Below are positions 1 through 64,000 of a stretch of 64,000 bases of DNA, piece by piece. Positions within the stretch are counted from its first letter, which is position 1; each line of letters starts with the position of its first letter. Where the stretch lies: UHGV virus genome UHGV-2111131; one strand, given 5' to 3'. The position numbers and the translations under genes were made by a program. The stretch comes from a virus. The notes under the pieces are model-generated. The model was not told the origin of the DNA. It saw nothing but the letters and a program-made list of their open reading frames with translations, and ran no database searches.

Positions 1-22769: not shown

Positions 22770-22912
22770 TGATTTTTAAAGCAGAGAAAGTGAAAATTAA
22801 AACATGCCGCAAGGCGCGGCATGTATCCAATCAATCACAGGAGCTGAAAATATGAACACGGCATTCAAAATCATTATGGCCGCGATCTATTTCTGGCTGT
22901 TCTCTATCACTT

Positions 22913-23674
22913 TTGGCGGCATCGTCGCGCATGGGTAAAGGGGGATGCATGAAAGGCGAAGTGAAAGAGCGCGGCATGATTTTCAACGATGAGATGGTCC
23001 GGGCCATCCTCGAAGGAAGGAAAACGCAGACGCGGCGGATAATGAAAAATCAGCCTGCGGAAGTTGGTCCAGAAGCACCGGTGATGGTTAGAAAAATTGG
23101 TGCAGGTTTTCAGTGGTACGGGGCTGATGGTGTAAGCAGTGTTTTCAATTGCCCCTTTGGTATCGTCAGCGATCGAATTTGGGTTCGTGAAACATGGGCG
23201 ATATTAGGCAATGAAGATGGTTGCAGTGTGGACTGGAACGACAACCTTTGTCGTGGCGATGAGAAGAACGCAGCAAGGATTTATCGGGCCAGTTGTGAGC
23301 AAAAGCCTGGTGATTACGGTTTATGGTCGATACCCGATGATGCCGACTGGAAACCTCACACTGTGAATGAAAAGTTTGATGGTGGGTGGCGTCCATCAAT
23401 TCACATGCCGCGATGGGCATCACGCATCCTGTTGGAAATTACCAACGTGCGCGTTGAGCGGTTGAACGATATCAGCGAATGCGATGCAAGGGATGAGGGC
23501 GTTCCGCCTGCTGGAAGTTTGCTTCCTGATCACCCGGGAACATTCCTTACTCCCAAGGGGGATTTCGCAATGGCCAAGGTTGCGTTCCAGCGCCTGTGGG
23601 AATCCATCTACGGCGAAGAAAGCTGGAGTGCTAATCCCTGGGTTTGGGTAATCGAGTTTGAGCGTATTCAGTAG
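22913..23674 (+). CDS. ASCH/PUA-like domain protein, 253 aa (start uncertain)
   Basis: N-terminal EMVRAILEGRKTQTRR signature. Confidence 0.5.
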   Translation: MAASSRMGKGGCMKGEVKERGMIFNDEMVRAILEGRKTQTRRIMKNQPAEVGPEAPVMVRKIGAGFQWYGADGVSSVFNCPFGIVSDRIWVRETWAILGNEDGCSVDWNDNLCRGDEKNAARIYRASCEQKPGDYGLWSIPDDADWKPHTVNEKFDGGWRPSIHMPRWASRILLEITNVRVERLNDISECDARDEGVPPAGSLLPDHPGTFLTPKGDFAMAKVAFQRLWESIYGEESWSANPWVWVIEFERIQ

Positions 23675-23683
23675 GGCGAGCGT

Positions 23684-23905
23684 ATGCAATCAGTTATTTG
23701 TGAGGAAGTCGGCCTGAATAAAGCATCCCCAGCAGAGTTAAGAGCAAGTCTCGAAATGGCGCATAGCCTTGCTCAAATTGGTGTCAGGTTTGTACCAATT
23801 CCAGTTGAAACAGATGAAGAATTTCACAGGTTAGCGGCATCGGCAGCACAAAAGCTGGAAATCATGGCAGCGAAAGTAGAGAAAGCTGAAGGAGCGACAA
23901 AATGA
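23684..23905 (+). CDS. Hypothetical protein, 73 aa
   Basis: Intact ORF in co-oriented early-gene block. Confidence 0.4.
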   Translation: MQSVICEEVGLNKASPAELRASLEMAHSLAQIGVRFVPIPVETDEEFHRLAASAAQKLEIMAAKVEKAEGATK

Positions 23906-24117
23906 GCAAGCCAACCGACGAAGAAATAGTTCGGGTGTTGGAAGAACACGGGCGCTGTATGACTTACGTCGTGACCAACTGGCTTAGGGATAAATATCGC
24001 ACACTCAAAACGGCATACGTTTTGCGTCGTCTAAAAAAACTGGAGTTCGACGGGAAAGTAAAGCGCGTTAACAGTTCTTATATAAGACAAATTTGCTGGG
24101 AGGCATCCAGTGAGTAA
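23902..24117 (+). CDS. Hypothetical protein, 71 aa
   Basis: Intact ORF; ATGA overlap with the upstream gene. Confidence 0.4.
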   Translation: MSKPTDEEIVRVLEEHGRCMTYVVTNWLRDKYRTLKTAYVLRRLKKLEFDGKVKRVNSSYIRQICWEASSE

Positions 24118-24754
24118 CCGTTTTTACATGATGTGCTTGCGTGAAACTGTGGGTAATAACGCCTCATTCCATTGCCATAACGGCAATGGTTACAGTTCTG
24201 ATATCGATCGCGCTCATGTTTACACGCTGGAAGAAGCCCAAAAAGCCTGGAATTGTGGGCGAGATATCGATCAGCCTGTTTGTGCCGATAGTGTGGATGC
24301 AATGGCTGTGTGGCACGTTGATTGCCAGTACATCCCTACAGAAAGCCTGATTGAGTCAGATTGCACGGCGTATGTGGCCTACAAAAAAGGTAGCTGGAAC
24401 GGCAACGATGTTTACTGGCTTCAACACGGTGGATTGCCAACAGATGACTTCAGTAAAGCGACCATCTTTAGCGTCGCCAACAAAAACGAACCAGGAATAG
24501 TTTGGTTGCCATTTTCCATTGCTGATGCAGCAAAGCGTCGGACGTTCAATATCAATAACTTTAACCGCAGAACAATGGTTCAGGGCGCAGGTTTGGTCAT
24601 GCCTGACTGGTTGAAAGAGCAGAACAGAAGAAAGAAGTCGCGAAGCGGGAAGGTGCGTTGGAATTGTCCGCATTGCGGAAAAATAACCTGGCAGTACAGC
24701 CCATATGATTTTGAAGGCTGTAGTGATTACAACTGTGAAGGATGGCGAGAATGA
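24110..24754 (+). CDS. Hypothetical protein, 214 aa, C-terminal Cys cluster (CPHCG...CSDYNCEG)
   Basis: Intact ORF. Confidence 0.45.
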   Translation: MSNRFYMMCLRETVGNNASFHCHNGNGYSSDIDRAHVYTLEEAQKAWNCGRDIDQPVCADSVDAMAVWHVDCQYIPTESLIESDCTAYVAYKKGSWNGNDVYWLQHGGLPTDDFSKATIFSVANKNEPGIVWLPFSIADAAKRRTFNINNFNRRTMVQGAGLVMPDWLKEQNRRKKSRSGKVRWNCPHCGKITWQYSPYDFEGCSDYNCEGWRE

Positions 24755-25338
24755 CAATTGACTATCAGGCACTGCGAGATGCGGCAGTTGCAGTAGAAAC
24801 AGAACCTATGCATCAAAATTTTGTGGCGTTTCGTATGGCGTTCACGCCATCGGTGGCACTGGCACTACTGGATGAAATTAAGCGGCTGGAAGACACAAAT
24901 ATTGATGCTATGTGCCGTATTGCGGAGTTTGATAGTAATCTCGCGGCTCTGGTGGCAGAGAACGCCGGGCTGAAACACGCAATGGCCGTAACTCTTGAGC
25001 ATGTGTCGGTCACGGATGCAGGGCAGGCCGGAGTTGCTGCAATGATTATCAACGATGCTCTGCACCACAGCGAAACCCCAGCCACCGATGCTTTTCTGGC
25101 TGAAGGGAAGACTGAAGCACGCAAGGAAGGCGCTTATTTTGTGGCGAACAGAATGTTGGCAGCCTGGAAAGCTGGTTTTATTGATGAAACTGCGAAGAAC
25201 GCTGCGGATATTGCCCGGATGATCCTTACCTCTACTGAGTTTATGACTAATGCTCCGGAAAGCCATTTTGATCGCTCATTCTCTGATGGCGTTCTCGAAG
25301 ATATCGCCGAACAGCTTCGTAAAGGAGTCATCCAATGA
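24742..25338 (+). CDS. Hypothetical protein, 198 aa, N-terminal IDYQALR module
   Basis: Shares N-terminal module with the next gene. Confidence 0.45.
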   Translation: MARMTIDYQALRDAAVAVETEPMHQNFVAFRMAFTPSVALALLDEIKRLEDTNIDAMCRIAEFDSNLAALVAENAGLKHAMAVTLEHVSVTDAGQAGVAAMIINDALHHSETPATDAFLAEGKTEARKEGAYFVANRMLAAWKAGFIDETAKNAADIARMILTSTEFMTNAPESHFDRSFSDGVLEDIAEQLRKGVIQ

Positions 25339-25829
25339 GCAAGATTGACTATCAGGCACTGCGTGAGGCGGCAGAGAAAGCAACGTGGGGAGACTGGGAC
25401 TCATATAAACCACACCGTGGCGCACGTGGTTATGAGGTCCGACTAAGTAGTCAGGCCATTGCGCAACACGTTCTGAAAAACAACGCTGAATTTATTGCTG
25501 CCTTTAATCCAAAGATTGCATTGGCACTACTGGATGAACGGGAAAGGAACCAGCAATACATCAAATCCCGCGACCAGGAGAACGAGGATATTGCGCTTAC
25601 GGTTGGGAGGCTGCGCGTTGAGCTTGAAGCAGAAAAACAGCGGGCAAAAGTTCTATTTATGGAAAATGCCCGGCTTAAGTCAGGCATAGCCGGTCTGATA
25701 CACCTCGGTATTCGATATGCAGATGTTGAGGTCATGAAAATTGCTGGAGATGCCCAGCTTTCTACCCCATGCACTGACAGCATCATAAACAGCATTGCAA
25801 CAGGCATTCGCATCAAAGGAGGTGAGTAA
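25335..25829 (+). CDS. Hypothetical protein, 164 aa, paralogous N-terminus
   Basis: MSKIDYQALREAA...IALALLDE parallels the upstream gene. Confidence 0.45.
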   Translation: MSKIDYQALREAAEKATWGDWDSYKPHRGARGYEVRLSSQAIAQHVLKNNAEFIAAFNPKIALALLDERERNQQYIKSRDQENEDIALTVGRLRVELEAEKQRAKVLFMENARLKSGIAGLIHLGIRYADVEVMKIAGDAQLSTPCTDSIINSIATGIRIKGGE

Positions 25830-26191
25830 TGCGTGTGGCATTTTTCGGCTTGTTACCGTACCCGCCTTGTTTTTGGACTTCTGCGCTAATTGCAAAGCCG
25901 CATGTCCTGATGGCTGACAACATCATCCCGGCACCAAAGCGCCGCCATACCGGTATTGCATCGGCACGACGAGCAGCAAAGAAACGCAGGAGAGCAAAAC
26001 GATGAAAAACCGTAAAGCAAAGATTCTGTTAGTTCGCAGAAACGCTCCTGGCGTCTGGCAGTGGGTGAGACTCAGCAACCGACGGGTGGGGTTAATGAAA
26101 CATTACGGGATGATGGATTGTGGTTTTTGCAAAAAGCCCAGCGCGGCGCAAAACCGCTGGAAAAACCACTTGCGTACTAAAGGAGAGTGAT

Positions 26192-26401
26192 ATGGCTATT
26201 GCCGCAAGTTACACCATGCATCTCTATTGTGACTGCCGCCAGTGTACGGAAGGTGTATATCCAGTGCCAGACTTCGGAGAGTATATCGGTACGTCATGGG
26301 CTGGTTGTGCAAAAGAGGCGCGTAAGGATGGCTGGCGAATAAGCAAAGACAAAACACGTGCTTTTGCGCCCGGGCATAAAGTTTTGAGGATTAACAAATG
26401 A
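26192..26401 (+). CDS. Small Cys-rich protein, 69 aa (ATG 26192 with AAGGAGAG RBS)
   Basis: Strong RBS; CDCRQC motif. Confidence 0.45.
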   Translation: MAIAASYTMHLYCDCRQCTEGVYPVPDFGEYIGTSWAGCAKEARKDGWRISKDKTRAFAPGHKVLRINK

Positions 26402-26805
26402 CCACTATAACCAAAGAGCGACTGCTGACAATCAAGCAGTGGCGCGAAACATACGGACCGGGTAGCAACGTTGTACTGCCAGCAGAAGAAGCGGAAGAAC
26501 TGGCACGAATTGCTCTGGCATCGCTGGAAGCAAAACCAATAGGTGCATTCCACATTGCAGAACAGCAAGTTGACGGCACAAGTGACTATCTCAAGGATGG
26601 AGAATGGCCTATTGATAATGGGATTATTGAAGTCTACACCGCCCCGCCAGTACCGGTAGTACCTGCTGCATTACCTGAGAACGACGATGAGGACGGGCAT
26701 GACATTGATTATCTTGAGCCATCTGAAGTTTACGCGCTTGGGCGAACAGCTGGCTGGAACGCCTGCCGCGCCGCCATGCTAAACAAGGAGGAGAACAATG
26801 GATAA
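26398..26805 (+). CDS. Hypothetical protein, 135 aa
   Basis: Intact ORF, ATGA overlap. Confidence 0.45.
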   Translation: MTTITKERLLTIKQWRETYGPGSNVVLPAEEAEELARIALASLEAKPIGAFHIAEQQVDGTSDYLKDGEWPIDNGIIEVYTAPPVPVVPAALPENDDEDGHDIDYLEPSEVYALGRTAGWNACRAAMLNKEENNG

Positions 26806-27487
26806 TCGATATGAAATAGCAGAACAAAATGGCATGAGCCTAGAGTTCGCTGACTGGTTCTTTGATAACAAAAAAGATGGCTGTGGAAACGCTTGGTTCG
26901 TGATGATGGCTGCCATGTGGGAAGGCTGGAAAGGCCGGGCAGAACCGCCAGTTCCTGTAATACAGGCTGATGTCGCGCAGGCAATTGAAAAACTCAAACG
27001 GAAATTAGTGGAATGCAATCGCTATAACTACTGCGCAGATGCAGTTAAGGGCGTTGAGTATGCCTGCCACGCTGCCATGCTTCAGGGTAGCCAACCTGTA
27101 AGCCAAACTTACAAGTTTCCAGTTAATACACCTTGCCAAGATGCGCCAGCCCATATCTGGCTGCAAACAGCTGGAGTATGGCCAGAAGATGGCGAGTTAA
27201 GCGAATTAACGTGGTGCAGCCACAATCAGCACCATGATGACACGCTATATGTTCGAGCTGACTTGGTAAATGGCAATTCTCCGGTAACTCCGGATAGTTG
27301 GATAAGCTGTAGTGAGCGAATGCCCGCTCAAGATGATTGGATTTTAATTTATTCAAAGCACGGTGAGTATATGGCAGGACAGGTGCAAGGGGAATACGTG
27401 GAGTTGAGCGATGGCACTTTATCGTGGTTAGGGAACGCCTTGTTCTGGATGCAGCTACCAGAACCGCCGCAGGAGGTGAATCAATGA
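26798..27487 (+). CDS. Hypothetical protein, 229 aa (DUF551-like C-terminus)
   Basis: C-terminal W-rich segment common in phage accessory proteins. Confidence 0.45.
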   Translation: MDNRYEIAEQNGMSLEFADWFFDNKKDGCGNAWFVMMAAMWEGWKGRAEPPVPVIQADVAQAIEKLKRKLVECNRYNYCADAVKGVEYACHAAMLQGSQPVSQTYKFPVNTPCQDAPAHIWLQTAGVWPEDGELSELTWCSHNQHHDDTLYVRADLVNGNSPVTPDSWISCSERMPAQDDWILIYSKHGEYMAGQVQGEYVELSDGTLSWLGNALFWMQLPEPPQEVNQ

Positions 27488-27551
27488 CTTGGCCTGAAGC
27501 ATTCGCAACGGTAGGAATTGTGATGGCGGCAGCACTGGGTTTGTATTCAAT

Positions 27552-27803
27552 TTGTCGCTGGTGGTAACGATGGGAAAATTAACTTTTGTAGTCGAATTTG
27601 AGGATGGCAAAGAGCCACCTGTTAGCGCCAATCTTGATGTTGCTGGTGGCAGGCTGGCTTCGGTTCTATTTGGTGATTACCGCGACGACTTCTTTAAGCC
27701 TGAAGAAGTTGATGTAGTGCGAGAAGCATTAAATGAGCTAAGTGTTGACAACGATGATGCTCATGCGGAAATCATCCAAAAAATGGAACTGCTAACTCAC
27801 TAA
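27552..27803 (+). CDS. Hypothetical acidic protein, 83 aa
   Basis: Intact ORF. Confidence 0.4.
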   Translation: MSLVVTMGKLTFVVEFEDGKEPPVSANLDVAGGRLASVLFGDYRDDFFKPEEVDVVREALNELSVDNDDAHAEIIQKMELLTH

Positions 27804-27851
27804 ATTAGCAATTATGGTGCTATCACCTACGGCAACGAGAGAAATTTTATA

Positions 27852-27974
27852 ATGTCAAAAGTAAATGTTTTGATTTTTTCAGCAATTGTTGGCTTTGGTT
27901 TTACTGCCGGAGTGCAGATTTATATTACGTGGAAAAAAATCATCAACTACGTATGGAGTTGTTTTATTAAGTGA
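27852..27974 (+). CDS. Small single-TM peptide, 40 aa
   Basis: Hand-translated MSKVNVLIFSAIVGFGFTAGVQIYITWKK...; AT-rich. Confidence 0.35.
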   Translation: MSKVNVLIFSAIVGFGFTAGVQIYITWKKIINYVWSCFIK

Positions 27975-27981
27975 GGTAAGT

Positions 27982-28275
27982 ATGTGGAGAGGTAATAGTC
28001 ATGGCAAAAGCCAGATGATACTTACCGAATATCAGTTTGACCATAAAACCAATAAATCACGTTCAGTATATTTGCTCCGACACAATAGCCGCGTAAGAAA
28101 TACCGTGCTGGAACAAAATCTGACAGTTGAAATGGATAATTACGGGGGATTCAAGCCAACAATATCGCTTGATGATTTTCCTCGTGGCTTAAGCGAAAGA
28201 GAAGCAATGCTGAAATTAGCAGAATGGCTACAAAGATTAAGCATTGCTATTGAAGATAACTGGTCTGAACCTTAA
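27982..28275 (+). CDS. Hypothetical protein, 97 aa (ATG 27982 with GAGGT RBS)
   Basis: AT-rich ORF. Confidence 0.4.
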   Translation: MWRGNSHGKSQMILTEYQFDHKTNKSRSVYLLRHNSRVRNTVLEQNLTVEMDNYGGFKPTISLDDFPRGLSEREAMLKLAEWLQRLSIAIEDNWSEP

Positions 28276-28281
28276 ATTTAT

Positions 28282-28656
28282 ATGATGACACTAAAACATT
28301 TTCTTGACCGCCCATTATGGGCGGCAGCCGCAGGCTATGACTTTAATTATATGGATTGCATGTCTTATACCGCCAATGCATACGACCATTCGTTCAGCCT
28401 GCTGTTTAATTCTTTAAGAATATTGCCGCAAACAGAAGTTGGAGAGCTTCATTTATGGCTATTGGGCTTTATCGCGGCTGGAGTTGGTATTGCTGTATGG
28501 CCTTTTATTTTCTGGCTGGTGGCTGTTGTAGTGTGGTTTAAGTGCAAGACGTACCGGAGAAAGTATTTCTTAGGTGATGGAATGACTGATATTGCCAAAA
28601 TGAACATTGAAAAATGGACTAAGGAATGTGAAAAGAAATGGCGCAAAAAGAAATGA
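28282..28656 (+). CDS. Membrane protein with basic C-terminal tail, 124 aa
   Basis: Two predicted TM segments (LWLLGFIAAGVGIAVWPFIFWLVAVVVWF); KK-rich tail. Confidence 0.45.
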   Translation: MMTLKHFLDRPLWAAAAGYDFNYMDCMSYTANAYDHSFSLLFNSLRILPQTEVGELHLWLLGFIAAGVGIAVWPFIFWLVAVVVWFKCKTYRRKYFLGDGMTDIAKMNIEKWTKECEKKWRKKK

Positions 28657-29576
28657 CCAGAATCACTGAAGAGCGTATATCAGAGATTATTTCCCGTATC
28701 GAAATGTATGGTCACGGTGCTGGATATACGGCAGATGAAGTATTGGCACTTGCCCAAATGGCTTTGGCGGCTTGCAAAGATGATAAAAAAATGAAGCTTA
28801 TCGACTTGTTAGTGAAGGAGCTGCCTAAGTGCGGCGGGTGGCCTGATGGAATGAGTTATTGTTACCTACCCAGTGTCAATTTAATGGCACCATGCGCGAC
28901 TTTTGCTTTTGGCTCAGACCACAAAAAAGACACTTTCTTTGGGCGCAATTTTTGTTGTGAGATTGAGCTTCCAATTGGTGGCCTTGATAGCGATGAATAC
29001 CAGTCAGTTGTCACTCGCGAACAATACGAATCAGCTCTCATAGCGTCGCAGAAAGTCGAGTTCAATGGTGATGAACTTGAAAGTAAGACTTACAGGTTGG
29101 ATTTTGGGCAATGGCTGGAACAGCAACGCGGGAAAATCGATGTGGACTGTGGTTGTGTGTCCACTGAAACATTCATGCACTGGCTGTGGGTAGCTTACGA
29201 GGCTGGCAACTATCCGGATATTCCGGATAGTTCGGTGCCAGCGCCAGGAAAGGGCGTCACCGGTGAACGTATCCGCATTAAGCCGCATGTTTATCGCGAA
29301 CTGGTTAACCGTCTCCACGATACAGCGATCAAGTGTGCTGGCACCCAGCAATTACGAGAAAGAATTAGCCGTGTTTTGGGCGACGTTATTACACCAGATC
29401 ATCATAAACAAGCCGAGAAAAGTGACCTGGAAAGGTGTCACCTTGAGGCGGCATTAAACATTAAGCCGGGGCATACGCTTGGCATTATTGATGCACTATT
29501 GGTTCATAAGATGGCCAGGGCTTTATTGCCGCTGGTGGCTGAAAAGCATGAGGTGGACCATGCCAACGAAAGCTGA
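28638..29576 (+). CDS. Hypothetical protein, 312 aa
   Basis: Intact ORF. Confidence 0.45.
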   Translation: MAQKEMTRITEERISEIISRIEMYGHGAGYTADEVLALAQMALAACKDDKKMKLIDLLVKELPKCGGWPDGMSYCYLPSVNLMAPCATFAFGSDHKKDTFFGRNFCCEIELPIGGLDSDEYQSVVTREQYESALIASQKVEFNGDELESKTYRLDFGQWLEQQRGKIDVDCGCVSTETFMHWLWVAYEAGNYPDIPDSSVPAPGKGVTGERIRIKPHVYRELVNRLHDTAIKCAGTQQLRERISRVLGDVITPDHHKQAEKSDLERCHLEAALNIKPGHTLGIIDALLVHKMARALLPLVAEKHEVDHANES

Positions 29577-29844
29577 ATTACAGGTGCGCGTAGATGAGCT
29601 TGAAAAAGAGAACGCGAGCCTCAAAAAAATGCTGTCGCGGGCGGAAAGGGAATTATCAGGCAAATTATTGCCAGAAGAACTGCCACCAGCAGATATACCT
29701 GATCGAGTGTCCTGGTGGATGAAGTATTTCCGTGCACCGTGGGAGGCGTTTTGGTGCTACGACCAACGCAGATGGTGTGATGAACTTGATAGCAATTTTC
29801 CCTACTTTGCGGAAGGGAACACCTGCCCTCAATGCAGGGGATAG
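29560..29844 (+). CDS. Hypothetical protein, 94 aa, coiled-coil N-terminus and Cys-rich end
   Basis: ATG 29560 with GAGGTGG RBS. Confidence 0.4.
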   Translation: MPTKAELQVRVDELEKENASLKKMLSRAERELSGKLLPEELPPADIPDRVSWWMKYFRAPWEAFWCYDQRRWCDELDSNFPYFAEGNTCPQCRG

Positions 29845-30211
29845 CATTTGACGAAATCGATCACCCTATCCTGAACTTCAGAAAGAAGGTCTTTTTCACG
29901 CGCCAGGACGTCAGGATATTGACGTTCTGGCCTTACCAGATGCCGGAGCTTCCCATTAAGCAGAATGGCCTCAGAAAACACTTTTACGCTGTGCTTTATC
30001 CCCTCTGTTTCACTTTTCAGCGTCAAAATAAAGCGCAATTGCTTATTAGCCTGATTCGGATTCAATACACGAATTTGCAGTTCGTCTATGCTGTTCCGCA
30101 ATGGGATTGATGCCACCACACTGGTGCAGTCTCTGATTGTCTGAATTGAACGGCTAACATTGAGAACGTTATTGTGCATGTGCCTGATCCACTAACTCCT
30201 GGAGGTTTCTT

Positions 30212-30463
30212 GTGTCAGATCGAAATATAGCAGCTAAAAGCCAGGAAGAGCGAGACAAGGTGAACGTAGACCTTGCCGCCAGCGGCGTTGCTTACAAAGA
30301 ACGGCTGAATATACCTGTGATTGCAGAGCAGGTGGCCCGTGAGCAACCGGAAAACCTGCGCGCCTATTTCATGGAACGGCTACGGCACTACCGGCAGTTA
30401 AGCCTCCAGTTGCCAAAAGGGAGCGATCCGGTGTATCAGAACGAGGATGCACCAAAAAAATAA
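30212..30463 (+). CDS. hot: DNA polymerase III theta subunit homologue
   Basis: [33 protein letters not shown] closely resembles E. coli HolE as recalled; GTG start with GGAGG RBS. Confidence 0.8.
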
Positions 30464-30548
30464 CGGCAAGATGGGGGAGAAATGTGATTAGCCCCCAGCG
30501 TGGCGCGCCTACAAACCCCGCTTTCACAAACTATGCCTTTTCAATGTA

Positions 30549-30568
30549 TACTGTATGAATAAACAGTA
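30549..30568 (+). promoter_or_regulatory. LexA (SOS) box TACTGTATGAATAAACAGTA upstream of humD
   Basis: Perfect CTGT-N8-ACAG palindrome 19 bp upstream of the humD start. Confidence 0.75.
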
Positions 30569-30586
30569 TCATTGAGGTAAAACGCT

Positions 30587-30976
30587 ATGGGCTTCCCTTC
30601 TCCTGCGGCGGATTATGTTGAAAGCCGAATTTCTCTTGATCAGCAGATAATTAGACATCCTTCAGCGACCTACTTCATGCGGGCAGCTGATAGCCATCAC
30701 CGTGAGGGAATATTGCAGGGTGCTTTGCTGGTGGTTGATTCCTCGCTTACTCCGGTTGATGGTTCTCTGCTTGTGTGCGCTATGGAGGGTGAATATCGCA
30801 TAAAGAGATACAGGAAGTATCCGCGCCAGCACCTGGAGGACTTAAGCACCGGGAAGAAAGAGGCGTTACCAGTAGATGACGATGGATACACGGGCAGTAA
30901 TGCTGTTTTTGGTGTGATCACTCATGTCATCAATGATGCCCGAAGTGGGGAATTTGATGATTGTCCGGTTATTTAA
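30587..30976 (+). CDS. humD: UmuD-like S24 peptidase (translesion synthesis accessory)
   Basis: S24 LexA/UmuD-like fold signature; LexA box immediately upstream. Confidence 0.75.
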   Translation: MGFPSPAADYVESRISLDQQIIRHPSATYFMRAADSHHREGILQGALLVVDSSLTPVDGSLLVCAMEGEYRIKRYRKYPRQHLEDLSTGKKEALPVDDDGYTGSNAVFGVITHVINDARSGEFDDCPVI

Positions 30977-31048
30977 GCTGCAAAGTGCTGGTGCTTTATG
31001 CCTGTGAAGTTTATAATTGTGTACACATAACGAGTACACGAGGTGTTT

Positions 31049-31270
31049 ATGCAATCCATTAACTTCCGTACCGCGCGTGGCAACCTTTCTGAAGTGCTCA
31101 ACAATGTTGAAGCCGGGGAAGAGGTTGAAATCACCCGCAGAGGCCGTGAGCCAGCAGTAATTGTCAGCAAGGCTACTTTCGAAGCCTACAAAAAAGCGGC
31201 GCTGGATGCTGAATTTGCATCCCTGTTTGACACCCTGGACTCCACCAACAAGGAACTGGTTAACCGATAA
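31049..31270 (+). CDS. phd: Phd antitoxin (73 aa)
   Basis: Sequence matches the P1 Phd antitoxin as recalled; TAATG coupling to doc. Confidence 0.85.
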
Positions 31271-31650
31271 TGAGACATATATCACCGGAAGAACTTGTTG
31301 CGCTTCATGATGCGAATATAAGCCGCTACGGCGGCCTGCCTGGCATGTCAGATCCGGGTAGGGCAGAGGCCATTATCGGGAGAGTTCAGGCCAGAGTTGC
31401 CTACGAAGAGATCACCGACCTTTTCGAAGTCTCCGCCACCTACCTGGTGGCTACAGCGAGAGGGCATATATTCAATGATGCCAATAAGCGTACCGCGCTA
31501 AACAGTGCGCTGTTATTTCTACGCCGTAACGGGGTGCAGGTATTTGACTCCCCTGAACTGGTAGACCTTACCGTAGGGGCTGCGACCGGAGAGATATCTG
31601 TATCTACTGTCGCCGCCACGTTACGTAGATTGTATGGTTCTGCGGAGTAG
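31270..31650 (+). CDS. doc: Doc toxin (Fic-family kinase), 126 aa
   Basis: Fic-like motif [11 protein letters not shown]. Confidence 0.85.
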
Positions 31651-31654
31651 ATCA

Positions 31655-31834
31655 ATGGCACGTAAATACAACAAATTGTCCCGTAGAGCGTTAAAGATGC
31701 TTCTTGATGGCGTGAGTCGCCGCGAGGTAAAGCAATACCTGGTTGGTAAGCAAATTGGTGCCAGGACCGCTATTGCTGTGTTATGCCGTCAGGAAATGGT
31801 TGTGCTTAAACAGAGAATGCCGGGCAGCAGATAA
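31655..31834 (+). CDS. pdcA: Small basic protein, 59 aa
   Basis: ORF immediately after doc; name by P1 synteny as recalled. Confidence 0.4.
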   Translation: MARKYNKLSRRALKMLLDGVSRREVKQYLVGKQIGARTAIAVLCRQEMVVLKQRMPGSR

Positions 31835-31861
31835 AGCCCAATCAGTGATGAAAGGTGTGAT

Positions 31862-32905
31862 GTGAAAGCCGTAATTACTCCCTTTGTACAAAAAGAGCTT
31901 GGCGTCGCCACATTCAAAGTGGATCAGGAAGTCAGAAAGCTGGTGGAGGCTGGCCGTAAATTTATTATGGAGCCGGTGCCGCGTGAGTTAATCGAGCACA
32001 TGGACGACGGCCTCGTTGTTTCCGAGCAAACTATGGCAACAAATGAGGCGTTGCAGCCGTTTTTTAACAGCGATGAACTGTTTCGCCGTATTGGTGGAAT
32101 TGACGCGCTGGTGGCGTGGTTGCGTAGGAAAGAGGGTCAATGCCAGGCCGCAGATCGTAGTTGGTGTGACAACCATATTGTCCACGCTGAACGAGACAAT
32201 AGCGCGGTGTTGTTGTGCTGGCATCACGATAACCATTACCGGATGCGTGGTTTTAATGAGCTGAAAGAAACGCTGCATAATAATCGCGTTAACTGGATAC
32301 TGGATGTCGCCCGTCAGGAAATGGGGCTTTCAGATGGCCATGATTTAAGTATTCAGGAACTGTGCTGGTGGGCTTTCATGCGCAACATGATGCACCTGAT
32401 GCCGGAAGAAGTTTGCCGTATATCAATAAATAAGATGAAAGCCGCAACGCAGGATAGCGGACCTCTGAAAGAGGCAGATATTCGCCCGTATGACGATCGC
32501 GCTACAGCATATGTTCAGATGATGGAAGAACGCGCCGCGCCGATGCGTGCAAAAGTATGCTCTGTGGATGTTGACTCCGACCCTGGCATGGCGCATTTCA
32601 AAATACCAAAACTGCAATCGCTAAAATTACCTGAGTACATGGACTTTGTTGCTTCCCGTCCATGCTGTGGGTGTGGAGCGGCGGGAGCTGGCGCTCACAT
32701 TACGCCTTATATCGTTCGTCATAGTCGATTATGCGCGCATGACATTTACGCAATTCCTCTGTGCCAGTCATGCCAGCGTGATATTGAGCGTGACCGCGAT
32801 AATTGGGAGAAGACGCACGGTAGGCTGGCGATGCATCAACGATTGTTCTTTGATTACGCGCTTGGAGTCGGCGCTATCACAAGTCACTCGTCGAGCGTTA
32901 GATAA
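31862..32905 (+). CDS. pdcB: Cys-rich protein, 347 aa
   Basis: Intact ORF; Cys clusters (RPCCGCG...LCQSCQ); name by synteny. Confidence 0.5.
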
Positions 32906-32906
32906 A

Positions 32907-32923
32907 ATTGCTCTAATGTATTG
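32907..32923 (+). promoter_or_regulatory. C1 operator-like site ATTGCTCTAATGTATTG
   Basis: Operator core ATTGCTCTAAT upstream of lpa. Confidence 0.5.
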
Positions 32924-32993
32924 CTATTTCTTTAATCGAGGGTATTATATTCCACGTTGATTAGTTGACATGGGCTAATCAGTAGGTGACAGG

Positions 32994-33446
32994 ATGTTAC
33001 TTAACTGGCAGGGACGCCACTTCATGGAAATAAAACACTCACGAATAACATCGTACGAGATTGCGGATTACATGATCCGCACTAAATCTCTTCTATCAGC
33101 GAAAGAACTCGCAGCAATTCTTGAAAAGGAATACCCGCATCTGGATGTCGATAAGCGCGATGTTTATCTGCGCTTAAAGGCTATCGCTGTGTCTAAGTAT
33201 TCGTCTGTTTTGATTGATGACAGTACACGCCCACGTAGATTTCAGATCCACTCTCTGAATCCTGAATTCTTTCGCCGTAGCCGCGCTCCGCGCCGGTTTG
33301 ATGAAAAACTCCAGAACGAACTCTATATGACGCAGGACGAAAAGGAACGCCGGGAGCACCAGCCTTGGGTAATGGCGCGTCAACTTTTCAATAAGGTGGC
33401 CCGTCAGCACCGTCATTACGGTAATGCCACATCCGCACGTATCTGA
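32994..33446 (+). CDS. lpa: Late promoter activator-like protein, 150 aa
   Basis: Size and position upstream of pacA match P1 Lpa as recalled; operator immediately upstream. Confidence 0.6.
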   Translation: MLLNWQGRHFMEIKHSRITSYEIADYMIRTKSLLSAKELAAILEKEYPHLDVDKRDVYLRLKAIAVSKYSSVLIDDSTRPRRFQIHSLNPEFFRRSRAPRRFDEKLQNELYMTQDEKERREHQPWVMARQLFNKVARQHRHYGNATSARI

Positions 33447-33531
33447 TTGATTGCTTGCCCGTTCCGGGCCTTTTGACATGTGACTTTCGTTACCCTCGCG
33501 TCAAAAAGAGTTTTTACGAAAGGAAGCATAA

Positions 33532-34725
33532 GTGACCTGGGACGATCACAAAAAGAATTTTGCTCGCCTGGCGCGAGATGGTGGTTACACCATCGCACAG
33601 TATGCCGCCGAGTTTAATCTTAACCCTAATACCGCACGTCGTTATCTCCGTGCCTTCAAAGAAGACACCAGGACTGCGGACAGCCGCAAGCCAAATAAGC
33701 CAGTCAGGAAGCCACTAAAAAGCATGATCATTGATCACTCTAATGATCAACATGCAGGTGATCATATTGCGGCTGAAATAGCGGAAAAACAGAGAGTTAA
33801 TGCCGTTGTCAGTGCCGCAGTCGAGAATGCGAAGCGCCAAAATAAGCGCATAAATGATCGTTCAGATGATCATGACGTGATCACCCGCGCCCACCGGACC
33901 TTACGTGATCGCCTGGAACGCGACACCCTGGATGATGATGGTGAACGCTTTGAATTCGAAGCTGGCGATTACCTGATAGATAACGTTGAAGCGCGGAAGG
34001 CCGCGCGCGCTATGTTGCGTCGGTCCGGGGCCGATGTTCTGGAAACCACTCTTCTTGAAAAGTCTCTTTCTCATCTCCTTATGCTGGAGAACGCCAGGGA
34101 TACGTGTATTCGCCTGGTGCAGGAAATGCGCGATCAGCAAAAGGACGATGATGAAGGTACTCCGCCTGAATACCGTATCGCGAGCATGCTAAACAGCTGT
34201 TCCGCGCAGATAAGCAGCCTGATCAACACCATTTACAGCATCCGGAATAACTATCGAAAAGAAAGCCGGGAGGCGGAAAAGCACGCTTTGTCTATGGGGC
34301 AAGCTGGCATTGTTAAGCTGGCATACGAACGAAAGCGTGAAAATAACTGGTCAGTGCTGGAAGCAGCTGAATTCATCGAGGCGCATGGCGGGAAAGTGCC
34401 GCCCCTGATGCTGGAGCAAATCAAAGCCGATCTGCGTGCTCCGAAGACCAATACCGATGATGAGGAAAGGCAAACAGCCGTCGGTGGCCCTTCTCTTGAA
34501 GATCTGGACAAAGTTGCGCGAGAACGGGCCGCCAACCGCCGCGCCGATGCCGCATTGTGGATTGAGCAGCGTAGGGAAGAAATCGCCGATATCGTTGATA
34601 CAGGCGGTTATGGAGATGTTGATACTGAAGGTGTATCAAACGACCCATGGCTGGAACAAGACCTGGACGAAGACGAGGAGGAAGACGAAGAAGTTACCCG
34701 CAAGCTATACGGGGATGATGATTAA
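33532..34725 (+). CDS. pacA: Terminase small (pac-recognition) subunit, 397 aa, GTG start
   Basis: Contains the pac site; acidic C-terminus; coupled to pacB. Confidence 0.75.
33725..33883 (+). other. pac packaging site: four TGATCA hexamers (33725, 33732, 33744, 33759) and three TGATC(A/G) hexamers (33855, 33867, 33878)
   Basis: 4+3 hexamer arrangement, each containing a GATC Dam site, inside the 5' part of pacA, as described for P1 pac. Confidence 0.8.
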
Positions 34726-36211
34726 TGGCCAGAAGTTGCGTAACGGATCCACGTTGGCGCGAGCTGGTGGCGCTATATCGTTATGACTGGATTGCTGCCG
34801 CTGATGTTTTGTTCGGCAAAACACCTACCTGGCAGCAGGATCTGATTATTGAGTCTGTGCAGGAACAGGGTAGCAAGACATCTGTTTCGTCTGGTCACGG
34901 TACCGGGAAATCAGACATGACTTCTATCATGATCATGTTGTTCATAATCATGTATCCCGGTGCCCGCGCCATTATCGTTGCGAACAAAATTCAGCAGGTA
35001 ATGACCGGTATATTCAAGTACATCAAGATAAACTGGGCTACTGCCACCAGCCGTTTCCCATGGCTTGCTGATTATTTTGTTCTGACAGAAACCGCTTTCT
35101 ATGAGGTTACTGGTAAAGGTGTATGGACTGTAGTACCGAAGGGCTTTCGTCTGGGAAGTGAAGAAGCTCTCGCCGGTGAACACGCAGATCATCTTCTGTA
35201 TATTATCGATGAAGCCTCCGGTGTCAGTGATAGAGCTTTCGGTATCATCACCGGTGCTCTTACCGGACAGGATAACCGCATCTTATTACTGTCACAGCCT
35301 ACACGCCCAAGCGGCTATTTCTACGATACACACCATAAACTGGCCAAGCGTCCTGGTAACCCTGATGGCGTTTATACGGCGATCACGCTTAACAGTGAGG
35401 AATCACCGCTGGTAACGCCAGCATTTATCAAAATGAAGCTGGCGGAGTACGGCGGGCGNNNNNNNNNNCTATGTACATGATTAAGGTACGCGGCCTATTC
35501 CCTAAATCACAGGATGGCTTCCTTCTTGGACGTGATGAGGTTGAACGTGCAACGCGGCGGAAAGTCAAGATTGCCAAAGGATGGGGCTGGCTTGCATGTG
35601 TGGACGTTGCTGGTGGTACGGGACGGGATAAGTCCGTTATCAATATCATGATGGTGTCCGGCCAGCGAAATAAACGCCGTGTAATCAACTATCGAATGCT
35701 GGAATACACAGACGTTACAGAAACGCAGCTTGCCGCCAAAATTTTCGCAGAATGCAATCCTGAGCGATTCCCAAATATCACCATAGCGATAGACGGCGAT
35801 GGCTTGGGTAAAGCAACGGCGGATCTGATGTACGAGTATTATGGTATTACCGTACAGCGTATACGCTGGGGTAAAAAGATGCATAGCCGTGAAGATAAGA
35901 GCCTGTACTTTGATAAACGTGCTTATGCCAACGTTCAAGCCGCAGAGGCCGTAAAATCTGGTCGTATGAGACTGGATAAGGGTAATGAAACTATTGAGGA
36001 AGCGTCGAAAATCCCTGTAGGGATTAACTCCGCAGGTCAATGGAAGGTGATGAGTAAGGAGGATATGAAGAAAAAACTCAACCTGCACTCACCAGACCAT
36101 TGGGATACATATTGTTTCGCTATGCTGGCGGATTATGTTCCCCAGGATGAAGTGCTTAGCGTCGAAGACGAAGCGCAGGTTGATGAAGCTCTGGCATGGC
36201 TTAATGAATAA
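34725..36211 (+). CDS. pacB: Terminase large subunit, interrupted by a 10-N assembly gap (frame not preserved across the gap)
   Basis: Two ORF halves (34725..35480 and 35471..36211) on either side of the N-run. Confidence 0.65.
35459..35468. other. Assembly gap (run of 10 N)
   Basis: Literal n characters in the sequence. Confidence 1.
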
Positions 36212-36235
36212 CTCATTGACCATGCCGGATAGAAA

Positions 36236-37087
36236 CTATTGCGCGCTTTCGGGGTTGTCGTTTACTGGCTGCCCCTTCTTAGTTTTACGGCTGCGCGTAA
36301 CTGATGCGGCTGATTTGACCTTTTTCTCTTCGCGAGTGATGGCAATTTGTTTTTTTACATTTTCAATATCTGCCAGGCGATATATTTTTGCCTGCGGCCA
36401 GCGGTCGCAGATGATCGGTTCTATAGAGTCATAAAGGCTAAATTTTGCTTTTTCGAATTCACCGTTGATGATAATTCCATCACGGAGAGTTTCATCGCAG
36501 ATAAACACGCCACACAGTGGCACATGGTAACTAACTGATTTACCATCATTGTAGTTAGGGCTACTGGAAATGTAGTGGACGCGCAGCATTGTTTCGCTAA
36601 AGCCGTGTACACGCATACGGAATTTTTCATCCTCCGGGTACTGCTTCATTAGCTCTTTTGTTGCTTCCAGGTTCTCTATGTATTTCGCACTGTGCTCATT
36701 GATCCCCGCGCTTTTCTGGATGCGAATGTCCTTATCAATCAGATGAATAATGCGGCCAGCGGTCATGTTGACGCTGTTCACAGCTTCTGTCTGATAAGTT
36801 GTAACCTTACGCACACCGCGAAGGATGTTAGGCACTGGATATAAAATAGTCTTTGGGATATTGAGGTCTGGGTACTGTTCCAGTTCCCGCGCCATTAAAG
36901 TCCATTTATCAATTTCAGCCTGAATGCTGTCCGTTTCTTTGAACGGCAGAACGACAACCGGGCGAACAGGACGACCGTCGCTGGCGGCATCAACGTGTTG
37001 GGCGCGTGCAACAGCTTTTTTTAGAAAGAGATCCCTGAAGCTGACGAACTCCTGGTACAGTTGTTCGCCGTAGACATAATTTATCAT
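36236..37087 (-). CDS. c1: C1 repressor of lysogeny, 283 aa
   Basis: Sequence matches P1 C1 as recalled; GGAGGAGG RBS; operators nearby. Confidence 0.9.
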   Translation of the reverse strand: MINYVYGEQLYQEFVSFRDLFLKKAVARAQHVDAASDGRPVRPVVVLPFKETDSIQAEIDKWTLMARELEQYPDLNIPKTILYPVPNILRGVRKVTTYQTEAVNSVNMTAGRIIHLIDKDIRIQKSAGINEHSAKYIENLEATKELMKQYPEDEKFRMRVHGFSETMLRVHYISSSPNYNDGKSVSYHVPLCGVFICDETLRDGIIINGEFEKAKFSLYDSIEPIICDRWPQAKIYRLADIENVKKQIAITREEKKVKSAASVTRSRKTKKGQPVNDNPESAQ

Positions 37088-37181
37088 TGATCCTCCTCCA
37101 GAATTGACATGGCCAACAACTCACAGCGGATTACACTGGGAGTTGTTGGCCACCATTATAGAAGGATCCAACGAAAATAAT

Positions 37182-37198
37182 AGATTTATTAGTGCATT
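37182..37198 (-). promoter_or_regulatory. Variant operator-like site (reverse complement AATGCACTAATAAATCT)
   Basis: 14/17 match to operator consensus, between coi and c1. Confidence 0.4.
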
Positions 37199-37407
37199 TA
37201 TTGTGAGTCTGGCTGGTTAGTGGCCATGAGATATTCGATTGTGTCAGTGAGATCATCCAGGTCGTCTTGGGTGATGCGGTACTCCTGATTGGATATCTTT
37301 GAGTAGTGTTCAGCAATGGCGCGGGCAGCGTCGGTTTCGGCGGGGTCTACAGATAAAGCGTTAGAGCAATGTCTAACGTCGTCGATGGTTGGTGGAATGA
37401 AAGCCAT
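37198..37407 (-). CDS. coi: C1 inactivator, 69 aa
   Basis: Size and position upstream of c1 on the same strand. Confidence 0.75.
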   Translation of the reverse strand: MAFIPPTIDDVRHCSNALSVDPAETDAARAIAEHYSKISNQEYRITQDDLDDLTDTIEYLMATNQPDSQ

Positions 37408-37645
37408 AATTATGCCTCACTGTATTGACAACACAGAGCCTGAAGCTCTGACCTACTGTTTCACCCATGATCCATGCTGGGGTAATCTAACAACATTGCG
37501 CTGTGTGTAAGATGAGCAATGCATAGCTGTAATGCCGTTGTATAAGGTTTCCCTGTTTGCTCATTTCCTTCTGAGCCGCTCTACAACGCTGAAGACACAT
37601 TAAATAGTGAATCCAAAGTCGTATTACGAAACGGCGGCAAAACTA

Positions 37646-37662
37646 TAATTTATTAGAGCAAT
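37646..37662 (-). promoter_or_regulatory. C1 operator (reverse complement ATTGCTCTAATAAATTA)
   Basis: 16/17 consensus match in the c1-coi promoter region. Confidence 0.65.
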
Positions 37663-37728
37663 TGTCAAACAACTATGAAAAACAATCCAGTTTTTGGCTG
37701 GTGGAGTGGGATTTTTCTCTCAAAATTT

Positions 37729-37745
37729 ATTGCTCTAATAATTCT
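37729..37745 (+). promoter_or_regulatory. C1 operator-like site ATTGCTCTAATAATTCT
   Basis: Operator core; divergent with 37646..37662. Confidence 0.6.
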
Positions 37746-37788
37746 TGATTTTTATGCGCAGCTGGACGTAAACTCCTCTTCGGACCTA

Positions 37789-37822
37789 ATAACTTCGTAT
37801 AGCATACATTATACGAAGTTAT
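37789..37822 (+). other. loxP site ATAACTTCGTATA-GCATACAT-TATACGAAGTTAT
   Basis: Exact 34-bp loxP (13-bp inverted repeats around the 8-bp asymmetric spacer). Confidence 0.98.
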
Positions 37823-38011
37823 CTTAAGGGTTATTGAACATGATCAATTTACCTGTAAATCCATACAGTTCAATACCTTACCAGGTCAAATAGTGATCAC
37901 TTGATCATTTGATCAAGGTTGCGCTACGTAAAATCTGCGAAATGTTGGCAGTGTTAGTGCTCCAGATTTCGCGTAGCGCACTTAGCACCACCAATCAATC
38001 AGAGGTGAAAA

Positions 38012-38233
38012 ATGGGATATTCAGCTGCTAAAGTGTCCACTCATCTTGAGCTTGAGAAAAACCGTGGTTACTGGCGGGCAAAAGGGTTTGATCGTGATAG
38101 TTGCCAACTGTCATTATCGCGCGGTGAAGAGAAAATAGAACGCACGCGCGGTCGCTGGCGTTTCTATGACGAGAACCATAAACAGGTAAAGGCAGAGCCA
38201 ATCCTGTACACTTTACTTAAAACTATTATCTGA
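38012..38233 (+). CDS. Small basic protein, 73 aa, between loxP and cre
   Basis: ATG preceded by AGAGGTGA RBS; function unknown. Confidence 0.4.
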   Translation: MGYSAAKVSTHLELEKNRGYWRAKGFDRDSCQLSLSRGEEKIERTRGRWRFYDENHKQVKAEPILYTLLKTII

Positions 38234-38240
38234 GTGTTAA

Positions 38241-39272
38241 ATGTCCAATTTACTGACCGTACACCAAAATTTGCCTGCATTACCGGTCGATGCAACGAGT
38301 GATGAGGTTCGCAAGAACCTGATGGACATGTTCAGGGATCGCCAGGCGTTTTCTGAGCATACCTGGAAAATGCTTCTGTCCGTTTGCCGGTCGTGGGCGG
38401 CATGGTGCAAGTTGAATAACCGGAAGTGGTTTCCCGCAGAACCTGAAGATGTTCGCGATTATCTTCTATATCTTCAGGCGCGCGGTCTGGCAGTAAAAAC
38501 TATCCAGCAACATTTGGGCCAGCTAAACATGCTTCATCGTCGGTCCGGGCTGCCACGACCAAGTGACAGCAATGCTGTTTCACTGGTCATGCGGCGGATT
38601 CGAAAAGAAAACGTTGATGCCGGTGAACGTGCAAAACAGGCATTGGCGTTCGAACGCACTGATTTCGACCAGGTTCGTTCACTCATGGAAAATAGCGATC
38701 GCTGCCAGGATATACGTAATCTGGCATTTCTGGGGATCGCTTATAACACCCTGTTACGTATAGCCGAAATTGCCAGGATCAGGGTTAAAGATATCTCACG
38801 TACAGACGGTGGGAGAATGTTAATCCATATTGGCAGAACGAAAACGCTGGTTAGTACCGCGGGTGTAGAGAAGGCACTTAGCCTGGGGATAACTAAACTG
38901 GTCGAACGATGGATTTCTGTCTCTGGTGTGGCTGATGATCCGAATAACTACTTGTTTTGCCGGGTCAGAAAAAATGGTGTTGCCTCGCCATCACCCACCA
39001 GCCAGCTATCAACTCGCGCCCTGGAAGGGATTTTTGAAGCAACTCACCGATTGATTTACGGGGCTAAGGATGACTCTGGCCAGAGGTACCTGGCCTGGTC
39101 TGGACACAGTGCCCGTGTCGGAGCCGCGCGAGATATGGCCCGTGCCGGAGTTTCAATACCGGAGATCATGCAAGCTGGTGGCTGGACCAACGTAAATATT
39201 GTCATGAACTATATCCGTAACCTGGATAGTGAAACAGGGGCAATGGTGCGCCTGCTGGAAGATGGCGATTAG
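38241..39272 (+). CDS. cre: Cre tyrosine recombinase, 343 aa
   Basis: Near-identical to P1 Cre as recalled over the full length (a few substitutions). Confidence 0.98.
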   Translation: MSNLLTVHQNLPALPVDATSDEVRKNLMDMFRDRQAFSEHTWKMLLSVCRSWAAWCKLNNRKWFPAEPEDVRDYLLYLQARGLAVKTIQQHLGQLNMLHRRSGLPRPSDSNAVSLVMRRIRKENVDAGERAKQALAFERTDFDQVRSLMENSDRCQDIRNLAFLGIAYNTLLRIAEIARIRVKDISRTDGGRMLIHIGRTKTLVSTAGVEKALSLGITKLVERWISVSGVADDPNNYLFCRVRKNGVASPSPTSQLSTRALEGIFEATHRLIYGAKDDSGQRYLAWSGHSARVGAARDMARAGVSIPEIMQAGGWTNVNIVMNYIRNLDSETGAMVRLLEDGD

Positions 39273-39289
39273 CCATTAACGCGTAAATG

Positions 39290-39306
39290 ATTGCTCTAAT
39301 TCTTTG
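39290..39306 (+). promoter_or_regulatory. C1 operator-like site ATTGCTCTAATTCTTTG
   Basis: Operator core upstream of the cra-like ORF. Confidence 0.5.
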
Positions 39307-39322
39307 ATATTTATGGTGACAT

Positions 39323-39634
39323 ATGAGAAAGGATTTCAACATCGACGGAAAATATGTAGTGCTGTCTGTAAGCACTAATATTCAGTCGCCAGCCGTCATT
39401 GTCACTGTAAAGCTGAGCGATAGAATGCCTGATATTGATTCAATATCCGTTGCGTTCCCTGTCAAAAGTATGCGTGGTGCTGAACATTTCGTGATGAATG
39501 CCACCGAGGAAGAAGCACGGCGCGGTTTTGCTAAAGTGATGTCTGAGTTTGGCGAATTTTTGGGGCACGTTGACAAAGCCCTCTCAATCAGTTCAGCAAG
39601 GTCCAAAGCGTTAACAACTTCCATGATGAAATAA
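39323..39634 (+). CDS. cra: Hypothetical protein, 103 aa
   Basis: Position after cre; name by P1 synteny as recalled. Confidence 0.5.
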   Translation: MRKDFNIDGKYVVLSVSTNIQSPAVIVTVKLSDRMPDIDSISVAFPVKSMRGAEHFVMNATEEEARRGFAKVMSEFGEFLGHVDKALSISSARSKALTTSMMK

Positions 39635-39766
39635 AAAAAAGCCTGGCAAGGAGCCAGGCTGCACAAAAGAGCGGGTTTGTATTCCGCATCCAATCAATCA
39701 AGAAGGAGTATAGCACACGGGTACTGAAGTGAAAAAATGTGATTCGCGATAAATAAAATATCTACC

Positions 39767-39783
39767 ATTGCTCTAATTGATTG
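39767..39783 (+). promoter_or_regulatory. C1 operator-like site ATTGCTCTAATTGATTG followed by TGCTATAAT (-10-like)
   Basis: Operator core overlapping a promoter-like element upstream of ref. Confidence 0.5.
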
Positions 39784-39850
39784 CTATAATTGAGCCGCAG
39801 TTTTTGTCAACTACGAAGACGTTGCCATTACTTCACTCCTTGACATCATT

Positions 39851-39877
39851 GGCGGCCATTAGGCCGCCTTTTTTTTG
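39851..39877 (+). terminator. Hairpin GGCGGCC-ATTA-GGCCGCC followed by T8
   Basis: Perfect 7-bp GC stem plus T-run just before the ref start (terminator/attenuator). Confidence 0.6.
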
Positions 39878-39881
39878 CCAT

Positions 39882-40442
39882 ATGAAAACAATCGAACAAA
39901 AACTTGAACAGCGCCGCGAGTGGCAGAAGGCAGCCAGAGAACGAGCGATCGCTCGGCAACGGGAAAAGTTGGCTGACCCCGCCTGGCGAGAATCGCAATA
40001 TCAGAAAATGCGGGATTCTATCGACCGCCGTATCGCTAAACAGAAAGAGTGCCCACCAGCCAGCAAAACGCGGAAAAGTGCGGTAAAAATAAAATCTCGT
40101 GGCTTGAAGGGACGAACACCGACGGCAGAGGAACGGCACATAGCCAATGCTCTTGGCGCTCTCCCCTGCATTGCGTGCTATATGCATGGAGTAATATCTG
40201 AAGAGGTGTCTCTGCACCATATTTCCGGTCGTACCGCGCCTGGTTGTCACAAAAAGCAATTGCCACTTTGTAGATGGCACCACCAGCATGCAGCACCGGC
40301 TGAAGTAAGAGCAAAATACCCCTGGCTGGTCCCTGTTCATGCCGATGGTGTGGTTGGAGGCAAGAAAGAATTCACCCTGCTGAACAAGTCAGAGATGGAG
40401 TTACTGGCTGACGCCTATGAGATGGCAAACATCATGCACTAA
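39882..40442 (+). CDS. ref: HNH-family endonuclease (recombination enhancement function), 186 aa
   Basis: HNH-like Cys/His region (CIACYMHG...HHISG...CRWHH); size and position match P1 Ref. Confidence 0.8.
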   Translation: MKTIEQKLEQRREWQKAARERAIARQREKLADPAWRESQYQKMRDSIDRRIAKQKECPPASKTRKSAVKIKSRGLKGRTPTAEERHIANALGALPCIACYMHGVISEEVSLHHISGRTAPGCHKKQLPLCRWHHQHAAPAEVRAKYPWLVPVHADGVVGGKKEFTLLNKSEMELLADAYEMANIMH

Positions 40443-40631
40443 TAAATATATTATTTTTAATGATAAATGATTGACAACTGACAAGTGACTTCAGTCAGAA
40501 TCATCACATGCCCGGTACGGATGGATCCCTTTTCAAATATTCCATGGACGGCACAGTCTGAGTACCGGGCGCTACCTTCAGTTGTATTGCTAAGCCGCCG
40601 CTGGTGGCTTTTCTTTTTTGTAGGGGGCGCT

Positions 40632-41273
40632 ATGGATAAGAAAATATGCGTTGTTTCGATGAGCGTCGGCAAACCGGCGTCAATGACTGCTGCATGGATC
40701 AATAACGAGCTGATAATGGCTGAGCGGACCAGCTACCCTGAACGCCGCCGCGATATGGAACTCCAGCTGCTGCGCGAATTGCGAGAAAAAGAGGAAAAGG
40801 GTTTTATCGTGCTGGTGGAAGAGGAAAACAGCTTTATTACTGGTCGAGTTGGCCAGCGTGTAAGGTTGCGCGATCCCTTCATGAACGGCAGGCCGGTACT
40901 AATTGAGGCAATGCAGATTTATAAGGAGCTGGAACGCCAGAAAGCAATCAAGTTACCGCGCAAGGAATCCGGCAAATACATCCTCCACCAAAGCATCTTC
41001 GATTCCGAACACGATAAAAAAGGCGATGAATTTTTCAACATCAACTGGAGCGAAATAACGACAGAGCATGTTCTGACGTTACTATGTTGCTTTGCGACGG
41101 AATACAACAACGTTGCCAGCGCCGACTACATCAGGGCAATGGCAGGAGAAGTTGATGCCCGCCAGGAATCATCGTTACTAAGCCCTCTGATTAACATAAT
41201 TCGCGGAACCCAAACACTGGCACAAAAACGGGTGCCTAAAGGGGAGTTAACTGGAAAAGGAAATTATCTATAA
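40632..41273 (+). CDS. mat: Hypothetical protein, 213 aa
   Basis: Position after ref; name by synteny as recalled. Confidence 0.5.
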   Translation: MDKKICVVSMSVGKPASMTAAWINNELIMAERTSYPERRRDMELQLLRELREKEEKGFIVLVEEENSFITGRVGQRVRLRDPFMNGRPVLIEAMQIYKELERQKAIKLPRKESGKYILHQSIFDSEHDKKGDEFFNINWSEITTEHVLTLLCCFATEYNNVASADYIRAMAGEVDARQESSLLSPLINIIRGTQTLAQKRVPKGELTGKGNYL

Positions 41274-41329
41274 ACGTCAATGCATTAGGGTATACTTCTC
41301 CATAGAACTATAAGTAAATGGAGTAAGTA

Positions 41330-42637
41330 ATGAGCGAATATGTTGAGTTAGCATACGCTGCCGCTACAAGCAGGCTTTGTCTATTTACCGGGACTGGCTT
41401 TTCAAAGGCAGTCTCGAACGGTGAAGCTCCAACGTGGAAGGAACTATTAAAAAAAGTTTGCAGCAAAGTTCACAATGCCAAAAAGTTGGAAGACACGTTA
41501 TTCCCTGATGATAAACCACCAGCACTGAGTCTTGAAGAAGCCGCACAAATACTATCTTTGAAGCTCAATATTGAGGGTAAGTCGATTTATGATGAAATTG
41601 TTGACATCATATCTCCAATTCAACTTGGAGAAGACATATCAAATATAAAAGATTTTTTCCAAAAAAACTCATTCCGTGTCATTACAACAAATTATGACAA
41701 GTTGGCTGAATGCTTGGTTGGAGATGAAAGTGTGCAGTCTATCACGCCCGGTCTGCCAATTCCAAAGTATCCATCCAAGGTGAAAATATATCATGTTCAT
41801 GGTTCTATTGATTCGCCAAAAAATATGATTGTCACTTCAGATGATTACTTCAGATTTATAAATTCCGATACTTATTTTTCACGAAAACTTAGTACGATGC
41901 TGCATGAAAATACAGTTGCGATATTAGGGTATTCTTTAAGCGACACAAATCTTAAAGCAATTATAAATGACTATAAAAAATTTTCGAAAAATAATGCCCT
42001 GTGCTCTAATATCTTTTTGATATCTCGCAACAAAGTAAGTCAAGATATGAAGGATTATTACTTCTATTGCTTTGGTATAAGGGTAATTGACAATACAGAA
42101 ATAGATTGTTTCTTTAGTCGATTAAGTTATAAGATTTCTCTCATTAAAGACATCATTGAAAGAGCGCGCGAAAATATCAGAAAAGTTGTTTCGGGGGCTT
42201 ACACTTATAAAAATGAATATCTTAAATTAGAGGATTCATTTTATCAAATTATATCATCAATTATATCGGAAGGTTTAGATTGGAATGATGATAAAGTCGT
42301 TTCTCTTTTCGAAAGGATAATAGAAAAAAAGAGAAAGTTAACAAGGAATAACGGAGCGTGGGAGCAATATGAACAGTTGGCAAAATGGCTTATATATTTT
42401 GGAAGCATCATAGAGGTTAGCAATACTAAGTATGAAAAAACATATTTAGACGCAGTTGAATACTCGATGGGTCATATGAGTAAAGAAAGGAATTGGGGAG
42501 TTTCTTGGCATGCTTACAGAGCTTGGGAAACACGATGGCCTGCAATAATTGCCTCAAATAGATTAATGATAAAAAACCACATTGAAACATTAGGCACCTT
42601 GAAGGACGCCAACCTTATAGTTAAGAATATAGTGTAA
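41330..42637 (+). CDS. SIR2-like (SIR2_2/DSR-type) NAD-binding/NADase domain protein with uncharacterised helical C-terminal domain, 435 aa; candidate defense gene
   Basis: GTGFS (res 21-25) with P-W just after, TTNYD (119-123, N121 codon at 41690..41692) and YHVHGS (H157 codon at 41798..41800); GGAG RBS; strongly AT-rich relative to flanks. Confidence 0.75.
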   Translation: MSEYVELAYAAATSRLCLFTGTGFSKAVSNGEAPTWKELLKKVCSKVHNAKKLEDTLFPDDKPPALSLEEAAQILSLKLNIEGKSIYDEIVDIISPIQLGEDISNIKDFFQKNSFRVITTNYDKLAECLVGDESVQSITPGLPIPKYPSKVKIYHVHGSIDSPKNMIVTSDDYFRFINSDTYFSRKLSTMLHENTVAILGYSLSDTNLKAIINDYKKFSKNNALCSNIFLISRNKVSQDMKDYYFYCFGIRVIDNTEIDCFFSRLSYKISLIKDIIERARENIRKVVSGAYTYKNEYLKLEDSFYQIISSIISEGLDWNDDKVVSLFERIIEKKRKLTRNNGAWEQYEQLAKWLIYFGSIIEVSNTKYEKTYLDAVEYSMGHMSKERNWGVSWHAYRAWETRWPAIIASNRLMIKNHIETLGTLKDANLIVKNIV

Positions 42638-42654
42638 TTGTGGTCGATAAAAAT

Positions 42655-42682
42655 TTATCGGGCAGATAAAACTGCCCGATAA
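42655..42682 (-). terminator. Hairpin TTATCGGGCAG-ATAAAA-CTGCCCGATAA; T-rich run follows on the minus strand
   Basis: Perfect 11-bp inverted repeat between the convergent SIR2-like gene and lxc. Confidence 0.6.
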
Positions 42683-42683
42683 A

Positions 42684-42932
42684 TTAATCAGCATTCAGGA
42701 GCAATGCGTTATCTATGATGATCTGCTCCCATTCTTCGAATGCCCGGTCACGGACGCCCTGGGGAACGCTGTTAGTTTTGAAATCGACGACCGTCCGCCA
42801 TTTTCCGTCCGGACGGTACATGCGCAGAGCTTTACTTCCCCCTTCCCTGCGCACCTCAACGTTATGCTTGTCAGCAAACTCTTGTAATGCTCGTAGCGTC
42901 CCATGCTTTACTGTGTAGTATCGCTTTTTCAA
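42684..42932 (-). CDS. lxc: Small protein, 82 aa (TTG start with GGAGAG RBS)
   Basis: Position between the cargo slot and ulx/darB; name by synteny. Confidence 0.5.
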   Translation of the reverse strand: MKKRYYTVKHGTLRALQEFADKHNVEVRREGGSKALRMYRPDGKWRTVVDFKTNSVPQGVRDRAFEEWEQIIIDNALLLNAD

Positions 42933-43369
42933 GTTTTCTCTCCAGCCTGTGCTAAGGCTTCAACTTCCAAATCGTAAGACTCAAACTCATAGTCCTGGTC
43001 GTCAACCTCTTCAGGCACTGGCAGTAAATGCCAGGCTGAGTATATCTGACCATTATCAAAACGCTCCTGGCTGTAGAGCGTCGCGGCTATGAGTGTCAGC
43101 GCCGGGCGGTCATAACGGTAAATTTTGCGAACGTCACGGTCAACGAGACGACCGAAATTACCATAACCGCGCTCCAGTAATAATTTTTTAATTTCCGGCC
43201 AGTATGGGCCATAGCTGCGGTACAGGCGGGGATTTTTCAGTAATCGCCCGCGTAGCCCTGACAGGAAGAAATCAACGTATTCGTCTTCTGTCTTTCCTAA
43301 CAACGCTGTACGCAGTACCGCCTCAAGATATGTTTTATTCGGTTTTATTGTATCAGATAGTGTGGCCAT
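42929..43369 (-). CDS. ulx: Hypothetical protein, 146 aa, immediately upstream of darB
   Basis: Co-oriented with and adjacent to darB. Confidence 0.55.
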   Translation of the reverse strand: MATLSDTIKPNKTYLEAVLRTALLGKTEDEYVDFFLSGLRGRLLKNPRLYRSYGPYWPEIKKLLLERGYGNFGRLVDRDVRKIYRYDRPALTLIAATLYSQERFDNGQIYSAWHLLPVPEEVDDQDYEFESYDLEVEALAQAGEKT

Positions 43370-43402
43370 ATTATGCGACGCCCGGCGAACCGGGCGCTCC
43401 TG

Positions 43403-46400
43403 TTATGCGTATTGTTGGATGACGGCCAGAACGTCCGCCACGTTGTGTTTTGTCTCGATAATCCACCAGTTACCCGGGAAATCGCTGTTCTTCGCCTTCG
43501 CTGGCAGCCAGCGAGCGCCGAATTTCGCCTTGATTGCGTCTTTCGCACGGAAAAGAACTCCTTTCATGCCTGAGGCTTCCTGAAGCCCAAATACCTCGCC
43601 AGCGGCGAATTTTGGTGCGTACATCATCTTCAGGTCGGCGGTGGATACGCGATAATTCAGACCAAGAGACTGAGCTATGCTGGTGGCATCACCCTGTATT
43701 GATGATAACTCTTCTTGTTTCTCGTTTCTGGCGGCAATTTCTTCCTCCGTGATGTTGCCAAGGGCCAGGTTTATCCGATCAGCGTCGGCCTGTTTCTCTT
43801 CATCGGTGCGCCCGGCAAGAACCGTGTTAATTCTCTGCAATATCTCCACATGATTCTTGCGCATGCTGAGCAATTCCGGCGTAACCTCGTTAAGATCCAC
43901 CAGCCCAAGGATAGCAAGGTCGGAAAACATTGATACCAGGTTGTAGGTCATGCGATAGCTGAGTTGGCCATAGGCTGATGGCAACTGCACCGAATCCATT
44001 TTATAGGCATCCATAAATTTAGAGCCGTCGTTTACGACATCCGCAATTGCAGGTGTGATTTTCCCTGTGGTGGCGGCCTCCCTGATTGCTGTTACCCACG
44101 ATTGAGTCAGCGCGGCGACTGCATGATTCAGATTGGCTTCCCGTTCTGCTGCGATGCGCGCGCTTGCTGCGTCCATTGCCTGCTTGATCTCGGCTTTATT
44201 GCTGTAAATGCCAATAGTGCCAAACTGTGCTGTGGTGATCTCATAATCTGACGCCCGGAACTCATGGGTACCGAAAATGGCATTGGTGACCTCAAGTTCA
44301 GAATCCCCGTTACGAGTAGCCCCCTGGCTTGTTTTCTCCGGCATTTTTGCGATCGCATCCACTATTTTCTCCTGAATTGCTTCAGGGGATAGCGTATCTC
44401 CGTATGACGCGATTACATCGCCATAATTGGAGCCAAACAATTCAACCAGGAATGTTTCTGCCGAACGGATCTGGCGGTTATTCCCTTCCGACATCATACC
44501 AAGCACCCATTTTGCAATTGACGACTTCAGCGCGCCGTCACGGCGATCCGGGTAAACCGCATGCTTCAGTGGGTCCGTATAGGTACCAACAAAATCAATG
44601 CTATAGCCTGACTCTGTAGTCTGAACGCCGTATGAGTCAGTGATTTTGATCATGCCGCGCTGCTGGAAACGGTAGAAATCGTCACAGGAAATGATGTCGT
44701 TAATCCCAGCGATGGAGACGCCACCACTGATTTTCTGCATAACAGCATCTTCATCGGGAGTTACATCCACCTGTTTATCCAGCGTCTTCACATCCCAGTT
44801 ACCCGATTTGGTGCCTCTTAAGGTAAAGATGATCTCCACGTCTGCGCGCTGGCTGTCGAAGTCCAGCGACTTAATGCGAACGATATCACCGGCACAATCG
44901 TAGTATTGGCCTACACGCCATGAGCGATCGCCGATAACAAGGAACTCATTCGCATGGTTAACCAGATCAGGATCAACATCCAGAATGCCTTTATTTATTG
45001 CATCCTCCACCAGCGGGCGCAGGCGTTTGATATCCGTCGCGGCCTTCTGAGTACGGTTCAATAATTTCTCATAGCGGGAGATGGCCTGAGAGATATTAGC
45101 CTTGCGCTGAATGGCGCTTTTCAACGACGCGCGATACTGTGCTAACAACATACGGTCTGTGTGATGGACACTCCCCCAGCGGGCCTTCCAGTCTGCGTTA
45201 TCCGCTGCCTTGGCCATTGCCGCCTGTTTGAATTTAGCTACCTCGGCGGTGGTCTTTTCAAGTTCCGCTTTGCTTCGCTCTAATTCAGCGGTAAGTACCT
45301 CCACATCCTCGCCAGCTGCGTGCTGCGCCTTGATGTAGTTCTGAAGGTCGATAGTAGCCTGTTCTTTCTGGCGAGCGCGTTTCGCAGCTTTCGCCTTATC
45401 CATTTGAACCTGCATCATTGCCAGACGTTCGCCGTCATCCTTCGCGGTATACATCTGCATTTCGATCATGTCATTGGCGTCGGCGTTCTCCATTTCTGAC
45501 TTATCTGAACGGAGGATATCGGAGATCCAGCCTGCTTTACGCTTCAGCGTCTTCAGTCGGTATTCATCGAAAGACCCCTTGCCGCAGTAGTAGTGAACGC
45601 GAACGCTTGCACGGTTGGAACCAACTCGGGCACCGCGACCGTTACGCTGTGCGATACTGGCTGGTGTCCACGGCAACGTCAGGTGGTGGATATCCGTCGT
45701 TCCTCGATGCAGGTTGATACCCACCTCTGCCTTTTTGTTGCAGATGATGATCGGAGTCCGGCCCTCCTGGAAGTCGGCTGCAATCTTTTCCAGACCGCCC
45801 AACGACATTTCATTTTGCTGCGCGATATAGGCGTCATACAGAGCCATTTGCTCGTTGTATTTCGCTATCTGTGCATCTGTTGGTTCATCCGGTAGCTCTT
45901 TCGGCGGTTTAACCGCTTTCAGTTTCTTACCGGTTTTACCTGCCTCGGCAACCGTCTGAGCATTCAGGATCCCCACCTTTGAAGGTTCAAGGTTTAGAGC
46001 ATTGCAGATAATGCGCTTGAGCTTCTGGTGCTGCGTTTTTTCATCGGTGAAGATGATTTGCTTACCTTCCGGGAAAAACTCCTTCAGCGTGGCGATCAGC
46101 TTCGCGTATTTGGGCGTAACGGGGTGAGTTACGGTCTGTTCGTCAATGCCAAACCTGGCCAGGCGCTTATTCACTTCCTGCTCGAACGCTTCCGGAACCT
46201 GCAACTGAATAAACTCGCCCTTATCTATCAGGGAGTATTGCGATTGCTGCGTGATTGAATCATCACTGTCGTCGTCTTCGCTGGTGGCTTGTTTAGGCAA
46301 ACTGTCCGCCAGCTGCTGCACCGCATCGGCGTACTCCGGCAGGAAACGATAGGTGATCCGGCGATAGTACAGGTCCATGTCAGTACATACGCGGTCCATA

Positions 46401-49400
46401 TCCCTGATTATTGAGAAGATCGGACGGGCTTTCTCGTGCTCAATCACGCCGTCTTCATTGACCGAGGTCGTTACGCCATTGTTGGCTTTGGCCGCCGCTT
46501 CCGCCTGCTGACGCAATTCTTCATACGCCGCCAGTTGTTCTTCAGTAAGTGGTGCATCCTGCTGGTGTTCGTCCAGCTCCGGGATCTCCACGGTATCCTT
46601 AACGTCTTCCGCCGTTTTAAGCGTTACCCAGCGATGGAATATACCGCGCAGCGCATCAAGGTTTTCAAAGCCCACCAGCGCCATTTTTTCTTCAACTTCA
46701 CCGCTGATTTTCTGTACCGTTTCCAGCCTGGTCTTGCCGAAGAATTTAACGAAGTCATCAGGACCGTAGATCCCCATGTTCTGCCAGTATTCCTTCGGCA
46801 GAACATGAGAAAGCATGTTGTATGCATCGATCGGGGTGTTAACGACTGGCGTTGCAGTCAGGAGAACCGGCCCGCGCCCGCCATTCTTTTTCATCAGGTA
46901 CGCGTTTTTAATTGCCATATCTCGCGCCGATTGCGCCACCGCGCTGGTGGGCAGATAGGCCAGTTGTGACGCTTCGCGACCATTTTTATAGCTATTGCGG
47001 TAGTTGTGACCTTCGTCAGCGATCACACTATCGAAGCCCATATCCTCAAAGTACGGATACTTCTCTGCTTTTTCGGTGCCGGTATCTGAATACTCCGACA
47101 ATACCCGGCGACGCGCGGCCTCTTTGCGGTGGGAGTCGGAGTCCATTGCGCTGGCTACGCGTCCGGCGGCAACGAAGTCATAAAGCATATCCTGTGCATG
47201 CTCATCTACGGTGTCATCACGTAGCGGAATGCGGGCGTATTGTTCTTTGGTAAACACGACTGCACGGTAATTTGAGTGCGGGATCGCGTTCATCCGCGCC
47301 GTGATAGTGGCTTCATCTGCCAGCTTAAGAGCATCGCGCATAACTGGAGTGCCATCAGTACCAAGAACAGGTTTACCGTTCTCATCGAGCACCGGCACCT
47401 GGCGAATCTGATCGCCATCCATCAGCACATCAAGACCGACGAACAGGTAGTTACTGAATGCCTCTTCACTCAGGAATTCTTTTGCTTCGTAATACCAGTT
47501 TTCCAGCACTGATTTAGGCACTACATACGCAGTACGGGTGGAGCGACCGTTCTCATAGTTGAACGCCTCAAGCGCCAGCGCGGTCGTGGTTTTACCCAGC
47601 CCGGTGCCGAAGCCCAGGATGCCGCGCCCATCTTCGGACAGTCGGCGCACCTCGCTATTCTGGTAATCAAATGGCTGGCGCTTACCGCTTAATCCCTTCA
47701 ACCCAAGCGGATCGCCAGAGTGTTCATACGGGATATTGCTATTGAACACATCGTTGTATTTGGCAACCAGCTCATCGTAGCGATCGTGCGTCTTGATCCA
47801 CTTATTGAACTGGTCCTCAAGCAGTGCCATCTGCTCGCGGTAGCCGTTCGCCGTCGCGCTATCTTTGCCACCGATACGCGCACCATTGAGATACTTTTCC
47901 AGCTGTGCCGGGAACCCGGTCGCGTTTTCACCTGATTTACGGTCCCACTCGTAGCGGATCTCGCCTGTTTCTTTATCCTTGCGCTGGACGACACCGTATC
48001 GGTGCCCGACGAACAGACCATCACCACCGTGATAGGTGTCAGAAACCATTTCGTCGCCTTCCAGCTGCACTGACTGCACATAGCGCAGATCCGGATAGCC
48101 GTTTTCCTGCAAAAATTCCAGAATGACGGAACGGTCGAACCAACGGCTATTGAGCTTAAACCGGATATTCTCTGCTGGCGTCTTGATGCGCTTCTCTTCG
48201 ATCGCTGCCAGCTGATTAAGGACGTTGTTCTTTACTGGACCGTCGGTGAGCGTGGCGAGGAATTCCTGTTTTGGAGCCACTATCTCGTTAATGTCGCCGC
48301 TGGTGGCGCGGGCGAACGGAACAATCCCGCCATACGGTGAAACCGCAATGCCAGGGGTGCTGGCCAATAAATTAAGCAACTCGTCATCACTGGCTGGCAG
48401 TTCGCCGGTAAACGCAAGGCGGAAATCATCGAGCTGGATTGGATCGCGAGTGAGATCACTGTAGAGATAACGCAGGGTGTCCTGATAGCTGGTGGAGTCA
48501 TAACTGGCGCTGGAATCATGCGTAACCAGTTTTCCTGTCAGCTCGTCAGAAATAGTGCCATCCAGCTTAATTGCACCACGGAAAGCAAACCAGGCGCGCG
48601 CACCGCTCCCCGATAATTTCGCTATCGGACCGCGACTGGGGTTACCAAAACGGTCAATCTCTGCCTGCAAACGGGATACCAGAGAAAGGCGCTGCTGTTC
48701 GATTTGTTCAGCACTATGCCCGGCGGCCTTCATATCCTGATATTCAATTAACATCCGGCCAATCATCGCCCCACGATACAAGCGTTCACGGTATTTTTCA
48801 GGCTGGCTGTTAATCCAGTCCACCAGCTGCACCATATCGTCGCTGATTGATGTGGTGTACTTATCGCGGACATTTGCCATCTGGGTAAATGTCATACCGA
48901 GACGGCCTTCTGTTGTAGTCAGGTTACGCTGAAGAGCCTCCCAGCTATCCGCGCCATAACTGGCAACCTCAATCTTCAGCTCCTTCCCGGCATCAGCTTC
49001 AATCCAGCGACCACCAGCATATTTTTGCCATACGCCATTAATCAGGCGCATTTCCCCTTCATCAACAACATCTGCGGTCGGTGACGGTTCAGCCATATCG
49101 AGCAAAGACCAGTCGATACGACTTTCGAAACGATGAATCAGCTTCGCTTTAAGAGCCTGGTTATCAATCTGCCCGTCGGCACGAACCTCAATACGCCCCT
49201 GGAAGCCCTTTTCCTGGGTGCCATGAACAAACCGGCGGCCGTCCTTTTCAAACCACTTGCCAGAAATAAACGTTGGCCAAAGCACATTTGCCGATTCGAG
49301 AGTGCTTTCATCCACCAGGGGGATTTTCTCAGCCATCTCTGCCGGATGTTTGCGCATCAGCACCACATCAACGACTGTACTGGTCCCGTTTGCGTCAAAA

Positions 49401-50170
49401 GTACCGGTAGGCAAGCGGTGGGCACCAAGAAATTCAGCTTTCCGTGATAGGCGCAGGCGTAACCGCTTCATGTTTGAACCTGAAACAATGGACGGCGGCA
49501 CAATCACGCACATGAATCCGCCTGGCTTTATCTTGTCCAGCATGCGGAGCATGAAGTAAGAACCCATGTCCGTTTCTTCTGCGTAAGGCTTATCGATGTT
49601 GCGTGTGTTATCACGACCACCGAACGGAACGTTACCCACAACATGGTCGAATGAATCGTTAGGCGTGCTTACAGCCAGTTGTTCGAACGGGGAAATCTGT
49701 ACGCTGTCTTCCGGATGTAACAGCTGGTTTATACGACCGGAAACACTGCTGATCTCAGTCGCGGTCATCACCGTACCAACCGGTTTTGTCTCATTAAAAA
49801 CGCCGGTGCCCGCCGATGGTTCCAGAGTGTTACCTACGTCCGCGCCGTAGAGCTTCATGATCTCCCAGACACCTTCAGCGATCGGCTTTGGTGTGTAATA
49901 TTCGGAGACGGACCCGCCAATGCCGCCTTCACCGGTGTACCCAGCCAGGATCTGGCGCTGTTCATCGGTCAGTGTCGCGCCGTCCACCAGCGAATTAAGC
50001 AAATCTATCGCCTTCTGATTCGCCTCACGGCGCAGTCGGTCATAGCTTTTGCCTTCCACCTTTTCCACGCCGTATTTAATCGGCGCTCGGTGAGATGTTA
50101 TTGCCCTAATGTATTTTAATATTTCGCTGACACTTGAACAGCGAAACACCCCCATAGATAGCTTGTTCAT
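43403..50170 (-). CDS. darB: Giant 2255-aa methyltransferase-helicase (anti-restriction DarB-like)
   Basis: N-terminal N6-MTase-like motifs (EPSAGTGVF, VGNVPFGG), central DEAH-type helicase motifs (GFGTGLGKT, VIADEGHNYRN); length equals P1 DarB as recalled. Confidence 0.85.
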   Translation of the reverse strand: MNKLSMGVFRCSSVSEILKYIRAITSHRAPIKYGVEKVEGKSYDRLRREANQKAIDLLNSLVDGATLTDEQRQILAGYTGEGGIGGSVSEYYTPKPIAEGVWEIMKLYGADVGNTLEPSAGTGVFNETKPVGTVMTATEISSVSGRINQLLHPEDSVQISPFEQLAVSTPNDSFDHVVGNVPFGGRDNTRNIDKPYAEETDMGSYFMLRMLDKIKPGGFMCVIVPPSIVSGSNMKRLRLRLSRKAEFLGAHRLPTGTFDANGTSTVVDVVLMRKHPAEMAEKIPLVDESTLESANVLWPTFISGKWFEKDGRRFVHGTQEKGFQGRIEVRADGQIDNQALKAKLIHRFESRIDWSLLDMAEPSPTADVVDEGEMRLINGVWQKYAGGRWIEADAGKELKIEVASYGADSWEALQRNLTTTEGRLGMTFTQMANVRDKYTTSISDDMVQLVDWINSQPEKYRERLYRGAMIGRMLIEYQDMKAAGHSAEQIEQQRLSLVSRLQAEIDRFGNPSRGPIAKLSGSGARAWFAFRGAIKLDGTISDELTGKLVTHDSSASYDSTSYQDTLRYLYSDLTRDPIQLDDFRLAFTGELPASDDELLNLLASTPGIAVSPYGGIVPFARATSGDINEIVAPKQEFLATLTDGPVKNNVLNQLAAIEEKRIKTPAENIRFKLNSRWFDRSVILEFLQENGYPDLRYVQSVQLEGDEMVSDTYHGGDGLFVGHRYGVVQRKDKETGEIRYEWDRKSGENATGFPAQLEKYLNGARIGGKDSATANGYREQMALLEDQFNKWIKTHDRYDELVAKYNDVFNSNIPYEHSGDPLGLKGLSGKRQPFDYQNSEVRRLSEDGRGILGFGTGLGKTTTALALEAFNYENGRSTRTAYVVPKSVLENWYYEAKEFLSEEAFSNYLFVGLDVLMDGDQIRQVPVLDENGKPVLGTDGTPVMRDALKLADEATITARMNAIPHSNYRAVVFTKEQYARIPLRDDTVDEHAQDMLYDFVAAGRVASAMDSDSHRKEAARRRVLSEYSDTGTEKAEKYPYFEDMGFDSVIADEGHNYRNSYKNGREASQLAYLPTSAVAQSARDMAIKNAYLMKKNGGRGPVLLTATPVVNTPIDAYNMLSHVLPKEYWQNMGIYGPDDFVKFFGKTRLETVQKISGEVEEKMALVGFENLDALRGIFHRWVTLKTAEDVKDTVEIPELDEHQQDAPLTEEQLAAYEELRQQAEAAAKANNGVTTSVNEDGVIEHEKARPIFSIIRDMDRVCTDMDLYYRRITYRFLPEYADAVQQLADSLPKQATSEDDDSDDSITQQSQYSLIDKGEFIQLQVPEAFEQEVNKRLARFGIDEQTVTHPVTPKYAKLIATLKEFFPEGKQIIFTDEKTQHQKLKRIICNALNLEPSKVGILNAQTVAEAGKTGKKLKAVKPPKELPDEPTDAQIAKYNEQMALYDAYIAQQNEMSLGGLEKIAADFQEGRTPIIICNKKAEVGINLHRGTTDIHHLTLPWTPASIAQRNGRGARVGSNRASVRVHYYCGKGSFDEYRLKTLKRKAGWISDILRSDKSEMENADANDMIEMQMYTAKDDGERLAMMQVQMDKAKAAKRARQKEQATIDLQNYIKAQHAAGEDVEVLTAELERSKAELEKTTAEVAKFKQAAMAKAADNADWKARWGSVHHTDRMLLAQYRASLKSAIQRKANISQAISRYEKLLNRTQKAATDIKRLRPLVEDAINKGILDVDPDLVNHANEFLVIGDRSWRVGQYYDCAGDIVRIKSLDFDSQRADVEIIFTLRGTKSGNWDVKTLDKQVDVTPDEDAVMQKISGGVSIAGINDIISCDDFYRFQQRGMIKITDSYGVQTTESGYSIDFVGTYTDPLKHAVYPDRRDGALKSSIAKWVLGMMSEGNNRQIRSAETFLVELFGSNYGDVIASYGDTLSPEAIQEKIVDAIAKMPEKTSQGATRNGDSELEVTNAIFGTHEFRASDYEITTAQFGTIGIYSNKAEIKQAMDAASARIAAEREANLNHAVAALTQSWVTAIREAATTGKITPAIADVVNDGSKFMDAYKMDSVQLPSAYGQLSYRMTYNLVSMFSDLAILGLVDLNEVTPELLSMRKNHVEILQRINTVLAGRTDEEKQADADRINLALGNITEEEIAARNEKQEELSSIQGDATSIAQSLGLNYRVSTADLKMMYAPKFAAGEVFGLQEASGMKGVLFRAKDAIKAKFGARWLPAKAKNSDFPGNWWIIETKHNVADVLAVIQQYA

Positions 50171-50237
50171 TGGTAATCCTTAACAAGTGACTAGTGTTAA
50201 ATTTCCGTTCAAACACGATGCAAATTATTCTAATTAA

Positions 50238-52968
<2,731 letters not shown>

Positions 52969-52981
52969 CCACCAAAAATAA

Positions 52982-53003
52982 CCCCGGCGGCTGCCGGGGT
53001 TCT
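52982..53003. terminator. GC-rich hairpin CCCCGGC-GGCT-GCCGGGG between convergent pro and lyz
   Basis: Perfect 7-bp stem with A-rich upstream and T-containing downstream flank. Confidence 0.55.
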
Positions 53004-53259
53004 CGTTAACTATTATCGCCTTCGCCTGCGTGCCATATATTTGCGCACCGCGCGGCGTGGACAATCTGAAGCGGTTTCTTTCTGCTGCATCAATCTTGCA
53101 GCCATGCTCAAAAATGTCAGGCACAGTCGAAGCCCAGCATACAATAGCGGTTCCAGTGGCCACGTCTCATTGAGCACATATACCGCCATGAAAATCGAGT
53201 CGAAAACTATCGCCGCCAGCGATAACTTCATTGTCGAAAGTCGGCGGAGCTGCCGGAGT

Positions 53260-53817
53260 TTATTCATTGACCAGTCCCGTCAGGCAAAGCTGGCGTTCTT
53301 TTTCACGGCGAATCTTTAAACCTCGCAGGGGCACGCCGTTACTGTTCACGAAATCAGGGAGATGGTTACACATATTCACCCATTCCCCTTTCTGCGCCCA
53401 CTTGTGGATGGACGTTTCTACTCGCATGCCTCGCGCTTTGCTGTAGTAGGTTCGTAAGCTATTGCATCCCATATTGAATGCCGCGCTTGTCATTGCACTG
53501 AAGGCATTATCGGGCATGTCTTTGCCCCGGAAGTGCTGGTTAATACAGCGTTCAGCGATCAGGATATTCTTTTCCCAATCAGCGGCGATTTGCTGGTCTG
53601 TTTTTCGCACACCCGGCGTTACCCCGTGTGTATTACCGATCCCGTCAGTCCATACCCCTGCCGGGCACATGTATGGATCACGTCGGCAACCTTCAGCGTT
53701 ACCAATCAGCTCAAGCCCCGCCTGGTTGGTTCGCACATTGCCATTACCCATCACGATGGTAATCATCACCGCGATAGCGCAAATTGCACCGCCCCCTGCG
53801 GCTGTTTTTCCCTTCAT
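53260..53817 (-). CDS. lyz: SAR-type endolysin (T4-lysozyme-like), 185 aa
   Basis: N-terminal Gly/Ala-rich weakly hydrophobic segment (TAAGGGAICAIAVMITIVMG) typical of signal-arrest-release lysozymes; size matches P1 Lyz. Confidence 0.8.
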   Translation of the reverse strand: MKGKTAAGGGAICAIAVMITIVMGNGNVRTNQAGLELIGNAEGCRRDPYMCPAGVWTDGIGNTHGVTPGVRKTDQQIAADWEKNILIAERCINQHFRGKDMPDNAFSAMTSAAFNMGCNSLRTYYSKARGMRVETSIHKWAQKGEWVNMCNHLPDFVNSNGVPLRGLKIRREKERQLCLTGLVNE

Positions 53818-53950
53818 AAAGACCTCATAAGCGAATTTTTTACGCTCCAGGACAAACACCCATTCACAGCCAATACCGACTGACTCGATCCCTTTAGAAG
53901 GCACAGGATAATGCAAATCACTTGTTAGCTACGTTTCAAAGATATACATT

Positions 53951-53967
53951 ATTGCTCTAATTAATTT
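53951..53967 (+). promoter_or_regulatory. C1 operator-like site ATTGCTCTAATTAATTT between divergent lyz and ssb
   Basis: 15/17 consensus match. Confidence 0.6.
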
Positions 53968-53986
53968 ATTTTATTAGGTAAGATAA

Positions 53987-54475
53987 GTGGCACAACGCGG
54001 TGTAAACAAAGTCATCCTGATTGGTACCCTGGGGCAAGACCCGGAGATCAGGTATATACCAAATGGCGGAGCGGTCGGAATACTCAGCATCGCAACGAAT
54101 GAATCATGGCGCGACAAGCAAACGGGCCAACAGAAAGAGCAAACAGAATGGCATAAAGTCGTTTTGTTCGGAAAACTTGCTGAAATTGCGAGTGAATATT
54201 TACGAAAAGGTTCTCAGGTCTACATCGAAGGGAAACTTAAAACCCGTAAGTGGACAGATGACGCCGGTGTAGAACGTTACACGACGGAAATTATCGTCAG
54301 CCAGGGCGGCACCATGCAAATGATCGGCACTCGCCGTGACGATTCACAGTCCTCAAATGGCTGGGGGCAATCAAACCAACCTCAAAACCACCAGCAATAC
54401 AGCGGTGGCGGCAAACCTCAGAGCAGCGCCAATAACGAACCTCCAATGGACTTTGACGACGATATTCCGTTTTAG
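53987..54475 (+). CDS. ssb: Single-stranded DNA-binding protein (GTG start)
   Basis: [17 protein letters not shown]...NGGAV... and acidic C-terminal tail DFDDDIPF closely resemble E. coli SSB. Confidence 0.9.
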
Positions 54476-54509
54476 AGTTTATGAGTAAAAAACGACTGAA
54501 AGAAAAGCG

Positions 54510-55472
54510 GTGGTCAAGACGCCGACAAAAGCACGAACTCGCAAAAAAACGCCAAAGTTGGCAATGGCACGCGCTTTTCACGAAAAGAACACCCCGAGAT
54601 ATTGCTTTCGCTGGTGGGAAAACATTCCTGACCCACCTAAAGGCGCAATACATCAGTTTTTAAGCAGAGAAAAGACTATGACAGCACAAAATACTAAAAC
54701 AATTCAATACCGCCTGCGTAATGGCCAGAGTGTCGAAGTGACCATCAATAATGATGGTGTACCTGGCGAAAAGGTTTCTATCTCTGATCTGGCTATCGAA
54801 AAAACCATCATGTGCCACCTTGGCTTTACTGAAGAAGTGAGCAAAAAGCATGGTGTAGCTATCTGGCGCACAATGGATACTGGCATGCGCAGATTCATTA
54901 CTGCTCGTACCCCTGGTATGACCATGATGGACCTCATACAGATTGCGCCGCTGTTTGAGTGTGAACCTTTGGATGTATTCAGCAATCCAGCTATCTGCCA
55001 GCAGTTATATGGTGAGATGAAACTCGCGGTTACCCCCATTGTGCTGCATGAAGGATCGCTTGCTGGCGTATGGAAAGTAGAGCGAATTTCAAGCTACATG
55101 CCATTCCACATCCATGTCAACGGCGTAATCGCAGGTGAAAATCAACCTGTTTCAGTTACAAAGTCAGACCTCAATCGCGCAATTCTTGAAGCAAGTTGTC
55201 GAGTTATCGGCCTGGGCAAACAGTCTTATGTTTCCTTCCCGGCTGGTCCTGAAGGCCCGGCAGAAATTCTGATTATGGATGCCGATCTGCTCTGGCAAAT
55301 ACAGTTTCTGATTGGCAAAAGCATCATCCGCGCTGAAGAACTCGATCAGTACATTACCTGCACGATGACGGATGAAGTCAAAAGTGTGGCTATAGCCAAT
55401 GCCCGGAACCTGTGTCGTGCTGCATTAACAGAACTGCAAGAAAACACCACGGAAGAAGTGGAAAGCGATTAA
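54510..55472 (+). CDS. Hypothetical protein (start uncertain; in-frame ATG at 54678 would give 264 aa)
   Basis: Intact ORF. Confidence 0.45.
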   Translation: MVKTPTKARTRKKTPKLAMARAFHEKNTPRYCFRWWENIPDPPKGAIHQFLSREKTMTAQNTKTIQYRLRNGQSVEVTINNDGVPGEKVSISDLAIEKTIMCHLGFTEEVSKKHGVAIWRTMDTGMRRFITARTPGMTMMDLIQIAPLFECEPLDVFSNPAICQQLYGEMKLAVTPIVLHEGSLAGVWKVERISSYMPFHIHVNGVIAGENQPVSVTKSDLNRAILEASCRVIGLGKQSYVSFPAGPEGPAEILIMDADLLWQIQFLIGKSIIRAEELDQYITCTMTDEVKSVAIANARNLCRAALTELQENTTEEVESD

Positions 55473-55500
55473 AAAAATCCCGCCGATTGGCGGGATTTCT

Positions 55501-55812
55501 TCAATATACGATCTGGTCTACATGATCACCAAAATCATCGTCGTCGTCGTCCTCATCGCCACCCTCTACTGCTGGCCAATCAACAAACCAGCCAGCGTAA
55601 AGATGCAGCGTTCGGAGAACATCACTTGCGGGAGCATCAAGGGTGTTAACGAATCCCATATAGCTATTGGGATTTGCCCCAGCTATGGCTTCAGCGATCA
55701 TGTCCTCGGTAATGTCACCGGAGATAATGCTTAAACGCCCGGAAACTTCTTCATTATCATCAAATTCGATAATGGCATCTCCGCCTAATGGCGCTGCGAT
55801 TTTAATCTGCAT
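55501..55812 (-). CDS. Small acidic protein, 103 aa
   Basis: Intact ORF at the distal end of the DarA operon; poly-Asp stretch. Confidence 0.45.
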   Translation of the reverse strand: MQIKIAAPLGGDAIIEFDDNEEVSGRLSIISGDITEDMIAEAIAGANPNSYMGFVNTLDAPASDVLRTLHLYAGWFVDWPAVEGGDEDDDDDDFGDHVDQIVY

Positions 55813-58789
55813 TATTTAGCTCCTTTGCCACACCTAATAACAGTTCCAGCAATCCGTCACCATTCATCAGTGATGCGGCAGCGGCCTCTTTGTCATGATA
55901 CAACTGAAGAGCCATAGAGAATACTTCCGTTGCTGACGTTTTGGAAATAGTCGGTGATTTCTGCCGAATTTTCCCGGTGTTACTTACTGAGGCTGGCGGG
56001 TATACCTTCGCCATATAAATATTACTCAATCGAGATCTGAAGCACCATTCAGGCTTGCCACGCCCACCGATATTGACGAAAGATGGCTTATCCCCTTCAA
56101 CATTGGCCTTCAGGAATGACCGGGCTTTCTCTAACAAACCAGGGTTACTGTACTCAAGATGATGACCCAGCTCGTGCCACAGTGCACTTGCATTTTCATC
56201 GTTCAAATTGACAGCAACAACACCATTAAGATTTGCATATGCCCTTCCCTGGTGGTGAACTACCTTTGATAAGGTCGATATTTTCCCGCCGGTCAGGCGA
56301 TAAATATCAGCAAGTTCCTTGCGCAGGTCTATCCCACCATTCTGTCCAGCGCGGACTTCTTCCACTTCTTCTGTGATAAAAGAGTCGGCCCACTCAAGAG
56401 CTTTTTCTTCAGATACGGATGAGTTTGCGATCGCACTGTTCATGGCAGATAACACTTTCTCGTGGACCGAACCCATACTTCGCTGATTCATTTGCCAGCG
56501 TGTCTGCGGGTTATATGAGAATCGCTTAAGTAGTTGGTCAAGCTGCTCAAGTTCTTCTTCACTGACATACTTTTTAGCCTCACCAATAATGCCAGGGAGA
56601 ATATTGCCGTTAGGATTAAACGCTCGCGAAAGGAAGAGTTTCAGCGCCCCCATGCCCTCCGATGCTTCAATATCACCAATAACCCGGTTAACAATGGCCG
56701 CACTCTTCGGATTAGCATCCGCCAACGCTCTGGCTACGATTTGCAGGGACGATACGACCTCACGCTGCATATCAGTCCTGATCTCATCAATAAACTCTGG
56801 CGTTATGCCGTGCTCTTTAAGGATATCCCGGCCTTCCGCCGTTACCCCATCGATATCACCGACATGTTTATTAACACGACTTTGCAATGCCTTAAATGCC
56901 TTCAGAATTCCACGGGCATCATCCGCTTTACTAACGGCCTTCCTGAATGCTGGCAAGAAGTCTGAGTTAACCTCATTTTGTTGATCGGCCCACTGAATGG
57001 AGGCTTCTTTCATCTCGTCCAGAGTCAGATCACCCAACGCGGTATGGTCTGTGAATATGAGCGATAACCTCTGAACCATTTCTGCCAATGGTGATGCTGA
57101 TTGCGCCGCGCTAAGGAATGCTTTCACTCTGGTTGGGCGAATGGAAAACCAGTCAATAGCTGGTGGCATATCTCCGTTTTTTATCGCCTGCGCTATCTCA
57201 TCAAAGCCGTCGCGCCCAAGGGAGGATGCGTGATTTAACAATCCGCGAAGTAACGAATTGCTGATACCGAATAATCGGCACCATTTTTTCACGTCGGCAA
57301 TAGGCATTCGAACAAAATGCGCAAGCACTTGTACAAGCTGTTCATCCTGGGGATCTGTGCGGGAAAGCAGCCTGATCAGATGAATAATGTCTTTGATGCC
57401 GGATGCCCGATGTAATAGCAAACTGGTATACGGAGCAACACCGTTGTAACTACCGCCGGAAACGGACTCGAAAAGACCGCCGGATATCCCTTGCATGCCT
57501 TCGTTTTCCAGTTCCTGAGACACCTGGCGAAGGATATCCTGTAACGACACATCGCCGCCGCCAAACATATCCCCCAGCGCCTGGCCCTGGTGCTGTAACT
57601 CATCATTGATACGTTGAGCCATCAACTTAAAGGCGGTGGCCATACGCTTCGCGCTACGGTTATTCGCGACGATGAACAACGCGAGTGCTTTCACTTCCGG
57701 GGCCGTTTCGCTGAACATATCCCCCTGAGCAATAACATCGGTAATATGCTGGCCTGACTCCTTCGATTGCCTTACCAGGTCTACCGCATCTTTCAATGCC
57801 GCCAGCGCCTTTTTATCGAGGCTATCCGCTGTCTCAATGCCATCAACAATAGTTGTCACAGCCTGCTTGTGCGCTTCTCCTGATAAAGCCTGCATCTGGA
57901 CAAAATCATTGGCTGCCGCATTAAGCGCCGTCAGAACATTACGCATATCCGGATCAGGTTCTTCTGCAACCATCCTTACCAGGCGCGCATCCTTATATGC
58001 CTTGGCAAAGATCGCGTTTTGTATACGGTCTACAAGTTGCCGTGTTGGTCGCCCATCTTCAGTTACAAGGCCAGCCGCCTGTGTGGCACCAACTTGCGTC
58101 ATAAATCCGCGAATAAACGCGTCATTACTGCGGCTAAGCAGATCTCCGCTTTCTGACGGGTTAAAAAGCGCCATCATCGCCGGTGTTATGCTGTCGGCAT
58201 CAACAAAAGCCTTTTCACTGGCTGCCATTTCCTGAAGATCAGAAATATTTGAGTCCTTGGCAAACTGAACGCGGTCAACCTTAGTTAACCGGCGGCGCAC
58301 CAGTACCGGAGCCGTCATTGATTCAACCTTTTCAGGTCGTATGCCGAATTCGGTCGCATGATCAATCAGGTACTCACGATACCGATCCGCATTGCCGTCC
58401 TGATAGGCTTTGATGATCCCCATGGTCCGTCCATTACCTGACTCAACGGCATTGTCCTCACCAATTATCGGCGCGCCATGGCTGGATAAACCGGAATCGG
58501 TAAGCTGGGCAGGACGCAAATCCTTGGATATCTGGTTGACCTGAAGAAGACTGGATGCGCGGGTCCGGTCGCGCGGCTGAAGTTCCTGGGGATAGTCAGG
58601 GTTAATTTTCCCGTCCAGAGTATTGGATACCAAAAGAGCTGAGGCATCGACGATATCAAACGCTGTTTTTACCTCGTCTCCCTTCGCTGTCACCACATAC
58701 GAAACCCGCCCGTAATTGGGCAGGTTTTTTAGCAGCTCGATCAGCGTTTCTATGCTGGTGGCCATTACCACCTGATCGCTTAAGCTCAT
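55802..58789 (-). CDS. ddrB: Large DarA-operon protein, 995 aa, with HExxH motif (WHELGHHLEY)
   Basis: Position downstream of darA and ddrA; name by synteny as recalled. Confidence 0.6.
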   Translation of the reverse strand: MSLSDQVVMATSIETLIELLKNLPNYGRVSYVVTAKGDEVKTAFDIVDASALLVSNTLDGKINPDYPQELQPRDRTRASSLLQVNQISKDLRPAQLTDSGLSSHGAPIIGEDNAVESGNGRTMGIIKAYQDGNADRYREYLIDHATEFGIRPEKVESMTAPVLVRRRLTKVDRVQFAKDSNISDLQEMAASEKAFVDADSITPAMMALFNPSESGDLLSRSNDAFIRGFMTQVGATQAAGLVTEDGRPTRQLVDRIQNAIFAKAYKDARLVRMVAEEPDPDMRNVLTALNAAANDFVQMQALSGEAHKQAVTTIVDGIETADSLDKKALAALKDAVDLVRQSKESGQHITDVIAQGDMFSETAPEVKALALFIVANNRSAKRMATAFKLMAQRINDELQHQGQALGDMFGGGDVSLQDILRQVSQELENEGMQGISGGLFESVSGGSYNGVAPYTSLLLHRASGIKDIIHLIRLLSRTDPQDEQLVQVLAHFVRMPIADVKKWCRLFGISNSLLRGLLNHASSLGRDGFDEIAQAIKNGDMPPAIDWFSIRPTRVKAFLSAAQSASPLAEMVQRLSLIFTDHTALGDLTLDEMKEASIQWADQQNEVNSDFLPAFRKAVSKADDARGILKAFKALQSRVNKHVGDIDGVTAEGRDILKEHGITPEFIDEIRTDMQREVVSSLQIVARALADANPKSAAIVNRVIGDIEASEGMGALKLFLSRAFNPNGNILPGIIGEAKKYVSEEELEQLDQLLKRFSYNPQTRWQMNQRSMGSVHEKVLSAMNSAIANSSVSEEKALEWADSFITEEVEEVRAGQNGGIDLRKELADIYRLTGGKISTLSKVVHHQGRAYANLNGVVAVNLNDENASALWHELGHHLEYSNPGLLEKARSFLKANVEGDKPSFVNIGGRGKPEWCFRSRLSNIYMAKVYPPASVSNTGKIRQKSPTISKTSATEVFSMALQLYHDKEAAAASLMNGDGLLELLLGVAKELNNAD

Positions 58790-58801
58790 CCCTGTTACGC
58801 C

Positions 58802-59167
58802 TTATGCTGCCTCTTTAATGTTGGCGGCTATCCATGCCGCCGTGTGCTGTTTAACCTGGTCCAGGTCGATGTATGTGCCAACATATTGACTCAAATCCTG
58901 CAAGGTACCGATAAATGCATCGGTGCTCTGATCGACGAATTTATCAGCCAGGAAATCAGCAACCAGTTTTGGCACACCATCATGTACCGAAGGTTGTTTT
59001 TCCTCGCCACTACTGCCGCCGGACACACCGTACCCCATCTGTTGCATGATCTGGTCGATTTCATCGCTGATATCCAGCAACTCCATGCCACTCGCGGTAG
59101 CCGCTTTGGACATCAGAGCATCCAACTTATCGCTGAGATCCATTAACTCAATAGCTGATAGTGTCAT
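58802..59167 (-). CDS. ddrA: Small DarA-operon protein, 121 aa
   Basis: Position between darA and the large downstream gene. Confidence 0.5.
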   Translation of the reverse strand: MTLSAIELMDLSDKLDALMSKAATASGMELLDISDEIDQIMQQMGYGVSGGSSGEEKQPSVHDGVPKLVADFLADKFVDQSTDAFIGTLQDLSQYVGTYIDLDQVKQHTAAWIAANIKEAA

Positions 59168-61083
59168 GCCGCTACCCCCGCTTTCTGGATTGCTACCAGC
59201 AGATCAGCCAGGTGGCGAGCAGCGCCATTAACCAGCTCTTCGTTTTCCTCAAAACGCCCGGCAGCCTGAAGGGCTGCAATCGCTTCCCGGACATTACCCC
59301 GGGCGTTACGGATCTCCGCCATGTCAGTGCTTTGCATATCCATCACGTTATTGAGGTATTCAATGGCTTTATTAGCCGCTGCATCTGCTTCGCTAACCGT
59401 TTCATCAGGCTGTGCCGGGGCAGGTTCTGGCTGAGTAATCTCACCGACTTCGGCCTGCAATGCATTGATCATGCTCTGCACCATTTTCTCGGTGCCAGCG
59501 CCCCCCGGAAACGCAATATTGGGGAAATTTTTTTGAAACTGAGTTTTCAGCATTACGCGGAACTCGTCTGGTGAGCTGGTGGCCAGCTCCAGAGCTTTTT
59601 GTGCATATTTGCCAAACGGACCATTAGTAAGTGTCTTCGCCAGGAAGTCGAAAGAATCCTCGCGAGGCAATAACTTCAGGTCGTACTCACTCATTTGCTG
59701 ATCAGAAAGCGGGGTATCGTAAGTAGCAATGCCGTAGCGTGCATATTCATAATACGGGTCACCTTCATCAGGGCGCGGCAGAATTGCTTTGTTACCTTCA
59801 GGTATTGCGCCAGGGGCCGCCGGACGCATTTGCAGGGCATATCGATATGCACCTACAGAGACTTCTGGTTCAGGCGAAGAGCTACCGGTATCCTCCGCTG
59901 GTTCAGGTTCGACGTTTTCCGGTTTATGTTCTTCTGGTTGGACCAGGTATTCCGATACATTACCCGCTTTATAGGCTTTAAACAGCTTGCCGATCGCATC
60001 TGCCATGTCCACACCCTGTATGGATTTAGCCTTGATCATGTACACGCTGCCATCCGAATCGGTTAACTGGATATACCCTTCACCGTCCTCAATGAATTGC
60101 TTCATTGATGCACCATTACTGAGCGTCACTTCCCCGTTCATATGCATACGATTTTTGATACTTGCAAGGCGATCCGTCATCGCGCGAGAGTGTCCACCAG
60201 TCATCCCCGCAGGAGCAATGGTTTCGCGCCCACCAGTGCGATTGAGCTGATCAATCTCCGTCTGCAAACGCTCATTCTCTTCATAAAGAGAATCCGCTTC
60301 CGATGCAACAGCGTTAATTTTCTGCTCCAGATCTACCTTCTGCCCTTCTACCGCTGCCACCTGATCCGCGAGGTCGCTCATGGCATCCTCTTTCTGGTCA
60401 CTGTCAGCCTGTAGTTGGGTTATTTCATCAACCAGGGCTTTTTTCTTCTTCTGCGCACGCTGGAATTTTGCCGAGTTTTTCTCTGCAAGGTTGGCAAGTT
60501 TCATGGTGACCTGCGCCAGCGTCATATCACGTCCACTCATCGGAGCAACGGTATGAGTAACGTCTTTTTTATTCAGTAAGAACTGGAAAGCAACCAGCGT
60601 ATCGCTATTGGTGATCCGGTTTTCCGCTGTCGGGCTATGAAACAGAATGCTGATAGTCTGACCATCACTGAGCGGAATAATGGCTGGCAGGACCGGCAGC
60701 CCGTTAACGTTACGTGCCCGGCCAATTTCAGCACCGCCGATCGCGCGCGCGCCGCTCTGGGCCACATCCCCCGTTTTATCACTCCCCGCAGAGATTCCGG
60801 TACCATTCAGCTTCTGGTTCAATGCCCGGACAAATGCCTGCATGGTCCGGTGTAACTGCAAACGAGTAGAACTAATCGCCTCCAGTAAATCCGTAGCACA
60901 CCAGTGGATCGGCGTGTCATAGAAGAACGTAGCCTCGATTTCCTCCAGGGTATTGGATTCCGTCATCAGATAGCGGTCCTCACCGGCCATTAATGCGCGA
61001 TATTCATCATCAGTCACTGGCGGGGGAAGCACGTCAAGCCCGGGCTTGATCGTCACCCCTTTATTGATATTGAACTGTTCCAT
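59164..61083 (-). CDS. darA: DarA-like capsid-internal anti-restriction protein, 639 aa
   Basis: Length equals P1 DarA as recalled; shares a segment with the upstream Hdf-like protein. Confidence 0.7.
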   Translation of the reverse strand: MEQFNINKGVTIKPGLDVLPPPVTDDEYRALMAGEDRYLMTESNTLEEIEATFFYDTPIHWCATDLLEAISSTRLQLHRTMQAFVRALNQKLNGTGISAGSDKTGDVAQSGARAIGGAEIGRARNVNGLPVLPAIIPLSDGQTISILFHSPTAENRITNSDTLVAFQFLLNKKDVTHTVAPMSGRDMTLAQVTMKLANLAEKNSAKFQRAQKKKKALVDEITQLQADSDQKEDAMSDLADQVAAVEGQKVDLEQKINAVASEADSLYEENERLQTEIDQLNRTGGRETIAPAGMTGGHSRAMTDRLASIKNRMHMNGEVTLSNGASMKQFIEDGEGYIQLTDSDGSVYMIKAKSIQGVDMADAIGKLFKAYKAGNVSEYLVQPEEHKPENVEPEPAEDTGSSSPEPEVSVGAYRYALQMRPAAPGAIPEGNKAILPRPDEGDPYYEYARYGIATYDTPLSDQQMSEYDLKLLPREDSFDFLAKTLTNGPFGKYAQKALELATSSPDEFRVMLKTQFQKNFPNIAFPGGAGTEKMVQSMINALQAEVGEITQPEPAPAQPDETVSEADAAANKAIEYLNNVMDMQSTDMAEIRNARGNVREAIAALQAAGRFEENEELVNGAARHLADLLVAIQKAGVAA

Positions 61084-61084
61084 G

Positions 61085-61696
61085 TTAATTTCCTGCTTTC
61101 AGTTGCTTAAGACGACGTTTGAGTTCGCCATTCCGTGCCTTTTCGTTATTGAGTCGGCCCGTCTCCTTATCCAGCTTCGCCCGCAAATCAGTGATCTGCT
61201 GTTGATTGAAAGACACCGAATTCTGCGCGGACTTATAAGCGGCAACCACCTGAGCATTCCGCTGTTTTGCCTCTTGCAGGCGCTGAAAGTTGGATTTAAC
61301 TGCTGGTTTCTTATCTACCGGATTGGCAACACGCTTCGCTTTGGCGATCAGTGATTTTTGGAATTTTGCGGAGTTTTTGCGGGCCGCTTGCCCCATGGCG
61401 GTACCAAGCGTCTTGATATCCGGCGACTGTGCGTTAGGAATAGCTTTTCCATTCAGTTTCACAGACGATATATCGCCAGTATCGTTTACCTGTATGCCAA
61501 GAATTTGTCCGTCGTTAAGAACCAGCTTTGCGGTTTTAACTTTAACGCCATCTTTCGTTGTTGCGCGGTTGCTGGAGTCAACCTCAATTACCGTAACACC
61601 GGTTTTATTGATCGCCGCGATAAGGGATTTCAGCCCCTTTTCATTAACCTGGTCAAAATCGACCGTTGCATACTTATTTTTCGTCATCTGACACAT
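61085..61696 (-). CDS. hdf: Hdf-like protein (shares segment with DarA), 203 aa
   Basis: KNSAKFQ-containing region parallels DarA. Confidence 0.6.
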   Translation of the reverse strand: MCQMTKNKYATVDFDQVNEKGLKSLIAAINKTGVTVIEVDSSNRATTKDGVKVKTAKLVLNDGQILGIQVNDTGDISSVKLNGKAIPNAQSPDIKTLGTAMGQAARKNSAKFQKSLIAKAKRVANPVDKKPAVKSNFQRLQEAKQRNAQVVAAYKSAQNSVSFNQQQITDLRAKLDKETGRLNNEKARNGELKRRLKQLKAGN

Positions 61697-62117
61697 CCTG
61701 TGCGAGATTTATTACGTAACTTCTGCGGATTTGCTGAGTAACAGGGAAAATCCGATACAACGGGTTAATGAACGAGTCGCCATGCGTAACCATGACGTTG
61801 AAATGCCACAGTCGCTCTCCTTTACCCATATATTCAGTGGGTATGTACAACCATTCACTGTTTTCGCCCTGTTCAGCCGACGTCAGACAACGTTGTTCGC
61901 CTTCAATCACTGTCGTCGGCTTCTGAACATCGCGGATCCAATATCTGACCGTTGCGCCGCGCAAAAACGGGAATTTAGACCGGTATTTGAACGGCACTCG
62001 GATGAAACCCAGTTTAATTTCCACATCACCAAGTTCTAAATGCGTGATGTCCTTGCGTTTTAGCAAATAGCGATCGGCTAAGGCTAACGCAAGAACGCAT
62101 ACACCCCAGCCAATCAT
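61674..62117 (-). CDS. Hypothetical protein, 147 aa
   Basis: Intact co-oriented ORF. Confidence 0.4.
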   Translation of the reverse strand: MIGWGVCVLALALADRYLLKRKDITHLELGDVEIKLGFIRVPFKYRSKFPFLRGATVRYWIRDVQKPTTVIEGEQRCLTSAEQGENSEWLYIPTEYMGKGERLWHFNVMVTHGDSFINPLYRIFPVTQQIRRSYVINLAQDVSDDEK

Positions 62118-62443
62118 TTCCCGCCTCCCTTTTTCACCAAACTTGTAAGAACATTCAGAATGCTATCGATATTCACTCGTTTCATCCCTGAAATCACCTC
62201 ATGACCGTTATTGCTGGCTATCGTTACCATTAAGTACGTAATTGATAACTCCCAGCCCTCGTGTTGCCCCAATAGGTACGCCACCGCGCCAGCTGTCACT
62301 GCAACAAAGATCTCCGTAACCAATCCCAACAAATTGCCAGACTGGCGACCGTCTCGGACATCCATCAGGAACGTGCCTATCCCACCAATTACTGAAAGCA
62401 GGAACGCAATAGCAACTGGAGCTAATTCCTGTGTGTCAAGCAC
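62114..62443 (-). CDS. Holin-like small membrane protein, 109 aa
   Basis: Three hydrophobic segments plus charged C-terminus. Confidence 0.5.
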   Translation of the reverse strand: MLDTQELAPVAIAFLLSVIGGIGTFLMDVRDGRQSGNLLGLVTEIFVAVTAGAVAYLLGQHEGWELSITYLMVTIASNNGHEVISGMKRVNIDSILNVLTSLVKKGGGK

Positions 62444-62510
62444 AAGTTCCCTCCTACGTTGTCAGGAGGTAATGGTATGCAAAGTAACTTCTCAACCGGT
62501 CATTTGTTGC

Positions 62511-62792
62511 TTAAGAGGCATTTCTATTGAGGTACGAATCGATAATCCTTTGTGACTTTTCAAGAATGAGCTTGTTATTGATGCTGCAAATAATAGTCAC
62601 GCAATTCTGAAGACTTTCATCCATACCCTTATATTCCGCGAAATACATGCCTATAAAGCCTGCAAGTACGGCAGCAATACACTCGGCCATCAATTGCCTG
62701 CATGACGCTTCGTAACGTTTTTCACGAACCCCATTCAGAAACGAATGCACGCCTCCAAGGATGGTTATAAAAAATATGGTTGAATCAAACAT
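62511..62792 (-). CDS. Holin-like small membrane protein, 93 aa from ATG 62792
   Basis: Hydrophobic segments (FFITILGGV, IAAVLAGFIGMYF). Confidence 0.45.
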   Translation of the reverse strand: MFDSTIFFITILGGVHSFLNGVREKRYEASCRQLMAECIAAVLAGFIGMYFAEYKGMDESLQNCVTIICSINNKLILEKSQRIIDSYLNRNAS

Positions 62793-62919
62793 TAAAGTAC
62801 CCCCGCTTTTCAATAAAACATCATTGGGGCACGGTATGCACTTTGTGATTTCCACACACACTGGTTTCTGTTAATCAAAATCCGCAGCTTGCTATAAATA
62901 ACGATAGTGAGCAGAAAAT

Positions 62920-63145
62920 ATGCTAATAGGCTATGTACGCGTATCAACAAATGAACAAAACACTGCTTTGCAACGAAATGCCCTTGAAAGCGCAGGATGT
63001 GAGCTAATTTTTGAGGATAAGGCGAGCGGCAAAAAGGCTGAACGACCAGAGTTAAAAAATGCTTTTGAGAGGTGACACTCTGGTCGAATGAAAGTTAGAT
63101 TGGCTTGGATGCAGTATGCGCTCGCTCTTGAAGCATGAACAGTAA
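62920..63145 (+). pseudogene. cin: Degraded serine invertase (cin-like): intact N-terminal 51 codons, then frameshifted remnant
   Basis: MLIGYVRVSTNEQNTALQRNAL...FEDK matches the Cin/Hin/Gin N-terminus; in-frame stop at 63073..63075; shifted-frame remnants GDTLV and KLDWLG; no homology after about 63145. Confidence 0.7.
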
Positions 63146-63210
63146 TCATCTTATCTGGATGCACTGGAACCAGTCGTTACTTCCAGCGCTCCAGATATTT
63201 TTTTAATGGG

Positions 63211-63621
63211 CTACGCCTCCGGGAACGCTGGCCAATTGACATCTGGTGCAGTGCTGGTATCCGTTGCGGTCACCGCATCGATATAATCCAACACAGCGTT
63301 AAGACGGGTGGTTTCAGCCTGCGTAAGATTCCGTCCGGCCTGTAATTTCAGTTGAATAAGACTAATGGAAGCCATTGCGGTATCAATCAGCGACTGTTTT
63401 TTCTGTTCAGCGTCAGCTACCAGTTCATCATGAGAACGTTCCGGAGTGGGTGGTGCAGTAAATCCCCCGTCTGAATAAACCCAGCCGATTCCGGGCTGCT
63501 CACTGATATCAGAAATATTAATGAGCTGCTGATTATCCGGCACTGTGAATTCAGCCTCGCCATCCCAGACAATGACATTCACAACCATCCCATTTTCAAT
63601 AACTGCATATGACGCATTCAT
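63211..63621 (-). CDS. Tail fibre assembly protein (Tfa/U-like), 136 aa
   Basis: C-terminal TDTSTAPDVNWPAFPEA matches the conserved Tfa C-terminus. Confidence 0.75.
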   Translation of the reverse strand: MNASYAVIENGMVVNVIVWDGEAEFTVPDNQQLINISDISEQPGIGWVYSDGGFTAPPTPERSHDELVADAEQKKQSLIDTAMASISLIQLKLQAGRNLTQAETTRLNAVLDYIDAVTATDTSTAPDVNWPAFPEA

Positions 63622-64000
63622 TATGCAAACTCCTCGATAATACAAATCCCAGCAGCACCTTTCCCGCCTGTCATACTGGTTCCGCTATAACCGGCATCGT
63701 ATGCGCCACCGCCACCTGAACCATATGCCTTACCACTAACACCACCGCCAGCGCCTGCGCGTCCACCGCCGCCCCAGTGCGATGTTCCGCCTTCACCGCT
63801 GACGCCGATATTTCCGGACTGACCGTCGCCTCCATGTCCACCAGTGATGCGGATATCGCCAGTGCTCGGCACACCTCCGTTACCGCCGTTTGTGTTTGTA
63901 ACTCCCACTTTCCCGCCACCTGCGCCACCAGGAGCAATTAACGATGCGAATACGCTATTCCCGCCACTGGTGCCGTTCGTCGCACTAACACCACCGGCCC
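63621..64000 (-). CDS. Tail fibre protein, glycine-rich C-terminal part (partial; N-terminus beyond window edge)
   Basis: Gly-rich repeats; TAATG coupling to the assembly gene. Confidence 0.65.
   Translation of the reverse strand, partial: AGGVSATNGTSGGNSVFASLIAPGGAGGGKVGVTNTNGGNGGVPSTGDIRITGGHGGDGQSGNIGVSGEGGTSHWGGGGRAGAGGGVSGKAYGSGGGGAYDAGYSGTSMTGGKGAAGICIIEEFA

Follow-up and report, generated by a model that had tools for sequence, protein, structure and literature searches.

A SIR2-type gene cassette in the mat–lxc slot of P1-like phage-plasmids as a probable single-protein anti-phage defence

Overview of the cassette

The mat–lxc slot of the P1-like genome UHGV-2111131, analyzed here as a 64,000-nucleotide window, contains a low-G+C cassette (positions 41274–42683) whose only gene, judging from its sequence, probably codes for a SIR2-type NAD+ hydrolase that carries, in the same polypeptide, a helical C-terminal domain private to its family. 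The likeliest role of the cassette is an NAD-depleting abortive-infection defence carried out by this one protein. The hotspot itself is not new, and the SIR2 cassette is one allele of it; the slot has been published as RD-1 (Venturini et al. 2019; PMC6906374) and as ‘highly variable region 1’ (PMC9603915). These two papers focus mainly on resistance-gene mobilization and backbone diversity, and they neither name the SIR2 cargo nor define the anatomy of the cassette. The new part is a very common slot occupant that has so far been unnamed.

Composition and gene content of the cassette

The segment at 41274–42683 has a G+C content of 34.8%, versus 48.6% for the whole window, 48.2% for the left flank (cre to mat) and 52.0% for the right flank (lxc to darB). 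In a sliding-window scan over all 1410-bp segments of the 64 kb, its G+C content is the lowest (z = −4.56, with 0.16% of the segments equally low), and it is the sole run below 40% G+C, in agreement with an earlier note on this DNA that had described, by eye, a lone AT-rich gene of about one-third G+C in ∼1.4 kb between flanks of roughly half. A single ORF is present on the plus strand (41330–42637; 435 residues) with a GC3 of 32.3%, versus 47–58% in the flanking genes, and no second ORF of more than 55 residues is found between mat and lxc.

On the left side, the 642-nt ORF of the maturation control gene mat (40632–41273, plus strand) is equal in length to RCS47 mat. On the right side, lxc (C1 modulator; 42684–42932), ulx (Ulx-like anti-restriction; 42929–43369) and darB (N-6 DNA methylase/helicase, defence against restriction; 43403–50170) are encoded on the minus strand. 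The flanks, comprising cre, c8, ref and mat on the left and lxc, ulx and darB on the right, are conserved phage backbone, as had been proposed, with 94–100% identity to P1, RCS47, SJ46 and JL22. The segment between them starts with a 56-nt leader (41274–41329, plus strand), which was delimited by boundary alignment and has a GGAG ribosome-binding site 8 nt upstream of the start codon (ATG), continues into the SIR2 gene and ends in a hairpin specific to the cassette, with a perfect 14-bp stem and a 6-nt loop (42652–42685, both strands). The whole segment is probably a self-contained accessory cassette, with a conserved leader, a single gene and a terminator hairpin of its own.

The mat–lxc slot in P1 and other P1-like elements

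In P1, mat (2716–3468) is followed by res (3544–6456), the mod region and lxc (9750–9998), and res-mod thus fills exactly the same slot, as the earlier note had stated. The IS1 that was thought to accompany res-mod is located elsewhere. The insertion sequence in the P1 slot is IS5 (7652–8846; mod749::IS5 of reference P1), and the IS1 of P1 lies 13 kb away from the slot between isaA and isaB (22626–23393). The IS1 placement comes from the P1 annotation; a query of the window with an IS1 end gave no match and is not relied on here. Alignment with P1-like genomes sets the exchange boundaries at the stop codons of mat and lxc. Non-SIR2 genomes of this group align with the window up to the first base of the leader, and from the lxc stop codon onward all P1-like genomes are again homologous. 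The gene is not universal backbone of normal composition: RCS47 has an empty slot (39 bp), and elsewhere other cargos fill the slot.

At least nine different cargos occupy the slot among other P1-like elements, and at least ten states are counted in all, with the backbone otherwise >95% identical; the cargo is indeed swappable. The contents across P1-like elements are EcoP1I res-mod, CapRel-SJ46, PIN, DUF2971, YaaC (accompanied by a 169-residue partner), GNAT, EAL and three variants of the SIR2 gene. Every cargo has a G+C content of 32–39%, and every cargo type carries its own, different strong terminator hairpin at the corresponding position. The SIR2 cassette follows this pattern in its location between mat and lxc, its low G+C content and its replacement by other content on >95% identical backbones. 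A defence role has been established experimentally for two occupants, the EcoP1I type III restriction-modification system and CapRel-SJ46 (the SJ46 slot gene is identical to PDB 7ZTB), and three occupants, including the SIR2 gene, resemble defence proteins or PADLOC candidates. The YaaC, GNAT and EAL occupants have no defence annotation. The term ‘defence cargo’ of the earlier note therefore holds for part of the occupants, ‘defence-enriched accessory hotspot’ is a more accurate label, and guilt by association is weakened as an argument for the SIR2 gene.

The other occupants also bear on a rather unlikely alternative, in which a toxin-like SIR2 protein would serve inter-element competition or plasmid maintenance by excluding P1-like elements or plasmids or by penalizing loss of the phage-plasmid. 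The res-mod genes of the slot are treated as a plasmid addiction system in the literature (PMC6906374), CapRel is a fused toxin–antitoxin, and the SIR2 gene is found almost exclusively on low-copy, non-mobilizable phage-plasmids. However, the cassette contains no antitoxin-like second ORF and the protein no recognizable fused antitoxin-like region, some viable P1-like elements have an empty slot, and many homologues reside in chromosomes and integrated prophages, for which an addiction function makes little sense.

Exchange of the cassette between backbones

The last ∼100–190 nt of mat, which encode the ∼40 C-terminal residues of Mat, co-vary with the cargo type. Compared with the window, the final 92 nt of mat are 92–95% identical in SIR2-bearing elements and 54–85% identical in elements with other cargo, and the length and the ...VPxGxLTGKxNYL motif of the Mat C-termini are kept. 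Moreover, alleles a1 and a2 form a gradient mosaic. Given the cargo-linked mat 3′ ends and this mosaic, the most probable route of the cassette between P1-like backbones is general homologous recombination in the flanks, where crossovers would fall in lxc/ulx/darB on one side and in the 3′ part of mat on the other, without a site-specific mechanism. Site-specific or integron-like exchange, with the hairpins as attC-like sites, was rejected because the hairpins are wholly different between cargo types and neither junction, both of which coincide with stop codons, has a conserved core site.

Leader and terminator hairpin

The leader is unchanged in allele a2 and differs by one substitution in variant v3, despite only 59% identity between the a1 and v3 proteins. 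A consensus scan detected no σ70-like promoter in the 56-nt leader; elsewhere in the region, it returned six sites versus 5.8 expected by chance. Transcription reading through from mat could thus be needed for expression of the cassette in the lysogen. In P1, mat is repressed by C1 and expressed late, and the P1 record places a late promoter and a C1 operator upstream of it.

The two arms of the hairpin stem (42652–42665 and 42672–42685) form 14 perfect base pairs, with folding energies of −23.1 and −23.9 kcal/mol and z values of −6.4 and −5.9, and none of 200 shuffled sequences folds equally well. The hairpin begins 14 nt past the SIR2 stop codon (17 nt when only the 11-bp core is counted), and its final two base pairs overlap the lxc stop codon (42684–42686). 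The perfect 11-bp hairpin that had been placed 18 bp past the gene is real and stronger than described, with a longer stem that starts closer to the stop codon. Because a U-run (UUUUUAU) follows the stem on the minus strand only, the hairpin is mainly the intrinsic terminator of the lxc-ulx-darB operon, and it also forms at the 3′ end of the SIR2 transcript. It is not shared backbone, as it differs in each cargo type. This 14-bp hairpin escaped the terminator scan, for which a U-run lying partly within the maximal stem is the probable reason.

The surroundings of the gene have some bearing on a highly improbable role in counter-defence, in which the SIR2 protein would help the phage beside the Dar operon, for example by destroying NAD-derived immune signals or manipulating host NAD metabolism during P1 infection. 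The gene adjoins lxc-ulx-darB and lies downstream of mat and the late promoter and C1 operator annotated in P1, and the leader scan detected no promoter of its own. Nevertheless, it is convergent with the Dar operon and outside it, with a strong terminator in between, and it has homologues in non-phage chromosomal contexts. Slot occupants of known function are defences rather than anti-defences, and the close structural relatives of the protein are all host-side defence effectors.

Domain structure of the SIR2 protein

The N-terminal domain (residues 1–257; 41330–42100, plus strand) is a SIR2-like (SIR2_2) NADase-type domain. The Pfam SIR2_2 profile (PF13289) matches residues 117–252 with 84.4 bits, versus a gathering cutoff of 24.5. 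The GTGFS (residues 20–25), TTN121YD and HVH157GS motifs are invariant in 42 homologues, and the catalytic N121 and H157 residues are intact and align to N133 and H171 of DSR2. The closest structures are the immune NADases KomC, ThsA, Avs5 and DSR2, and DSR2 is both the best PDB sequence match (4.5e-10) and the top Foldseek match. The RefSeq product name, ‘SIR2 family NAD-dependent protein deacylase’, would suggest a conventional sirtuin that modifies a host or phage protein in a regulatory role, and the Rossmann-type SIR2 fold and catalytic histidine are indeed common to sirtuins. Such an activity is very unlikely: the Zn-binding CxxC module is absent from the SIR2 protein, and the protein has neither the Zn-binding Cys4 module of classical sirtuins nor its closest folds among them.

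The C-terminal domain (residues 258–435; 42101–42637 including the stop codon, plus strand) is all-helical, gives no SLOG match and is confined to the ∼435-residue family. It is presumed to be the sensor or regulatory domain. A shuffled module was considered and rejected, because a domain-only search of 1.84 billion representatives returned only proteins of ∼430–480 residues or fragments; each of the 10 distant full-length matches that were checked contains SIR2_2. Since the domain never occurs on other effectors, the presumed sensor role is drawn from analogy and from the faster evolution of the domain.

A search with PADLOC matched PDC-S25 (best, 1.4e-26), ThsA, LmuA and Dsr2. The PDC-S25 match covers profile positions 127–289 of 517 (residues 100–259 of the protein), that is, the SIR2 domain only, and the ThsA match is limited to residues 119–238. 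The NCBIfam equivalogs Dsr1 and Dsr2 score 26.2 and 22.5 bits, respectively, versus a cutoff of 1400, and align to residues 112–209 only. No curated defence-system model calls the 435-residue protein. Its full length is matched by PHROGs phrog_7567 (E 3.8e-248; residues 1–434 on profile positions 1–434 of 434), which is assigned to the category ‘unknown function’. The PD-* models are presumably included in PADLOC v2. The PADLOC search gave no PD-* match at E ≤ 0.1, and the ‘Sir2 homologue’ system (Vassallo 2022) was rejected as an identity for the protein. A partner gene was also rejected, as none is present in the cassette and none is conserved beside the homologues in E. coli, Pantoea, Pseudoalteromonas and Paracidovorax; likewise, the four genomic contexts examined show no TIR gene near the homologues. 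Among the systems listed in a DefenseFinder survey of P1-like elements, none is of the SIR2 type. A literature search by accession or name (WP_000006034, A0A1D7QAD5 and three others) found no paper, and no experimental record of the SIR2 protein or any family member was found in the literature library searched.

Comparison with known defence systems

Like DSR2 and DSR1 (defence-associated sirtuins; Garb et al. 2022; structures 8WKX, 8K98 and others), the SIR2 protein combines an N-terminal SIR2 NADase domain and an all-helical repeat-like region in one polypeptide. DSR2 is ∼1000 residues long (∼1000–1260 residues for DSR1/DSR2) and binds the phage tail tube through a long HEAT-like sensor, whereas the SIR2 protein has 435 residues and a ∼175-residue private helical domain, and the similarity between DSR2 and the SIR2 protein is found in the SIR2 domain only. 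ThsA of Thoeris and KomC of Kongming are SIR2 NADase effectors that are activated by small molecules and form filaments. In ThsA, the C-terminal domain is of the signal-binding SLOG/STALD type and ThsB is required, whereas the cassette encodes an unrelated helical domain and no thsB. KomC needs KomA/KomB, SIR2-HerA (Nezha) needs HerA, and LmuA-SIR2 of Lamassu needs the SMC protein LmuB; in contrast, the SIR2 cassette is a single gene without a partner and with backbone on both sides. PDC-S25, a single-gene phage-defence candidate of PADLOC, is a stand-alone SIR2 protein like the cassette protein, but the C-terminal domain of the latter lies outside the match, which indicates a different family.

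CapRel-SJ46, a fused toxin–antitoxin abortive-infection protein (Zhang et al. 2022; PMC9712102; PDB 7ZTB), is encoded in the identical mat–lxc slot of SJ46 by one low-G+C plus-strand gene with its own terminator hairpin. CapRel-SJ46 unites the sensor and the toxic effector in one protein, as proposed for the SIR2 protein, but is unrelated in sequence kind, being a RelA/SpoT tRNA pyrophosphokinase and not a SIR2 NADase. The EcoP1I res-mod genes of P1 share the locus, low G+C content and replaceability of the SIR2 cassette. The P2/P4 antiviral hotspots (Rousset et al. 2022; PMC9122126) likewise alternate diverse small low-G+C defence cassettes at a fixed backbone position, but they belong to another phage family with other flanking genes, whereas the host element here is a plasmid-prophage.

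Distribution and sequence divergence of the SIR2 family

The SIR2 family is carried by 127 PLSDB plasmids, about 15–17% of the PLSDB plasmids matching the region, and by 134 of 5426 complete E. coli genomes. Contigs with the exact protein number 555, and at least 1000 contigs carry variant v3. None of the deposited phage genomes in the collection searched (50,697 records) encodes the family, and the evidence for its carriage thus comes entirely from records deposited as plasmids. In the mat–lxc slot, three deeply diverged SIR2 variants, with coding bodies 59–87% identical, lie behind one conserved leader. Outside the slot, an E. coli homologue is located at a prophage end adjoining the integrase, a Pantoea homologue adjoins a dGTPase-like HD gene, and a Paracidovorax homologue lies near SMC/AAA genes. 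The homologues are low in G+C relative to the host, and their positions are typical of defence genes.

The SIR2 gene is under purifying selection, with ω values of 0.16 for the whole gene and 0.07 for the SIR2 domain and with 180 substitutions between alleles. The C-terminal domain evolves ∼7 times faster than the SIR2 domain (dN of 0.169 versus 0.024), the pattern that an arms race would be expected to produce in a sensor. At least one frameshifted copy exists (NZ_CP016549), and the slot tolerates emptiness, as would be the case for a hitch-hiking or decaying passenger without current function. The ω values argue against a passenger, as do the full-length ORF on hundreds of contigs and the retention of length and motifs across Proteobacteria at 52–62% identity, and this explanation has very little probability.

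Proposed function and significance

In the proposed abortive-infection mechanism, the plasmid prophage would produce the SIR2 protein in an inactive state. Upon infection by another phage, the C-terminal domain may sense a phage component or an infection-induced change, and the SIR2 domain would be released or assembled into an active oligomer, like DSR2, ThsA, KomC and Avs5. The resulting depletion of NAD+ would render the infected cell unable to support phage growth and thereby protect the clonal population carrying the phage-plasmid. In a broader proposal, to which we attach roughly even confidence, the ∼435-residue proteins with a SIR2 domain and the private helical domain may constitute a distinct single-protein anti-phage family (‘mini-DSR’). 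The phage would be sensed by its short, fast-evolving C-terminal domain, the three variants would represent alternative recognition specificities, and the commonest cargo of the P1 slot would be a defence system that is called neither by DefenseFinder nor, as a complete system, by PADLOC.

P1-like phage-plasmids spread by infection and are frequently found in E. coli and Salmonella of clinical and livestock origin. If the cassette is a working NAD-depletion defence, about one-sixth of the P1-like plasmids in PLSDB would confer unannotated phage resistance, which would bear on phage therapy and on ‘defensome’ surveys. With the same backbone and leader and coding bodies of 59–87% identity, sensor-swap experiments on specificity would be straightforward. 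CapRel-SJ46 is one of the best-understood single-protein sensors, and its presence in the slot makes YaaC with its 169-residue partner, DUF2971, PIN, GNAT and EAL a short list of further candidates.

Anatomy of the mat–lxc slot

The window represents a phage-plasmid of the P1-like type. The left flank of the slot, the interval between mat and lxc, begins with cre (38241-39272), followed on the plus strand by c8, ref and mat (40632-41273). On the right, the convergent Dar operon consists of lxc (42684-42932), ulx (42929-43369) and darB (43403-50170), all on the minus strand. The segment from the mat stop to the lxc stop is 1410 bp long (41274-42683), and its sole ORF of note is the SIR2 gene (41330-42637, plus strand), which encodes 435 residues; no second ORF of more than 55 residues is found between the two stops. 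The segment has a G+C content of 34.8% and a GC3 of 32.3%, compared with 48-52% and 47-58% in the flanks and a G+C content of 48.6% in the whole window. In a sliding-window analysis, a check proposed in the earlier note, it ranks lowest in G+C among the 1410-bp windows of the 64 kb (z = -4.6), and it is the sole stretch below 40%. The description in that note of one AT-rich gene in a ~1.4-kb slot between flanks of roughly half G+C is thus accurate.

The cassette, composed of a leader, the SIR2 gene and a hairpin, closes at 42652-42685 with a perfect 14-bp stem and a 6-nt loop (dG ~-23 kcal/mol, z ~-6), and none of the shuffled sequences folds equally well. The 5' edge of the hairpin is located 14 nt past the SIR2 stop codon, and its last 2 bp fall within the lxc stop codon. 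A perfect hairpin had been noticed before with an 11-bp stem; it exists, and its stem is longer and stronger. Because a U-run follows the hairpin on the minus strand only, the structure serves chiefly to terminate the lxc-ulx-darB operon. A weaker second palindrome (CGATAAA..TTTATCG, 42645-42660) shares bases with the 5' arm of this hairpin and would let the SIR2 transcript pair differently upstream of the terminator.

The slot accommodates exchangeable cargo

In P1, mat (2716-3468) is followed by res (3544-6456, minus strand), the mod region and lxc (9750-9998), with ulx and darB beyond. This order bears out the placement of res-mod at this position in the earlier note. The IS1 of that note is misplaced: since P1 was sequenced from a mod749::IS5 strain, the insertion sequence in the slot of its record is IS5, and IS1 is found 13 kb off, between isaA and isaB (22626-23393).

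Junction alignments with the P1-like genomes P1, RCS47, SJ46 and JL22 place the breaks in homology precisely at the stop codons of mat and lxc. The content between these breaks, checked in every case by annotation and coordinates, differs among elements, as expected of the swappable hotspot proposed earlier, and slot polymorphism is therefore established. The RCS47 slot is empty (39 bp) and contains a single GC-rich hairpin. P1 carries res-mod with IS5 (6281 bp; ~5.08 kb without IS5), SJ46 a 373-residue RelA/SpoT gene (1271 bp), JL22 and CP062905 a 316-residue PIN_12 protein (1054 bp), CP083412 a 336-residue DUF2971 protein (1190 bp), CP020522 YaaC with a 169-residue ORF (1698 bp), CP057359 GNAT (889 bp), CP029493 EAL with ~1 kb lacking annotation (1740 bp) and CP023961 the SIR2 variant v3 (1402 bp). 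All occupied slots have a G+C content of 32-39%. Each closes with its own, different strong hairpin a few bases from the lxc stop, and the hairpin is thus a cassette part rather than shared backbone.

The SJ46 slot gene is identical over 373 residues to PDB 7ZTB, CapRel-SJ46, an abortive-infection protein by experiment (PMC9712102). Two slot occupants, CapRel-SJ46 and EcoP1I (P1 res-mod), are therefore proven defences. The DUF2971 and PIN cargos show partial PADLOC matches to the candidates PDC-S31 and PDC-S34, and the YaaC, GNAT and EAL cargos show none. The YaaC cassette (NZ_CP020522.1, L014 5089-6638) comprises two abutting genes, YaaC (346 residues) and the 169-residue ORF, which has a weak, below-threshold nucleoside 2-deoxyribosyltransferase-like match (E 2e-4). 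Neither gene matches PADLOC; the cassette equals SIR2 in its frequency at this locus, and the pair is an obvious candidate system. The EAL slot (NZ_CP029493.1, L018 5748-6741 for the ~1 kb without an annotated gene) has the lowest G+C content of the slots (32.3%), and a gene of the c-di-GMP phosphodiesterase type is unexpected in a defence-rich location.

Occupants were tallied in an evenly spaced sample drawn from the 822 PLSDB records matching the region, which gave ~46 informative rows and rough counts: SIR2 in 8, YaaC in 7-8, DUF2971 in 6, EAL in 5, CapRel in 4, an empty slot in 3, type III R-M and GNAT in 2 each and PIN in 1. Among the sampled rows, SIR2 thus leads the occupants, alone or jointly, and canonical res-mod is a minority state.

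The hotspot has been published as RD-1, in which res-mod is swapped for element-specific ORFs at AT-rich loci (Venturini et al. 2019, PMC6906374), and a 2022 survey lists res-mod as the low-G+C 'highly variable region 1' (PMC9603915). For P1/D6 elements, a 2025 survey with DefenseFinder lists type III R-M, dGTPase, PrrC and CapRel, with no mention of SIR2. Our literature search found no paper naming the SIR2 protein or testing any family member. The novelty is modest, since both the hotspot and SIR2-based effectors were already known; it lies in the apparent standing of SIR2 as commonest occupant, its invisibility to current defence annotation and its sharing of a slot with CapRel-SJ46.

Cassette exchange and the mat 3' end

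In all elements compared, the right flank matches the window at 91-100% identity, starting with the first 100 nt of lxc. On the left, the last ~100-190 nt of mat track cargo type, with 92-95% identity to the window in elements with SIR2 alleles versus 54-85% in those with other cargo. The last ~40 residues of Mat (41080-41273; compared with L014-L019 and L002-L004) vary accordingly. The length of the Mat C-terminus and its ...VPxGxLTGKxNYL motif are conserved across cargo types, which indicates that the divergence is old and selected rather than damage. Each cassette lineage is read as dragging its own anciently diverged mat 3' end, a recombination footprint; the Mat C-terminus and the cargo may also be functionally linked. 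Because no conserved site or repeat was found at the junctions by alignment and hairpin comparison, we infer homologous recombination as the route of exchange, with crossovers falling within mat and in lxc/ulx/darB. That the junctions coincide with stop codons would then be a product of selection, not of mechanism. Tn3-family transposons abut or replace the ref-mat side in some elements, including Tn1721 TnpA in SJ46 (L003 1-469) and TnAs3 in pRHB16-C13_3 (CP057733.1, L020 1-2574); the latter lacks mat, yet its SIR2 cassette and lxc are intact.

The cargo is a two-domain SIR2 protein

Pfam assigns residues 117-252 to SIR2_2 (PF13289, 84 bits), and the family is phrog_7567 in PHROGs (unknown function). 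PADLOC matches to PDC-S25, ThsA, LmuA, Dsr2, SIR2 and Dsr1 are all restricted to the SIR2 domain, and NCBIfam scores for Dsr1 (26 bits) and Dsr2 (22 bits) compare with cutoffs of 1400. Among solved structures, those nearest in sequence are DSR2 (4.5e-10), KomC and ThsA, and the protein is also structurally akin to immune NADases. The TTN121YD and HVH157GS motifs align with the catalytic N133 and H171 residues of DSR2 and are invariant in a 42-sequence alignment; the catalytic site is intact. The evidence best supports an abortive-infection defence by a single SIR2 NADase protein, carried as one allele of the P1 mat-lxc slot. The protein would cleave NAD, and a true deacylase is less consistent with the evidence.

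The AlphaFold model, which has good confidence (pLDDT 85.8, pTM 0.71), predicts a SIR2 Rossmann domain (residues ~1-255) and an all-helical domain (residues 258-431). Invariant C-terminal aromatics in the same alignment include W344, Y347, W353, W393, Y396, W399 and W403. Searching 5.8 billion proteins yielded 684 relatives. Among the best 120, nearly all have 431-444 residues with at least 95% query coverage in nearly every case, identity is 52-62% outside the Enterobacteriaceae clade, and sources include Xenorhabdus, Pantoea, Vibrio, Halomonas, Pseudomonas, Rhizobium and Paracidovorax. The C-terminal domain alone, searched against 1.84 billion representatives, matched 75 clusters, all of them fragments or proteins of ~420-480 residues with the domain at the same position, and all ten distant full-length matches checked have an N-terminal SIR2_2 domain. 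The family therefore has a fixed two-domain architecture, and a shuffled sensor module was rejected. Infection may activate the protein through this C-terminal domain, and the protein may oligomerise.

Genomic context of homologues

No conserved partner gene was found beside homologues in the E. coli, Pantoea, Paracidovorax and Pseudoalteromonas contexts. The solo status of the SIR2 gene is established. A counter-defence partner of the adjoining Dar operon and a competition or addiction module carried by the element are both less consistent with the evidence than a single-protein defence.

In E. coli chromosomes, the homologue is located at a prophage end, directly after the integrase. One such protein, P0010 (60% identity; L005-L008 8001-9311), occupies the extreme end of a lambdoid-type prophage and adjoins ccm and two-component response-regulator genes of the host; one strain has an AIDA-type autotransporter between the SIR2 gene and the host genes. 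The Pantoea homologue (59% identity; GCA_021272205.1, L009 6628-9308) is located 143 bp downstream of a co-oriented, dGTPase-like HD/HD_assoc gene. Since dGTPase is one of the defence types reported for P1-like elements, the pair may be a small defence island. The Paracidovorax homologue is near SMC/AAA genes, and that of Pseudoalteromonas stands alone. The G+C content of homologues versus surroundings is 0.33 versus 0.50 in E. coli, 0.41 versus 0.55 in Pantoea and 0.42 versus 0.64 in Paracidovorax.

Variants, prevalence and selection

The family occurs in 127 PLSDB plasmids, of which ~41 carry a1, the window allele (at least 95% amino acid identity), ~17 a2 (80-90%) and ~69 v3 (57-61%). Almost all are E. 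coli plasmids of ~90-120 kb, and 112 are typed as non-mobilizable. A DNA match is present in 134 of the 5426 complete E. coli genomes (135 places on plasmids, two on chromosomes). None of 50,697 deposited phage genomes encodes the family, so the only known carriers of the cargo are P1-like elements that were sequenced as plasmids. Exact copies of the a1 protein occur on 555 contigs, and the v3 protein on at least 1000.

A neighbour-joining tree groups the three variants, which share a 56-nt leader with a GGAG ribosome-binding site, with one substitution in v3; despite this near-identical leader, the a1 and v3 proteins are only 59% identical. No promoter is detectable in the leader, and P1 mat is C1-controlled and late-expressed (P1 record). 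On the defence reading, the SIR2 gene may be expressed in the lysogen.

The a1 and a2 proteins form a gradient mosaic. Identity is complete over the first ~100 residues, 95% in the SIR2 domain (dN/dS 0.07) and 74% in the C-terminal domain (dN/dS 0.19), where dN is 7-fold higher than in the SIR2 domain. This pattern indicates purifying selection, with the C-terminal half diversifying much faster, and a dead passenger is less consistent with it than a functional defence gene. The a2 copy in NZ_CP016549.1 (L021 5056-6400) is frameshifted within the C-terminal domain; its annotation gives a truncated protein of 366 residues, and it exemplifies cargo decay.

Follow-up and report, generated by a model that had tools for sequence, protein, structure and literature searches.

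On balance, we think it probable that a 435-aa SIR2 protein encoded between mat and lxc of a P1-like phage-plasmid is a self-contained, single-gene anti-phage system, an exchangeable piece of P1-like cargo that would deplete NAD and use its helical C-terminal domain as the sensor. The gene lies in a stretch of 64,000 nucleotides (the window) that was analyzed as a whole and identified as an E. coli phage-plasmid resembling P1. For this proposal, the best supported of the readings considered, we infer the NADase activity, the protection against phages, the kind of trigger and any oligomerization by analogy and from context, as described below. The SIR2 fold with its conserved Asn/His pair, the family-specific helical C-terminal domain, the lack of a partner gene, the position in a slot for defense cargo and the faster change of the C-terminal half are shown by the data. 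The features of the locus are collected in Table 1.

Table 1. Features of the SIR2 gene and its flanks, in window coordinates
Feature	Position	Strand	Basis or remark
mat, maturation control gene, P1 backbone	40521..41273	+	Directly upstream of the SIR2 gene; 96–98% identity to P1-like phages
Cassette leader, 56 nt	41274..41329	+	RBS GGAG at 41320–41323; alignment with P1 and with empty-slot RCS47
SIR2-solenoid gene	41330..42637	+	435 aa plus stop codon, ATG start; ORF list, Pfam, phrog_7567
SIR2 NADase-type domain (predicted)	41330..42094	+	Residues 1–255, Rossmann core plus helical lid at ~36–112; AlphaFold2, Foldseek, phmmer
GTGFS NAD-binding loop	41390..41404	+	Residues 21–25; aligns with GAGVS of DSR2
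N121 codon, predicted catalytic Asn in TTNYD	41690..41692	+	Family-invariant; opposite DSR2 N133
H157 codon, predicted catalytic His in HVHGS	41798..41800	+	Family-invariant; opposite DSR2 H171
C-terminal alpha-solenoid, proposed sensor/regulatory domain	42095..42634	+	Residues 256–435
Hairpin, 9-bp stem (ATCGGGCAG/CTGCCCGAT)	42657..42680	.	In the gap where the SIR2 and lxc genes converge
lxc and ulx, P1 backbone genes bounding the slot on the right	42684..43369	-	ORFs, annotation, P1-like identity

The mat–lxc slot and its expression control

Comparison of the genes around the SIR2 gene (Cre, c8, ref, mat, lxc, ulx and darB) with those of P1-family phages showed 96–98% identity. Homology of the backbone to P1 stops at the stop codon of mat and, in alignments with P1 and with phage RCS47, in which the slot is empty, restarts at the stop codon of lxc (position 42684), with the right end of the cassette at ~42683. 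The inserted cassette occupies ~41274–42683 (~1.4 kb) and is composed of the 56-nt leader, the ORF, and a 46-nt tail that contains the hairpin. Its GC content is 38%, compared with ~48–50% in the flanks.

The corresponding interval of P1 holds res and mod of the type III restriction system EcoP1I together with IS5, whereas here it holds the SIR2 gene alone. Other P1-like elements carry different cargo in this position, a RelA/SpoT-family protein with a hypothetical protein in one case and a hypothetical protein with an HTH protein in another. The variety of these occupants identifies the slot as a cargo hotspot, and its sole well-characterized occupant, EcoP1I, is a defense system. Of 5426 complete E. 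coli genomes, 699 (~13%) contain the lxc–ulx backbone. The SIR2 gene was found in 64 of these, nearly always on plasmids, corresponding to ~9% of P1-like elements.

A sigma-70-like promoter or terminator was searched for in the 56 nt between mat and the SIR2 gene, and none was found; a promoter of its own for the SIR2 gene, for which this gap offers no sigma-70-like site, was set aside. The region upstream of mat (~40433–40501) is base-for-base identical to the annotated Omat, Pmat and LPmat of P1, and mat and the SIR2 gene probably share one transcript. Because this region is the C1 operator and late promoter of P1, it predicts that the SIR2 gene is repressed in lysogens. Taken at face value, the sequence predicts a gene that is off in lysogens and on in late lytic growth or during establishment. 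Such repression would be a poor fit to a gene that protects lysogens, and is the main caveat on the defense reading. Leaky repression, a cryptic promoter, or action at another stage are possible ways out of this conflict. Neither the P1-like slot nor the C1/late control of the mat operon formed part of an earlier, sequence-only reading of the gene; the slot context is the most informative fact about it.

This mode of expression also bears on the idea that the protein serves the phage. An enzyme made together with Mat during establishment or late lytic growth could aid P1 itself, the possibilities being exclusion of rival phages in the lytic cycle, degradation of NAD-derived immune signals, or modification of a host or phage protein. 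We regard this as unlikely. In its favor, the gene is apparently transcribed together with mat, from Pmat (repressed by C1) and the late promoter LPmat, in a region identical to P1, and the anti-restriction genes ulx and darB lie alongside. However, the location of the slot next to the dar genes is a fixed trait of the backbone and not specific to the cargo, and P1 itself carries a restriction system there. Moreover, the closest enzymes are all host-defense NADases, and most members of the family are chromosomal, outside recognizable phages, and lie beside restriction-modification (R-M) or other defense genes.

An NADase-type SIR2 domain followed by an alpha-solenoid

The ORF list contained the gene with the boundaries and the length of 435 aa that the sequence-only reading had given. 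Three alleles with dN/dS of 0.05–0.18, full-length homologs in many phyla, and records of the exact protein sequence on 555 public contigs establish that the gene is real and not a chance ORF. It is annotated as “SIR2 family protein” in 61 plasmids.

Residues 117–252 matched the Pfam family SIR2_2 (PF13289; E = 1.1e-23, 84.4 bits against a cut-off of 24.5). A phmmer search of solved structures aligned the SIR2 domain of DSR2 with residues 14–282 (E = 4.5e-10), placing N121 opposite N133 and H157 opposite H171; work on DSR2 uses the N133A/H171A double mutant as its catalytically dead control (PMC10973363). In a family alignment of 40 sequences with 52–87% identity to the query, T20-G21-T22-G23-F24-S25, N121 and H157 show no variation. 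An AlphaFold2 model built from this alignment had a mean pLDDT of 86 and a pTM of 0.71. Foldseek comparison of the model with the PDB returned DSR2 as the best match (E ~1e-12; TM 0.70–0.71 for SIR2-only chains), followed by ThsA and KomC. The sequence-only reading had claimed a SIR2 fold with a GTGFS loop at residues 21–25, TTNYD at N121 and HVHGS at H157, and had equated the Asn and His with the catalytic residues of defense-type SIR2 NADases. Since the motifs, their positions and the DSR2 alignment all agree, that observation is confirmed in every detail. We predict that the SIR2 domain has NADase activity.

One of the two NCBI product names of the family is “SIR2 family NAD-dependent protein deacylase” (the other being “SIR2 family protein”), and would suit a classical sirtuin, that is, an ordinary NAD-dependent deacylase acting on plasmid or host proteins. 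This is most improbable. Only the defense-type SIR2_2 family was matched, and the classical SIR2 family (PF02146) gave no match at E ≤ 0.1; the sequence contains no CxxC pairs for a Cys4 zinc module. The near structural relatives are all NADases of antiphage systems, and the mobile, low-GC cassette and patchy distribution likewise argue against a sirtuin. Bacterial defense SIR2 proteins form a clade apart from sirtuins (10.1101/2024.09.18.613514).

The C-terminal 180 residues are modeled with confidence as a HEAT/ARM-like alpha-solenoid, all-helical over residues 258–431 in the AlphaFold2 prediction. Pfam and profile searches with the protein gave no match to the SLOG or Macro families and, on the modeled fold, a SLOG identity is clearly excluded. 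The earlier description of this region as rich in helices and unlike SLOG was accurate. A profile of the C-terminal domain gave nothing significant against Pfam and PDB sequences, the best E values being 0.026 (BBH37) and 0.6 (PDB chains), and a BFVD fold search likewise gave no significant match. A weak match to the NCBIfam P12 lipoprotein was far under its cut-off and was rejected.

When the same profile was searched with HMMER against 1.84 billion cluster representatives, 96 proteins were retrieved at E ≤ 0.001. In these the domain occupies approximately residues 255–435 of proteins of 406–480 aa, or the match is a short fragment. SIR2_2 preceded the domain in all ten of the divergent or odd-length matches that were checked (10/10). 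The idea of a shuffled module was dropped, the domain being found only behind SIR2_2 or as fragments. As judged by sequence, the C-terminal domain is private to the SIR2-solenoid family, with no relatives outside it. In fold it is of the same broad kind as the helical sensor region of DSR2, without sign of homology.

The 40-sequence alignment also revealed an invariant, aromatic-rich signature in the C-terminal domain (W344, Q346, Y347, W353, W393, Y396, W399, W403, N410 and R411). These residues could serve in core packing, in an interface with the SIR2 domain, or in a ligand pocket; in the last case they would form a pocket in place of a recognition surface for a phage protein.

Three alleles of the gene occur in the mat–lxc slot of P1-like plasmids, namely the window allele, present at ≥99% identity in 40 plasmids, and others with 83–87% nucleotide identity. 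Between alleles, the SIR2 half (residues 1–255) has an amino acid identity of 94–95%, dN of 0.024–0.032 and dN/dS of 0.05–0.07, and the C-terminal half (residues 256–435) has an identity of 69–79%, dN of 0.11–0.20 and dN/dS of 0.14–0.18. Selection is purifying overall in both halves. A conserved effector domain fused to one that evolves more quickly is the pattern one expects of a sensor engaged in an arms race. In a divergent allele the 56-nt leader is unchanged (100% identity) and, for some allele pairs, this identity takes in both the leader and the first 270–360 nt; the alleles are therefore recombination mosaics.

Family distribution and neighboring genes

The whole protein (residues 1–434) matched positions 1–434 of the 434 in phrog_7567 (E = 3.8e-248), a family whose function is listed as unknown. 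The family is thus already catalogued, by PHROG and under the NCBI product names, but is without a name or a defense-database model. Of the earlier suggestion that the architecture is undescribed, the part concerning a name and a defense model holds, whereas the family itself had been catalogued. No defense model covering the whole protein was found; the PADLOC models PDC-S25, ThsA, LmuA, Dsr2 and Dsr1 match the SIR2 core only, and a PADLOC search, which had been proposed as a check, places the whole protein in no existing system. Literature searches on PDC-S25, on short or standalone SIR2 systems, and on defense hotspots of P1 and phage-plasmids, with incomplete coverage, returned no paper on the family. 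PD-T7-2, the apparent home of the Sir2 homolog of Vassallo et al., was considered and rejected, its second protein being HerA-like and no PD-T7-2 model occurring among the PADLOC matches.

Phage records gave no nucleotide match to the gene, and their protein matches were distant, confined to the SIR2 core, and limited to four phages. The family is patchily distributed across phyla at 45–60% identity, which fits horizontal transfer. To sample it, 65 loci were fetched from contigs at one genome per species, among them Gamma-, Beta-, Alpha- and Zetaproteobacteria, Desulfobacter, two actinobacterial contigs and a Bacteroidota MAG. A homolog with 60% identity lies at the extreme end of a lambdoid prophage in E. 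coli chromosomes, just past the integrase, which is another classic place for phage-borne defense genes.

To look for a partner, ORFs within 4 kb on either side of the gene in 62 loci from ~60 species were clustered all against all, and no neighbor family was present in more than three loci. The few families that recurred did so in sister species only. Upstream in three Acinetobacter loci, an 870-aa gene encodes aconitase, and a 225-aa gene downstream in three Pseudomonas loci had no family match and was restricted to sister species; both were discarded as partners. The family as a whole is standalone. In the window, the neighbors of the gene are mat, lxc, ulx and darB, and a TIR profile was blank across its length, in agreement with the claim that a TIR, HerA or Argonaute partner is not adjacent. 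PADLOC gave no match for mat, lxc or ulx.

The two nearest genes on each side in these loci were compared with PADLOC and Pfam. Among them were type I R-M genes, Mrr, dGTPase, AbiU, PD-T7-1, PD-T7-5, a retron reverse transcriptase, PADLOC PDC candidates, integrases and transposases. These neighbors are qualitative evidence for an association of the family with defense islands and mobile elements.

The same scan found TIR-domain proteins at most two genes from the SIR2 gene in three of the 62 loci (L016, L024 and L040), one of them directly downstream on the same strand. Such proximity is above chance, since TIR genes are rare, and raises the question of a Thoeris-like system, in which the protein would be an analog of ThsA whose C-terminal domain binds a small-molecule signal from a ThsB-like TIR protein, whether its gene is a neighbor or lies elsewhere; on the plasmid it would then be an orphan effector using a host TIR protein, or inactive. 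ThsA models do match the SIR2 core, and the invariant aromatic-rich motif could form a pocket. Nevertheless, a profile made from the three TIR proteins detected no other TIR protein in the 62 loci (6 kb per side), leaving 59 of them without one, nor any in the 64-kb window. The alpha-solenoid is not a nucleotide-binding fold of the SLOG or Macro kind, and no SLOG family was matched. Furthermore, the three TIR proteins differ from one another in architecture and orientation, as expected of unrelated defense-island neighbors. We therefore consider a Thoeris-like system improbable.

Deregulated NADases are toxic, and R-M cargo is able to act as an addiction module. It is accordingly conceivable, if very unlikely, that a leaky NADase penalizes the loss of the P1-like plasmid or of a plasmid-encoded inhibitor. 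The potential of R-M cargo in this same slot to cause addiction is discussed in PMC10879196. However, no antitoxin-like gene is adjacent to the SIR2 gene or conserved in the 62 loci, and the chromosomal location of most homologs also speaks against plasmid addiction.

Proposed function and comparison with known systems

We propose that the N-terminal SIR2 domain would act as an NAD+ glycohydrolase that stays silent while the cell is uninfected. The alpha-solenoid would be the sensor and regulator. It would bind a phage product made during infection (as with DSR2, most likely a protein), and this binding would release or assemble the SIR2 domains. Hydrolysis of NAD+ would then leave the infected cell unable to support replication, and the infection would abort. 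A sensor role is assigned to the helical domain because, in DSR2, binding of the phage tail tube protein to the C-terminal helical region switches the NADase on, the SIR2 domain alone being inactive (PMC10973363).

A more specific form of the anti-phage proposal is tentative: the protein may be a minimal DSR-type protein, in which a solenoid of 180 residues both recognizes the phage product and switches the SIR2 NADase, carried as cargo of the P1 slot and perhaps expressed under the C1/late control of the mat operon. The corollary, that the slot swaps among R-M systems, toxSAS-like genes, the SIR2 gene and nothing, is likewise a speculative one. As a minimal DSR-type protein, it may serve in competition of phage against phage during establishment or lytic growth, beyond stable lysogens.

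If the anti-phage proposal is true, the gene would provide a compact, one-gene SIR2 defense of 435 aa that is native to E. coli, and a handy model for the gating of a SIR2 NADase by helical repeats. The mat–lxc slot of P1-like phage-plasmids would be a hotspot of defense cargo, comparable to those of P2 and P4. This would be relevant to phage therapy and to the persistence of P1-like plasmids, which often carry resistance genes too. Because uncharacterized SIR2-domain proteins are common in defense islands, such a function would hold little surprise for a specialist.

Among known systems, EcoP1I of P1 shares the location. Both cargoes occupy the mat–lxc slot of a backbone that is otherwise 96–98% identical, and both are presumed to protect the lysogen. 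EcoP1I, however, acts by DNA methylation and cleavage, and consists of two large genes that run in the reverse direction from their own promoters, whereas here a single NADase-type gene is co-oriented with mat.

The systems SIR2-HerA, SPARSA and Avs5 differ in their partners or domains: the gene is flanked by mat, lxc, ulx and darB, with neither HerA nor a short Argonaute, and its product has no NTPase domain. KomC of Kongming (match at E = 1e-7) and the SIR2-type LmuA of Lamassu (a 433-position model, of which positions 14–238 match residues 13–241) are both SIR2 NADase effectors. KomC, though, needs KomA and KomB, and LmuA needs the SMC-like ATPase LmuB, with or without LmuC. None of these partners is encoded next to the SIR2 gene, and in both comparisons the C-terminal half is unmatched.

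The best PADLOC match was PDC-S25 (91.6 bits), with a similar PHROG match to phrog_2695; these are predicted single-gene SIR2 proteins of defense islands and phages. Their profiles are 517–531 positions long, and only ~127–289, the SIR2 core, was matched, the termini being unrelated. PDC-S25 is itself a candidate only.

ThsA of type I Thoeris is a SIR2 NADase effector of similar size (~475 aa), and its SIR2 core was matched in the PADLOC, PDB sequence and fold searches. Its C-terminal SLOG domain recognizes gcADPR, the product of the TIR protein ThsB, whereas the protein described here has an alpha-solenoid in this position, and ThsB is missing from the window and from 59 of the 62 homologous loci.

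DSR1 and DSR2 are far longer, as the sequence-only reading had stated, and their NCBIfam models match only the SIR2 core, with scores far under the cut-offs (NF041818 for DSR1, 26.2 bits against 1400; NF041819 for DSR2, 22.5 bits against 1400, over residues 117–208 only). DSR2 has ~1000–1200 aa compared with 435 aa here, and the two C-terminal domains are not homologous by sequence. In other respects DSR2 of Bacillus subtilis offers the nearest parallel. It too is encoded by a single gene and has an N-terminal SIR2 NADase domain with a GxGxS loop and an equivalent Asn (N133/N121) and His (H171/H157), and both proteins continue from the SIR2 domain into a C-terminal region made up of helices only. 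In its proposed working, with one gene that supplies both the SIR2 effector and the helical region regulating it, the protein would be most like DSR2.

Solenoid domain and neighbouring genes

The C-terminal solenoid domain also occurs by itself, as phrog_35181 (156 positions) and in many proteins of 100–250 aa, among them P0121, P0123, P0125 and other short matches from the C-terminal-domain profile search. Most of these solenoid-only proteins are probably fragments or split genes, and some may be free-standing copies. In the SIR2-solenoid protein, the domain carries an invariant aromatic-rich signature between residues 344 and 411 (W344, Q346, Y347, W353, S392-W393, Y396, W399, W403 and N410-R411), embedded in a fast-diverging remainder.

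In 3 of the 62 loci scanned, a TIR-domain protein is encoded no more than two genes away from the SIR2-solenoid gene. This proximity could reflect chance co-occurrence in defence islands, or could represent a rare two-gene variant.

A lambdoid prophage that adjoins the ccm operon (cytochrome c maturation) in E. coli chromosomes bears a 60%-identical homolog of the SIR2-solenoid gene at its integrase end; in one of these loci (L005) the next gene after the homolog encodes an AIDA-type autotransporter.

Cargo between mat and lxc

Comparison of the mat-lxc intervals of P1-like elements shows that this interval is a hotspot for cargo. In P1 it contains EcoP1I res/mod and IS5, in RCS47 it is empty, in Ro157c2YLVW it contains a hypothetical protein and an HTH protein, and in the window it contains the SIR2 gene. 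In vB_EcoM-673R5 and SJ46, a RelA/SpoT-family protein and a hypothetical protein lie between mat and lxc, possibly forming a toxSAS-type module.

In plasmid pRHB16-C13_3, a Tn3-like TnAs3 transposase occupies the usual place of mat and immediately precedes a divergent SIR2 allele. The slot is a transposon insertion target too.

Coordinates of the features compared
Feature	Locus	Position	Strand	Remark
mat-lxc interval	window	41274-42683
mat-lxc interval	L002	3469-9749
mat-lxc interval	L075	2624-4465
mat-lxc interval	L076	3274-3312
mat-lxc interval	L077	986-2560
TnAs3 transposase upstream of SIR2 allele	L079 (pRHB16-C13_3)	52-3018
Aromatic signature	window	42359-42562
SIR2 homolog	L003-L006 (prophage)	8001-9311
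TIR gene	L016	7406-8308	+	~100 nt downstream of SIR2 gene, same strand
TIR gene	L024	7979-8842	+
TIR gene	L040	4462-5208	-
Omat/Pmat/LPmat	window	40433-40501		upstream of mat
C1 operator match (example)	window	7125-7141
C1 operator match (example)	window	37646-37662
C1 operator match (example)	window	53951-53967

Control of the SIR2 cargo gene

Upstream of mat, the control region has exactly the same sequence as Omat/Pmat/LPmat of P1, and no promoter-like site was found ahead of the SIR2 gene in window 41274-41329. From these sequence features, the cargo gene appears to be under the C1 and late control of the phage. Allowing 3 mismatches or fewer to the P1 C1 operator consensus ATTGCTCTAATAAATTT, 14 matches were spread across the window, versus 0.3 expected by chance, a number that fits an intact immunity circuit of the P1 type.

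Follow-up and report, generated by a model that had tools for sequence, protein, structure and literature searches.

The right-hand end of the 64,000-nucleotide viral sequence analysed here (UHGV-2111131, referred to below as the window) carries, in this order, a lydC-like holin gene, the remains of the promoter region of the invertase gene cin, the beginning of cin itself with a predicted recombinational enhancer inside it, the fossil 3' end of a tail-fibre assembly gene, an intact tail-fibre assembly gene tfa and the 3' end of the tail-fibre gene S (Table 1). Further to the left, the minus-strand genes follow the order ddrB, ddrA, darA, hdf, lydB, lydA and lydC that is known from P1, and this synteny with P1 ends at lydC. 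At the nucleotide level, positions 62400-63059 share 92.9% identity with positions 31140-31799 of P1, and over its whole length the window is collinear with NZ_CP195583.1, a circular plasmid of 94 kb. Synteny and nucleotide identity thus place it among the P1-like (Punavirus) elements.

Table 1. Features of the cin remnant and its neighbourhood, in window coordinates.
Feature	Position	Strand	Basis or remark
lydC-like holin gene, left neighbour of the remnant	62511-62792	-	282-nt CDS at the equivalent position in CP063718.1
Remains of two predicted cin promoters and ribosome-binding site	62798-62911	+	position-by-position comparison with the P1 annotation
P2cin, predicted promoter	-35: 62798-62803; -10: 62819-62824	+	
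P1cin, predicted promoter	-35: 62849-62854; -10: 62876-62881	+	
cin ribosome-binding site	62909-62911	+	
cin-derived stretch	62920-63120	+	lesions: 11-nt deletion at 63059/63060, TGG to TGA at 63089-63091, truncation after 63120
51-codon ORF with TGA stop	62920-63075	+	codons 1-43 as in P1 Cin; tail out of frame
Recombinational enhancer of Cin-mediated inversion, orphan, predicted	62938-63009	.	69 of 72 bases identical to P1 (P1 feature 31678-31749)
Junction filler, 13 nt, no assignable homology	63121-63133	.	found only in stub-bearing plasmids
Fossil 3' end of a convergent alternative tail-fibre assembly gene (tfa'/U')	63134-63210	+	alignments with 500465-1 and KP12
Tail-fibre assembly gene tfa (U analogue), intact, 136 aa	63211-63621	-	Caudo_TAP, E 2.9e-22; CDS in CP063718.1
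Tail-fibre gene S, 3' end, glycine-rich C-terminal domain	63621-64000	-	runs off the window

The cin-derived stretch was delimited by blastn and by alignments with the intact cin genes of P1 and of the plasmid pSBF45b, and corresponds on the plus strand to nucleotides 1-212 of P1 cin minus 11 nucleotides. When the P1 cin promoter region together with cin nucleotides 1-212 was compared with the window by blastn, positions 62812-63120 were matched with 281 identities in 320 positions (88%, E 2e-117), and a tblastn search with P1 Cin as the query also gave a match at the stub (E 7e-26); the same search detected no homology to the 3' part of cin anywhere in the 64-kb window. The 51-aa ORF matches the Pfam Resolvase profile (E 8.3e-13) from position 2 to position 57 of 145, and only 56 of the 145 positions, or 39% of a catalytic domain of approximately 140 residues, are therefore present. 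No Pfam match to HTH_7 was found in the 51-aa ORF; the Cin protein of pSBF45b matches this profile with an E value of 2.3e-18. The identical sequence in NZ_CP195583.1 is labelled by PGAP as 'recombinase family protein; frameshifted; incomplete; missing C-terminus'. As far as can be judged from sequence comparison, the stretch is the 5' remnant of cin, an ordinary and already described pseudogene whose nucleotide sequence is homologous to a functional gene and whose disabling lesions have been passed on within a lineage.

Alignment with the cin genes of P1 and pSBF45b shows that 11 nucleotides, which read GGTACTCCGTA in P1, are absent between positions 63059 and 63060. Because of this deletion, the last five codons of the ORF (NAFER) and the TGA at 63073-63075 are out of the cin frame. 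The first 43 codons are identical to P1 Cin and include the catalytic-serine motif YVRVST, and Cin-like codons reach as far as codon 46. A preliminary description of the locus, made from the sequence alone, had recognised the cin N-terminus and placed YVRVS correctly, but the 51 clean Cin codons that it proposed are reduced to 43-46, and the TGA that it read as an in-frame stop exists but lies downstream of the deletion in a different frame. It had also noted the Cin-like peptides GDTLV and KLDWLG in another frame. Both are indeed found by tblastn and alignment in the +1 frame, and between them TGA has taken the place of the Trp codon in the VVWKLDRLG motif of the original frame. The third lesion is the truncation itself: homology to cin stops at nucleotide 212 of 561 by blastn, and the tblastn match extends to 63130, which is short of the end at approximately 63145 suggested before. 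The absent ~350 nucleotides of cin have not merely been shifted out of frame, as unrelated sequence stands in their place. With this end point, the partial Resolvase match and the missing HTH_7 match, the proposed loss of the C-terminal two-thirds of cin is confirmed.

The earlier view that the stub is fused directly to tfa did not hold, as the tfa' fossil lies between them, and position 63211, which had been taken for the start of tfa, is the end of the stop codon of this minus-strand gene. Positions 63151-63210 are clearly homologous to the tfa' gene of P2-like invertible segments, apart from a 4-nt insertion, and the homology runs on into the overlapping 3' end of tfa. Positions 63134-63148 match a collinear upstream piece of the P2-like tfa' at 13 of 15 positions; this similarity is marginal (shuffle p ~0.004-0.01), and the segment is tentatively assigned to the same fossil. 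A sensitive blastn search with positions 63121-63150 against all PLSDB plasmids returned only plasmids that carry the stub. The 3' end of the pSBF45b U' gene was considered as a source of this segment and was rejected, the similarity being no better than that of shuffled sequence (p 0.56-0.86). The S protein of CP063718.1 contains the Pfam domains Phage_fiber_2, Gp34_trimer and Gly_rich_2. In NZ_CP195583.1, tfa is partial according to PGAP (7312-7722, N-terminus missing; compare 8812-9222 in CP063718.1) and S is 120 nucleotides shorter, and the boundary between the 3' end of S and the 5' end of tfa is therefore variable within the lineage.

As the window ends inside S, the fate of the alternative fibre set and of the cix sites was examined in two complete plasmids, CP063718.1 and NZ_CP195583.1, which are 99.9-100% identical to window positions 62400-64000. 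Each of them contains one tfa and one S gene (encoding 1554 aa in CP063718.1 and 1514 aa in NZ_CP195583.1), and the P1 tail genes follow directly. Neither Sv' nor U' is annotated in these two plasmids, and the tfa' 3' fossil of approximately 60-77 nucleotides is the sole trace of them. The exact 26-bp cixR sequence (TTCTCTTAAACCAAGGTATTGGATAA, 26/26 compared with P1) occurs once per locus and is located in frame inside S; judged by its position in the 100% identical relatives (S of 1554 aa), this orphan site lies approximately 2.9 kb past the end of the window. Homology to P1 is unbroken on the Sc side of the site and is lost approximately 75 nucleotides past it on the variable side. A search of the 14.4-kb NZ_CP195583.1 locus for cixL-like sites, with up to 6 mismatches allowed, gave no match. 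The window itself contains no cix site at up to 3 or up to 6 mismatches, because it ends before the Sc/Sv boundary. Two inverted crossover sites are present in P1 and pSBF45b, and cixR alone in CP063718.1 and NZ_CP195583.1. The only other recombinase in the NZ_CP195583.1 annotation is a Cre-like tyrosine integrase, and no other serine recombinase is annotated there.

The presence of a single tfa, S and cixR in both complete plasmids agrees with the earlier suggestion that the alternative fibre genes and one cix site had been lost. A locked C-segment switch, which the preliminary description had deduced from this, is likewise supported by the missing parts in the complete relatives, from which it would follow that inversion is abolished. 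An intact second cin copy, which would have changed this view, does not exist in the 64-kb window, where tblastn with P1 Cin found no second cin-like sequence, nor is there another serine invertase in NZ_CP195583.1.

The window contains a gap of 10 N and is therefore a draft, which gives some weight to the idea that the real molecule has an intact cin and that the frameshift or the truncation was introduced during sequencing or assembly. However, no other N run occurs in the window, and this one (35459-35468) is located 27 kb away in the terminase gene. For a survey of finished sequences, window positions 62900-63300 (401 nt) were used as a junction query, and matches were counted when at least 80% of the query was covered. 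By this measure, 44 plasmids of PLSDB carry the junction, as do 73 of the 5,426 complete E. coli genomes searched (~1.3%), 414 of which have any match to the query. Two finished plasmids, CP063718.1 and NZ_CP195583.1, one of them from veal in the USA and the other from calf dung in China, agree with the window at every one of the 401 positions. Six copies that diverge from one another by up to ~12% have the 11-nt deletion, the TGA and the breakpoint in common, which indicates one ancestral event, and the replacement of the missing 350 nucleotides by unrelated sequence also speaks against a simple sequencing error. The possibility of assembly errors, which had been raised together with the frameshifts, is effectively refuted by lesions that recur in dozens of independently finished assemblies, and the probability of an artefact is now negligible.

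Later changes are superimposed on the shared lesions. The plasmid pSvP1 has one additional A in an A-run, and pEC12-3 has approximately 18 extra nucleotides of the tfa' fossil and further 1-nt deletions. Because of such lineage-specific changes, the length of the residual ORF varies, and the six copies encode 51, 51, 51, 51, 49 and 44 aa. Three of the six, the JS316 plasmid, RHB43-C19 plasmid 3 and pN16EC0879-2 (positions 156-260 of each locus), contain the same stub, the same lesions and the same junction, but leftwards from cin nucleotide ~25-40 their sequence is unrelated and they have a different holin allele; a recombination breakpoint is therefore located inside the stub. No phage isolate with this arrangement was found in the phage collection, where the best coverage of window positions 62400-64000 was 45%.

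Several other features of the window were recorded. The pacB-like terminase gene is broken by the N run, which lies in the plus-strand ORFs 34725-35480 and 35471-36211, and a terminase stretch of approximately 1.5 kb is ~81% identical to NZ_CP195583.1, compared with 93-99% for most other parts of the window; this stretch may be a diverged allele or a mosaic patch. A plus-strand gene at 41330-42637 encodes a 435-aa SIR2_2 protein (Pfam E 1e-23) with partial PADLOC matches to the SIR2 domains of PDC-S25, ThsA and LmuA. It adjoins an unannotated 262-aa ORF and the gene for Ref, a RecA-dependent nuclease (neighbours at 40485-41273 and 39777-40442), and its product is a possible anti-phage defence cargo. 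Three tRNA genes are located on the plus strand at 7808-7961 and 9393-9468, with the assignments Asn-GTT, Thr-TGT and a CAT anticodon; the latter is called Met by ARAGORN and tRNA-Ile by RefSeq in the collinear region of NZ_CP195583.1.

The closest reference for the locus is P1 (NC_005856), in which cin (31660-32220) is followed by cixL, Sv'-U'-U-Sv and cixR. The window shares with P1 the position of cin after lydC, the promoter region, the start codon, the first 43 codons and the enhancer, and its complete relatives share the identical 26-bp cixR at the Sc/Sv boundary. In contrast to P1, cin of the window is cut at nucleotide 212 and contains the 11-nt deletion and a nonsense codon, and cixL, Sv' and U' are absent, as seen in the relatives. 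The Sv and tfa genes of the window lineage also differ from those of P1 and constitute a different, glycine-rich module of P2-like ancestry. The cin-Sv'-U'-U-S region as a whole is known as a hot spot of variation among P1-like plasmids (PMC9603915).

The remnant itself was encountered before in pSvP1 (MN510446), for which Venturini et al. (2019, Sci Rep; PMC6906374) reported a 'partial invertase orf', a probably non-functional switch and a restricted host range. The pSvP1 locus agrees with the window in the stub, its breakpoint, the 11-nt deletion, the TGA and the tfa' fossil, and is 94.8% identical to window positions 62400-64000. It differs by the extra A, which leads to a 49-aa ORF, and by large IS-mediated insertions elsewhere. 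With the pseudogene mark by PGAP and the pSvP1 description (PMC6906374), the cin remnant is already known. The pSvP1 paper (PMC6906374) covers neither the tfa' fossil nor the orphan cixR nor the prevalence, and together with the shared lesions and an intact relative these are what the present analysis adds.

The intact relative is pSBF45b (NZ_CP067234.1), which has an IncY P1-like backbone and shows 88% identity to the window in tfa and the distal part of S. It differs from the window in that a 186-aa Cin with both Resolvase and HTH_7 domains, cixL, cixR, Sv' and U' are all present, and its switch is presumably active. Since pSBF45b carries a related tfa and distal S within this segment, the fibre module of the window sits in an invertible context in the family. 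At ~9000-9100 on the minus strand, between the functional U' and the convergent tfa, pSBF45b also contains a decayed tfa' 3' fragment. It is a shorter version of the fossil in the window and was itself left behind when a cassette within the invertible segment was replaced at an earlier time.

A similar convergent arrangement of tfa' and tfa with overlapping 3' ends is found in P2-like phages, namely the Wadgaonvirus 500465-1 and a contig of Klebsiella phage KP12, which are 83-84% identical to window positions 63151-63396. These phages belong to different families, and their invertase is intact and located on the opposite strand at the far side of Sv'. A second class of stubs is represented by pEC25-AU-EG2 (NZ_CP195567.1, 7001-7901), where, as in the window, a non-functional 5' remnant of cin lies beside lydC. 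However, this remnant comprises cin nucleotide 1 to ~175, has TAG instead of TCA at codon 9 and is without the 11-nt deletion. Next to it comes an intact P2-like invertase gene of imported origin, which is encoded on the other strand and accompanied by a complete invertible fibre segment of its own. With both in place, switching has probably been kept in pEC25-AU-EG2. In the E. coli genome search, the second stub class accounts for approximately one third of the spread-sampled rows, as matches that cover only query positions 1-160, in which no feature is annotated. The isolated P1-like virion vB_EcoM-Ro157c2YLVW (MH160767.1) also resembles the window lineage, as it has no working cin and a single long fibre gene with tfa. 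It differs in that lydC and cin are wholly absent; its locus (5000-9900) runs from lydA through a truncated U', then a hypothetical gene and tfa, to the long fibre gene, and is another route to the loss of the switch.

The stub ORF, the ribosome-binding site and the enhancer are well kept in most copies, which could reflect recency or selection; substitutions in the residual ORF are few, and amino-acid changes are among them. If selection were responsible, the stub might encode a 51-aa peptide that interferes with resident invertases, provide the divergent lydC with a promoter or leader, or serve as an enhancer or linker in recombination with other elements. Such a function is suggested by the preserved start codon and ribosome-binding site, by the predicted Fis-dependent enhancer, which with 69 of 72 bases identical to P1 is probably still present in cis, and by the fact that two independent stub classes each retain the first ~140-210 nucleotides of cin beside lydC. 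The one isolated phage without cin is also without lydC, and there is a weak minus-strand promoter-like match at 62947-62920. Most observations nevertheless point in the opposite direction. The residual ORF varies between 44 and 51 aa across copies, and in the second stub class it stops at codon 9. In both predicted cin promoters the first position of the -10 hexamer has changed from T to C compared with P1, and a simple sigma-70 scan found no plus-strand promoter in positions 62798-62911. Moreover, in the three plasmids with a breakpoint inside the stub, the promoter region and the first ~25-40 nucleotides have been exchanged along with the holin allele. In serine recombinases, the dimerisation helix is located in the later part of the catalytic domain, and this part is missing from an ORF that covers only profile positions 2-57. 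Promoter-like and terminator-like matches at the stub region are no commoner than in shuffled sequences, and there is no Rfam match at E<=1 that would suggest a role as RNA. A retained function is therefore very improbable, and the 51-codon ORF appears to be functionless. A 77-aa antisense ORF at 62931-63164 was dismissed as spurious, as a comparable antisense ORF overlies the intact invertase of pEC25-AU-EG2 and it has no independent support.

Considering all these observations, we assign a probability of approximately 0.88 to the reading that the window derives from a P1-like (IncY-type) E. coli phage-plasmid in which the fibre switch has been destroyed and the cin remnant is non-functional, most likely via one deletion. 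The ancestor would have possessed the full P1-type order, i.e. cin, cixL, Sv' and tfa' on the plus strand, followed by the convergent tfa and Sv, cixR and Sc on the minus strand. One illegitimate recombination would then have joined cin at nucleotide ~212 to the last part of tfa', and what lay between, namely two-thirds of cin at its C-terminal end, cixL, Sv' and the greater part of tfa', would have been lost. Both the change from TGG to TGA and the loss of 11 nucleotides are likewise ancestral to the six compared copies, and the small lineage-specific indels would result from later decay. What would remain is a single S gene that is read through the orphan cixR into the glycine-rich Sv, plus the chaperone gene tfa. 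A convergent tfa' fossil is the expected residue of such an internal deletion, and we infer that a single deletion in situ took place. It counts against this account that the orphan cixR and the absence of Sv' and U' are seen in near-identical relatives and not in the window itself, and that the 13-nt junction filler is without assignable homology.

The same locked fibre and the same dead cin could also have arisen if a block from a P2-like prophage, consisting of the distal tfa', tfa and Sv, had replaced the P1 C segment by one crossover in or near conserved cix-adjacent sequence and one illegitimate joint inside cin. This is in line with the 83-84% identity of the tfa' fossil and the 3' end of tfa to the P2-like phages 500465-1 and KP12, and with the approximately 75 nucleotides beside cixR that are common to P1 and this lineage and would offer a possible crossover site. 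The second stub class, which clearly arose when an entire P2-like segment was imported together with its invertase, and the breakpoints inside the stub in three plasmids are also in line with it. On the other hand, the import requires two recombination events instead of one, and the intact P1-type invertible segment of pSBF45b already houses a related tfa and Sv as well as the tfa' fossil in a shorter form. A P1-like plasmid with an intact cin and a full-length P2-like tfa' beside this tfa was not found in PLSDB, and without such a direct ancestor the deletion in situ is not cleanly separable from the import, which we nevertheless consider unlikely.

A more speculative idea is that the cin 5' stub with its enhancer and the orphan cixR together serve as a conserved linker or landing pad for the capture or swap of fibre modules in P1-like plasmids. 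This could proceed by homologous recombination within the stub, or by rare events in which a resident Din-family invertase, such as Pin of a prophage, acts on the orphan cixR together with a site of another element. If true, it would explain why a 5' remnant of cin is kept at the module boundary in independent lineages, but we regard it as quite improbable.

Returning to the deletion in situ, an element that lacks the invertase, the partner site and the alternative cassette would be fixed on one fibre with a glycine-rich tip and thus on one receptor specificity, and its host range would be fixed as well. This conclusion is supported by engineered P1 particles with one fibre set and without cin, which are functional and differ in their host ranges (PMC13172314). 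A lineage found in ~1.3% of complete E. coli genomes would thus be fixed on one tail fibre and presumably on one receptor. This bears on the prediction of host ranges for P1-like elements that carry resistance genes, or on their use as transduction tools, and on little else. In more general terms, the locus shows the cin/C-segment region as a hot spot of recombination, where fibre modules are swapped and remnants of the invertase are left behind, a point that is already made in the literature (PMC6906374, PMC9603915).
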